A stretch of 64,000 nt of DNA from Botryllus schlosseri (Eukaryota), in assembly GCA_051294905.1 (NCBI GenBank), contig CM119372.1:31374001-31438000 (forward strand), read 5' to 3'. Numbering within the stretch: the stretch's first letter is position 1; each line of letters starts with the position of its first letter. Both the position numbers and the translations under genes were made by a program. The notes under the pieces were generated by a model that saw only the letters and a list, made by a program, of their open reading frames with translations, ran no database searches and was not told where the DNA came from. This document shows positions 1-64,000 of the stretch, piece after piece.

Positions 1-749
1 GTTACTTTCTTATAGAGTCCACAACGTATACCTAGTGCGAATAGGTAAGTGCTATTCACGGCGACAGAGATATCATCTTTCACACAAGGAATTAGCGACC
101 GCTTTTGCTCAACTATTTCGATTGATGCTATAAATACATGGTAGAGCGTTTCACCATAAACACCCTATCAGAATGCGTCTCGTTTCGTGGCGTAGTTGGT
201 TAGGCGTTGACATTCTGAATCCAACTAAATATTACTTATTAGTTTTGCAACCCATTCAGGTCGTGTTTTACACTTTAGAAAAGTGAAGCAAAATTTTTAC
301 CCCCCTATCACTGTAACTGAATAATTGTTTGAAATTAACATCTATTTGCAGGGTCAATAATGATTTTGCAATGCTCTCAAATAAACATCTTGCATTTTCG
401 AAAGTAGCCCCCCCATTGACCGATAAATGTATTCAAATCCTTAACCAAATCGACTTTGTAAAATAATTATTTGAGTACTTTTCAGCCGTTCGTTTTCTTC
501 TTGCACTTCAAGTAGGCATAAACAGTCTTGGAAAATGCTACTTGTACTTGTAATTGATTAGAAACTTCTACTTAGTGTTGGTGGTAAAAAGATGAGTGAT
601 CAAATATAATACACACGGCTATGAAATTGTATCAGATCCACACTAATACATTAAAAGTGCTTGCAAAGATCTGTGCCATGAATTAAATGCACCGGCTTAA
701 AGACCAGCACTCAAACGACGAGTGCTTGAAAACAGTAAATCGTATTCAC

Positions 750-894
750 CTCAGTCGGAGCAGTTTTATCGGAAGCTAATGATTTCGCGTCATCCAGGTT
801 TTGATTGATTTCCGGCTCCGGTATTGGTTCTTCCTCTGGCTCGCTAGGAACGGGAGTCTCTTCCACTCGGACAAACTGATAGTCATCTTCCGGC
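750..894 (-). CDS. Exon (PEDDYQFVRVEETPVPSEPEEEPIPEPE...APTE); gene probably continues beyond window start
   Basis: tttaag| and GAG|gtgaat; phase 2-0. Confidence 0.75.
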
Positions 895-1128
895 CTTAAA
901 CCAAACAAATCAAATGATAGCGAAGAAAATTATTACCGTCATGTAAGTAACGAGTGGCCCAAATGCGACGTACAGCCGTCATTTAAGTAAATACTAATCG
1001 AATGTATTCCACATTTAATACTGCATCAAGTCATACACTGTGTTCTTTTTTTCGTTTTTATATACCACCATAACTAGTAAGCACGTGTGCACTTGTACAA
1101 TGTAGATACTTGTTTATAGGTAACTTAC

Positions 1129-1231
1129 GTTTGGCTTGGAATGGAGGACAAACGATCATCTTCATCGTCAGACTTTACTTCAGGGGTAGGCGCTTTCGTC
1201 GGCAAAACCTCCGGTTCCGGTGTCTTCACTT
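1129..1231 (-). CDS. Exon (VKTPEPEVLPTKAPTPEVKSDDEDDRLSSIPSQ)
   Basis: tatcag| and |gtaagt; phase 1-2. Confidence 0.75.
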
Positions 1232-1394
1232 CTGATAATCATGTGATATTGTGATTAACTAGCTTTAAACACGGAAACACAATAACAATGAGTTAGGGTG
1301 CACGTCGTGCGTGATATCAGATAAAATATATCGTAATATATATTATGCTTTCAGCAAAAGATTGACACTTTTGAAATCGTGGCTAACACAAAGT

Positions 1395-1600
1395 GAGTTT
1401 GTGTACCATCTAAAAATAATACATTGAGCTTGAGCGCTCTCCCCACCACGATTATTTGAAATTTCATGCCGGTGGCGTCAGATTTTGTGATACGGTCGTA
1501 GATATACAATGTAATTTCCAATTCTCTACTAGTTGCTGACGATTACCCCTGACGAGTGTCAGCAGAAAACATTCGGGTTCATTTCAACATGAATATACCA
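1395..1600 (+). mobile_element. Penelope-like 3' terminal repeat only
   Basis: Aligns with 5780-5975 and 58000-58190. Confidence 0.7.
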
Positions 1601-1982
1601 TACAAAATGACTCATGACAGTACAATAGGTGTCATTTTCGGAAATATATTCAATTAACATGTTCGAGGGGCTATTTCAAACCAATTGTTTTGAAAATTTC
1701 ACCTCTAAAAGTGATGCAGACACATCTCAAAACTCCTTTCAACCTTACGAAATCCAAACTGTAAAAAGTAAGGAGTTTTGCCAAAAAAACGCTGTGAAGT
1801 GGCAATTGTGTAAAAACAAAAGTACTTGAGTAAGTTGGGCAAGCCAGCAAAGCCAGCTCGAGTACTATATGTAGAAGTACTTCTAAAAATTGATACTTAA
1901 AAAAACGAATCACTCACAATATATTTTGTACAAACTCAACTCTCATGCAAGCAATCCAATTGAAGAAAGTAGTGTGACTCAC

Positions 1983-2070
1983 TTAGCTCTGCCTTAGCGG
2001 GGGTGGGAGGCTCCGGATCCGCTTCCGGCACTTTCTCAGTCATTTTCGGTTTGGTAGTCTTTGATTTCGG
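1983..2070 (-). CDS. Exon (PKSKTTKPKMTEKVPEADPEPPTPAKAEL)
   Basis: ttgcag| and |gtgagt; phase 0-1. Confidence 0.75.
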
Positions 2071-2851
2071 CTGCAAACACACAAGTTCAGACAATATTAG
2101 GTTTAAAAACGGACAAGTTCAATGATTTGGAAAGGCAATTGCCTTGTACGATTTGTTTTTTGCTGATTTTGTCTCTCCTAGAGTTTGAACAGAGTTCTCA
2201 CTCTGACATAATTTATACTGTGCTGGCTATAAAGTAAATCAACCTAAAAACTCCACGGGCCAAATTCTCAATGAGAAAATTCAAAATATCCACAACGCAA
2301 TGAATATTTCCACTCAATTTACTTTGAATAAACTGATTCGATGTTCAAAAGGCCAGATTTCACTAGAAATGCCCGATACGAACAAAAAAATGGTTCAAAC
2401 CAATTCCAAAGCAGAGGATTGCTCTGCTTTTGTTGAATCGTAATGAGTGTGAAAATTAGCCAAGTTATTGATGTTCAAAATTTTGGATTCAAATCATAGT
2501 ATTTACGGTGGAGAATAAAAATTAAAGCATTGGCCACCGTAGACAGCCATACTCCAATAAGTTTGTTTCTACAAATTGAGTCAAATTGTATGTACATCGT
2601 TTCTTCAGACAACCTAACAATTTCATCGGGTAGCCAGTAAAATTTGGAAATTTATTTATTTATTTTTGTTAAATAAATAGCAATGAATTTATAGGCTGGA
2701 ATTGAGCCAAAATTGGTGTGCATTTTTTTTTAGGCAACGACAATTTTATCAACTAGCCAGTTGAATTTGAAAAAGATAGTTATTTTCGAACAGCCCTATT
2801 GTACAGCACTTCCTAGTGCTATGTTGAGCCCTCGCTGTATAGATTTCTCAC

Positions 2852-2982
2852 CTTTGAGGCTTCCTGTTTCGGAGACTTAACTTTTTCTTTTTTCTGCTTG
2901 ACAGGCTTCGGGTCCGGCTTGGGCGGTGACTGCAAACCCTTGGGCGCTTTTTCATCTTTTGCACGTCCAGCGGTGAATGGTT
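2852..2982 (-). CDS. Exon (PFTAGRAKDEKAPKGLQSPPKPDPKPVKQKKKKVKSPKQEASK)
   Basis: cttcag| and AAG|gtgaga; phase 1-0. Confidence 0.75.
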
Positions 2983-3227
2983 CTGAAGTACATCAGAGCT
3001 GGTCAGAAGTACCCAGTAAGGTGTTACAAAAAGTAAACTTCAGTGCTAAATTTTATGCAAACCCACCTAAATACTAGTCTACTTTACACTTGCCAAATTG
3101 GCTTCAAAATGCAGAAGTAATGGGAATGTAGTAGTGGGAGATCAAGGTCTTAAAAGTACTCAATTAAGCAGTTTGAAAAACGAATGATAGGAATAGGACG
3201 TTGTATATTTTTGTCCTTGATGTTTTT

Positions 3228-3515
3228 GCGGCATATACACCGACTCATGATACGCATACACACGATCTGTGCATATGCATACCATGAGTGCATGATGTGC
3301 ATATGCCGCTGGACAAGGAAGGTACAGAAATAGCCTTGCAAGGCTTTCTAAGTCTTGCACCACCCCTCAATGCTATCCCGGTGATGCTGAGCGACAAGCC
3401 GGGAAGTTATGGACACCAGTGTTACTAATCATGTCTTTGGTCTGACCTGACCGGGGATTGAACCCACAATCTACCAATCAAGAAGCCGGACGCTTCGCCA
3501 ACACTCCATCATGTC
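3228..3515 (-). mobile_element. tRNA-derived SINE
   Basis: B box GGGTTCAATCCCC on the minus strand; aligns along its length with 52632-53590. Confidence 0.75.
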
Positions 3516-3880
3516 AGTTAAAAGTAGATTTCTTCAAGTTGCATATATTCTTTCAAAATTGGCAAATGTATTTTCGCGATTACCGCAGAATGACTAATGA
3601 CAATACAAATAGATGAAACTTTGATATTAACTACCAGGGTGGTCCTTAAAAATGCAATTTGGAATGTTGTTAGTCCGACCCTGCCAAAATGTTCCTTTGG
3701 ATTAAAAAAAAAAACATTAGTAGAATTTTATTGACACTCAGTAATGTTTAGCGGTGGATAAATGGATCCAAATTTCTACCCATACGATCAAGCGAGCAGT
3801 TCTCATGACAATTTCGGCCACTCTATTGTAATAGCGAACACGTGAAATATTGTGTTGCTAATTACGTCTTGCATTACTAC

Positions 3881-3998
3881 CTGGTGTTTTGACTTTATGC
3901 TTGACCGGAGAAGGGGTTGGCTCGGCGGACATACGTTCGTCCTTTTTATTAGAATCTTTCGCCTGCTTTTCTTGTCCTTTCTTTATTCGCATTTTCTT
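3881..3998 (-). CDS. Exon (KKMRIKKGQEKQAKDSNKKDERMSAEPTPSPVKHKVKTP)
   Basis: ttacag| and G|gtagta; phase 0-1. Confidence 0.7.
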
Positions 3999-4063
3999 CT
4001 GTAACAAAATAAAAATTTGGTCACAAAATACCGAGGGCGGGCAGATTCAAAGTCGAGGCCCAC

Positions 4064-4119
4064 CATTGATTTGGACTCCAGCGATTTTTCTTCTTCCGAC
4101 TTGTCTGCTTTGGCATGCA
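4064..4119 (-). CDS. Exon (HAKADKSEEEKSLESKSM)
   Basis: ccgcag| and ATG|gtgggc; phase 1-0, then a 65-nt intron. Confidence 0.6.
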
Positions 4120-4898
4120 CTGCGGAATATAGAAATAAGAAAATTGCGGCTGTGATTAGAAAGCAGACACTAAGAAATTACTTGGTTCATTAATAGACGG
4201 ACTTACCTTTAACAAACGGTTTTGTGTGCAGACGAATTCAAATTTTACTTTTACAGAATTCGAAGTGAAAATAGTGCCGATAAAAATCCCGCCTAAATTC
4301 TTTGAGTACGGCCCCACATTCAAATCGTAAAAGTAGCTTTTTCAGCAACCATTTTGAAGCGAAATTATAAATTAACAAAGTTGAGGTAATTCTAACTACT
4401 CTTTAAAGCCTTTATGCACTAATTTCCTTGCGCTTACACGAAAGGCATAAACTGTTTGGAGGTCACAAAACCAGTCACTTACTCACGTTTCGAGAGAAGT
4501 GGAGGTAGCGATTATTATCAAGGCAGGTCATACTACTTTCTGTCTCTACTTTTGAGGTAATTTTCAGAGCAATTTCCGTTGCTTTTATTATTGAATTCCT
4601 TTACAGAAAGGAGTTATTATTAGCTTACTTTAGATGGCATATGAATATCATCTTGTGTGTCTATCTTTTCTACTTCCAACATCCACTTGATAGTAAAATA
4701 TACAATGCAAGAATAGGTGTAGTGGATGACTGTCAGGGCGAAGATTTTTCAATAATTACGACCAGGAACAGTTGTGATACAATCACAGATGACACCTCAA
4801 TGTACATCGTAGAAGCACAAAATATGAGGGTAAGAGGGCAGTGTCAGCACTCTTTTTTAATCTGGCATGTCTATACTTTTTATTGCACGTAACTCTAC

Positions 4899-5019
4899 CT
4901 TTGCTTGTTTGTTCTTCTTTGGCCTTGTTTTCCAGTGAGCCTGTAGCGTCCGGCTTGCTACTCTTGTCCTGCGTTTTCTGGCTTTCTGGTTTCTTAGCGA
5001 CACTCTGCGTTTCTTTCTT
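4899..5019 (-). CDS. Exon (KKETQSVAKKPESQKTQDKSSKPDATGSLENKAKEEQTSK)
   Basis: taacag| and G|gtagag; phase 0-1 (different frame from the ORF-track call). Confidence 0.65.
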
Positions 5020-5579
5020 CTGTTACGGACATATTCTGTTTTACTACAAGTAAAATCGTCCAGTGCCACCATATTAAGCAACCCATCTATGATTTAATAT
5101 ACTTCACCATTGGTGAATCAGCAAGACGCCGTTAGTACTTTACTTAGGAAAGGTTTTGACATGATTAGTATTAATACACCAATGAATCACTGATAATACC
5201 AGGTATAAAAGTTGAGCCCGAACACACTTGAATTACACGATGGCGACCAAAGTAAACAGTGTCGGTACCCAAGTAGAATTAGGTACAACGTAGCACATTG
5301 AATTTCTACTGAGTTACAATTACAAGGAACTATCACCAAGACAAAAGTAGATCTGGTCAAGGGTCATCTCACTTTTAGCAGTTAATCAGAGGTGGGTGTT
5401 TTAGGAATTGCATTTTGCATCTGTGTGACTAATGTGATTACTAAAAATAGGTACGATTTTTGGAAATTTATCAAGTTACCATGATAACGGGCTGTTTCAC
5501 ATGATTTTAAGACCAATTTCATTCATGATAAGTACCGTAATACAAACATATCCCAATTTTTATTAGAACACAAGCATCA

Positions 5580-5975
5580 TGCTCGGAGAAAAGGTCGCTT
5601 CATTCAGAACAGGCAAAGGCCACGAATTCTGCCACTGGCAAACATTTGTTGGATTATTCTGTTTGGGCGAAAAATTACGGAGATGACACATATTTCGCGC
5701 CATCGGGAGAGGTCGTTCTCACTTTCATGTGTGTGCCTTGGAGTTGACTTTTATCAAAGCCAACCTGGTTCGTCCCCTTTATGTATCATCTAAAAATACT
5801 GCATTGAGCTTAAGCGATCTCTGACTGAAATATCCGAAATTTCATGCCAGTGACGTCATGTTTGGAGATACGATTATTGGTTTACAATGTTCCTTCCAAT
5901 TCTCTACTAGTCGCTGACGATCACCCCTAATGGGTGTCAGCCGAAGATATTCGGGTTCATTTCAATATAAACACA
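5580..5975 (+). mobile_element. Penelope-like 3' fragment (GIY-YIG tail + 3' repeat)
   Basis: EQAKATNSATGKHLLD...KNYGDD...GRGRSHFHVCALELTFIK matches the 11476 ORF; followed by the shared attctctactagt.gctgacga...ttcgggttcatttcaa tail. Confidence 0.8.
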
Positions 5976-6184
5976 CGAATCAATTTAAAGCTTATTTGTC
6001 AGTTAAAAATTCGAAAGTTTAAAAAGTCAGCAATTTTACCTAAGAAAATGTGAAGTAGAGGTGGAAGCTGTCTAAAAACCATTTGAGCAAAAGTACTGCA
6101 AAAAGTAGACGACTTCATTACTGGTCACCTCTGGAAACATAGGAACCAAAAAAACGATAGAAAAGGGGGGCTCGATCTTGTCAC

Positions 6185-6344
6185 CTTTTTAGCCGCAATA
6201 CCATCCAGTTTTTCTGGTTCCCTTTTTCTATCTTTTGCAACCACTGCAGACGCTTCGTGTTTCGTTTCTGGCTGTTCTTTCTTCTCATACGAAGTCACGT
6301 CGTATTTCAAAGCGACATTATCATTGCTGACCGGTATTGATGAT
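6185..6344 (-). CDS. Exon (SSIPVSNDNVALKYDVTSYEKKEQPETKH...IAAKK)
   Basis: tattcag| and AAG|gtgaca; phase 2-0. Confidence 0.7.
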
Positions 6345-6954
6345 CTGAATAGAAGGATTATTACTATGTTCCTGTGGTTGTAATCCAAATCCTATTCGAG
6401 ATTCGAGTGTTGAGCTTGATAAGGGGGCGGTGAGTCGAAAAAGATTGGGAACCACTGTGCTAGTCTGTGTATAACATAGTTTGTTTCTGACATCTATTGT
6501 TCTTATGTATAAGACTCTTCTTCATTTTCAATACTCAAATCTTGCCCACACATAATATTTGTGATATTCATATCAGATACGATCATGGATTTGAATTTAG
6601 ATTTGCAAATAGCTGTATTTAAGGATTTTGTCTGGATATTAATCATGATTATTCTGAAGCTGGATTTGGATGCGTACCTGAAGATGAATGGTAATAATTT
6701 AGTACAATTTCAAATTTTTATGCGGTTTCTGAACATTTTTCAATCATCACAGAATTTAGACTTGGAGTTGATACTAATTTTATTTCAGATTTGGATGGAA
6801 TCTCACATCCAGTGCAGGATTTGGATTTTGAAAAATTAGATACACTCATCTCTGTGACAAATGTTTTACTGGCACAGGCATTCTAATCTTATGCGTGAGT
6901 TTTCTGTACCTATGGAATTCAAAATCGATAGGCCGAATTTGGGTGCATACATAC

Positions 6955-7067
6955 TTTGTAAGTGCAGAATGTGTGCTGCTTCCATGACTCAACTTTCTCA
7001 GACGAGAAGAAACAGGTGATACGGTTGAAGAATCTGTGGACGCAGTCTCTGGTCGGTCCGAAGTTTT
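6955..7067 (-). CDS. Exon (KTSDRPETASTDSSTVSPVSSRLRKLSHGSSTHSALT)
   Basis: ttctag| and AA|gtatgt; phase 0-2. Confidence 0.65.
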
Positions 7068-8247
7068 CTAGAATAGTCAATATATCAGATTGGAAAATGT
7101 AACTAAAATCAACTGAAAGTAACAGGGACTATCATTCGAAAACAATGATTAGAATATTTTATCAGGGCCTGGATTAACGATTTGGCTAAACTGGATTTAG
7201 ATTCGGGTGTGCAATTTTACAAAGAAACAGAGTTGCTATCAAATTTGAATTAGAACAAAAAACAAAGTACAAACTTATTAATAAAATCTGTCTAATGACT
7301 CTATTCGATAAGATTCAGGTTGAAGAACATAAATTTAGCTTATATAGGTGAATTCTAATTAATCATCTAAGTAAAAACTCCTTATCTTGGCAACCTATTT
7401 CGTGGGATTAAAAGTTTCACCAGAGGACTAAGGATAATCTTGGTGTGAAGTCTTATCCAATGTTGAGTCACGATTAACAGTTTCAATCATATCAATAGCA
7501 TTCTCGCGAGTAAGCTAACTTTATGATCTCCGCCCCAAATTTGGATACTTCAAGTTACTTGGAACATTTTGTATTTTGAGAAACATCTCGGAATAATCGA
7601 TGTTTTCGCAACAGAAATTGTGCCTTGGTAAAAGGTACACAAATGCCCGAAACAGAAATACAGCACAGTGTCAGCACAGCTTCAGCAGAATATTGACCGC
7701 AAAGACCAATCAGATGGTATCGGGAGAGTTGGATTTTAGGTCTGGAGTAATTTATGCGGTGCTGCGAAGCAGTATTTCTTCGCGTTGTGCCTAGAGCTGC
7801 CACTGAACCGTTGATAATTCTTATATTTTGCTCAATTACCCATGTGTGCTTATGAAACGCAGGCTAATAATTGCTTCAGTATCACAGAAAAAGAAAATTT
7901 ACCATTCTAAGAGGCATGAGCTGAATATGTAAATTCGCACTCCACCTCTAATATGTTGTTCAGATATTGGTTGTGATGGAAATGTGAATATTTTTCTTGA
8001 AAAATCAACTATTGCTTTGAATAGCACCATTTCCCTCAATATTTCAAACTGAGCTTACTGGCAGTAAGATAGTGACTATCATGGGTTATGACGAGAATCA
8101 AAATTGAGATCTACTTGGATGAAATCACTTCATCTGGAGACGGAAATTCTACACTCCGCTCTGTTGATCGTGTTTGCAGCAATATTGCATACAAAATATA
8201 ACAGATGAAATCGACCGTGAAGTTCACTGGAAATATTGGAATCATAC

Positions 8248-8354
8248 GTTTTCACTCGGAACGTCGACAACAAATTGCTTTCGTTTCGATTCCGAATCCG
8301 ATGTTCTGTCCGTGCGGTGAGACTTTGTTGTGATGGAACTGTGCCTTGAACGTA
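8248..8354 (-). CDS. Exon (RSRHSSITTKSHRTDRTSDSESKRKQFVVDVPSEN)
   Basis: ttttccag| and |gtatga; phase 1-0. Confidence 0.65.
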
Positions 8355-9044
8355 CTGGAAAACAAGTGAATGCGAATTAAGCCTATAGTCTACATGGGAC
8401 ATCGGTTACTTCTTTTAAACTGAAATAATGCAGACACCACATCAGACATGGTATGACAAGTACCATACATGGCAAAATACATAAAGTTTCAAAAATAATT
8501 TGGTAATTTATCCCATGAGGTTCGTTAGGGGTGGTTAATGTATTTTGTGTAGTGGTCAAGGTGAAGAAATCAACTTAGCTACTAACTCGAATACTAGTAC
8601 AACCAGTTCTTTATAATGTGCACTGAAACTATTGAAGCATCAGTAAAATACCAATGTATTGAAGTTAGTATCTCCAAAAGTACGGTGATCAAGCAATGAT
8701 AATTTTTAAACTACAAAATGCATCACAGAGAATATTGCTATAAAGGTAAAAAACCTGCTATTTCAAAAGCCAAGATGGACAAATTATGTACATTATAACT
8801 GAGTGCTTTAATGCGCAAACTCAAAGCATCATGAAGAAATTAGCTTTTGCAAATGGAGGGGTGCGGATAGATTCGAGAGAAATGGTTTGGATTCTACCAA
8901 GCACACGAGACGATATCATGATCAAAGAGCACTATATCATTTTCTGACCACAAGACACTTTCGATGTCAAATCTTTTGCAAGAGGAAGAGACATACTTGG
9001 AAATGAAATTAAAGTTATCTACAAAAGTATGGCTACCAACTTAC

Positions 9045-9204
9045 CGACATGTTTCCCCTCGTCGATATCATGGAAGACTTCCACTTCTTCTGGATCGACA
9101 GTGGACGCATACACTTTTTGAACCAATTCCGGTTCGAATTGTAATTCCTTCTCGTCGATACCAAGCTCGGATGCTTTGCGTTTCACCTCGTAAATGAACG
9201 CCTC
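9045..9204 (-). CDS. Exon (EAFIYEVKRKASELGIDEKELQFEPELVQKVYASTVDPEEVEVFHDIDEGKHV)
   Basis: ccgtag| and G|gtaagt; phase 0-1. Confidence 0.75.
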
Positions 9205-9772
9205 CTACGGATGAATGTATTTTATGTATATAAATTTTTTTATGTCAATATTTACCATAAAACTATACTCGACCAGTAACATCATAGCATTCGTAGGAGC
9301 TAAAGTTTCATTTTGTGCAAGCATACAGATCTTTTCAGACCTTTTCAATGTCAAGGGGCATCATAACCATATAAAATGAAATGTCACAGCATGATATCGG
9401 TCTTTTCGAAAGAATCTCTAGCGTCACACAAATCACATTGTGATTTCCTAAGACCCGCACCCCATAATATTGTTTCGTATTTAGCTGGTCCGAATGAAAA
9501 TCAGCCAACAAGTCATCAGTCCCATACGTTGGAAACCACTGCACTAGCCAGCTAAAAACAGTTCATGGTAACCTAGGGTAAGCCGAGGTTATTGGAAAAA
9601 CATCACCAGTGCGAAATGAACAATACAAACAATGCCAATTTTGAAATTTGTGAGAAGAGGCATTGCAATCAAATCTACGATTCCCTCAGGTAAATGGCTG
9701 ACGAGCAAGCGCACATGGCGCAAGTTTCAAAAACTCAACTCTGATGATATTAATAACATGATGATTTCCCAC

Positions 9773-9919
9773 CTGTGCAGAAGACACTGATGTTTTTCTC
9801 GATGATGCTGTCTTTGTTGACTTTACCGACGCATCCACACTTTTTACGGATGATTTTTTCGATTTGGTATGTGCGACACTTGCATCCTTCGAAGAACTTT
9901 TTATGCTGTCTTTATCCAA
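9773..9919 (-). CDS. Exon, S/K-rich (LDKDSIKSSSKDASVAHTKSKKSSVKS...SSAQ)
   Basis: ttttag| and CAG|gtggga; 147 nt. Confidence 0.75.
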
Positions 9920-10411
9920 CTAAAATATATGTTTTAATAATTGTAACAAAGCACAGAATAATTTTAGAGACCTTACTGGTATTTGGCATTGCGACGGCCA
10001 CAGTTGTACAAGTCATGACCAGTATTTGGGTTTGTACTAATCAAAACCATTCGCCTAAACTGCTTTTCGGTCGACTGAATTTTGCGTGATTATCCTGCGA
10101 TGGAACAGTAACAAAACCAAGATGAGTAGAAATCCATGCAGTATGGAGCAAATTCAGATAGTTTTACCCATATTTGTCACATTTTTGTGTTTTTATTTTC
10201 AGTGAGTCACAGAGCTTTTCTGCTATACAGCAGCGGTTTCCACTGCAAAGCTACCAACCACTTTCTTTTAGTAATCAGGTCACCAAATTCAAAGGTGGGC
10301 CACGGAAATTTTTAAATTACAGCTTGGACAGCGACTATTAAACCAGTGCACTAAAGCGATATTGTTGACTAATTTCACCAGGTCTGATAAACTCATAGAA
10401 TGACATCTCAC

Positions 10412-10468
10412 CTTTTCTTCTATTCCGGCCGCATTCCATTGAGAGCTTTCTGTCTCCACGTCATCGAC
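10412..10468 (-). CDS. Exon (VDDVETESSQWNAAGIEEK)
   Basis: cttgtag| and AAG|gtgaga; 57 nt. Confidence 0.7.
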
Positions 10469-10887
10469 CTACAAGAGAGCGTATATGTATTTCAGCATTT
10501 TTTTCCTGGTATTATCATTTCAAAGACTTGAGCCTTGCATAAGTATGGGTACAATTGAATTATAGTAATTAATGGCATTTGTCGTGACATAAAAGCATCG
10601 AATTGAATGTCGCAAATACAGTTAGGTCGTAATATACTATTTTTTGCAGCCAACCGCCTGGAAATACAAGCAGATTTTACCAATTCAGCGATGAGAACTG
10701 CGAAATTACAACCCTGCTTCAAACAAGCCAATTTTCAACATTACTTTCTGAAAACCTAATTTTACACTTTCAACCTAAAGTAATTATGGAATATCTTGTA
10801 TTTAGCTAGTTTAGCTGCAGCATGCTCAAAATTCACAGCAGCATTAATGACTATTTTACTTAAACCCTGCCATAAATCGAATATTAC

Positions 10888-11019
10888 CGATGTCACATCC
10901 GATGCAGAACCGTCCGTGCTTCCCTTGCTCGATATCTTGTTCCACATTTCGGCGGCACGCATTGCGTCTTCTCCCAACTGGGAATCGGGGCGCTGTATCT
11001 TCACCACCATTTCTGCGAC
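10888..11019 (-). CDS. Exon (VAEMVVKIQRPDSQLGEDAMRAAEMWNKISSKGSTDGSASDVTS)
   Basis: tttttcag| and |gtaata; 132 nt, phase 0-0. Confidence 0.75.
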
Positions 11020-11075
11020 CTGAAAAACCTTGGCATGTCGGCCAGCATTCGGACTGTTTGTCGGAATTTGCGTAC

Positions 11076-11135
11076 CTTCTGCGCATGACCCGTTAGCTTC
11101 GCCGATCGGCTCGATATCGGTCGGCTTTCCTCTGC
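11076..11135 (-). CDS. Exon (AEESRPISSRSAKLTGHAQK); first exon of the downstream chain
   Basis: tattcag| and AAG|gtacgc; 60 nt, then a 56-nt intron. Confidence 0.6.
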
Positions 11136-11329
11136 CTGAATAGGAAAGAAGACTGAGCAAAAGCGTTTGAAATGTTACAACATAGAAGGATTTTCTATAT
11201 TGATGTTTGAATAGCAGCCATTCATACATGTCTTCGTTAATTCTGTTGTAAAAATATGTATTATAAGAGACTCTTTGGGGTACAGAACTTTAATATAAAT
11301 TTTAATAATATATTCATTGCAGAATTATA

Positions 11330-12283
11330 TTAAAAGCTTTTCGAGCTGACACTCTTCTAGGGCAATCGTCAGCAAATGGAGAATTTCAAAAACATGCATC
11401 TAGCTACATTGCATACAACCAATTATGACGTCATAGAAACAAACAACATGAAATACAGGCAAACCGCGAGCACAGCTACTGGCCAGTTTGTAGATTGACT
11501 AAAAATTCCTTCTGCTGACACAAGCGCGGTCGGTGGATTTTAATATAAGTCGATTCCAGTGCAGATAGATGGAAATAAGTGCGGACTCTACCTAATATAG
11601 AGAATCTTTCATCGCGATAGTTTTTAGCGCAAGTTGCATTCTCAGCCAAATGCTTGCCAATGGCAGAGTTCATAGCCATGGCCTGATTACGTTCTAGTAA
11701 TCGCAGATCAGTTACGGCTGCGTCTTCGCGGGACTCCAATGTGCGCGATCTAATAACGCTCGGAACATGTTGTTTGATGTGTTCCTGCAAGCGCTGAGTT
11801 GTTTTTCCCACGTACCGACAATCACAGTGGCACTTGAAATCATAGACTATTTTGCTTTGTTGAGAAGCAGGAAGAACATCTTTGCGCGTTGCAGGACACA
11901 ATTGTTTGGTGGTAAACACAACATTAGTTTTTACGTTATCGTAACAGCGATTTACAGCAGAAATCAATTGCTTTTCAAAACGGGAAGAGATGGGCCCTCA
12001 GCCACGGTAAATGTACATATACATTCTCCTCAGACCGTGTGTTCGTGTTTTGTGATTTGCTGGGATTGAAATTACTGAGTTTTCTGTCCACAGAACTCTT
12101 GACGATGTGTTCGGGGTACCCGTTATCGATTAGAATTTTGCGGATATATTCTAGCTCCGCGTTCAATTTTACATCCGAACATATCATCAAGGCTCAGTGC
12201 ACCAACGTGCCAATCAAATTTAGTTCCGGGCAATTCGGGCTAAACGAATTCCAGCGTATATATTGTCCTGTAAACGTATATTA
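11330..12283 (-). mobile_element. 5'-truncated, frameshifted Penelope-like retroelement (RT C-terminus + GIY-YIG endonuclease + 3' hammerhead-like motif)
   Basis: FTGQYIRWNSF...ELEYIRKILIDNGYPEHIV (RT thumb), then SKIVYDFKCHCDCRYVGKTTQRLQEHIKQH...SAIGKHL...ALESTYIK...LCQQKE (GIY-YIG); frameshift near 11970. Confidence 0.9.
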
Positions 12284-13465
12284 AATATACATTACACAAA
12301 CAAAGTGCCAGTGTAGCTTTGTGGTTGGAGCCCTAGTTCAGCAATCTGTTGACACGGGTTCAAATTGCATGAAGGCTAGGACAGTACTCAAATCAAAACC
12401 AATCATCAATTGCAATGATTTGAGTCGAGCAGAGAGAGACCATTATGGAGTACTGGTAGCTTACTGAAATTATATGAATTTCTCCACTGTGAGTTTTTTG
12501 ATCATCGACATTTATAGTTTTGATACCCAGGACTCCTGTGGGAGCTTTGAAACCCAATTTGGTCGGATCCCAGCATCTAAACCTTGCAGTATAATGCTAC
12601 GCATGGGAATAACAATTTTGTAAAATGTTGATCGATTCACAGCATTGACGCTGTGAAATAGGTACCGTATTGTCAAAAAATACATAACTTTTGATGCAAT
12701 GTTATTGGTGTAAATAAATATTGATAAAAAGTGCATATTCGAACTTTCCTAGTCATTCGTCATGTTATGACGTCCTAATGAATGATACTGGAATGTTCAA
12801 CTAAAAGACTGATACCCGATTGAAAAAAATTGCATAAAATTCAACTACAATATTGAATCGCAGCTTTTTACACTCTCAAATGTCAGTATGGTACATTATT
12901 TTTCAAGACCAAGTCGCAGTTGTAAATCTCTGGCAGGATAAGATTCAACACTCCACGAGTTTTACTATACCGTACTGAAACAAAGTAGCTGGCTGAGCTC
13001 ACTAGTGTATGGAGTTTAAAGTAGCAAAGTCAATAATAAAGAACTCATGACTGCACAGATACACAGCACACAGTCATAGGAGCCAACTTTTATATTTGTA
13101 CGAGGTGGCGCAGTCTTGTGATGTCATAATCATTCCATATCAGTGACGTCATAGTCGAAATAGAACGCACTTTACTACATGCCGGTAAGCGTTAAACCAC
13201 TCATGTGACGTTTTAATACTGGTTCTGCACTCATTAATATCAAGCCATACAGTCAAGTTATTAAATGGAATCTTAAAACGGTAGCCTGTGATCATTCAAA
13301 AGTGAAACTGCGTTACCAGTCGGTCCGATGGCGATCAATTTATTGAAATATAGAGGGTTCCCGTTCAAAGGCATCGAATAAAATCGGAATTTATGTTACT
13401 GAGAATTTTGTGCTGCATCAACGTCATTCACGCACAATGCGACGTATGAGTAACGAAATAGACTA

Positions 13466-14982
13466 CCGTAATTTTCCAAGTATAGTACGCCCCCATGTAT
13501 AATACGCACCCCTAAAATAGCATGTAAATTCTGGGGGAAAGTCTGTACCCATGTATAGTACGCACCTTTCATTTCAGTACATGAATAGTTCCGAGATGTC
13601 ACTCTTGAACAATCATTACATAACGATCGCTAATCATTATACAATTGCGGGATTGTCTTTAAACGATAGTAGATAGCAGCCAAAGCCTGCGAGGCGGGTG
13701 GTGCGATACATCTTGAGCACGAGGAGACCTTTTACAGATGCGATTGCTAATCATTATACAATTAACGGTATTGTCTCTAAACGTTAGTAGATAGCAGCCA
13801 AAGCCTGCGAGGCCGGCGGCGAGTTAGTTTAGGCCAACGAACCGACATCTTGTGCATGATGCCTTTTACAGATGCGATTGCGCCTAGGCTAACGGTTATG
13901 TCATGCGCAACAGGTCTGTTGGAGATGCGACTGATTACGCAAGCGATTATATCTTGCGCACATGGCCTCTTGTATATGCATATGCGATTGTTCGGGCCTG
14001 TCGTTGACGCGATGAATTGGCGAGAATTGCCGCGCGCGAGTATCTATTAGAGTGACTATTACTATAGAAATTAAACATGGAACGGCAACGACCGATTTTG
14101 CAGCTTCGTTCCGCTTCGCCGAGGCTGGAGTGGAGAATTGTTTTGCGTAAGCGACTGTAGGATTTCTGGTAATCCAAAATCTATCTTCCCGAGCGCAGAA
14201 ATTATTGAATCTGGTCTTGATCGAAAGCTACCGTTGCACCGATTCCGAAAATATAAATTGAAATAATGATCAGGCACTGATCCATCTAGAATCCGTCCTC
14301 CAAGTCTGAAATATCGGCATTGTTCGAACAATCGGAGAGTCACAAGGGGTCATTGCTATGGCCATTGTGTTGCGGTTACCCGATTGTTCTGAACAATGCC
14401 GATATTTCAGACTTGGAGGACAGATTCTAGTTGGAACAGTGCCTGATCAATATTTTAATTTATATTTTCGGAATCGGTGCTACAGTAGCTTTCGATCAAG
14501 ACCAGATTCAGTAATTTCTGCGCTCGGGAAGATAGCTTTTGGATTGCCAGAAATCCTACAGTGGATTACGCAAAACAATTCTCCACTCCAGCCTCGGCGA
14601 AGCGGAACGAAGCTGCAAAATCGGTCGTTGCCGTTCCATGTTTAATTTCTATACTATTACTGACCTAACTTCGCTCGCGTACAAACGGCAATCGGCAAAC
14701 CAACTCAGCAGGAGGTCGCGTGCTTGTGCACACGGCTCTCGTTAATTGGTAAAACAGGCTTCCTTTAATTGGCAGCGCGTCACACTCTATAATACGAATT
14801 ACTACCCGCGATGGCTGAAAGTGACGCGCGATTGGAAACAAACATGAAGAAAGCTGTGATTTCAAGTTTTTTATCGAGGGAGATTTTTTTCAAGCGTGTT
14901 GTTCCCATGTTATAATACGCACCCCCTGATTTTAGGGCAAAAAATCGTGTAAATTTTGCGGATTATACATGGAAAATTACGG
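13466..14982. mobile_element. Non-autonomous Tc1/mariner-type (Tc2/pogo-like) element
   Basis: TA|CCGTAATTTTCCA ... TGGAAAATTACGG|TA; subterminal TATAATACGCACC motifs; internal ~75-bp direct repeat (13625/13741). Confidence 0.8.
14063..14653. mobile_element. Foldback/hairpin MITE with 7-bp TSD (P-superfamily-like), nested in the Tc1/mariner element
   Basis: ~270-bp inverted arms TATAGAAATTAAACATGGAACGGC...; TSD CTATTAC on both sides. Confidence 0.85.
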
Positions 14983-15657
14983 TACGCACTGGCAAGTTCG
15001 TAAGTAATTCCGACAACTCTGGAATATGATGTTTAAAGCAGACAAGAATGATGATTACAAACCCAAAAGCGCGCAACTAATCAGTAATTGTCTCTTACGG
15101 CCAACACAATGGGTTTCTGACTTCGCGTTGAGTAGCTCGCATCGCGGCAATCGTTTACATATTAAAACAGCGCTTTTGGCGGCATTGCTACATTTCGCGA
15201 TTTACGTTCGCAAAGCATTTGAGTATATCGGTTGTATATGCCTCAAAATGATTAAGGGCAAAATATATAACGTCCTATTCCTATTTATTGTAAGGACAAT
15301 GGGCTAGAAGTAATTCCAATTGCGGGCGCATGCCGCGATCTTATCAATAGAAATCCCCTGTCTACCAAATGCCCAACAGTTTGTAATTCGATACTATTGT
15401 TCTCGATACGAGTCCGACCAGCGATCAAGTTTATTGGAATATAGAAGGTTGCCCGTTCAAACGAATCGAATAAATTCAGAATTGTGCCGTCTCGTGATGC
15501 ATCAATATTTGACAGCGACATTCAATGCCGTGCACAATGCGCCATGTTCATATCGAATGGAACACTGACAAATGACACGCTCTCGTATTCGACATTTCAT
15601 GCTGGCGACGTTATATTTTGTGCTACGATTGTTGATATACTGTACGATGTTCTTTTG

Positions 15658-15780
15658 AATTCTCTACTAGTTGCTGACGATTACCCCTGACGAGTGTCAG
15701 CCGAAAATATTCGGGTTCACTTCAATATGAATATACTATTCAATTGTATATTGAAGTTCTGTACCTCCAGGAAGCTGTAC
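15658..15780 (+). mobile_element. Penelope-like 3' terminal repeat (shortest complete-motif copy)
   Basis: aattctctactagttgctgacga...aatatactattcaattgtata shared with 58110-58225; another partial copy at ~58710-58775. Confidence 0.7.
15673..15716 (+). ncRNA. Putative minimal type I hammerhead ribozyme
   Basis: ACCC-CUGACGA-G[UGUCAGC]C-GAAA-[AUAU]-UC^-GGGU: stem I ACCC/GGGU, intact core, palindromic stem III loop, predicted cut after C15712. Confidence 0.55.
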
Positions 15781-15810
15781 AAATGACATTGCACGATAAC
15801 TCGGGAATAC

Positions 15811-16475
15811 GGGCGGAGATAATAAAGTTGGATTAGCAATAAAGTCGATTATCGCGTTCGTCAGGATTAAGGAAACCGGTTGATCGCAGCGCATAAGTTA
15901 GTGTTAATCTCATGATTCAACAAATCGTATCAAACTATAGATAACTAGAGAAACTGCGTACACTGCAACCATTCATACGCACAAATATTTCCGATGATGA
16001 CCGTGCCGACTGTTTTCCAGGTGCCGTAATGGCTCCACTAAACAACCAACGAATTATGTACCCGCTATTGCGGAGCGATATCAATATTCTATAATCCGTT
16101 TCTTAGCTGTACCGCACTAATTGGACACGACTTTCATTTCGCGATGATGATCATTCTACTTGTTGCAGTGGCAGTAACGTTAACAGCAGGCTGCTGTTTC
16201 ATTCAACAAATTGACAACTGACAGCCTATAACGCGTTTTCGCATTATGATGCAACAGATAACGCCACTTGATTGAAAACTCGGGACACCTCGACTGACCA
16301 TCGCGCGTAACCTTTTCCAACTTAATGCGTCGCGATTAGCAGTATTTAATCACACGATTAGCATTCTTCGGGATCAGAAAACTTAATCATCTCCGCCTAA
16401 AATGCGTGCCGCATAGCAGTTTTTATTCACATGATCAGCATTCTCCCGGATCTGCTAACTTTATTATCTCCGACC
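15811..16475. mobile_element. MITE with 3-bp TSD (possibly PIF/Harbinger-like)
   Basis: TAC|GGGCGGAGATAATAAAGTT ... AACTTTATTATCTCCGACC|TAC; related end at ~7490-7536. Confidence 0.55.
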
Positions 16476-16660
16476 TACAAGTGTGTCAAGCAGAGCTCAA
16501 AAATATAGACGGTTGCAAACGAGAAAGCGTGAATCTAATCAGTTTCTCGTCTCTTGCGTACTGCACGAACGGATTCTGATTGTGGCATCGTATTGGGTAG
16601 GTCGTCTCGCGACAATGGTTTTCTCATTATTTCGGTGTTCAAGCTGTATTGATACATTAA

Positions 16661-16941
16661 AGGGGCACTGCGCTCTAAAAATGAAGTGGTCTCAAATTGA
16701 AGGTAAAAACGAACAAAAATTTTTGGCCGCGGCCATTTCCTTCAGAACGCCACCGTAAGGGAGCTGCAATTTATTGAAATTTCTACAAGACCAGCCGGCG
16801 CGGCTGCTTAACCCGTTACATGGCACAATATCTTAACCGTCGCACTTGCTCGACGTGATTAGGTAGTCACGCAGAGAACGAATTTTAGATAGTTGTCAGC
16901 CGATGTTCTGAAGGAAGTGTGTCTTAGTTTCGTTCTCTGCG
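16661..16941. mobile_element. Truncated copy of Kolobok-like TTAA hairpin MITE
   Basis: TTAA|AGGGGCACTGCGCTCTAAAAATG; one arm plus spacer, spacer inverted relative to the 26650 copy. Confidence 0.8.
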
Positions 16942-18247
16942 CATCTGAAAAAGGTGCTTTTTAACGCACAACCATTTATTGACTCAGCAATATATGGCCA
17001 AGCATATTCAGATATATCCGAACTATTAGAATGCGGATCGCACTACACTTTGATAAAGTACAGCTAAATTTGACCTGTTTTCTACTGGTCTGGTAGCCGC
17101 TGACGAAAAATAATCACCAAGTCCGCTTGCTATGGCCCTGAGTTGAATAGATGAATATGGTATGTTTTTCACGTTAGCTCATATGTTGGCTTAAAAAGGT
17201 AAACATTTTCACCAGCGAACTTGTGCTGAATTCGGCTTGACTTTTTCCTGCTTAGTAGCAATTTGGTCGAGAGGCTGTCACAAGCCCAACGAAATCGTCT
17301 CGTGAGCCTCTCTTTATCAGGGGGTGTCATATCTACGGAAAGCATTTGAACATATATTCAGCTCAAAATCCGCCAGAGAAACATACAATTGTAAAGAACT
17401 AGTTTCATACTCGACAGTTCTACCATAAAAATCTAAAAACCTTGTGAGCCTGTGTATCTTCTGATACAATCTGAAAGCCAGATTGCCCCTAAAAACTTAG
17501 AATTTCCCCCCAAGGAAGGAATTCCCCCCCCCCCCCCGCAGTTGGGAACCACTGCACTAATATGTAGCTATAGCACGTAACGAAAGTTAAATAACGAGGC
17601 TTGAACATATGCGTAAACGCAAGAGACGGGTTCGCTCGTGGTTGGTTCCCTGCATCATCGCAGTATGAATGTGGAAATCAGGTCTAATACTTACCACCAG
17701 TTTCGTCACCATGCTACTTGATCCGGCAATGCCATAAATCTCGGCCGCCGGTTGTGCAGGTGGACTAAAGTGACTTCTTCGGGTGTACTGTTGACGTAAT
17801 TCACCGAATATGCGTCATTCATAATATAGTCAGTCACAAACATAGGACACTGCAGAACATTGATGACGCGTTCCAAGCGATACGCTATATTATGTTCAGT
17901 AGCCTACAGCATTCAGTTTTAATGTTATTTCTGATCCGATTCGGCCTATCATGCGTATATATTTTATTTAACAACTGCTGGATGTGGCTTGTAATGAAAG
18001 CTGAAAGGAGGTATGTGTGCGTCTATCAGAGAATTGATTTAATACTTACGAACCAGGAAATAGTGTTGGATTGCTGGCCTCAGAATGAGACGCACTGTTG
18101 AGGCGACGTTGATTTGAGGACACCTGCTTTCGTTGCAACCACAGCACTGACTATAATCTCCACTCTATGACTATACGCAGACGTACGCCAAAATAACTCC
18201 TAATCAGCTTCATAAGATCATATACTATATTCTTTGCATGTATAGTC

Positions 18248-19362
18248 TAGGGTTGCCATATTTCAGCAACCCAAATTCCGGGCACTCTTTAGCGCCCACT
18301 AGCGGATTTCAAAATGAGTTATGACATCACACTAGCAAAGCTTTGCTCATAGACCAGAGGTAGTCACGGTCCGGTTCAGGAGTATGTGGCTCTGTGTGTT
18401 GTGTAACCGGGGCCGAAAGCATATGTTTTCAGCCCCCTCCCGCCCAAACAAACAATGATTTTGAGCCCACACTATGGGGTAATCATTCTGGGCGGGGGGG
18501 TGCTTGCTATATGAATCTGGTTTCTATATGCATCTGGTCGTTAAATTATTTGAATAAATTCTGTCAATAATATTGGTCGTTCCATATATTACTATATAGA
18601 TAAGTTTACTACTCTCCGCCCTCACGATCAGAGTTAGCGGTAGTGCTGGTGGAGGATGATGAGTTCGAAAATACAGGGAGCGTAATTGCACATCGTCAAG
18701 TCATGTTCATGTTCTACCTATAAGATTGTTTATCAGCCTTATGCCGGTGCGCACCACGGAGCTTCATAAACACCCCACATCCAGTGGTGTCCAACCTTTT
18801 GTGGTCGCGACTCCATCTACAATTGGAAAATGTTCCGTGGCCCAGATCAAAATGTTACGAGCTGATTCCTAAAAGAAGTCAGCACCTTTGCCCTGACTTA
18901 CTCACGGGCTCTTTTGGAAGCTGATTACGTTCAACATATTCGCAAACCCTAGAATAAAGGCAAAATACCCCCCCCCCCCTTCGTTTGGAACCACTATCTT
19001 TGAATAAAGCATTTGAACGGCCTTAACGATCTCTAGGACTACCGTTCTCCTATAGTTGTGATTACAATTAGGCTTATTCCAGTAAATGAAGGTCGTTTTG
19101 ATTTATATTTTATGGCAGTTTTTGTGAGAGTGGTAGTCTCCATATTAAAATCAATAAATGTGATAGTAAATCGCGCGCAGCGCGAAGAAAAATATCATAC
19201 ATCAGCATAAATATTCCCAAAAAATATTGTTTTTATGCTGATTTACGAAAAAAATTATGAGCCTACGTCAAAATTCCGGACATTTGGCATATTTTAGAAA
19301 TTCCTCCCGGACGCTAGTTTGAACAGTGAAATTCCGGACATGTCCGGGAAATTCCGGACGTA
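18248..19362. mobile_element. hAT-type MITE with TCCGGAC subterminal repeats; right TIR apparently deleted
   Basis: GTATAGTC|TAGGGTTGCCATA left end; right end ...TTCCGGAC GTATAGTC. Confidence 0.55.
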
Positions 19363-19800
19363 TAGTCTAGTCACGCTTGCGCGTATTGCAGTCTAGGTAA
19401 TGGCAAGTTATGAGTAACAATTGTATCACAATGTGCAATGCGCATGTATTACTACGTCGTGTTACAAGCAGACATGGGGTAATCGCGATTAGTAATCGTA
19501 ATCCATTACGACGATTACAGCATTTTGAAGTAATCGTAATCGCAATCGATTACATTCGAAAAAAATTCGAAGTAATCGTAATCGTAATCGACTACTTCCC
19601 ATATCTAATCGATTTTTTTGTGAAAGAACGATTACTTTTTGTTTGTACAAGGACTATATGACATAAACTGAATATTCGTGAACAAGAATGAGATAATATA
19701 CCACGTTAGCGATAGCACAAACGTCTGTTTCCAAACGCCACTGACTCATTATTACGTCAGAAGTAATAGCTCCGCTCGTCATTGCGTAAGAAGTATCCAC

Positions 19801-20583
19801 CAGAGATGCCACTCCTGGGTTTTTCCACCCAGGTCTGGGTTTTTCGAGCATCACCTGGGTTTCTGGGTTTTTGTCCTTGAAATCTGGGTTTTTTCAACAT
19901 CATGTTCGCCAGGTTAATTTTACGTTCGAAAATTAATTATATTAGATTAGCAAAATCATAATGTCGAAAATGCACGAGCTTCAGTTGTCGATTGACTGCT
20001 TGATTGCTGTATTGTCGAGGAATTTTGTTATATTGTAACGGCAGAGTCTTGAGAAACGGTTTCACTACTAAAATGACAGGCCGTGATGTGATAGAGCTTT
20101 ATTGTATACCAACTTTCAGCTCGCAGAAAGTCATGTTCATAGGGCAACTCATTGGAATTAGGAACCGTTTTCCTACAAGTTATGTCGATTCAAGACTTGA
20201 CTGCTAGTATCAATAAATAAAATAAGATCTTGGTTGCTTTCATAGCTTATTTAATGTCCACTTGCAAAGTAATAATTTTATTTACCACACGAGCTTTCGG
20301 AGCAACGCGCACCAATTATTTCCGTAGCAATGCGTCAAAAGGAAAACGTATATTTTATATATTTGCATTGTTGACCGAGCAAAATGTATAGTATGAACTG
20401 TTGCAGTTTCAATATAAAGAGCTAACACTTGGTTCTATGTCAATGTGACTGTAATTAATGACAGTCAGTTTCCATTTTTCAGCTTCCGCATAGGAATTTG
20501 AGGGAAATATAGGATCTGGGTTTTTCTGGGTTTATTTAGCGTCCACATCTTGGTTTTTCCGAAATATCCCAGTGGCATCTCTG
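19801..20583. mobile_element. hAT MITE nested in the 19469 element
   Basis: CAGAGATGCCACT ... AGTGGCATCTCTG; TSD GTATCCAC; empty site present in copy 2 (~36834-36841); CTGGGTTTTT subterminal repeats. Confidence 0.9.
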
Positions 20584-21755
20584 GTATCCACACATAGTAA
20601 ACAGACATGCGATGGACATTGTAGTGCGATTGTAAGAACACCTCCCGTGGTGTGTATCAGGTTATCAATACACTACAGAAGCCCCTACCTCGCAGCAGGA
20701 TATTGATCACCACTCTGCATATAGTTTCAAAGAGTAACTTATCTATTGATGTTTGGTTGTGCTTAGTTAAACGCAGTTTACCGTTGCTGCTTGGCGAGCA
20801 AGAGGCCTACGTACGTACGCACGTGCAGCGTGCACCTGACGAAGATTCGGAATTTTGTACTCGTCGAATAAAACATTGCAGTTTCCACAACGAAGCATTA
20901 CAAATAAACAGCTGCTGATATATATCATAACCGAGCCGTGATTAGCCGTTTCTCGTAACAGCAACTCGCAGTATCTGTATTAAGTTGAAGGCAGAATTTT
21001 TATGTTCACTATATCTTATTCTCATATAACTACTTGAAACGGGCGTCAATCGTTATTTCACAGTTCGTTACTTAGCATTTGGACCTGCTGCCATAACCAT
21101 CCGCTTATATAGCCTGACATGTTACGGTGGGTTGTAGCTAGAATAAGCAATTCAGCCAATTCAGCCAAAACAGCAATTCGTCCCCCTGTCCAACCGTTGG
21201 TCAATTTTCAAATCTGAATTTCGTCAATAATATTGGTAATTGCATTATATTACTATTATTCATTTAGAACCTCGCTCGGCCCCGAGTGTCATGGCATCTG
21301 GTATGTTGTTATAATTACTTTATTGTATGTTGTTAATTCGCGACCTCCAGTCTGTTGTATAATCAAAAGATATTGTACTCGCCCAAACGTAGCAGACTAA
21401 AAGAATATCTTTTGTGAGACGCACACACAAATTGTCATGGCTTTATTCCTTTGTGGATGCGCCGGGTAACATTTGCATTGTGGGCCCAGATTGGAAGGAC
21501 AGGAGTTACTAGTCACGCCCAACCAGCGCGGCTATTGACAATGGACGAATACCCTAAGTTTCGGCCAAGGTATTTCTTTGGTATCGCATCTCGTGGAGTT
21601 GCGTGTTGTCCGAAACTACTTATGTCTTTTGGTGTGTTGTGGGATCGTGGCGCGGTAATGACCGGCTCCGAAATGCATGTTCCCTTAAAATAGCCTATGC
21701 ATGTTTTTTCTTGAGGGGAAGAGGTATGCATTTTAAACCCAGCTATCTAATGGAG

Positions 21756-22470
21756 CAGGCGTCACCAACCGTTTTGAAACAAATAGCTACTTCTTGTGTA
21801 GTGTGTACTGATTATTGCGACGACCGACGGGTTACCACTTACTCCCACCGTTTATCCTTGTTTAGTTGGATTTCTTCACTTAGAGTAAGACAATCAGAGC
21901 ACTGGGTCGGGTTTCCGCCCCTTACCAAGAACAAAAAACGCTCACTCGCCGGGACTCACACCAGCTCTTCCGGGCTCAGTTGCGTTGCTGCAGTGCGCGC
22001 CGAAGCGCCAATCCCCGCGTTGAGACTAGGGAATATTAACTATAGATTCCCTTTGAGTCGCCGCGTGGGCGAAGACAAGCAATGCGCCGAGCGACTGCGT
22101 TCGTATGTTCCTTGGGGTCTGCCGACCTATGTTCAACTGCTGCTCATATGAGCTGCTGCTCCCCAGGATATACTACATCAAAACTAAGTAATTCTACCGC
22201 ATGCAGCGACGTGATGATTATCGGGATATGGTACTTTTCTGACAAATGCAGAGATTTGAAGATGATTGACACATCTGTACGGAATCCTATTCTTGCTTTA
22301 CACGGATTTCCATGTTTATTCGTTATTATCCTTCAAAAAAGTGCATAATCCAAATAGGGGGACACTTCGACGAGGGGGGCCCCGGGCGACCGCCCACTTC
22401 GCCCACCCCAAAAGCCACCACTGCTACAGCAACCGCGGACGACTCATTTGGTCGGCGTTGGTGACCTCTG
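21756..22470. mobile_element. hAT/Charlie-like MITE nested in the 19469 element, containing a 28S rDNA fragment
   Basis: CAGGCGTCACCAAC ... GTTGGTGACCTCTG; imperfect TSD TAATGGAG/TACTAGAG; absent from copy 2. Confidence 0.7.
21839..22150 (-). pseudogene. Degraded 28S (LSU) rRNA fragment, two non-adjacent pieces fused
   Basis: Matches, as I recall them, conserved eukaryotic LSU motifs on the reverse strand: TTACTCCC.CCGTTTA...ATTTCTTCACTT...TCAGAGCACTGGG (21839-21906) and GGGAATATTAAC...ATTCCCTTT...GACC.ATGTTCAACTGCTG.TCA.ATG (to 22150). Confidence 0.85.
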
Positions 22471-24824
22471 TACTAGAGACATTTGAATCGCAAAGCTCGA
22501 AGAACATTTTCAAGAATTAATTAAATTCTCGAAAATACTCTATAATTTATGTTGGTTTACGAAATACTTTTTAGTCCCCTTCGAGCACGCTCCCCACCCT
22601 ATTAAGGAATTTGCGGTGCGGCAGGTAAAGACCTGGAAATAATGCAAATTGTTGGATGCGATAAATCATCCACTATAAAGTTGGGCAATTGGTATATTAT
22701 GACGTAATAAGCAAATGACGCATGATGTATGAAGAGAGTTGATATCTCATTACGCCTTTTCATCGCAATCCTTGTATTGTCTTCCAATATATCATTTAAG
22801 ATTATTGTCCTATGAAGCAAAACAAATGTAATCGTGAGTAATCGTGATTACTTTTCCAATGTAATCGTAATCGTAATCGACTACTTCCTGATTTTGCTGT
22901 AATCGTAATCGTAATCGCGTGATTCCGGAGTAATCGTAATCGCAATCGATTACATTCATAAAGTAATCACCTTATGTCTGGTTACAAGCGACTTGATTTT
23001 TGACAAAGCATAGAATTATGAAGAGACATGAAATCATACTGGTAGAGCTCCTATTCCACTGTTCGTTCGTCTACAAATGAATTCTTTTGATGTGTAGCTG
23101 AACGCTGGTCATAAAGGCTACATACAGTGGTTAGTACAGTAAATTACTCGAGTGGCTAATATCAGTCAGCTCATTCGCGTTTCTAAATAACGTAGCACCG
23201 AAGAAATCGGAAATGACACCAGAAGGCTTGTATCCTCCAGCTTACCGCTTTCCAGATTATCAGCTGTAGGCTGGCAGATGAGAAATCTGACACTAGTATG
23301 GCAGTTTGAAGTGACGTGTTTGAGTGATATTCAGAAAAGACGGTAAAAACGTCAAATGTGTCGGCATATATATTCCGAGACTTAAATAGATCACGTGGAA
23401 ACAGACTAAAGAGAATAGGTTCCATCTTCAGCTATAAAGATTGGCCCAACGGTGTCCAGCCCACACATGTAAAGTCAAGTTGTTACAGTAAATATGCGTT
23501 GCATAGGCATTCGCTAACTTGGGCATTGACAAATACATACGTATCGCTTCTAGAGAGATATCTTACCTTGCACGTTCCGTCACCCTGTGACTATTATTGG
23601 TGGGATATAGAGTATTTCTGGAACTTCGATATATATACGCGCTGGCACAGCGGCCACGAATAAATAAACAAGTCAGCAAAATAAGTTATCTTTGGTGACG
23701 GATATCGTTATTCACGTGATGCCATGACTATGTGAAAGTTGCAGTTGCAACTGGCACAGCACAATGCAGGTTTGCATTTGTTTTATAAGTGCAATGTATT
23801 GATCCAAGTCGTCGCCTATGAACGAGGATGCTATTTTCATGTGCTTCAAATAATTTATACTTGAAGAGATAGCAATTGATATTCGTCTACAGACTGTTTA
23901 ATATCATGGGACTTGATAGGACTGGCAGTTTGTAAACCTAATTGTAGTACTGGTGAGGTTAATATGACGAAGACTGAAATAGACCGGGCCAGCCGTCATG
24001 CTTGCCGTAGATTTTATCCTAGCCTGAGACCGCTGGTTTCAAGTCTAAGAAGTCGAAACTCTATTATTCACTCGAAGCAAACAGTACAGGCTACCTCGCC
24101 ACAATGACTGGACCCAATATTGAAAACTTGGTGTATGTATAGCGATATACACTGTGATCAGTTCTATATCCTTGATCGAATGAATTGCCAGAATGTAAAA
24201 TTTTAGGGCCACATTATTTGAAAAATGACGTGGAGCCATCAAGACGAAGTCTGACTTGCAGGGGGTATTCTTGCCTACGGCTACAGTGATTAGGTACTGT
24301 GTTTTTAATTCATTACACTGTTCCCAGGCAAGGTGGGTGTCTGATTTTGAAGACTACTCCAAGTCGTTTCGACACCTTCCTATATTTCAATTGTATCACA
24401 GTCTTGTGGTGTATTGAAATGATGAAATTTTTTAGCAATGTATTGAATTGAATTCCTATGTAGATATAGGCCTAGATATCCAAATCCAGATTTTCACTGA
24501 CTTTGACCAGTTAGTTGGTGAAACATGTCCCCCAACCAATTCGACTGACGTCAGTCAACATATTCTCTCCCCCAACAATTTCCAAAATTTCTCGCCCAAT
24601 TGTGAAGTAAATCGTTTGCCATTTGCAAAATTTCTTGCCTATTTGTAAAATTTTTCGCCGATTTGCATTGACGTAAATCCTTGCCTATTTGCAAAATGGG
24701 GTTCTCTGATGAAAATATGGTTTTTCGGATTTGGCCAAATAGGTGGGGGGCCGTATCAGCGGTTCTGACGATAGTATTTGATGGAAATCTGGATTTGGAT
24801 TTTGCCGAATTGGTGGGGGAGGGG

Positions 24825-25394
24825 CTGGGTTGTAATGACTCAAATCATGACTCGACTCGAGTCACGATTTTCCGATGATTCGACTTGACTCGAGTCATTT
24901 TCTCAAAATGAGGAAATGACTCGACTCGAGTCATTCTGTGTATTGATTCGACAAATTGCGCATGACTCGAACCAAGTCATATGACTCGAGACTCAAACAG
25001 CGAAGACCGACATTTCATTGTAATTTCGAAGAATAGTAATGTAACCACACTGTTGGGATTTCGTCTATTGCTACTGGTACCTGAAAATGCGACCAGAAAC
25101 TGCTAAAAGCGAGGAAAAGTAGTGTATTATAAATGCGAACCATTCGATATCACCAAACAGAGTTATAAAAAGTGGCTATAACAAGAATTTTACTGGAAAC
25201 TGAGAAGTCAACACCATGACTTGGACTCTGACTCGAGTCATAATACCATGACTCGGACTCGACCCGCTGATCGTTGACTTGGACTCAGACTTGACTCGGT
25301 GGTGAATTGAAAATGACTCGACCTGACTCGAGTCAAAACTATTAAAGTGAGATGGACTTGCGACTCGAAACCTTGTGACTTGGTTACAACCCTG
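24825..25394. mobile_element. hAT MITE with GACTCGAGTC repeats, copy 1
   Basis: CTGGGTTGTAA ... TTACAACCCTG; TSD GGGAGGGG. Confidence 0.85.
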
Positions 25395-26649
25395 GGGAGG
25401 GGACATATGGACTGACGTCAGTCGAATTGGTGAGGGGACATGTTGCACAAGATAAATGACGTCAGTTTTTTTGGATGAATATCTGGATTTGGATTTCACT
25501 GCATTTGTGGGGGAGGACCCAGCTAGGTCTTGCCCAACTGCGGGGGCTGATGACCCCACGCTGTCGTGAGTTTTGACCGTTCTTGGCAAGATTCCCGCCC
25601 ATTTGCACAATGAATCCTTGGCCCATTTGCAAAATTTCTTGCCCATTATTTGCAAAATAAGAACATCAACCTTTTCGAGAAATTAAGAAAACAAGTTTTT
25701 TCGAACATCCCTATAGTGCACTACACACATGTGGCCATTTGGCCTCAAAGGTCGGACACCCCTGCTTAGCATGTTCATTGTTCGTGCTGATTACTAGCGG
25801 GCAAATTGCCTAACTATCTGTACATATTCTGACCTACAGTATAGCCCGCCTTTATTTATTGCGTATACATAGACGACCGCAAGTGCAATTCTCTTTTTCT
25901 CAATGGCGTTTTCTTTTGCACAAGCACCCAAGAGACTCGGGTAAGCATTGTATTTATTCAATATCGAATATTTGCCAATCATATATGTTGCATGGCCTCA
26001 TTTTGATATTTTTCAACTTGGTTTTATTCGACAGCACAGCAGTGTCTAATAGTGATTTCAAAATGTATGGTCACTACGTTGTCCAACTGTCCATAGTGCC
26101 TCTTTGTTGACTGCTACACCCGGTCGGCGGTCACCCATCGTGTGCTGACTAAAAAACATCATCTGATCCACCCCGCAAATGATAAATTGATTCCGGCTCA
26201 ACTTAGCCTTATAGGCAGGCAGGCATATGTATTTGAGGCCATCGCCTATACTTGCGTATTTAGATATATATATAATATATATATGTTTGGACAAGAAACT
26301 AGCCTGTACTTGTGATTTGATCTTCACAGATGTCACCAAACCAACCACCAGTTAGATATACGCAAATTCGCATTCACATTTCAAGGTTTTTTAAATATAA
26401 GCCTGACACAATACTCGGTGAATCTATTTTGTCAATGTCGCTGATGCTGGCAACCATAGGCGCCGAGTTACGGGGTGGCGGCCACCCTATACAATAAGAT
26501 TAAACGCCGCCGTCTGCGATTTCAAATCATCAGCGCTGTCAATTAGCGAGTACGTGAGAGCGCGTAAATGCCAACTATTTACCATTAACCGATACCCGCG
26601 CGATTGATTGAATACGCAGCTTCGTCGGCGACGCCGAGCTAGTGCTTAA

Positions 26650-27139
26650 AGGGGCACTGCGCTCTAAAAATGATGTGGTCTCAAATTGAAGGTAAAAACG
26701 AACTAAAATTTTTGGCCGCAGCCATTTCTTTCAGAACGCCACCGTAATGGAACTGCAATTTATTGAAATTTCTACAAGACCAGCTGCCGCGGCTGCTTAA
26801 CCCGTTACATGGCACGATATCTTCATCGTCGCACTTGCTCGACGCGATAAGGCAGTCACGCAGAGAACGAAACTTAGACACATTTCCTTTATAACATCGG
26901 CTGACAACTATCTAAAATTCGTTCTCTGCGTGACTGCCTATTCGCGTCGAGCAAGTGCGACGGTGAAGATATCATGCCATGTAACGGGTTAAGCAGCCGC
27001 GGCAGCTGGTCTTGTAGAAATTTCAATAAATTGCAGCTTCATTACGGTGGCGTTCTGAAGGAAATGGCTGCAGCCAAAAATTTTCGTTCGTTTTTACCTT
27101 CAATTTGAGACCACATCATTTTTAGAGCGCAGTGCCCCT
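26650..27139. mobile_element. Kolobok/T2-like hairpin MITE
   Basis: TTAA|AGGGGCACTGCGC ... GCGCAGTGCCCCT|TTAA; ~220-bp inverted arms; AGGRR terminus with TTAA target. Confidence 0.85.
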
Positions 27140-27174
27140 TTAAAGCGCCCCAGTAAATTGTAATCCGTGATTAG

Positions 27175-28053
27175 TAGGGCAATTTTTTTTTGACATGTCA
27201 AAAAAAGTCAAAATTAGGTCAAAATTGTAGCGTTAGATCAAAATTTGTCAAAATTGTTTACAAAGTCAAACATTTTTTGACCTCTGCATTTCGTTTGAAT
27301 CGTAGATTTTGCGATGTCGGTGAACTTATCATTTGATATTTTACAGCTTGTAGCCTACTTTATAGGCCTACCGTTGTAAACGGACCATCGTCTGCTCATT
27401 GTGAATCATAAATGGTCAAATGAAACAAATAGTGACATGGTTTTATGGTCAACGTACCGCAATATCCTAGTTGAAGCAAGACTGCTGGACATTGCGTGGT
27501 TCTTATATCAAGAAGCGCAAGCTGAAAAATTGTGATATAGACAACATTGTCAGAATGAAGCAACACGGTTTGTCACCAGCAGTGTGCACACAACTTGAGT
27601 GTTGTCAGCCAACAAATGCTGCTGTTGAACGTTCTTTCTCCGTTCTTGGCAAGCTACGTAGTAAGGACAGACACTTTCTACCCGAGAATGTAGGAAAGGA
27701 TCTTTCGTAGTACTACAACAAATATTAATTATTTCCACCAGAATACGTAATGTAACTACTGGAATTCTTCATAGAGCCAGATTTCGTTAAAATACTATTT
27801 TTTCATGTAAAAATCTGTCAGTTTTTGAGCCGAAAACGTTTTTTCAGGCCAATCTACTTTGTAAGGACAGACAGTTCCAACCAGAAATGAAGATAAGTAG
27901 TACAATTTTAACATTATATGCGAAAACACCTAATTTGCATACGTGAGGTCAAAATTTGGTCAAATTTCAGTTTTTTTAGGTCAAAAAAGGTCAAAATTTA
28001 GATTTTTTAGGTCAAAATCTTCCGTTTTTTAGGTCAAAAAAAAAATTGCCCTA
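27175..28053 (+). mobile_element. Internally deleted hAT transposon retaining a transposase C-terminal (dimerisation) remnant
   Basis: TIR TAGGGCAATTTTTTTTTGAC, 8-bp TSD GTGATTAG, subterminal GTCAAA repeats; ORF 27471-27710 has PTNAAVERSFSVLGKLRSKDRHFLPENV. Confidence 0.9.
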
Positions 28054-28955
28054 GTGATTAGTAATCAGACAATCGAAGCAACCTCGCTTACGACGTCGAT
28101 TCCGACATTCTTGCGCTGAGAAACACCATCTTCTCTATCGGCCAGACGAGCGAATTCACGTTCCCCTTCTCTGAATTAAATTGCATTTGCGCCCATATTC
28201 GTTTACAAAATAATTCTTGAGTTAGTTCCGTGATAGTTTCTTTAATTGAGGCTTGGAGCGCGAAATAGGACAGTGTGTTTGTGTAATTGTGTATGCCTGC
28301 GAATTAAAAGTCATTCCTGCGCAAAGTGCGCATATTAATTACTCTAACAAGGCTTTGCCAACTTTTATCATGAAATGCAACAATGCAGCTCAAACGTCGT
28401 TATGATGAGCAAACAATTATTGCGATGTCAGACCCCATTGTGCTCTACGCAAGTTGAGGAATTACAGTACTGATTAGATGCGCGCTTTCTCATTTGCTAT
28501 CTATCATCTGTAGGCTACTAATTCTTGTTTGCTTTATACACTCGTTTTCCCTTGGTGTCACTTTTCAGTGTTTGATTTGTTATTAATACTGCGCATTGTG
28601 CAGCGCACGGCGTTGAATTACGTTGTCAAATATTGATGCAACACTAGATTCTCGGTGGCCCAAATTCTGAATTTAATCGATTAGTTTGAGCGGGAACCTT
28701 CTATGTTCCAATAAACTTCATTGCTGGACGTACTCTATCGGGCGCAACCATATCGCCTATCGAATTTCAAACCTTTGGGTTATGTATTTATATTGATATG
28801 GTCGCGGCATGCGCCCATATTGCTCTTGCTGCAATAACACGAGGATAATTAAAAGCGCACCGTTTCACGATCAAATCCGACTGGCTGATCGGGGCCTACG
28901 TAGACCATATAGGCCCGGGCTGATATTATCCAGCGCGTTGTCGGCATTAAATCCC

Positions 28956-30770
28956 CAGGTGCGTAGCCAGGGAGTTTCTCATTTATAACTGGAAATCCTG
29001 TCCTTTTGAAATGCCAACTCACTAATTCGTATTATCGATGCTGCGTACTGCAAATTAGCGAGAATTATTTGTATGCGAAATGGGTCATCGATATCTCATG
29101 TGCACTATCGTCGGTGGTTTGATTTAGCGCGTTCGCATGCAGGCCTGCTACCATCCGCAGAAACTCTTCGCCCAACAGTAACAATCTCTGAGTGTAATAT
29201 TGTTTGTGTTTATGTAACTTTTTGATTAAATCTTATGCCCGAGTCTGAACAAATTGTGCTCTTTGCCATTGTCGATATGGGTATTTAGGTATGACTAGCG
29301 CACCCTGTTATTGTAATTATTGCAGGTTTGCGGCCTGTCTGCAGTTTCGTTATCAGCGCAACCTTGCCGGTCGATTGTACAGTCCGATAAAATTGATCAC
29401 TACTATGTATTTCGCGCAGCGTACTGATGCTGATTTTACCAAACTAACGATCCTTATTAGATGCACAAATTCGACCTCATCATCAGAAACGCAGATTTCA
29501 TCGCGCGCTCTGAGAAACACCATCTTCTATCGCGATTTGACGACCAAATATACGTTCACCTTCTACAAATTAAAGTGCAATATTTGCATCGATGAGGGCG
29601 GGAAGCCCCGTTTGAAATATTTTGTGAGCCATTTTTGTGATAAATATTTTCGTAGCGCAACGTTGAACAGTGATTTATTGTGTGTGCGAGTGTGCCTTTG
29701 CCTTATTCCAGTAACCATAATAATAATCCAATTATGCTTTGCGAACGTAAATCGGGAAATGCAGCAATGCAGTCAAAATCTAGGTTTTAATCAGCAACCA
29801 ATTGTCGCGATGAGAGCTCTCAATACTAAGTAAAACCCATTGTGTTGGCGGTAAGGGATAATTACTGATTGGCCGCGCGCGTTTGTAATCATAATTCTTG
29901 TCTGTCTTTCGTGTTCCAGAATTGTCGCGCTATAGAAATTAAACATGGAACGGCAACGACCGATTTTGCAGCTTCGTTCCGCTTCGCCGAGGCTGGAGTG
30001 GAGAGTGGTTTTGCGTATGCGACTGTAGGATTTCTGGCAATCCAAAATCTATCTTCCCGAGCACAGAAATTATTGAATATGGTCTTGATCGAAAGCCACT
30101 GTTGCACCGATTCCGAAAATATAAATTAAAATAATGATCAGGCACTGATCCACCTAGAATCCGTCCTCCAAGTCGAAATATCGGCATTGTTCGAACAATC
30201 GGAGTCGCAACGGGTCATTGTTATGGTCATTGTGTTGCGGTTACCCGATTGTTCTGAACAATGCCGATACTTCAGACTTGGAGGACAGATTCTAGGTGGA
30301 TCAGTGCCTGATCATTATTTAAATTTATATTTTCGGAATCGGTGCAACAGTAGCTTTCGATCAAGACCAGATTCAATAATTTCTGCGCTCGGGAAGACAG
30401 CTTTTGGATTGCCAGAAATCCTACAGTCGCTTACGCAAAACAATTCTCCTCTCCAGCCTCTGCGAAGCGGAACGAAGCTGCAAAATCGGTCGTTGCCGTT
30501 CCATGTTTAATTTCTACAGTCGCGCCGTGTTACTGCTCAGTTCAGCGACGAATGCCGAGCCCGCGCGGCAATCAATGACTTAATTCCGCAATCATCTCAG
30601 CGGGAGATCGCGTCGCATTAGATTGTGCGATATGCGTGCACAGACGAATCTCGCTAATTGGTTGCAGCCCCGCGTAACACTGATAATACGACTTGTTGAA
30701 TTGCAACTGAATATTAGCGTCAGAATGGCCATTTCAAAGGGTTTCGACACCCCTCCTGGCTCCGCGCCTG
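28956..30770. mobile_element. Probable relative of the 60665 element
   Basis: CAGGTGCGTAGCCAGG ... CCTGGCTCCGCGCCTG; 30545-30610 is the reverse complement of 61418-61480; TSD does not match. Confidence 0.5.
29931..30518. mobile_element. Second copy of the 7-bp-TSD foldback MITE
   Basis: Near-identical to 14063-14653; TSD GTCGCGC at 29924-29930 and 30519-30525. Confidence 0.85.
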
Positions 30771-31176
30771 CCGCCACCCCATGCAAAAATAAAAGTCGGC
30801 GCCTATGCTGGCAACGATCTTGGCTCTCCGAGGAAATATTTCATTATTCTACTTGAGTGGCATGAATGCTTTAGGTGGGTCCAGTGATAATGTTACTTTG
30901 TTGGTTCATTTTGTCATTTCCTGACCTCCGGTAAAAATCGTTACTACCGGTACTCAAAAGAAATTAGAATTGCTCACACGTAACAGACCAAATGAAAATA
31001 GTCGCATTTGTGCTGCGGGGCAAAGGTTGCAAGGACAGGATTATACAGAGCATATTGAGACATTAATTTTAAAGAAATACCTTCTGTCATATGAACAATT
31101 GAACATTCATCTGTGTGTGCAATTGCAGCGTTCTAGATTATCCAGCACTTGATTTATACCAACTTTCATTATTGTA

Positions 31177-32796
31177 TTGGACAGATTCTCCTGGGAATAT
31201 GTGAATGTGAACCGTGTTCAGAAAATAGTTGAAGATCATAATGATGAACTGTGTGCTTCAATTCTGAAACTGAAAGCTGAACAAAACCTTTGTGATGTCA
31301 CAATCAAGTGCAGGGATTTTGAAGTGAAGGCACATAAAATGATACTGGTGGCAAGCACAGAGTATTTCAAAGCAATGTTCCGAAATGACACTAAAGAATC
31401 TCAGAGTCAAATTGTTGACTTTTCTGCCATGGATCCCGATGTGGTGAGACAGATTGTTGATTTCATCTATACTGGATCTGTGTGGATTACGATGGATATA
31501 GCTCGAGGGCTTTTGGATGCTGCGGAAATGATACAATTACCTAAATTGTCTCAGCTTTGCGTGGAGTTTCTGGCCGAAAATGTTGATATGAAAAGCTGTG
31601 CTGAGGTCATGTCTCTAATCCGTCTGTATAAAAAGCAGAAATTGAATTTGGTCCTCCAGAATTTTCTTGAAAAACATTTTGAAGAATTTCGCAAAACCGC
31701 TGATTTTTTATCTCTAGACTATATTGGTCTTGTGGATTGCCTAGGATTTCTAAAGAAAGGCTGCGGTGCATTAGAAGAGCAAAAATGGTTTGGGATTCTG
31801 TCGTGGACTAAGGAACGACTTGAAAGAAAACAACATTTCAATACCCTCTTTAAGATGGTGGATCTTCACTGCCTATCCAATGAAGTTTTGAGTAAAAGTG
31901 TCTGTTGTCAAAATTTTGTCAGCGATTCGGTAGAGTGTTTGCGACTTGTCCAATATGTTTTACTTAATAAACCGAATCCTGTGAAAAAATTGGATCAAAT
32001 CAATGATGAGTGGAAAATGAGTGGAATTTTATCAGTCAACCCTCAGACCCGCATTGTCTACAAATACCACCTCGCAATGGAGAGTTGGACGAGGTTAACC
32101 AAATTGCCTATGACAGTGAACTCGCTGGATACTTGTTCCATTACAACGCATGAAGGTATTCTGTATGTTGGAAATGGCCAAAATTTGTGGATCTTTGAAA
32201 GGAATGAATGGCGCAAACTTTATTGCGGGAATTATGCACCAGCTTATAATGTCTGCTTTTATTTTCAAGGATTGGTAGTCATGGTATCTACTGCTGCTAC
32301 TGTGATATTCAACATATATAGCGGTAAAGTGTCGTATGTACTTGGTGTGTGTAATTATTCGGGTTTTTTTATCGCAAAATCTACGACGGATCTTTATGTC
32401 ATGGGTGGAATTAACGGGCAAAAATATTCACATCGTGTGCAAATGCTTCGGCTATCACCTACAGTCGGTCGGTTCTCTTCTTTTCCATCGCTAACAAAAG
32501 CCCGCGCTCGGGGACAAGGTATGTGGTATGAAAACACTCTCTATGCATTGGGTGGGGGGCTAGAAAATCCTGAGTTTTTCAACAACATCACTGAGCAATG
32601 GCAATTGATTGCGAATCTCAAAATAAACTGTTACATGATGAAAACCCACATTGAAAATAACAAACTGTACATTTTCAGCATGAATTCGAATTTATCTATG
32701 AGGACCATTGACCTTATTGACCTGCATTTGTCAGAGGCAGATAAAAAGCCAAATTCAAGAAATGTTGGAGATATGGTCATTTCCTGTGTGTATTAA
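31177..32796 (+). CDS. BTB-BACK-Kelch (kelch-like, KLHL family) protein; one long coding exon
   Basis: BTB motifs (LCDVTIKC..EVKAHKMILVASTEYFKAMF, IVDFIYTG, LLDAAEMIQL..L...CVEFL), BACK-like region (F....DFLSL, ILSW....LER), degenerate kelch blades (LYVGNG, LYVMGG, LYALGG). ORF starts at TTG; an acceptor AG at 31183-31184 suggests the real start is in an upstream exon. Confidence 0.9.
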   Translation: MDRFSWEYVNVNRVQKIVEDHNDELCASILKLKAEQNLCDVTIKCRDFEVKAHKMILVASTEYFKAMFRNDTKESQSQIVDFSAMDPDVVRQIVDFIYTGSVWITMDIARGLLDAAEMIQLPKLSQLCVEFLAENVDMKSCAEVMSLIRLYKKQKLNLVLQNFLEKHFEEFRKTADFLSLDYIGLVDCLGFLKKGCGALEEQKWFGILSWTKERLERKQHFNTLFKMVDLHCLSNEVLSKSVCCQNFVSDSVECLRLVQYVLLNKPNPVKKLDQINDEWKMSGILSVNPQTRIVYKYHLAMESWTRLTKLPMTVNSLDTCSITTHEGILYVGNGQNLWIFERNEWRKLYCGNYAPAYNVCFYFQGLVVMVSTAATVIFNIYSGKVSYVLGVCNYSGFFIAKSTTDLYVMGGINGQKYSHRVQMLRLSPTVGRFSSFPSLTKARARGQGMWYENTLYALGGGLENPEFFNNITEQWQLIANLKINCYMMKTHIENNKLYIFSMNSNLSMRTIDLIDLHLSEADKKPNSRNVGDMVISCVY

Positions 32797-32904
32797 TGCA
32801 TTTTATGTTTGTTGCTTGTTTTTTACGTGTTGATGTCATTATGGGGTGCGTTTGTAATTTAATTTGTTTCGAGCTATTTGCAAATCTTAATACATGCATC
32901 ATTC

Positions 32905-32910
32905 AATAAA
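32905..32910 (+). promoter_or_regulatory. Polyadenylation signal of the kelch-like gene
   Basis: AATAAA ~110 nt after the TAA stop, following a U-rich 3'UTR. Confidence 0.55.
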
Positions 32911-32924
32911 TGATTGTAGCCACT

Positions 32925-33140
32925 CGAGCGAGATAGTGTAATGGTTATGCGTCCGGCTTCTCGAGCGGTAGGACGTGGGTTCGATCCCCGGCCGGGTCAT
33001 ACCAAAGACTCGAAAATTGGTATCCGCAGCTATCCTGCTAGGCGCTCAGCAATCACGGATAGCATGGAGGAGAAAAAAAAACGGGGGCGCAGACTAGATG
33101 ACCTCATGGAGCCGTATCGCAACTCCGACGTCAAAGCATC
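32925..33140 (+). mobile_element. tRNA-derived SINE, possibly with a Meta-type central domain
   Basis: TAGTGTAATGG (A box), GGTTCGATCCCC (B box), then GGTCATACCAAAGACT..AAAATTGGTA...GGCGCTCAGCA. Confidence 0.75.
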
Positions 33141-33679
33141 TCGATGGTGCAGGCGAAAAAGAATATCATCTCTCTCTCTCTCTCTCTCACTCGAGTATTC
33201 ATCCAACATTCTAAGGGGCTAAGCTACTCCGGAAAATGAAAAAAAATCAATTTTTTTTTGTTGTTGATATTTATTGTACTAGATGACAGTACAAGTCTTA
33301 TAATGATAGAATTCACCGAAGTGTCACAAATTGAAATTTTCATGAGCCTATGTAGTCACACCCCCCCCTCCCCCAATAATTATGAACTCAGCTACAACCA
33401 CCGACAATATTTGAGTTCTTGGTCCCTACGCTCGTCGCTGCCGATCTGCATAATATTGAGGATATCTATGGTGTAATAAATGATGTGTTACAATAGATCA
33501 AAACAAGCAGTATGCCGGAAATGGCGGTCAAGCACTTTGCAGCTGGGGATTGGTATAGTGACTGTTTTTTGTCGATCTAATGTGACAAAGAGGACTAGTA
33601 GAGGTCGGATTAGAGTATCATATCTATGACAGTGTCATTCCATGGGTCCTGGCATTTGAAAACCCATGCAACTAAGCAC

Positions 33680-34230
33680 TAGGGGTCTTCAAAAATGACT
33701 TCTCTCAAATCGTACTGGCTACTTGATAAAATTGTTAGGTTACCTAATTTAAGCCTACACACCAAATTTGGTTCAATTCGAACCAGTAGCCGCATTGCTA
33801 CAGGAGAAGAAAGTTTCTATTTATTATATAAATATAGGCCTATATAACAAAATATTTGAAAATTTTCTGTTCACCCCATGAAAGTGTTAGGTTTTCTATA
33901 GAAACGATGTTCACCAAATTTGGTTCAATTCCAACCAGTGGAAGCGGAGTTATTGCCGTCGAAAAATTTGGATTTGAATAAAATAGTATTTACGGTGGGC
34001 ACACTTATAATAAATAATTGAAGAATTAGTCACCGTAAATACTATTATATTGATAATTCAAATTTTTCGTTATTTATTTTTATATAATAGAAACTTTCTT
34101 CTCCTGTAGCAATGCGGCTACTGGTTGGAATTGAACCAAATTTGGTGCGTAGGCTTAAATTAGGTAACCTAACAATTTTATCAAGCAGCCAGGACGATTT
34201 GAGAAAAAAAGTCATTTTTAAAGACCCCTA
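33680..34230. mobile_element. Palindromic hAT MITE (TAGGGGTCTT termini), one arm partly deleted
   Basis: TSD CTAAGCAC on both sides; long inverted arms. Confidence 0.9.
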
Positions 34231-36519
34231 CTAAGCACGGCATTGGATTTTGTTCGAGCCATTTACCGTAATATTGTCGACTATTGAGCTACTACTACAA
34301 ATCGTGGGAAAAATGATTTCAAAGAATAGAAATCGACTCATTCAGGACTGTGTGAGTATGGACGGGGATATCAAAAGCAGAAAACTCGGCAATGCAGGAG
34401 GGGAACATAGCATCCTGGCCCTTTTTCGACTATAAACTGTGTTAAATTTTGGATTTTGAGAGTAATAATGTGAATTGTACATGTTACGAAATTGAAGTGG
34501 CTTTTCCTCGAAACATTATTTTTCCATACCTTGAAAGTTTGAAATCATTTTTGTGGCAGAAAAAAACGTCCAATCAACGTGACAATTAGAAGTCCTAAGT
34601 GTCTTGGGATGCTTGGGACATTAAAAAAGTTTATCTTCTTGTTTGGGTAAGGGGTCCCTCCCTTCAGGTTCACCGAAGTCAAAAATTTACAATTTTTTTA
34701 AAAATTTTTGAAACAAAAACATTTTTCCGGAAATTAGCCCTTATTATGATAAAAAAAAACTTTTGACTGCCTTATTTGAAGTAATAGGAATCTATAAAAA
34801 TCGATGTGAAGAAATTTCACTGAAAATTTTGCCACAATGACTTTTGCCAAAATTTCTTTCATAGATACCGGAAAAAGTGTAAATGTCAAAAACTAGTCGG
34901 CCATTTCATACCAAATTTCAACCAACGTTAGAATATGCACTGATGCACATTGTGTGCAAATTTCAGAAAGATTTCCTAGTATTAAAGTTATAGGTGTATG
35001 ATTGATTTTATAATTCGAGGTTGTAGCTTGGCCACGATTGTACCTTGCCATTTCATTGAACAGCGCTACGAAATAGCTTATACCATAAATAATACTTCGC
35101 AAATTATGAAATCCCAATTAGGCCGTGTGACTAGAAAATGGAATCCGCCGGTATGGAACCACCGAAATGACCAGAAGAACCTGATCTGATGATCGCCTGT
35201 GCGCTGGTTGACACCACCACATGTTTTCCAACACGTTCTGATACTTTTTCAGATCACCCTCACCAGCGAATTCTCTGTTTCTTTGTTTATTTTGCAGGCC
35301 TACATTCCATACATTTCTCATATTGTGTTTATTTTTCTTTATTCTGCAATATGCTTTTATTTATGTTCTAGCGTCGACCTGGGCATTGTGCGTTCGCGGA
35401 AAGTTCCATGGAATTGGAACTAAAAAATCCATTTATTAATGTTCATGTGTGGACAAAAACTACTACGTATTGAAGCGACAGCTCCGTCTATTGCAAGCGA
35501 TCTTGGTAACTGCGCCCAAAACTACAGCACCACCCCACAAATAAATTACATTTATATTTGTTTTGCCACGTTGCTAAAAAGTTCGCTAATACGAAAATTG
35601 GTTGTCGTTATTTCGTTGGTAGCTAATTCATACTGTGAGGCTTGCCAAGCATAAATTCATGTGAATAATTCTTTAAAGGCGTCTTAATTATCGCGCAGAT
35701 CATCTGGAAGTGACATTACGGTAAACCATGATTCGGGTCAGTCTGGGAGGCATAGGCATCAGAGTTGGATCAATTGTAATTTGTAATGTAATTGAATGTA
35801 ATTAATTACATATTTCAATGTAATTGTAATGTAATTGTAATTGAAGCATTTTTATTTTGTGTAATTGTAATTGTAATTTGACAAAAATTTTGCTCAATTA
35901 CAATTTCAATTACATTAAATTGCTATTGAGACCTGACAAGCACAACATAAAATAATTGACTTATAATGCATTCTCTTTAAATGTCGACAAGGAATTTGGT
36001 GGATCCATTCGCGGAGGCCCTTGACTGCGCCCTTGCGGGCGAAGTTTTTTATTTTTACCGCTATGCTGGCCTCGGCTGCTATTGTATACAATTATTAGAT
36101 TACTAACCAACGGATGGATTCGCAACACGTGACTCACGATTGAATACGCCGAGAAGCGAACTGCTGAGCCGGCTACAAGCAGCAGAATTGATAGTCCCAT
36201 AGCTGGCGATCCAAGCGTCGAAATTTGATATGTATGGTCCCAATCGAAAGCTAGTGTCGCACTTATTCCACAATAAAAGTATATTTCCAGGCAATGGTAC
36301 CATCCCAAAATAGTCGTGAAAGTCTGGGAATCGGCATTGTTCTGAACAATCGCTGGGAGTAATTGGTCATTGTTGTGGTCATGCTGCTGCGGCGCTCTCA
36401 CTTTTCAGAACAGTCGGCCTTAAACGGCTATTTTGGAGCAGTTACATTGCCCTGACGAGATTTTAATTTTAATTTTCGGAATTAGTGCACGATAGCTTAC
36501 GGGTAATTCCAGCCCAAAT

Positions 36520-38527
36520 CAGACATGGGGTAATCGCGATTAGTAATCGTAATCGATTACGACGATTACAGCATTTTCAAGTAATCGTAATCGCAATCGA
36601 TTACATTCGAAAAAAATCCGAAGTAATCGTAATCGTAATCGACTACTTCACATATCTAATCGATTTCTTTGTGAAAGAACGATTACTTTTTATTTGTATA
36701 CAAGGACTATGATATAAACTGGACATTAGTTAGTAAGGAAGAGATGTTATCCCTGGTTTATTGATTTGATTTTCAAACGCCACTGCTCATTATTACGTCA
36801 GAAGTCCTAGCGTTGCTCGTCATTGCGTAACAAGCATCCACACATAGATATTCGATGTACAATTGTATTGTACACGTACGTAGTAGCGTGATTGTAAGAA
36901 AACCCGCCATGCAGACGCCACTTCTCGCAGCAGGAAAATCATCACCACTCAGTCTCATTTCCAATAGTAACTTATATGTTTGGTTATGCTTATAGTTAAA
37001 CGTAGTTTGACCGTTGTTGCTTGGCGAGCAGCAGTAGGCCTGTACGTACGTACACCGGACAAAGATGAAAATTTTTGTATTCGTCAAATGAAACATTACG
37101 ATTTTCACAATGAAGCATTAGAAAAACTAACAGCTGCTATATCATAACCGAGCCGTTCATTGCCTTTTCTCGTAATGGCAGCATCTGTGTTAAGTGGAAG
37201 GCAGAATTTTATGTTTACTTTATCTTTTTCTCATATGACTCATCGGGCCCCAATCGTTTTATCGCGATCCCTTACTTGATATTTGGACCTACCACCATAG
37301 CCATCCACTTATACATCACGTTAGCGTGGATTGTAGCTAGATTCAGGACCAAAACCTCAGCTATTTATCTCACACTTCAAACGTTGGTGATCAATTTTCA
37401 GGTTGGTGACTGAATTCCGTCACTAATATTGGTGATTGCAATATATTACTGTCGGGGCCTACGATATTCGCGTATCGTAGGCCCCGTTACTATTCATTTT
37501 TAATCCTCTACCAGCCCCCGATGTTCAGATTTACCGGTACGGCTGGGAGCACGTAATTCTCAATTATTTATGACATCTGATATGTTGCTATAATTACTTT
37601 TTTATGGTATGTTAATTCGTGACCTCCGTCTGTTATATAATATCAAAAAATGTAGTCGCCAAAATGTAGCATACTAAAACTTTCGTGAAACTCACACACA
37701 AATCATCATGCCTTCATTCCTCGGTGGGTGCCCCCGGTGGCATTTGTAATGTGGGGCTCAGATTGGTCTGGCAGGACTATTCGTCACGCCCGTCCATCGC
37801 GGCTATTTACAATGAACACTTACTCGAAGTTTCGGCCTAGGTCTTTTTATGGTTGCACACTTCGTGGAGTCGCATGTTGACTGAGCCTGCTTCTGTATTT
37901 TGGTGTGTCGTGGCGCGGCAATGACCGGCACCGAAATGCGAAATGTCTATGTCTATATTGTATTAGGCCTGTCTTTTTTATGGGAGGACGTAGGCCCTTA
38001 TGCATTTGAAAATCAAGTTATATAGATACATTAAATCACGAGGCTCGGAGAAAATTTTCAAGTTAATTATATCTCTCAAAAATAGTAATTTATGTTGATT
38101 TACGAAATACTTTTGAGTCGCCTACGAGCTAGCCCCGCAACCTATTGGGGAGTTTGGGGTGCGGCAGTTACGGACATGGCAAGAATGCAAATCGGTGGGT
38201 GCGATAAATCGTCCTCTATAAAGTTGGGCAATGGGTAAATTATGACGCAACATGCAAATGACGCATCATTTATAAAGAAAGTTGTTATCTCATTAGGCCT
38301 TTTCATCACAATCCATATATTGACTTTCAATATAGCTTCTAAGAGTAGTTTCAAGAAGCAAACTAAATGTAATCGTGAGTAATCGTGATTACTTTGCAAA
38401 TGTAATCGTAATCGTAATCGACTACTCGCTGATTTTGCTGTAATCGTAATCGTAATCGTAATCGCGTGATTGAGAAGTAATCGTAATCGCAATCGATTAC
38501 ATTCATGAAGTAATCACCCCATGTCTG
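36520..38527 (+). mobile_element. Non-autonomous hAT element with (GTAATC)n arrays, copy 2
   Basis: CAGACATGGGG ... CCCCATGTCTG; TSD GCCCAAAT; colinear with the 19469 copy. Confidence 0.9.
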
Positions 38528-39746
38528 GCCCAAATCAACTGATGCAGATAACCACGTGTTTCAAAATAAACATCAAATGCAATTCCCCAGCAACGTAGAC
38601 ATATTTCAAACTGAACAAAAGTTATTTTGCGAAAATCCATTCAGCGGTTTAGAATTTATGGGGATTTGAAAAAGAGCACTTTTTGTGCTCAGTCAACCGT
38701 GAAAAGGTATGATTTTTGGAACATGAACTTTAGAATTTTAATGTAAATTAGTCTTTTTCTATGGCTTTGAATGGAGTACATTTTCAGAAAGTACATAGCC
38801 TAACACTCATTTTGAATATTTTTATTATGATAATAACCTATCCGCTTGGGGTTAAAAGGGGGGCTAAAGGTGAGGCAGAAGTAAAATCAGTCATGCGTGA
38901 TGAATTTTTCCAGGCTGAATTGTGAAAAAAGGTATACTTCAAATTTATTGAGTAAGGTGTCATATGAAAGCTAAGAATGAGCACTGTCCAATAAAAGCAA
39001 TGCCACTAGTGATTTCAAGGATCTAAGCTGCCTTATAGCAAGAAAACTATATTCAGGTATTTTCCATGTGTCCAAAGGTATTTTTGGTTATATATTTTAT
39101 ACACATTCTTGACATGTATGATTGATTAATGCTTCATTAAGCATATTGAATAGCTTGGGGCAGGGCTTACTAAAATATGAAATATAAAAAGCAGGAATAT
39201 AAAGTGAGTCGTGCATAGATTATTTAGCTACATACCATCATTTCTATAAATGAAATCTTCAAACAGTCTGGCGGTATAGCAGCTGTGCATGGTTGAAAAA
39301 TATAATTTTAATAACTACACTAGGCACATATGATTTGGTTTCATGGGAGTTATTCTTTGTAAGTGGCAAAGATTTATCTTGCAAACTTGAAAGCTCAATG
39401 TCACATCTGTGATTTAAAAACATGGGATTTGACGACTCTGACCCGTCATAAGGATGGAATGCTTATGTGAACTTTTCAATGAGAACTATATCCTTACATA
39501 TTTTAAACTTTTGCTGTGTTCTGACTAGAAATGTAGTACAGAAGTATGTCAGGGTTACATTTGCAGCAATACTTTTTATAGTATAAGCTTGATCAACAGA
39601 GACAAGCATCAACTACAAACCACTTTATATCATCACAAAGCTACAAAACTGCAACTGAAATCTTGTGATCTATTCAAATTAACAAAAAAAATCAACGTAC
39701 CTGCAAGTGATAAGCTAAGAATTCGTGTAACAACGGAAGTGCTGTA

Positions 39747-40228
39747 AAGGGTTGTAATGACTATAGTCACTGAACTTGACTCGAGTCATTTTTTTTAAAC
39801 GTTTAAAATGACCTGACTCAAGTCAATTTGTGTATTGACTCGACTTGTATTCGAGTCATTATTCATGACTCGAGACTAGGACGGCCAAGAAAGACAATTC
39901 ATTGTAACTTTGAAGAATCGTAAATTCACCACATTATTGATATTTCGTCTATCAGTCTTGATACTTGGAAAATAGGGCCAGAAAATGTTAGGACTGAGGA
40001 AAATTACAATATTATGAATCCGTGCCATTTTATATCACTTTAGCAGAGTTGGGAAAAATAGGTTAAACCGGATTGATAAGTCGGACTCGAGTCATCATCC
40101 CTCTACTCACTGACTTGAAACTCGGGCTACTTGACACGGTGGGAATTGAAAATGACTCGACTTGAGTCAAAACTATAAAAGTGAGAGTGACTGGTGATTC
40201 GGAAGCTTGTGACATGGTAACAACCCTG
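39747..40228. mobile_element. hAT MITE with GACTCGAGTC repeats, copy 2
   Basis: AAGGGTTGTAA ... TAACAACCCTG; TSD GTGCTGTA/GTGTTGTA; aligns with the 24825 copy. Confidence 0.8.
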
Positions 40229-40612
40229 GTGTTGTACAGGAAATGTAGCTGTTCCCGGAAGAATTTTATTGAGAATCTGTGAACAGATTTGAGTAAACTT
40301 GCTCGTTGGGCGTTTTCACAATTCTGTGAAATCAATTTCCCAATTTTGATGTTTTGCAAGTGTTGACTGGCCAAATGAGTGAATGATTGCTCTACCAGTA
40401 TGCTATGTAATTTACCTGTATGAGATTTGACCGATTGTTGAGGCGATAATATGGTTGAAAAATATAATTTTGATAACTACACTAGGCACATATGATTTGG
40501 TTCCATAGGAGTTATTCTTTGTAAGTGTATGAACAGTTCTCTGCTTGAGAAAATATTTTTGAGAATATCCCCAAATATTGTGATGACAACAATACTTCAA
40601 CTACTTATAGGT

Positions 40613-41158
40613 AAGTGGTTCTCAACCGGGGGTCCGCGAAGCATTTTCGGGGGGGGGGGGGTTAATCAGGTTGACATCAATCAGGTTTCGAAACATTTTG
40701 GATTTGAGGTTGTCAGGCAGCAAATTAGTGAAGAGTCGTTTAAAATTTAAACCTCGTCACGAAATCCATTTTTTCCTTTGGTGCCATATATGCTGCGATT
40801 ATATACCGAAAGGTATTGTCGGAAGCATTACACATAATTATATTACCTCCGCCAACTCCTATCTTTTTATCAAATCAAAGGCACGGATTTTCAAGACACG
40901 ACCACGTATTTCAAGAAATGCAGCTGCAGACTTTGCTTTGAAATGATAAAAGTCTACCCAATTTCTACATATAGTAAAATGTTGTTTTCAGGACAAGTCA
41001 TTTTGTTGGTGTTTATCACTAGCGTACAATTGTTATTTGCACAAGACGGATTACTGTTGCAGGATTATTGAGATAAATTTGTACTAAAACTTGAGATGGT
41101 CCCCGGGTCCGTGGCGGCCAAAAGGGGTCCGCGAAGACAAAAAGGTTGAGAACCACTG
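40613..41158. mobile_element. Charlie-like MITE
   Basis: AGTGGTTCTCAACC ... GGTTGAGAACCACTG; degenerate TSD. Confidence 0.7.
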
Positions 41159-44147
41159 TACTAGGTCATAAACAGTGTCTGGTAATCAGAGTGTAGCACA
41201 AAGGTTGTCCTTTTACTGATCATTTTACCATGACTGTCTATGTATATTAGTTACTCAGAGATGTCAGAGTGAAATGTAATGTGAAGTATAGAACTAGGCA
41301 CTCAGTCGGCTGTCTCTGTATTCGTATTTTTGACTGAATAATAGTATGATTAAATGTCTGATATCACTTGTACCATGCAATGAAATGGATAGTGCTAGCT
41401 AATACATATACTTAATCAAGTAATGGTCGTAACCTATCAAAAACCAAGCAGCTGTATAAATTATACCACCCAAAATACCTTTAGATACAGGGGAAATAGC
41501 ATGATCATAGTTTTCAGGCTATTGAACTGCTTATATCCTTGAAATCACTATTGGGATTCCTTTTACTGCATTGTATTTATTCTCAGCTTTCATATGATAC
41601 CTTACTCAATAAATTTGGAGTGTACCTTTTATCACAATTCGACCCAGAAAATTGTGTCACGCATGACTGATTTCTTGGGGGGTTCAACTGTCACTGCTCA
41701 TTTGACCCATAACCTTCTGGAATATCCAGCAAATTATTATTTACATTTAAAGTTCAGTTAACAGAGGTCACAAAAACATTGATTCACCCGCGAAAACTCA
41801 AGCCCATTATATGTAAACATAACTGCAAAATAAGTTGTTCAGAAAAGCCATTTTGACATGGTTCAACGAACGCAAAAAGTGGTATTTTTCTTATTGCGAT
41901 AAAATCTCGAAGGCTTGTCCGATTTTGATAAAATCAAGTTTTTTCTGATCAGACGATCAATGTCTCCCTTTATGTGCGATTTGAAGAAAATCCATGACCA
42001 TAGGGTTATCTTTTGAAAATAATTCTGTTGATTTGGGCTGGAATTACCCTTACGATAAAGACCAGATGCATCAAATTTGGACGCTTGAATCGCCAGCTCT
42101 AGGACTACAAAGTTTGCTGCTTTTAGCCGGCTCTGCAGTACGTTTGTCGGTGCATTCATCCGTGACTCACATCTTGCGCATCTATCCGTGGGTTGGCAAT
42201 CTACAATACGATTTCAGATCACGATGCTGCATCGTTACTTCGTCTGGCTAACTAACCAGACCACTGGATATTATATAACGTCTTATCTGACAAAGCACGG
42301 TTTTGTTTTCACCCCTCATCCTAATTCCTACGTCCCTCGATAAAAATATTATTATTTCTTTAATTATATACTATATACGCAAATCCAACCCGTGCATGAT
42401 TATAATACTTTTTTCAACGACATACTGCATACTGGAATAGTTCGAAAACGTTTTCCTTTTATTAATTACCGGGTATTTGCGTATCATGAATGAAACATGA
42501 ATACTTGAATTGTTGTTAATTACGACGCTACGGTTGTCAAGGAGCACGGTTGAATTTATGATTATTCAATTACATGTTCAACAGCAGCAATTGTAATTGT
42601 AATTGTAATGTAATTGAAGCATGCAAGGAGTAATTGTAATTGTAATTGTAATTTGATATTTTTAGCATGGAGTAATTGTAATTGTAATGTAATTGAAACA
42701 TGCATGAAAGTAATTGTAATTGTAATTGAACTGAAATAATGTAATTGATCCAACTCTGATAGGCATACAAAATTTTATCTGGGAGGCATGGGCATACAAT
42801 ATTTTTCCTATAGACGATATGTAATCTCATTCCATTGCAACTGTAGTATTTAGACCTCATTCACTGAATGTCGACTACAAAAATGCAGCATGCTCATTGC
42901 TCACATACCCGACCCGTAAGTATTCACGCCACTACATAGTGCGGCGATCAACGTTGAAATTCAGCCGGCAGCTTTACCGATTTCACGATATGTTGCCGAG
43001 TGACTTATGACATTTTTGCTCGTGCGAACAGTTGGTTTGGTGCACAGTTTTGGCACGCATATTTGAAGCCGCCAGACAAGAACGCTATCTTATAATGGTG
43101 GCTTGCAGTCGTGGTCGTGGGTATGGTTTTGGTTGCGTTCCGGGTTTAATCACAGTTAAATTAGATGCTCAAGCAAGCACTTGGCTATATACATGCTAGT
43201 TTATAGATGCTTCGTGTAAAAACATAGTTACGGTGTTGGTTACTTCATATAAATAGACAGTAATTTATACTGTCGCTCAGCTCATACGAGCCGTATAGGA
43301 ACAGTGCTGGACCGAAGGTGAGCTGCTTGTGTCGTTATGTATTCGCATCGTATTAGAGGGTGCTTACTTTGTTTGAAAACTTCTGTACAAACCTTAGTCT
43401 TTACGACATAACCATAACTCAGTCATTAATTTCAGCTAGATCTAGAAGATGTATACGTTTACGTTTAGTTCAGTTTATTACTAATAATTTTATTAGATCA
43501 ATAGCCTACAACTAAAGATTGCGATAAAATGAAACGATATAGGAAGGGGGCAAAACGACTTGGAGTAGTCTTCGAAGTCAAACACCCATCCAGCTGGGCC
43601 TAGGTGTTCTGAAGAAGAGCCATGCACATTGAATAAAAGTAATAGAAGATGACATGAAATGACAATCGGCAAAATTGACGTGACCTTGGCTGAAAGGCGA
43701 GCTCAATATATCAGACCGTCGTCCGGTAATCTCGAGTATTTAATCGGGAGAGGCTGCTTGAGTGCTAGTATTATACTTGTCGACTGACGTATTGATATCG
43801 AAATACTGTTCCTCGATATATCCCAATCTCTAAAACAAAACTAATTATAAACACCATAAATTTTGACGTGTTCATGTCGAACAGTGATTTGTGATGGTCG
43901 TGTTGTTGTGGATAAGAAAAGTAGACTCGACGCAAACGATGTATTTCCATGGAACGATATGATAGTTGGATGATGAAGACATGGGTGTGTTGTAGCCTAC
44001 TTAATGCGCTATTGATTCGGAGGTCAAGGAATCATTCAACTTTCGGGGCAATGACTGTAATGGTGTTTATCAATTATTTTGAGCATGGCGGCTATATCAG
44101 CTACGAAGCAACTATGCCAGCTGTATATAGCAACTGTATCGGCTTAT

Positions 44148-44300
44148 CCGTGAGATAGCGTGGTGGTTGCGATAAGCGCCCACAATTCTGACTGACCGGG
44201 TTCGATTCCTGTCGGAGGTTTATCTGGGCTCCTCTTCCCCCGCTGTTGCCGTTCTTACGGCGACAAAAAAGCCCAGTAAACGACCCGACGAAAGAAAGCA
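44148..44300 (+). mobile_element. tRNA-derived SINE-like element
   Basis: TAGCGTGGTGG (A box) and GGGTTCGATTCC (B box); structured body. Confidence 0.55.
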
Positions 44301-46953
44301 CTCACAAGGAATGGAAAGAACTAGTAGAAAGGACCGCGGCTTCAAAAAAGATCAACATCGAAAAGAACTGTGACATCGGGCACTCTAGGTCGAGGTGGAT
44401 GCTAGAGTAAAGGATCGCTACTGATGCGTGTCGTTCGACATCCTCCTATCTGTTCATGACATCGCATTGTGTCTTATCGCATTGTACATTGTGTGTGACT
44501 TGTTCTTAGAAGTGGAAGTATGAGTTGACTTTTGGCCAAGCCCGCACAAACAAAAACAGGTTGTGTCTAGTCTTTCGATGTCGAGTTTTGCTAAGATAGC
44601 TTAGTTAGTTCAACTGTGTGTTTATAAAAGTGTGATCGTTATTTTGCAAGTACTGAGCGATAACCTTGTTATCTGTATCAAGCAGACCACAAGTAATATA
44701 GATGATTGCAAAAGAGAAAGCGTGCCTCTAATCAGTATCTCGTCTCTTGCGTACAGCACGAACGGGTTCTGATTGTAGCATCGTATTGAGTAACTCGCCT
44801 CGCGACAATTGTTTTCTCATTATATCGGTGTTTAAGCTGTATTGCTACATTTCCCAATTAATGTTGACAAAGCCTTGTTGGAGAAACGAATATGCGCAGG
44901 AATGAATTCTGATTGTCTGGCATACACAAACACACTGTCCAATTTCGCGTTCCGATTAAACAGACTATCAGGAAACTAGGTCAAGAATTCTGTTGAACAA
45001 GCTTATGGGCGCAAATACACTTCAATTTAGACTTCAGAAAAGGAGAACTTCTATTTGGTTGAGAGAGTAGATCGGGTATGGTGCTTCTTAGCTCTAACGA
45101 GTTCGCGTAGATTACTAATTACTAGTTTCTGGGGCGTTGAGAATTTTGTATGAGGTGGCCGCCACCTCGTAAGTTGGCGCCTATGCACACAGTAACCTTC
45201 CACAGTAGACACAACAAGAAAAGGCAAACATGTCATCAGCGGCTGAAAATCGGGAGTGCATATTTAGTTATTTACACATAGTTATAACACAGAGAATACG
45301 GTAGGCTATATACTAAATAGGCCGCATCCGACCCGCCAGACGATTTCATCCAGCCCGCGAAGCAATTCTGAGTAAACTAAAAAATGCTTATATTATCCAG
45401 TATAATTCTAACAAATGCTTAGATTTTTAGCAAGAAATATTTCTATTAAATAACCCCTCAATGCAGCAAACGTCGAATATGTACATTGTTCGTAGGCCAC
45501 ATTATAACCACCCACAGCGGACATGTGGTTTCACTCTAGTTGCTATTAGGAACAAGTCGCTGACATTGATATCCAATTCCGAGGCAAAGGCAAATAATTG
45601 CACGCACTGCGTTAAGAGTGTTATGGACCAAAAACTAGTTATTCACACAAGCGAAAACGCAAACGCGAAATCATTATATGCAGGATACATAGAGAATATA
45701 ATAGTTACACAGAAGTATATATCTGTGGTCTCACTGCTGCATCACTTCTGTATCAAAAAGCCCCTGGCCTCCAGAGAAACCCGAATCGCGATTTAATGAA
45801 ATTTAACAGTCTACAGATGACCAATCACCATATTTCTTTTGCCAAGGTGTTGCTACAATTGAACCTCTATGTTCAGTAATTCAATTTATTATATTTGGTC
45901 CGGCCAGCAAGCGATCTGAAGGTCAGAATCCCGCCCGCGACGCAGGTTGAGAGTGATAGTCTTATGAAAATTTATTTTCATGGACCACAGGCTGTGTGTT
46001 TACATTACATTATGATTGCAAGTATAATTTACTATTATTGTCAATACAAATCTATAACAACTGAAAGAGCATTTACCCAAGGTAAATTTCAGATAAAAAT
46101 TCGTAAAACGAGGGCAAATATGGGATTTGTGAACACCAATACAAAGCTGTGTTTAGTGGAGAACGGAAGATTGACTGTGGTGATTATTGTTCGTCGTAAT
46201 CTCATGATTGTGTTGATTACGGACATGTTACCCTGCCTCTTGAATAACCAGAAATTCGAAAAAAATATAACGATACTGCTGCTACAGCAATGAAACAGCT
46301 TAGTAGCAAAATTAGAGTAATGGATAACATTCGGAAATGTCTTGAACTTCAAGTGAGAGGTCTAGCCAGCTCTGAGACTACTAACAACAAGATGGGATTG
46401 CAACAATGAAATCATTCTTAAGCCTTGTTCACATGGTTAGTTTTCACTCCCACAAACGATGCATATAAATATAGGACACCATCAGTAGTCGCTGATGCAA
46501 CACGGGTAGTATTATACACTGTATTTGTTGTTCTACTGCTTCCACTATGAAAGTTTTCAAACCTAAAATAACATTGATCGCAACGTTGTCACATCTTCTC
46601 AAATTACGAAGAGATTTTATGGATTTCAATGAACGGCAACACAATTTCCAGTAAATGAGTTTCAAACTCACACTTTTAGAATATTTCTCGGCTTTTTTGC
46701 CATAGCTACAGATATGTAGATTATCTCATATATCATTCGGATATTAGCAGAAATAGGTCGGTAGACATGGTTTCGGGCACTTTTTCAATTTCTTTCCCTT
46801 GAAACGGTATTCACAAACCAACTATTTCCTGGCCCACTTTCGTATGTTTACATGACTCTTGCTTCAGACGGGGGAATACTTCATCTAACATACTACGATA
46901 TCAGGTGTGGAGTGAGCTGTATATGAATTGCCCAACCATCAAAAGACGCATAC

Positions 46954-47074
46954 CGGAGGCCAACCCTGCTCGGATTTTTCACTCTCTTCTGACATGGTTT
47001 CTTCCGATTCGGTGTCTTCTGATTCTTCAGTCAGAGCCTTTTCAAACGTAACTTTCGCTTCTGCCTTCGTAGGA
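46954..47074 (-). CDS. Acidic exon (PTKAEAKVTFEKALTEESEDTESEETMSEESEKSEQGWPP); last exon before the giant gap
   Basis: ctttttcag| (phase 2, matching 47628) and CCG|gtatgc (phase 0); extra small exons in 47100-47560 possible but unresolved. Confidence 0.65.
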
Positions 47075-47627
47075 CTGAAAAAGAAGGCAATATACTTATC
47101 ATACAGATAGTACAGCCACATTCCTGTTGAGACATTATTGAGTTTAATAAACACGAAGCCGTTGCCTGTCCGAAAAAATAATAAGAAGCAGTCTTCATCG
47201 TCTTCTCCAGATAATGGGGTTGCCACAATGGATCGGTGCTCAGTAGTCTTCACAATGATTTGGTCACAACTTTACCTCTTTAGGTTCTTAAAAGGCAGCC
47301 AATGGAAAGAAAACCCAGAATCTTTGGTTTGCGAGACCGCGGGTGACCACAAGGTATGTGAAGAGAAAATTAAGTGACATCTCATATTTAATCAGGAATA
47401 ATTATTGGGTGGCTAGTAGGCCATCACAGTTTTTAAGGATCCAGATCCATTCCCATTTGGATTATGTTGACAGCTTTAAATTCTAATTCTAATTTACCTT
47501 CAAAGATTGTGAATAGCAGTCGCAAAGGTCACTTTGCTCAATCTTGAAACTTCAGGTTGAAATTTGTTGAACGGCAAACCCATTCTAGACTGTCCGTCTT
47601 TTGAAATTGGTAGAAAATAATGCTTAC

Positions 47628-47685
47628 CGTTCGGAATCTGATGATGCGGCTTGAGATGATTTGACAGACTTTTGCTGCTCGGTAT
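47628..47685 (-). CDS. Exon (TEQQKSVKSSQAASSDSE)
   Basis: tttcag| and CG|gtaagc; phase 1-2. Confidence 0.6.
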
Positions 47686-48196
47686 CTGAAATTTACCGAT
47701 TTCACAATCATTTTGTTTGAGACACATTCCGCGTTTGGCAGTAAACTACAGCAAAGATGAACCTAAATTACTAGGAATTAAGAGGATATGGATTGTAACT
47801 AAACTGGATGTAGATTCATAATATAACAAGGTTATTTCCAAGTATTTATAATATTCATGCATATTGTGACTGAGTTTGAATTATTAGCAGACATGCAGGC
47901 CTACTCTGATATGATGTGTGGATTCGGATTAATGGTTGAACATGAAACTGAAATTCTGGACAAGATTTAAATTTGAAAATATGAAAACAATTATTCTAAC
48001 TAATATTGGAGCTATAAAACCGAGTCGTCCGTCAATATTATATCACCTCGGTTGATATCAATATTTTGATATTTCAGGTAATGGGGCGAAATGAGATAAA
48101 ACAATTAGTGGATTGTTCATAGAGTACATAGCCCACGATGCGAATTAATAATACTTGTTATTATAAATAATATATGGAAGTGATTCAGCATCTTAC

Positions 48197-48362
48197 CCGA
48201 AGAGATCTTATCGTCTTTAACAGATTCTGGCCCACTATCCTCGGATGATGATTGAGGCGGCAATGCTCGTACGTCCACGATTCTTTTGTCGGGCATGTAA
48301 ATGGCGGCGTGCTTCTGATTGAGTAACTCATGAGGCACGTTGCCACGTGATAATATCGAGCT
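48197..48362 (-). CDS. Exon (SSILSRGNVPHELLNQKHAAIYMPDKRIVDVRALPPQSSSEDSGPESVKDDKISS)
   Basis: ttttcag| and G|gtaaga; phase 0-1. Confidence 0.7.
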
Positions 48363-49058
48363 CTGAAAATACAAATTTGTGTTATTTTCGAGTAGCAAAA
48401 CTTAAAATCTTGATTGGGCAGTGGTGGGTTATTTCATGAGACGGGTTTGCTATTGGAGTGACGTAAAAAGTATACAATACAAATGCAAGTCGCAGATTGA
48501 GTTCAGTCTGGCAGAGGTTATGCATAGGGTAAGCTGTCATATTCTCATATTTGGAATGAGTGAATAGATCGGAATGTATGGCGAAAAATCGGTAAAAATT
48601 TACAGCTATCACTTGCAATACCTCTGCAAGGAAATATCAAGCCGGTAAAGATATCTTAAAACGCCGAAAGGCAAAACCTTCATAATCTGAAATCACTGAC
48701 TACCAATGACTCCCAGTCGGTATGAATAATCTTGGCATCTCGATATCGAATCCTTGGCTAATTTAGAAAAAAATTAATTCAACGACATGCGACATGGCAT
48801 AGTTGAGTAATTGCTCAATTATCCAGCGGTGAGAAAAGTGGTCAAGAAATTCTAAGCGTCCATGCAGGAATAATTGTGAAATTAATGTAAGAACGAATTC
48901 TGAATTTTGATGAATGAATTGGAACAGTTATCAAAAGCATAATCAGACTCGATTCGATCACAATTGCATAAAACACAACATATTGAATGTGATAATACCC
49001 GGTGAATAGTACGGTTCGTTGATCGGTGAATGCCATACTTAGAAGGAGGCTACACTAC

Positions 49059-49156
49059 CTTTTTGGTTTCGCCTTTAGAAAAAGCGGCAGACGATTGACT
49101 TCCGGGGCCTTTCAACCCTTTCATGATGGAGTAGGTAAGCTGTGAACTGCTATCCG
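49059..49156 (-). CDS. Exon (DSSSQLTYSIMKGLKGPGSQSSAAFSKGETKK)
   Basis: tttcag| and AAG|gtagtg; phase 1-0. Confidence 0.7.
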
Positions 49157-49815
49157 CTGAAATTCGCCAAGACACACAATCAAACTGTTGAAAACTTTAT
49201 CGATTGCCCCATCTTTATCGATTTGCACTGTAAGGGATTTCCCGCAAAATCCAATATTCCAAAGAGCCTGGCGTTCATTGCAGAGTGATGGAAATCCTCA
49301 AACCAAAATATTTTTAGAAATCATCGCCATATTTATTTAAAAAGGCAAATATGAGAAGGAGCATTGTAGTTGAATGACATCCAGGCAAAACGGTGAGTGT
49401 CATATTAGTGAGTGAACAATAAAAATGTTACACTACTGATCCCCGATAATAAGAGTTTACAATAAGTTGGTCTACCGACGGAACAACTACAATGTATAAA
49501 ACAATAATGAAATGAGACGAAAACTAATGCAATGAGTAATTGGAAACCGATCAGATATCGCGATGAAGGGATATTGACCGACGTTGGCTGACATCGCTAT
49601 TTCAAATTTCACATCATGAAATGTTTCAATGCTTGTTATGCTAAAGTGTGAGATGCTTAAATGTCAGGCACTCTCCTAAAATTAGATGCCAAAGGAGAAC
49701 CGAACAGATTGAATCCCATGCAGCGTAAGTCGCAACAAAACAACCACACACTTATATTTGTCACCTATGCTTAGCATTAGCATTTTCTAACGCCAACGGG
49801 AGAGCAACAACATAC

Positions 49816-49859
49816 CTTGCTCATCTTCGGATTCTGAAAATTCATGAACTTTCGGCTTC
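49816..49859 (-). CDS. Micro-exon (KPKVHEFSESEDEQ)
   Basis: ttaccag| and G|gtatgt; phase 2-1 fits both neighbours. Confidence 0.6.
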
Positions 49860-49921
49860 CTGGTAAACGAAACCAATATGTTGGAAAGAGTTGAGACAAA
49901 CAATAAAGGAATCGTGCAAAC

Positions 49922-50046
49922 CTTTTACGATCTGATGTTGTATGCGATGATATTGTCATAGTGTGACTCGATTTTTTTGCGGTAGTCGAACTTTTCTTCG
50001 TCATACTCGAATTTTCGTCACTAACACTTGGGTCGTTCATTCGGTC
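49922..50046 (-). CDS. Exon (DRMNDPSVSDENSSMTKKSSTTAKKSSH...SDRK)
   Basis: ttcatag| and AG|gtttgc; followed by a 62-nt intron. Confidence 0.65.
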
Positions 50047-50699
50047 CTATGAAGATATTAGCATACTAAAATTGGTACTTTTGTGGCGATTATCAAAATT
50101 GAAGTCTGGTAGATGAATTGTAAACAGTAGTTGAAACAATTCGAAATGGATTGAATTTAAACACAAAGTTTGCTTCCGAGAGATGAACCATCCAAGGATT
50201 TTGAATACGAATATCCAATATCCTTATCCAGAGCCCTATGAATATAGTGAGATATCACTGCTGTTAATACGGCCATGAATATCCTACACCAGACAATTCA
50301 ATTTTTCCATCATGCTCAAATTTGTGTCTGTTACTTTCGCAAGCATAATGAAAGGTCACTTAAATATTTTATAAACTTCAAATTGTCTGGATTGAAATGC
50401 AAGTACGTTAATCAAATTTTCCAGACCAATTAGGCCATGATTTTCAAAATCTGCTTGTTGTATCAGATATAAATTCATACGCATATCTTCCTTGTGACCG
50501 GACTCAGACTAGAGCCGGAGATATACCAAGTTGCGATGATTGTCACAGTTTGTGCAATCTTTTTACAACTTAATTTGGTGTTAACCTTAAGACTAAAATA
50601 GTAAGGGGAAGAATAATCACACCGGGATCTGTGATTGGAAGGAATTTTAACACGAAGTGTAACGAGCTAAGAAAATAAGATTGATAAAAAACAGCTAAC

Positions 50700-50813
50700 C
50701 GTTTGCGATATCAAATGAGCGTTTTTTCCAGAGATTCCCACTTCCTGCATGCTTTCCGACGGAGCTGAATAGTCTTGACTCGCAGACAGGATCGAAATCT
50801 TATCCGATAATGT
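50700..50813 (-). CDS. Exon (TLSDKISILSASQDYSAPSESMQEVGISGKNAHLISQT)
   Basis: aaacag| and |gttagc; 114 nt, phase 0-0. Confidence 0.65.
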
Positions 50814-52216
50814 CTGTTTTACTGTAGATCACATTAAAAAACAGTGAGAAACTAACTATCTTGCATACATCACAATTGAGAAAATTCGTAATTGCTATCC
50901 TATCGAATTAGTTCAGGATGCGACTAGTTAAGAATAGAGGAGGACAGAAACAAAGTGATTCTACTTTTGAAAGTATCCCAGTAGGTTTTAGGGTTACCAT
51001 ATATCCTATTCTGAGAGGATTTGTCCTCTTTTTCCATCATTCGTCCCGTCATTTTCGTGAGCAAAATTGTCATCGCAACTGGGCAATGCAGACTCAATGC
51101 GGCAGTATCAAAAAGAAATTTGAAAGTATATTTTTATTGTTACTGGAGTCATACAGTGTTACCGCAAATTTCAACGGTGCACATTGCAGTTTTGCTGAAG
51201 TTAATGCCAGATGCCCTTCCTGCCCAGACTTTTGTGACCAGCGCTAGATTGGATTTCACATACCACTGGCTCGTTTTAAGTACGTGATTTGAACGGATTT
51301 GCGGATTGCGAGACTAGTGCCCCAGACATGGAGCTATAGTGAAAGTCTGCAGGTTTGTAAAATAAATCTCTGTCATAAATATATGGATCATATTTCAGAA
51401 GGTTGAAAGAAATATATTCCTCATACAGTTGATTGGGTGGACCAGGCGGTTTTGCAGAAAATCCTAGTTGATTATACTAGAAATAGTACCGATGTTGCTG
51501 GAAATCGGCATCGCTCCACCGTAGAAACTCGATTTCCCGGAATGTTGCCCGGGAATATTGACAGAAAACACCTGAAATCAAAACAAAACAGTTTACTAAA
51601 GACTGGCACAGCAACTACCAGTTATTCAACATGGGCTACCATCAGATTAACAAAGGGAGGAAGGAGGGTATGATAATATCAGATCACGCATAATCTGCAT
51701 ACAGACATCAAAATTTACAATGTAGGGTGCTTTGTATACAGACTCGCAGGCACATTTACGACGGGAAAATGCTTAGAAGATCAACATGATAGTAATTTAC
51801 AATTATCCCTAATGATAAATTGAGACACTTATGTGGACATAAATTAAGCTGATGTTGTGGAAGATTATCATATCTACATCCACTATAGCTGGGCAACTTT
51901 AATGGGATAATGCACCAGGTCAAATCCTATTTTGACTGGGGAGAATTCTAACTCGGTTAATTTCCACAACTATCTTGACTTGACTTGGCTATAACCAACA
52001 GAATTGCCACAGTTTCCAGACGAAATACTGGTATGTAAATTAAATCCAGTCTTAATCTCGACTTATGCTGCTCGTTTGCGTCCAATAAAATGCATGTAAA
52101 TTTGGATTTGGAGCAACAAAAGCCAGATGTAGATTTGGCCTTGGAAACTTTAACTCGTTTCCGTTCTATTCTACAAACGTGACCTAAAAATAAATTAGCA
52201 TTGAAATCCAACTGAC

Positions 52217-52483
52217 CAGACTGCTCTTCCGACTGGAAACGTGGGAAGGTTCCTTCTCAACGTAAAAAGGTTCCGGAGCCACTGTTCTTTCGTCCCTCAC
52301 TTTCTTGATCGGCTTCAGTTTGGTTGCGTGTTTCTTGGGCTCGTGGTACGTCGCGTACTGACCGTCTCCGGAAGATATGACAGTTGGAGTGTGATAGACT
52401 GCCAATGTTTTCTTCGATGATTTCAGTGATGACGCGGTGCTGGAGCTAGCGTGGCTTCTTTTGCTTCGGGCTTCGTAGATAAC
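52217..52483 (-). CDS. Exon (VIYEARSKRSHASSSTASSLKSSKK...SSRKSSL)
   Basis: accaag| and |gtcagt; 267 nt, phase 0-0. Confidence 0.7.
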
Positions 52484-52631
52484 CTTGGTATAGCAAAATA
52501 TATCATTTTGAGCAGATAACGTCAGTACATATTTTTGTTGAGTAAGCCGGTATTTTCTGCCAAAGTGTAACATTTTTCAACTAAAATGGAACTTTGTTTA
52601 TTTACAATCAAACTCTGGCTGGGTTTTATAT

Positions 52632-53590
52632 GGCATATATACACCGGCTCATGATATACATCCACACGATCTGTGCATATGTATAGTAAATGAGTAGTAG
52701 GGGTCTTCAAAAATGACTTTCTTTGTCAAATCGTACTGGCTACTTAACAAAATTGTCAAGTTACCTAATTTAAGCCTACACACCAAATTTGGTTCAATTC
52801 TAACCAGTAGCCGCATTGCTACAGGAGAAGAGAGTTTCTATTTATTATATAACAATAACTAACAAAAAATTTGAAAATTTTCTGTTCACCCCATGAAAGT
52901 GTTAGGTTGTGTATAGAAACGATGTTCACCAAATTTGGTTCAATTCCAACCAGTGGAAGCGGAGTTATTGCCGTCGAAAAATTTGGATTATGAATAAAAC
53001 AGTATTTACGGTGACCAATTCTGTAATTATTTATTATAGTGGTGCCCACTGTAAACACTATTTTATTCATAATCCAAATTTTTCGACAGCAATAACTCCG
53101 CTTCCACTGGTTGGAATTGAACCAAATTTGGTGAACATCGTTTCTATACACAACCTAACACTTTCATGGGGTGAACAGAAAATTTTCAAATTTTTTGTTA
53201 GTTATTGTTATATAATAAATAGAAACTCTCTTCTCCTGTAGCAATGCGGCTACTGGTTAGAATTGAACCAAATTTGGTGTGTAGGCTTAAATTAGGTAAC
53301 CTAACAATTTTGTCAAGTAGCCAGTACGATTTGAGAAAAAAAGTCATTTTTGAAGACCCTAATGAGTAGCCTACATTATGCGCATATGCCTCTGGACAAG
53401 AAAGATGCAGATATGGCCTTGTAAGGCATTCTAAGTCTTGCACTGCCTCTCCATGCTATCCCGGTCATGCAGAGTGCCAAGCGGGAAAGTCATGAATACC
53501 AGTGTTACTAATCACGGTTTTGGTCTGACACGGTCGGGGATTGAACCTGCGACCTACCGATCAAGAAGCCGGACTCTCCACCATTGGCCG
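52632..53590 (-). mobile_element. tRNA-derived SINE split by the hAT hairpin MITE
   Basis: A/B boxes (TGGTGGAGAGTCCGG; GGTTCAATCCCC) on the minus strand; halves 52632-52697 and 53362-53590 rejoin to match the 3228 copy. Confidence 0.75.
52698..53361. mobile_element. Palindromic hAT MITE, full-length copy, inserted into a SINE
   Basis: TSD ATGAGTAG; ~320-bp near-perfect inverted arms; diverged relatives at ~2390-2797 and ~55050-55561. Confidence 0.9.
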
Positions 53591-54714
53591 GTACCATTAT
53601 TTCCATGAACACAGATATCCACCCGATACATCGGCTAGCTGATAACAATATGGTCCCATCATAACTCTACTACTATGATCTACTAGAATTAGAAAGTCGA
53701 TTAGCAACATAAGTTTGGAATAGAGTGATTTTGGCAATATGAATTACAGAATAAAAGAAAACAATCTAAAAAGTAGTATATTGAGTTTCAGCCCTCTCTT
53801 CGCCTCAATTATTCAAATTTTTATGTCTGTGACATCATGTTTGGAGATACAATTGTTGATGTATATTGTTTATTTAGATTCAACTATACTACTTCTCAAT
53901 TTTCCAATGAGCTCTATAGCCCATCAGCTATAACATATGTAACATATGCAAAACGGAAGCATTTCAAAAATCTACGAGCCCAAGATTACAGAATAGACTT
54001 TGATGTTAATATTTGACATAAAGCTCTTTAACCAGTGCAATATCGAAATTGAGCCGTAGTTACATCCAGCGCAGATCCAACATGCCAATTTACAAGATAT
54101 TTTGACACTAATTAAACAACCCGCAACGCAGTTCGAACACACTTTGAGTCCACTTTTGCTCGAAGAAAAAGCAACAATTGCTGTGAAGGTTGTGACGAGA
54201 AGATTTTGAGCGCGATTGGCGAGTACATACCCTGTAGAATAGGGATTATCGACCCGCACTGTTATAAGGATGAAGTCTTGACAACGCTTCTGACCAGAAT
54301 ACAACAAGTGATGCACCGTCACCGCCATCCAATCAAACAACCAATCAATCAATATTTCAACGAGTGCCAGCGTAACGAGTAGTTATATAATGTCATACTT
54401 CATTCTTGTTGGGATAATTGTACCGTTTCTTGCCATGTGGAACGTATTACTGTCTCACAATGTCGGTTCACCACCATTAATATACGGATACAATTTTGGG
54501 TCATGGCAGAAAAAGGTCAAGAACCACTGGATTAAATGATCATGAATTCGTGAAATAGACGTAGAATACCTTACCAGGAAAATAGGAATGCATTATTTAC
54601 GCCTCACATAATCTACATTTAGATCTACGATGACATATTTAACGATTGTGCAAGGGGATGGTATTGCATTTTAAAAGGCATTTTTCACTCTAAAATCAAA
54701 GTATTCAATCTCAC

Positions 54715-54870
54715 GTTTTCCAAGGGCAGTTGCCGTTGCACGCGGGTTTTCTGTGGTTCGGTCGCCGGGGTGTTTTGTGGTACTTGTAGTGTCGGTCTGC
54801 TTTTTGGTGTGTACCCTTGCGAAGGCGCTGCGTGCACGGGGGCACCTTCAGAATCGGTGGTGGCGTGGCT
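54715..54870 (-). CDS. Exon (SHATTDSEGAPVHAAPSQG...QLPLEN)
   Basis: ttttcag| and |gtgaga; 156 nt, phase 0-0. Confidence 0.7.
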
Positions 54871-55786
54871 CTGAAAATTGCATAGGACTGTCTGTTGAGT
54901 GCTGCACCATTTCACTGAATGAGGTACAATATATTGAGACAACTGTATAGCACAGGTGCATGGTCGATCGACTACAAACTGCCCGTCAATCACTGGTAGC
55001 TCATGTCAATGACAAAAAAGGTATAACAAGAGTGTTGATTAAGAATTTTTTCAAAATTTTACTGGCTATTTGATAAAATTGATGGGTTGGTTGAAAAAAA
55101 AGATGTAAACCAAATTTAGCTCAATTCCAACCTGTAGAAGCAGAGCTATTATTTTCAAATTTTACTGGCTACACCATGTATTGTTAACATATCTGAAAAA
55201 CACTGTATAGCAAATTTCGCTCAAACCCGTAGACATGAAGATATCGGAGTGCAATTTTTGTGATATTGGCAAATTATTCAATTATTCGTTGTAGAATCTC
55301 CCATCGTATATACTAGGCTATCGTTTCAAATCAAAAATTTCCCACTCGAATAACTTCACTTCTGCCAATTAGAATTGAGCCTGATTTGCTATGCACTGTT
55401 TTAGACCCCTTGACAAGTTCATTTTAATTTAAAATTTTAGTGAAATAGCTTTTTTTCTGCAGCTTAAAATTGAGCCAAATCTGGTGCGCAGCGTTTTTAT
55501 ACCAACCTCACAATTTTATCCAATAGCCAGTAAAATTGGAAGAAAATTTTAAACAGCCCTAATGTGCGTGGTACATGGCTATGGCTAACTGCGAGGGAAT
55601 CATAATGTAAGTAGATAGCACTCTGAAAAGTGTACAAGTTAGAAATCCTCCTGCTACTACAATAATATATACAGAGACAGTTAAAGTGGGAATTGATGAT
55701 ACCAGGTGGATATATGAAGCAATAACTTATACACGTATTGGAGTTGGATCTGGGGGGAATCGATAGAGTTACTAATATCAGAATAC

Positions 55787-56166
55787 CTTCACACTAGTCC
55801 GTTCAATATGGTCGCCGACACGGTGGTCGTATGTTAACTCAATGCCATCACCGGCGGTGTTATTTTGATGAGTTTCTTGGATCCTCATTCGTTTCGACTC
55901 TCTCTTCCCCCTGAAGTAAAGCGAGATTGATACTTTCTCATTACGTTGAAATGCCAAGTCATCATACACGTGTACTCTGGGAGGCTGCGGTTGCGATACC
56001 GTGGCATCCTGATGATATTTCTCTCTTTTAATCTCTGAATGCGATATTTGATGTGTAGGTGATTCGTTGTATTGTTGCCCTTGGTCTCTGTGCCTTTTAC
56101 GTTCGTCTCTTCTTTGATCTGGATTCAGAACACGATCATTGATGGTACTGAAGTAATGTAATGAAT
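55787..56166 (-). CDS. Exon (…INDRVLNPDQRRDERKRHRDQG…HIERTSVK); acceptor uncertain (56166 or 56147)
   Basis: Open frame from ORF 55778-56191, donor AAG|gtattc; 56166 chosen to fit phase 1. Confidence 0.55.
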
Positions 56167-56351
56167 CTATTCTCGAGTACAAGTTATACATCCATTACGG
56201 AAGTACTTTTAAAATGAAGATTGGGACAAGGCGTTGCAGACTTGTATAAGTGAATCGCTAGTGACGAAGTATGCGGCATATGAGCATGTAGCACTTCGGC
56301 GTGTTACACTTGAGTATGTGTACTTAAATTTGGCTTAGGGTTGGGTTAGGG

Positions 56352-57042
56352 CTGTGGTTCCAAAAGTGGGTGCCAGCGCTCCCCTGGGGGCTTTTGCGAC
56401 CGCGAAGGGGGCGCTAACTACGAAATGGTGGATCGGGGCGCATTGAGAATAAACATGGGCGCTATGGACTATAGGCAATAGTTTGCGAAAATCCATAAAT
56501 TAATAGCTATCTCTGTACACCAAAGTCAGATTTATGAATATGTGGTCTCGTCGTTCTCAGTTGTACAAGGTGCATTCAGTCGAAAATCGTCACCACCGCT
56601 GTCCGCAGATGTTCATTGTTATTAAATATTGAGTTTTCTAACTAAACAAACAATCAATCGAACAAGGAATAGACTAATTATTCGGCGCAAGTTGTGAGCA
56701 CGCATTCAAACGCATTTACGGGGACGATGAAATTTTAAGCACAATTCGCACCAAAACGAGTACAATGATTTGGAAGAAAAATTGCCTCGTACGATTGTTT
56801 TCACTGATTGTGTCTATCTTAGTATTTGTACAAAAATGTGACTCTGACATAGCACACATAACACATCTCGGACTGCCAACACTATAGATAAACACAAAAA
56901 GTCTCCGCGACGATGCACTGACTGCGCAATGAACCAAACAACTTTTTGTCTGGAGTAGGAGGGGGTTCAGGGGGCATACAATACCAGGTTTGCAGACCAT
57001 GGGAACAGAAAAAGGGAAACAGGAAAAGATAGGGAAACACAG
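56352..57042. mobile_element. Charlie-like MITE inserted in a TTAGGG-like tract
   Basis: CTGTGGTTCC ... GGAAACACAG; TSD GGTTAGGG. Confidence 0.7.
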
Positions 57043-57220
57043 GGTTAGGGTGTTAGGATTGGGGTTATAACGTCACATGCTCAATAGTAGATTTTCATTG
57101 TGTCGCATAATCAAATGTTTGGCATAAAAGCGAGTCATGGCTATGAATGAGTTAAGAACCACTGCTTTACAGGGATTAAAAAATGATTTAGTAAAATCAG
57201 TAGAAAATGCACTCCGATAC

Positions 57221-57326
57221 CTTTAGAGTCGATTTTAGAATTCTCTTTCTCTCCATCATGAATGGAGTTAATTTCGTGGTGCCTTCTTTCGTGCAGCTCT
57301 TCTTCCATACGTGCTTTTTCCAATGC
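57221..57326 (-). CDS. Exon (ALEKARMEEELHERRHHEINSIHDGEKENSKIDSK)
   Basis: atttag| and G|gtatcg; phase 0-1. Confidence 0.7.
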
Positions 57327-57819
57327 CTAAATACAAATTACCAAAAGTCTAATTTTTGTAAACAGGACGCCAACTCTTGTCTCACATTCCACCATGACAA
57401 AATATGTGGTAAAGGAACAGTTACGAGAAATATCGAGGGATGAGCAGAATCGTGTACCCGGGAGATTCAACACCAAATAAAGTATTAGGCTTCAAGTTGA
57501 GTCATATATTCGGATATCACATTTTCCGACACTTGATCAGTAAAGATGAGGCGGAAGTTCGAGTATGTACCGTCATGCAAACACAATGAAAATACTGTAA
57601 TGCCAGTTCGAAACCCACTAACGGATAATTTGGTATTTTTCAATCATACCAGGTCATTGCAATTAGTGACAATACTAGGGATTGTCATTTCAACAAATGT
57701 GCGTGGATGTTCACTACATCTTCTCGATGCTGTGATAGGACCAATCGAGGTGTCAAGACTGCCAGGCTGAGAAAAAAGTACTGAAACTACGATTCCCATT
57801 GATATCTCTTGTAGAGTGA

Positions 57820-58235
57820 CTCATACCCTGAAGCTTGATTCAGAACAGGCAAAGGCCATAAATTCTGCCATTGGCAAACATTTGTTGGATACCGTAATCC
57901 TATTTGCAAAAAAAATTATCCAGATTACACATTTCGTGTTGTCGAGAGACTTTTATCAAAACACGCCAACCAGGTGTGTGACTGCAGAAAAAGTTCGTGT
58001 ACCATCTAAAGATAGTATATCCAGCTTATACGCTTTCTTTGGGCCGATTATTCGAAATTTCATGCCGGTGACATCACATGTTAATATAAGATTGTTGATA
58101 TGCAGTTTCCAATTCTCTACTAGTTGCTGACGATCACCCCTGACGACTGTCAGCAGGAAATATTTGGGTTCATTCATATATGAATATACTATTCAATTGT
58201 ATACGGTACTTAAGTTCTGTACTTCCGAGAGGCTC
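57820..58235 (+). mobile_element. Penelope-like 3' fragment
   Basis: SEQAKAINSAIGKHLLD remnant plus the same 3' tail as the 5580 and 1395 copies. Confidence 0.8.
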
Positions 58236-58445
58236 TTAGTCGAAAGTGGATTATGATTTCAATAGCGTGTCCCTCAACTCGACTTAAACCATTACAATTA
58301 ATTCTCGATTCGGATTTGAGTACTCAAATTGTGCCCGACCATAGAAATAAATAGCTACAAAACACGCGGAGGGTTGATGATATGAGATTAGACTGAAACC
58401 GAATTAGCCAGGTCTTGGTAAAAAGTATTGCTTTATAAAACTTGC

Positions 58446-58652
58446 CCGTCTTTTCGCTTCCCTTTTTTCTTCCGCTCGTCTCTCTTTTTCCATGTGCCTT
58501 TCTCTTCGTCTTTCTTCTCTCTCTTTCTCCTTCTGCAATTCTCTCTCTTTCCGCAGTTCTCTCTCTGCCTCCTTTTCTTTTCTCGCTCTCTCCCGTTCTT
58601 GATGTCGTGCGGCTCGAGCTGCTCTTCGTTGCTCGCGTTCTTTGTCCAATTC
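58446..58652 (-). CDS. Exon, E/R/K-rich coiled-coil/SAH-like (ELDKEREQRRAARAARHQERERARKEKEAERELRKERE...EAKRR)
   Basis: gggtag| acceptor, non-canonical G|GCAAGT donor; 207 nt, phase 0-0. Confidence 0.75.
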
Positions 58653-59340
58653 CTACCCGAAATTTTATCAAATGCATCAAATATAATTCAAGGCTGTGCA
58701 GTACGCATAAACGACGAGTGTCAGCCAAAAATATTCGGGTTCATTTCAATATGAATATACTATTCAATTGTATAAACACAGACACACACAAACTAGGCCT
58801 AAGATTTATGCAACATTAAGTACTGAATTCAATGTCGTATATCATTTTTCGCAATTGCGATTGAATTCATCTGATTTAAAAATTGAAGTATGATAAAGCA
58901 CACGGCAGTTGATTTCGATACAAAATTCAAATCTTTAGATTATAATGTACTGATATTGGGTCCAGAAGACAGCAGGTCAAAAGGATTCGACTAAATTAAG
59001 CATTATGAAAATATTGTTTGATGACATTTCGAAGCTTCGAATTGCAATGAATCGTTTTAATCTCACAAAGATATACCTTAATTTAATACAAAATGTACTT
59101 GATCACTTGGATTACAGTCGTTCACAAAAAGTTACTTATTTAACTTACAAACGTGATTCGAAAACTGTAGAAGTGATATTGGAAATAGTCTGAAAACATC
59201 ACTACTCTAGAAGCTAGTGAAAGCAGACCAAACCCACTCCCAAAAGTAGACGTATTATGTTACTGACCGCCTCCAGTTCTCAGATATTAATCTGAAGCTA
59301 AAATCTGTGATGCATGTAACATTTTTCATGTTACCAGTAC

Positions 59341-59544
59341 CTGTGCGGCATTAACCTGGGCTTCTGCGTCCGTTTCCTTTTTTGTTCGTTTGTCTCGCTT
59401 CTGCATTTCCTGAGACTCATGCTTTCTGTGGCGGCCTTCTTTCCTGGCACGCTCTTCCTTCGCTTTCGATTTGGAATGTTTCAACTTTTCTTTTTGAGCC
59501 CGCTTCTCTCGAATTTGACGCTGTATCGGGGACTCCGCTAAGCT
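59341..59544 (-). CDS. Exon (SLAESPIQRQIREKRAQKEKLK...AQVNAAQ), charged
   Basis: ccgccccag| and |gtactg; 204 nt, phase 0-0, no stops. Confidence 0.75.
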
Positions 59545-59860
59545 CTGGGGCGGAGAAGAGCGGATTTAATGTCAAATATATATCAAGTTTCAAAGAAATC
59601 GTTAACCCTATTCTTATCCTAATCTGCTATCATCTATTCATATATCCATTCGTTTCAAATCTGTAGCCAAATTTCAATCGCATCGACAGAAAACTATGGA
59701 CGTAAAATTGTCGTAGTTTAGTCGATCCGAGTGTAATAAATAGGTTTGGAAACAGCAATACGAAAACTCGAATCTCCAGTCGATTATCGATTGCATTGAT
59801 TCGACTCAAGTGGTGAGAATCGTTTTTTATCAGTAAGTAATATATAGATACTACACTCAC

Positions 59861-60016
59861 AAGGATGGCTTTATGCATGTCCATCATAAGCTCACTCTCG
59901 GCAGAGGAAGAGGCGCCGCTGCTAGTTCGTTGCTTGTTGGAAGACAAGACGAGATCGAGCATTTGCTCGATGTGCTTCCCGTGCTCCCAGGCAGTGGCTA
60001 GAAGTTCCGCCAAAAT
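59861..60016 (-). CDS. Exon (ILAELLATAWEHGKHIEQMLDLVL...MDMHKAIL)
   Basis: ttacag| and |gtgagt; 156 nt, phase 0-0. Confidence 0.75.
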
Positions 60017-60313
60017 CTGTAATGATATCAAGTTCATACAAAATCGTGTACCTATGTTTGGCTATTGAAGTTGATGCTATTGATACTAATCACACAAAAA
60101 TATCGCATATTTGAAATATCAATTTTTTTATGACTCCTACACAAATTTCTTTTTTAAACACGACTATTTCTTTATCATCACACATAGTATGCATGGCTCT
60201 TTGCCGCATAATGAAGCCTGGCATAGTTATTTATTTGGCTCAGGTGAGCGTTTTATGAATTATTAATATTGGTCCTTACTGGATTCAGAAGCAGATTTGA
60301 AGTCAGTCTAGAT

Positions 60314-63188
60314 CAGAGGTCTCAAACTCAAATGTGCTCGCGAGCCAATTTCCTACTTTTCGATGGCGGGCCGCAGCACCAATAATAGGGGTTTCAATGT
60401 ATTCAATGTATAAGTAGGCCATATTTGACGGGACCTTGCAGACTCACATTCCACACGCATCGTGAAAATGTGATAGACTATTATGAATTCACGCCTGGCA
60501 CGACAAAAATTACAATTTTAAATATTTGAATAAAATTGTTGCTTTATTTGGCATAGCCTAGTTTGTCACAATAATTAGTTGTAGACACCATGCGAGAGTA
60601 CAAATGCATCAGGACATCGTAAAAGTTGTCGCGTTATAATTTTGAGGCTAGTGGACATTTGACGCAGGCGCGTAGCCAGAGGGGGGGTTTCGGGGGTCGG
60701 AACCCCCCACTTTTGAAACGCGAAACCCCTTCCATTTACGCGAAACCCCTCTCGATGCATTTCAATATTTCGTCGGTCGGTAGCACTAGCTAATTTGTAG
60801 CACGCTCTTGCGCAATGATATGACCGATACATATGATGGCCTTTTTCTCGCGTCTTCTCTCGTGTGCACAGTAGACGAGAGAGGGCTTTTTTTCACGTGC
60901 GTGCAAGGGAGACAAGGTCGTTATATCGTATAATGTAGTCACAGTCACAGTGTAGCTACAAATCGTCGCGTCGCTTTTCCGAACGCGCGTAATCAGTGTT
61001 AATAATATCGGATGTATTGCAGTATTCACCTCGCTGGCGACGCGTAATTCATAATTGTCGCGTGGTCCGGGATCTCATCAAATCTAGAACTCTATTAGGT
61101 CCATGCTTCAACAATTGGATGCTTAATCTCACGCATTCACCGATACACCGCAACGCAACTTTGATCTACAATTTGACGGCTTAATATCAACAAAGAACAA
61201 AGAAATAGCAACAGGTTATCTGAAGAACACTGTATTCAAACGGCATTCTTCAATCTACGCCAAAATCCTTCAAAACAGCCAGGCCAGGCTTGCGCGCGGC
61301 CAATTGGCCGGGCCTATTGGAGATGCGGTTCTTCAAGCCAGTAGAACTAGGCTTGTTAGAGACGTCATAAATCAGGCGAGGAACGATTGCACCCAGCACG
61401 GCAAAAACTAACGAGAATCGATCTCGCTGAGATGATTGCGAAATTAAGTCATCGATTGGCGCGCGCTCGGCAATCGTTGCTAGCCTGATTTATCACGTCT
61501 CTAACAAGCCTAGTTCTACTGGCTTGAAGAACCGCATCTGCAATAGGCCCGGTGCGAACTATACCATCGCCTGCACAATCGCATCTGCTTTGCCTGTCCC
61601 GCACCATATCATCGTTGGCTTACACAACAATCGCATCCGCAATATGCCTGATACTAAAGATATCATCGCTAGCCTAACGATCGCGTCTCAAGCCTAGCAT
61701 GCTTTGGCTCCTCTCTCTCGATGGATTGTATGCGGATTTGCGATTATGATTAAATAATGACATCGCTAAACTGAATGACATGGAATGTCCGCAATCGACC
61801 TCAAACATGTACGTGCGACGGTGCGTACATACTTGATTGATTTTCGCTAATACTTGAACATAACCATCGGAAGATGTGTGTCAATGCTTGAGTTATAAAA
61901 GATTAGAAAGGTTTGAAATTGAACCACCTGAAATCGGTGCCATTATAGAACAGATTCCATAACAACTCGGACATTTTGACTTGTGCAAATCGTCGCCGAG
62001 GTTACGTAATATGCGTTGATATGCGCGTAATACGCGTTGAGAAAGCTCGCGTATTCAATTGTTCGCGAGAGATCAGGGACTCGCTAATTAACAGCACTTC
62101 CGGACACGTTGGCAAGCTTATCATACGCGTAAGTTCGTCAACGCGAGGCGATTGTATAATCGTCATTTACGCATTACTTTACCCTAATGAATTGATGCTA
62201 TAAAAATCGAAACCCCGCCCTCTTCATTTCAAACCCCTCCCATATTTTTCGGCTGGCTACGCGCCTGATTTGACGTGCCACAATTATAGGTAGAATTTAA
62301 GAATTTTACAAAGATTGATCTGATATCAGAGCATTGGAGCAGTACAGCCTAATCCGGGTTTCGGGCACAGGCCTACTCCTGATAACTAGGCTATATTGAT
62401 CATGTCATTGCCTCAGTCAAATATATTCAGCGTCAGATTTACCTTCGAAATAGAACAGATCAATAACTACTTGAACATAATGAATACTGTGCCGTAGCAG
62501 TAGAAATGTGCAATCGCCGAAGAATTCATTGGTTTTACAGCTGTGAAGCATAGGCTACGACTACTTAATACTCGCCACATTTAATTGGCGATAATAACAT
62601 ATAAAAAGATACCCAAGATGACACAGAATGTAACCAACTATAGGCCTACATCAAAGGGGCAACATAATGCCAATGACGGTTGCCATACCGACCTGCTGAG
62701 ATATCTAAATAAGTTACGCAACGCAAGCTGCGAACTTTTTATATTTTACTGTTTCTCACACCAGTTTGATAGTTTGTTGCGTCCGTGGCTGTACCAAGTC
62801 ACGGCATTCTGAGTCACAAAAGTCCTTCTCTGATTGTAACGTTTGACGTGACGAGTACGAGTATGAGTATGAGTAATTTTACAGAAGGTCGCGCCCAAGT
62901 CCAAATCACAATTTTCAGTCACGAATCATTAACGGGTCATGTTTTACCGTCATGAACAAGTAATGTCACGTAATTGTTGATCTTCCACTTCGTGGTAACT
63001 TTTGAAAGTGATGTAATAGTGAAGTTTGATGAGTAGTTTCAGGCTTCTGGAGTAGTTTTAGAGCGAATTTCAAGTTCTCAAATTAAAAAAAGAAATTGGT
63101 CATTAAATATTGTCGAATACTTCGAAATCCAAAATGCCGTCGCGGGCCGCACAAAATGGTCTCGCGGGCCGCGTGTTTGAGACCTCTG
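60314..63188. mobile_element. hAT/Charlie-like non-autonomous element
   Basis: CAGAGGTCTCAAAC ... GTTTGAGACCTCTG; TSD GTCTAGAT (NTCTAGAN-type target). Confidence 0.9.
60665..62267. mobile_element. hAT MITE nested in the 60314 element
   Basis: CAGGCGCGTAGCCAG ... CTGGCTACGCGCCTG; TSD ATTTGACG; internal ~70-bp inverted repeat at 61308-61378 / 61482-61552. Confidence 0.9.
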
Positions 63189-63492
63189 GTCTAGATACAA
63201 AGTGAATTCATGATTTCGATCTCAAGATTAAATCCGAAATTAGGACTCGAAATTATCAAATCTGCTCATATCAGCTGCGTGCACAGCTTGGTTGGGCATT
63301 ATCAACCTCTCGCACTGGAGATAAATTTCTGTATTGAAATATTAATTACATTCAAACCCACAACTGGCACAACACATGGGTTTTCAGCTGAAAGAGTTCC
63401 CTACTCAATGGACTGCCAAGCTTCATGCCAAGTGGATTTTGCCGCTCATGTTATCTGACAGTGAAGGACCGAATATTCAAATTAAAACTGAC

Positions 63493-63703
63493 CTCTTGTT
63501 TTTCGTGTTGTTTCAATTCATTGTACTTGACTTCCTCCACTTCACCAGATTCGAGAAAACGAACGGCTTGAATGGATTTGATCGGAATTGCTTCTTCTGG
63601 TTTTTGACGGGTTGTGGCTTCTTTATCAGCTACATGTCTTCCTTTTGTCGATAGCAGTTCACCATGGTGCCCAGAATCAGTCAAAGCCTTGAGTCGGTGT
63701 GTT
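63493..63703 (-). CDS. Exon of large low-complexity protein gene (THRLKALTDSGHHG...LKQHEKQE); first exon visible in window
   Basis: Acceptor atcacag|, donor |gtcagt, open frame; ends phase 0, matching the next exon. Confidence 0.7.
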
Positions 63704-64000
63704 CTGTGATATTGATACAATTACGTGGGAAAGAATCGGCTATGAAGCTAAACTAATGATTCTGCGTTGAATCGACACATGATAAAGTAAGTAGAAATCA
63801 TAAAATTGAATTACGAATACTGTTTTATCCGAGTTTGATACAGAAATGCATAGGAAACTATACTTGAACTGAATTTTTCGGACTAGAAATTTGTTATGCT
63901 ACAACCTAATATGAGTCTAGCACAGGTGTTCTCAGCCCTTTCTTGGCCGTGGCCCATTTTCCGGCTTGAAAAAATGCTGTGGCCCACCTCTTATCTTGGA

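Follow-up and report, generated by a model that had tools for sequence, protein, structure and literature searches.

The motif at positions 15673-15716 of the window, the stretch of 64,000 nucleotides of Botryllus schlosseri DNA analysed here, is likely a type I hammerhead ribozyme carried in the pseudo-LTR of a clade of Penelope-like elements, in which helix II has been replaced by a pseudoknotted composite helix. The pseudoknot, in which a leader hexamer upstream of the catalytic core pairs with a hexamer in loop II, is very probably a conserved structure, as judged from the sequences of sister families. Comparison of these families demonstrates the leader/loop II helix, stem I and the palindrome at the position of stem III at the level of covariation. 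We consider that the motif would probably be catalytically active, either as a dimer or with protein.

Re-reading the window confirmed the letters of the motif as given in an earlier, sequence-only reading of this DNA, and with them a core that holds CUGANGA, GAAA and U16.1-H17 in type I order. On the forward strand, the motif starts with the pseudoknot leader strand GCUGAC (15673-15678), which covaries with loop II, followed by the linker GATT (15679-15682), of which G15679 is able to add a G-U pair with U15695. The stem I 5' strand ACCC (15683-15686) comes next, and linker and stem I together measure 8 nt in every family of this genome. The catalytic core C3-A9 CUGACGA (15687-15693), which occurs as a U3-A8 variant in sister families H1 and I, leads directly from A9 into G10.1 with no extra base between them. 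Stem II is a single pair (G15694-C15702; 15694-15702) that closes a 7-nt loop and is G-C in 15/15 representatives; because this G10.1-C11.1 pair is invariant, it has no covariation support, and the search patterns also fixed these bases. Within the loop, one bridging base (T15695), which varies among the representatives (alignment column 27), precedes the pseudoknot 3' strand GUCAGC (15696-15701). The core resumes with G12-A15.1 GAAA (15703-15706), invariant in 15/15, and overlaps the palindrome AAUAUU (15706-15711), which could make stem III only by pairing between molecules or between copies. The stem III region is a 6-nt palindrome, as the earlier reading had proposed, in 13/15 representatives (AAUAUU in family A, to which the window motif belongs, and AAGCUU in the other 12); the dimer was not reproduced by folding. 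The cut that had been predicted after C15712 falls on the 3' side of C17 by the hammerhead consensus, and the stem I 3' strand GGGU (15713-15716) completes a stem I that is 4 bp in family A and flanks the core and the cut site. The ATG of the RT-endonuclease ORF follows at 15727-15729, and the distance from the predicted cut site to the first ATG is 14 nt in family A, 10 or 21 nt in H1, 19 nt in B and 3 nt in M1.

The window contains the exact leader-to-loop pattern twice, whereas 0 of 100 shuffles contain it. Rfam scans of the whole window (4 matches at E<=1) and of 15600-15800 (4 matches at E<=10) returned no hammerhead family, a result that concerns matches to a library and does not define the hammerhead class. 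Just past the ribozyme, an Rfam alignment revealed a 10-bp stem-loop (15719-15757, +) that encloses the ATG as well as the shorter of two insertion ends (+31 to +39); this stem-loop may be the structure at which reverse transcription starts, by analogy with the one described for the Anolis element PAc. The leader together with the next base (15674-15680) duplicates the core heptamer CTGACGA of 15687-15693 in families A and D, and not in other families, and the pseudoknot may have arisen by duplication of this heptamer. The leader CUGACGA was rejected as a second catalytic core, as it has no fitting stems and has disappeared from families B, C, H2 and I.

The link to Penelope-like elements made in the earlier reading is borne out by element structure and ORF domains, which place the motif in the terminal repeat (pseudo-LTR). 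The window insertion is a 5'-truncated family A copy of 201 bp (15578-15778, +) that comprises the 3' UTR/pseudo-LTR, the hammerhead, the start of the next ORF and the tail. It is flanked by 10-bp target-site duplications (left copy, 15568-15577, +; right copy, 15779-15788, +) and is 92% identical over 15577-15784 to the full tandem element L252, in which the same ATG opens an 845-aa ORF. Two motifs 2,683 nt apart flank this ORF; thus, the motif is present in both pseudo-LTRs. The 845-aa protein has an RVT_1 match of 32.2 bits, over the Pfam cut-off, the motifs DKG, YVDD and GYVG, as well as, at its C terminus, a GIY-YIG-type region that is weak in Pfam. It contains no Zn-finger-like CX2-5CXXC linker, which according to PMC8557442 is present in Neptune and Nematis elements. 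Traits of EN+ Penelope elements were found too: copies in tandem, truncated partners in inverted orientation and a tail of 30-40 bp. The element fits the Penelope/Poseidon type, as judged by the description in the same source and by motifs rather than by a tree. A homologue search gave 943 proteins at E<=1e-50 among 8,000 scored, all without DNA context, and among solved structures nothing related was found beyond two weak RT matches. Head-to-tail arrays of full-length H1 elements with a 2,700-bp period are present in both orientations (G000:C12:24286747-24322365 and C6:11273600-11284763) and are natural sources of multimeric transcripts.

Within the window, a copy-search model built from 15 representatives, the window copy among them, found the five copies named in the sequence-only reading at E<=5.6e-10. 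Three of the other four are decayed copies on the forward strand, with C11.1 changed and the palindrome broken at 1535-1578, and with three core changes each at 5913-5956 and 58126-58169. Both hexamers are intact in 5/5 copies, as had been stated, but the copy at 11345-11373 is not of the same family: it belongs to sister family H (11326-11377, -), is 67% identical to family A at the nucleotide level, has an 8-nt loop and an AAGCTT palindrome and has lost the stem I 3' strand by deletion. The C-terminal GIY-YIG part of a Penelope ORF lies ~100 nt upstream of it (11476-11997, -; Pfam GIY-YIG E 0.0014, under its cut-off). A sixth, 5'-truncated copy without leader and with G12 changed was found at 58713-58740 (+; model E 0.59). 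That the hexamers survive where the core has decayed turned out to be weak evidence. By hand count, the window copies have changes at 0/60 hexamer vs 9/65 core sites, a post hoc comparison among copies recognised by those hexamers, whereas in 36 young copies found by DNA similarity, leader, loop and core change alike (leader, 1/216 sites; loop hexamer, 3/216; CUGA/GA, 2/216). We therefore dropped this argument. Among 100 listed copies from the genome whose core is intact, a hand tally found a wobble or mismatch in the helix in 17.

The window also holds a 547-codon uninterrupted ORF (31153-32796, +) with BTB, BACK and weak Kelch domains. Long inverted repeats that are 94-95% complementary, several of them shared between places, are present at 52701-53359, 14052-14664, 29930-30519 and 26646-27143 and are probably MITE-like DNA transposons.

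Genome-wide, the leader-to-GAAA pattern has 4,270 exact copies in the 495-Mb assembly (reversed-pattern control, 0), and a looser pattern, which has another base at core position 7 and leaves four positions per strand free within set letters, adds 860 further matches (control, 0). Sister families were drawn from forty short stretches chosen for variant loops and from further loci, and decayed or truncated copies were excluded from the alignment. The leader and loop hexamers are GCUGAC/GUCAGC in families A, D and H1, GCCGAC/GUUGGC in H2, ACUAAC/GUUAGU in B, ACUGAC/GUCAGU in B2 and ACUGGC/GCCAGU in C; one inverted pair reads UCUGGC/GCCAGA, and family I has the shorter pairing GUGCC/GGCAC. The distance from leader to core is 8 nt in each sister family of this genome, and every family retains the core, two of them (H1 and I) with the published U3-A8 swap. 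Family I is a single copy (L089:1112-1162, -) that combines the U3-A8 core and the GUGCC/GGCAC knot with a 6-bp stem I and a non-palindromic stem III region of 7 nt. A recurrent motif, CTGATGAG-GTGGACT-CGAAA (L050, L106), forms no complete type I hammerhead; it was considered as one and excluded, as it lacks U16.1-H17 and an in-register stem I.

Covariation was scored in an alignment of 15 rows that were hand-picked for diversity. The leader/loop II helix is paired in 92% of the 90 cells, compared with 13-35% in slid controls, and its covariation score was reached by 0/500 shuffles; row M2, which is one base out of register, was scored as broken. Five of the six GCTGAC:GTCAGC pairs and four of the five stem I columns have changed on both sides, and stem I and the palindrome also covary among the 15 representatives. 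Among the first 100 of the 860 looser-pattern matches, a hand tally found 83 that are fully Watson-Crick and represent six hexamer combinations; a single G-U occurs in 11 and a single mismatch in 6. At position 1, the pair is A-U in 67, G-C in 27, U-A in 2 and other in 4; at position 4, G-C in 70, A-U in 26 and G-U in 4; and at position 5, A-U in 74, G-C in 22 and other in 4. These 100 copies are kin and represent a handful of events. The compensatory changes are inherited family differences that amount to perhaps 8-10 independent events, an estimate made without a tree.

Related elements in other records carry the same pairing. A metagenome scan yielded 123 matches at 121 loci, 107 of them with enough upstream sequence, and 6/6 pairs are present in 94/107; the background is 1/59 among non-Penelope pattern matches from prokaryote genomes. 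Of the six-pair matches, 92/94 belong to one family, M1 (UCUGAC/GUCAGA), and lie beside a homologous endonuclease (GIY-YIG). When a 221-nt M1 stretch was compared with this genome, similarity was confined to 42-51 nt around the motif (40 of 87 candidates were scored). Two further families have UGACGC/GCGUCA at a spacing of 9 and 10 (L225; L401, L402 and L409), again after an endonuclease. Three of these loci (L401, L402 and L409) are Penelope-like endonuclease copies ending in a knotted hammerhead on one contig of a bacterial genome bin (CAWUFB020000001.1), which is probably eukaryotic DNA inside that bin. At a distant Penelope-like RT locus that is 28% identical (L206:1483-1533, +), a hammerhead with a 1-bp stem II, an A-rich loop and an AAGCUU palindrome has no leader complement at 7-10 nt. 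No related elements were found on viral contigs, where one match lacks the knot. The pseudoknot proposed in the sequence-only reading is upheld by covariation both in the sister families and in these other records.

Pseudoknots occur in all three hammerhead types according to Perreault 2011 (PMC3088659), in which mutations revealed that a type II ribozyme depends for its speed on a 6-bp pseudoknot formed on a 1-bp stem II. As in these bacterial and phage hammerheads, a Watson-Crick helix here joins the stem I side to a stem II of 1-2 bp, and the features that define such pseudoknots in that study, a helix of at least 4 bp from the stem I side to stem II or loop II with covariation, are all present. 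The 1-bp case tested there is type II, whereas the motif here is type I. In a phage scan, 105 distinct matches came from 117 loci, and 32 were scored as complete type I by script; at least five leader/loop pairs at a spacing of 6-10 are present in 9/32 of these vs 8/73 of the others. Four phage type I examples (L283, L309, L330 and L367) have a 7-nt loop, a 6-bp knot at a spacing of 7-8 and a long stem III. These phage type I hammerheads have a stable stem III of 5-6 bp and are expected to work as monomers, whereas the motif here has a 6-nt palindrome only and resides in a eukaryotic retrotransposon. A recurrent phage type I family (L259, L263, L264, L278, L280 and others) has a 1-bp stem II and a 5-bp leader/loop II pairing 18 nt upstream rather than 7-9.

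We suggest the following model for the folded ribozyme. Stem II would consist of G10.1-C11.1 alone, the six bases on the 3' side of loop II would pair with the leader 8 nt before the core, and one variable base would bridge the two helices. Six paired loop bases that adjoin C11.1, together with one bridging base, are the arrangement usually seen where a pseudoknot helix stacks on a stem. On the basis of known hammerhead structure, the leader helix stacked on G10.1-C11.1 would form a 7-bp composite of approximately the length of a normal Penelope helix II. The linker would tie the end of stem I to the far end of the composite helix and thereby hold stem I parallel to stem II, as phage pseudoknots do. 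As in published Penelope hammerheads, stem III would form only if two copies pair through the 6-nt palindrome, for instance in transcripts of tandem arrays with the 2,683-nt period; alternatively, the protein of the element could help stem III to form, and solo copies would be mostly silent.

If the ribozyme cuts, it would expose a 5'-OH end that lies 3-21 nt ahead of the ORF start, and the 3' region in which reverse transcription starts would be removed. Because the predicted cut lies just before the AUG and would take away the region where reverse transcription starts, we think that the most likely role is that cutting sorts tandem transcripts into cut messenger and uncut template, a tentative proposal that we hold at somewhat less than an even chance and that draws on analogy to PMC11167929 and PMC13725137. 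In the first of these, the Poseidon element PAc of Anolis (Frangieh et al. 2024, PMC11167929), a Penelope-type ORF also begins at the ribozyme and uncut RNA also serves as template. PAc has two 3' ends 30-40 nt apart, and the ends here lie at +31 to +39 and +61 to +77; unlike the motif here, PAc has a conventional stem II and a cut site within the ORF (PMC11167929). In the second, hammerheads in chryso- and fusarivirus 5' UTRs (PMC13725137) are likewise type I with a helix II of 0-2 bp, have their cut site shortly ahead of the start codon (by 7 nt in one example) and need a balance of cut and uncut RNA, and their cutting has been linked to cap-independent translation. They differ in a longer helix III, in low rates and in having no recognised tertiary contact. 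A more far-reaching version, which we regard as doubtful, holds that a whole Penelope clade rebuilt its ribozyme: the leader pseudoknot would replace helix II and restore the tertiary contact described as missing from these elements, and the result would be a fast, dimer-gated switch before the AUG that chooses between uncapped messenger and insertion template.

Copies in the genome bear on whether cutting matters at all. Among 48 family A alignments, the end lies 31-39 nt beyond the cut site in 12 and 61-77 nt beyond it in 36, a stretch that corresponds to the known Penelope tail; because all 48 scored copies extend past it, their templates were uncut RNA, although the alignment filter is blind to copies that end at the cut site itself. 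These uncut templates would suit a non-catalytic role in which the fold persists because it binds the RT-endonuclease or acts in translation, cutting being a relic or of no importance, as would the Anolis element, in which catalytic mutants had no effect on insertion in vitro (PMC11167929). However, families with endonuclease regions that are only 50-70% identical have preserved every catalytic position together with U16.1 and H17, C3-G8 is swapped for U3-A8 and one palindrome for another among families, and the Anolis ribozyme cut once its protein was added (PMC11167929), so that we consider a non-catalytic role unlikely. In three raw RNA runs of the species (one contig set was also mapped), 2,347, 6,342 and 4,411 reads map to one element unit. 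They pile up on the terminal repeat in both directions, and 98%, 69% and 67% of them continue into unrelated sequence, which points to read-through of short solo copies. No site with many molecule ends was found in these reads, which come from fragmented and single-cell libraries that would not keep such ends. Joints of 3301 to 620 in the reads were considered as circles and rejected, as they follow from excising one unit from a tandem array. Among the sequencing runs listed with the motif, none is on record as RNA.

Folding predictions bear on two further alternatives to the ribozyme with a pseudoknotted composite helix. The folding program cannot represent pseudoknots; neither folding nor cofolding gave the active fold, and homodimer folding did not yield the active form. 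The predicted energy of the palindrome is very weak in family A, at -0.2 kcal/mol vs -4.3 for AAGCUU. Nested folding of family A gives a core/loop II hairpin a probability of 0.59 vs 0.40 for the leader helix, and also predicts a CCGAA/UUCGG hairpin that covers the cut site. The sequence-only reading had noted that the CTGAC of the core can fold back on GTCAG and had offered a decoy or folding switch, in which the leader would draw loop II off the core CUGAC and prevent this inactive hairpin. The hairpin is the minimum-energy fold of family A with the leader present or absent, it is favoured in families D and M1 too, and the leader with its next base repeats the core heptamer CUGACGA. Nevertheless, its predicted probability exceeds 50% only in these three families and is <=4% in the other 12 of the 15 rows, where the leader helix is retained with its spacing unchanged. 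Only 76% of the hairpin cells are paired; of its last two pairs, one is disrupted in 6 and the other in 8 of the 15 representatives, and changes in the loop track the leader and break the pairing with the core, with the caveat that the core cannot vary and compensatory change in it is impossible by construction. Moreover, a pure decoy does not need the fixed 8-nt distance. The fold-back thus stands as a favoured fold in a minority of families but not as a conserved switch, which we judge quite unlikely; in some families the misfold probably arises as a by-product. Highly unlikely is an off state in which the core and the stem I 5' strand are shut inside a leader/loop II hairpin, the active form being one whose loop II stays open on a stem II of 1-2 bp: the nested leader helix is predicted at 0.82-0.99 in 8/15 rows, covariation alone is silent on the coexistence of this helix with stem I, and genomic copies retain an uncut ribozyme and would need an off state, but stem I covaries in the same families, the same spacing is found in phage type I hammerheads with a stable stem III, disrupting the pseudoknot lowered the rate in Perreault 2011 (PMC3088659), and bare hammerheads with a helix II of 0-1 bp cut at 1e-2 to 1e-3 per minute (PMC13725137).

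Penelope hammerheads were described by Cervera & De la Pena 2014 (PMC4209133) as having a long helix II, and a U3-A8 swap was reported. The ribozyme with a composite helix resembles these minimal hammerheads in its pseudo-LTR site, type I order, short stem I and G10.1-C11.1 pair, in a palindromic or missing stem III that implies a dimer, in its U3-A8 variant and in its thousands of solo copies; the palindrome of the 2014 consensus, which spans 15.2-16.2 and loop III, is present here as AAUAUU or AAGCUU. By contrast, helix II is a hairpin of at least 3 bp in 56/56 motifs of PMC4209133 Fig. S3 and 1 bp here, with a second pair possible in some families of this clade. Nearly all motifs of PMC4209133 have an extra base between 9 and 10.1, which is missing here, and pairing of loop II with an upstream leader sets the present motif apart from them. 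Because the motif departs from the published consensus in helix II, we regard it as a variant of Penelope hammerheads and not a plain member. According to a 2020 review, Penelope hammerheads lack helix III or the characteristic loop-loop contacts (PMC7761336), and those published cut poorly in vitro (PMC4209133, PMC11167929).

Both ingredients of this architecture are known, Penelope hammerheads since 2014 and pseudoknotted hammerheads with a 1-bp stem II since 2011, and their combination was not found in print. The collection of short-stem-III variants of Lünse 2017 is said to be very large and may contain this architecture. Within the literature searched, no knotted Penelope hammerhead was found; Lünse 2017, Arkhipova 2017 and File S2 of PMC8557442 lie outside that literature and may show one, and the word "pseudoknot" is absent from the accessible part of bioRxiv 10.64898/2026.07.22.740005. 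The earlier suggestion that the architecture is undescribed therefore holds for the knot in Penelope elements with a dimer-type stem III and not for its components, since a knot on a 1-bp stem II was known (PMC3088659) and its geometry occurs in phages.

The finding implies neither new chemistry nor a new ribozyme class. Thousands of such motifs per genome (>5,100 here) escape descriptor searches that demand a helix II in hairpin form, and the missed motifs may include some elements recorded with only a ribozyme 'core'. Penelope hammerheads are poor cutters in vitro and have been described without tertiary contacts, and this clade offers a set in which the contact would be a plain 6-bp helix. 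With natural compensatory variants at hand and stem III as the sole missing part, tertiary stabilisation and dimer gating would become separable in these elements.
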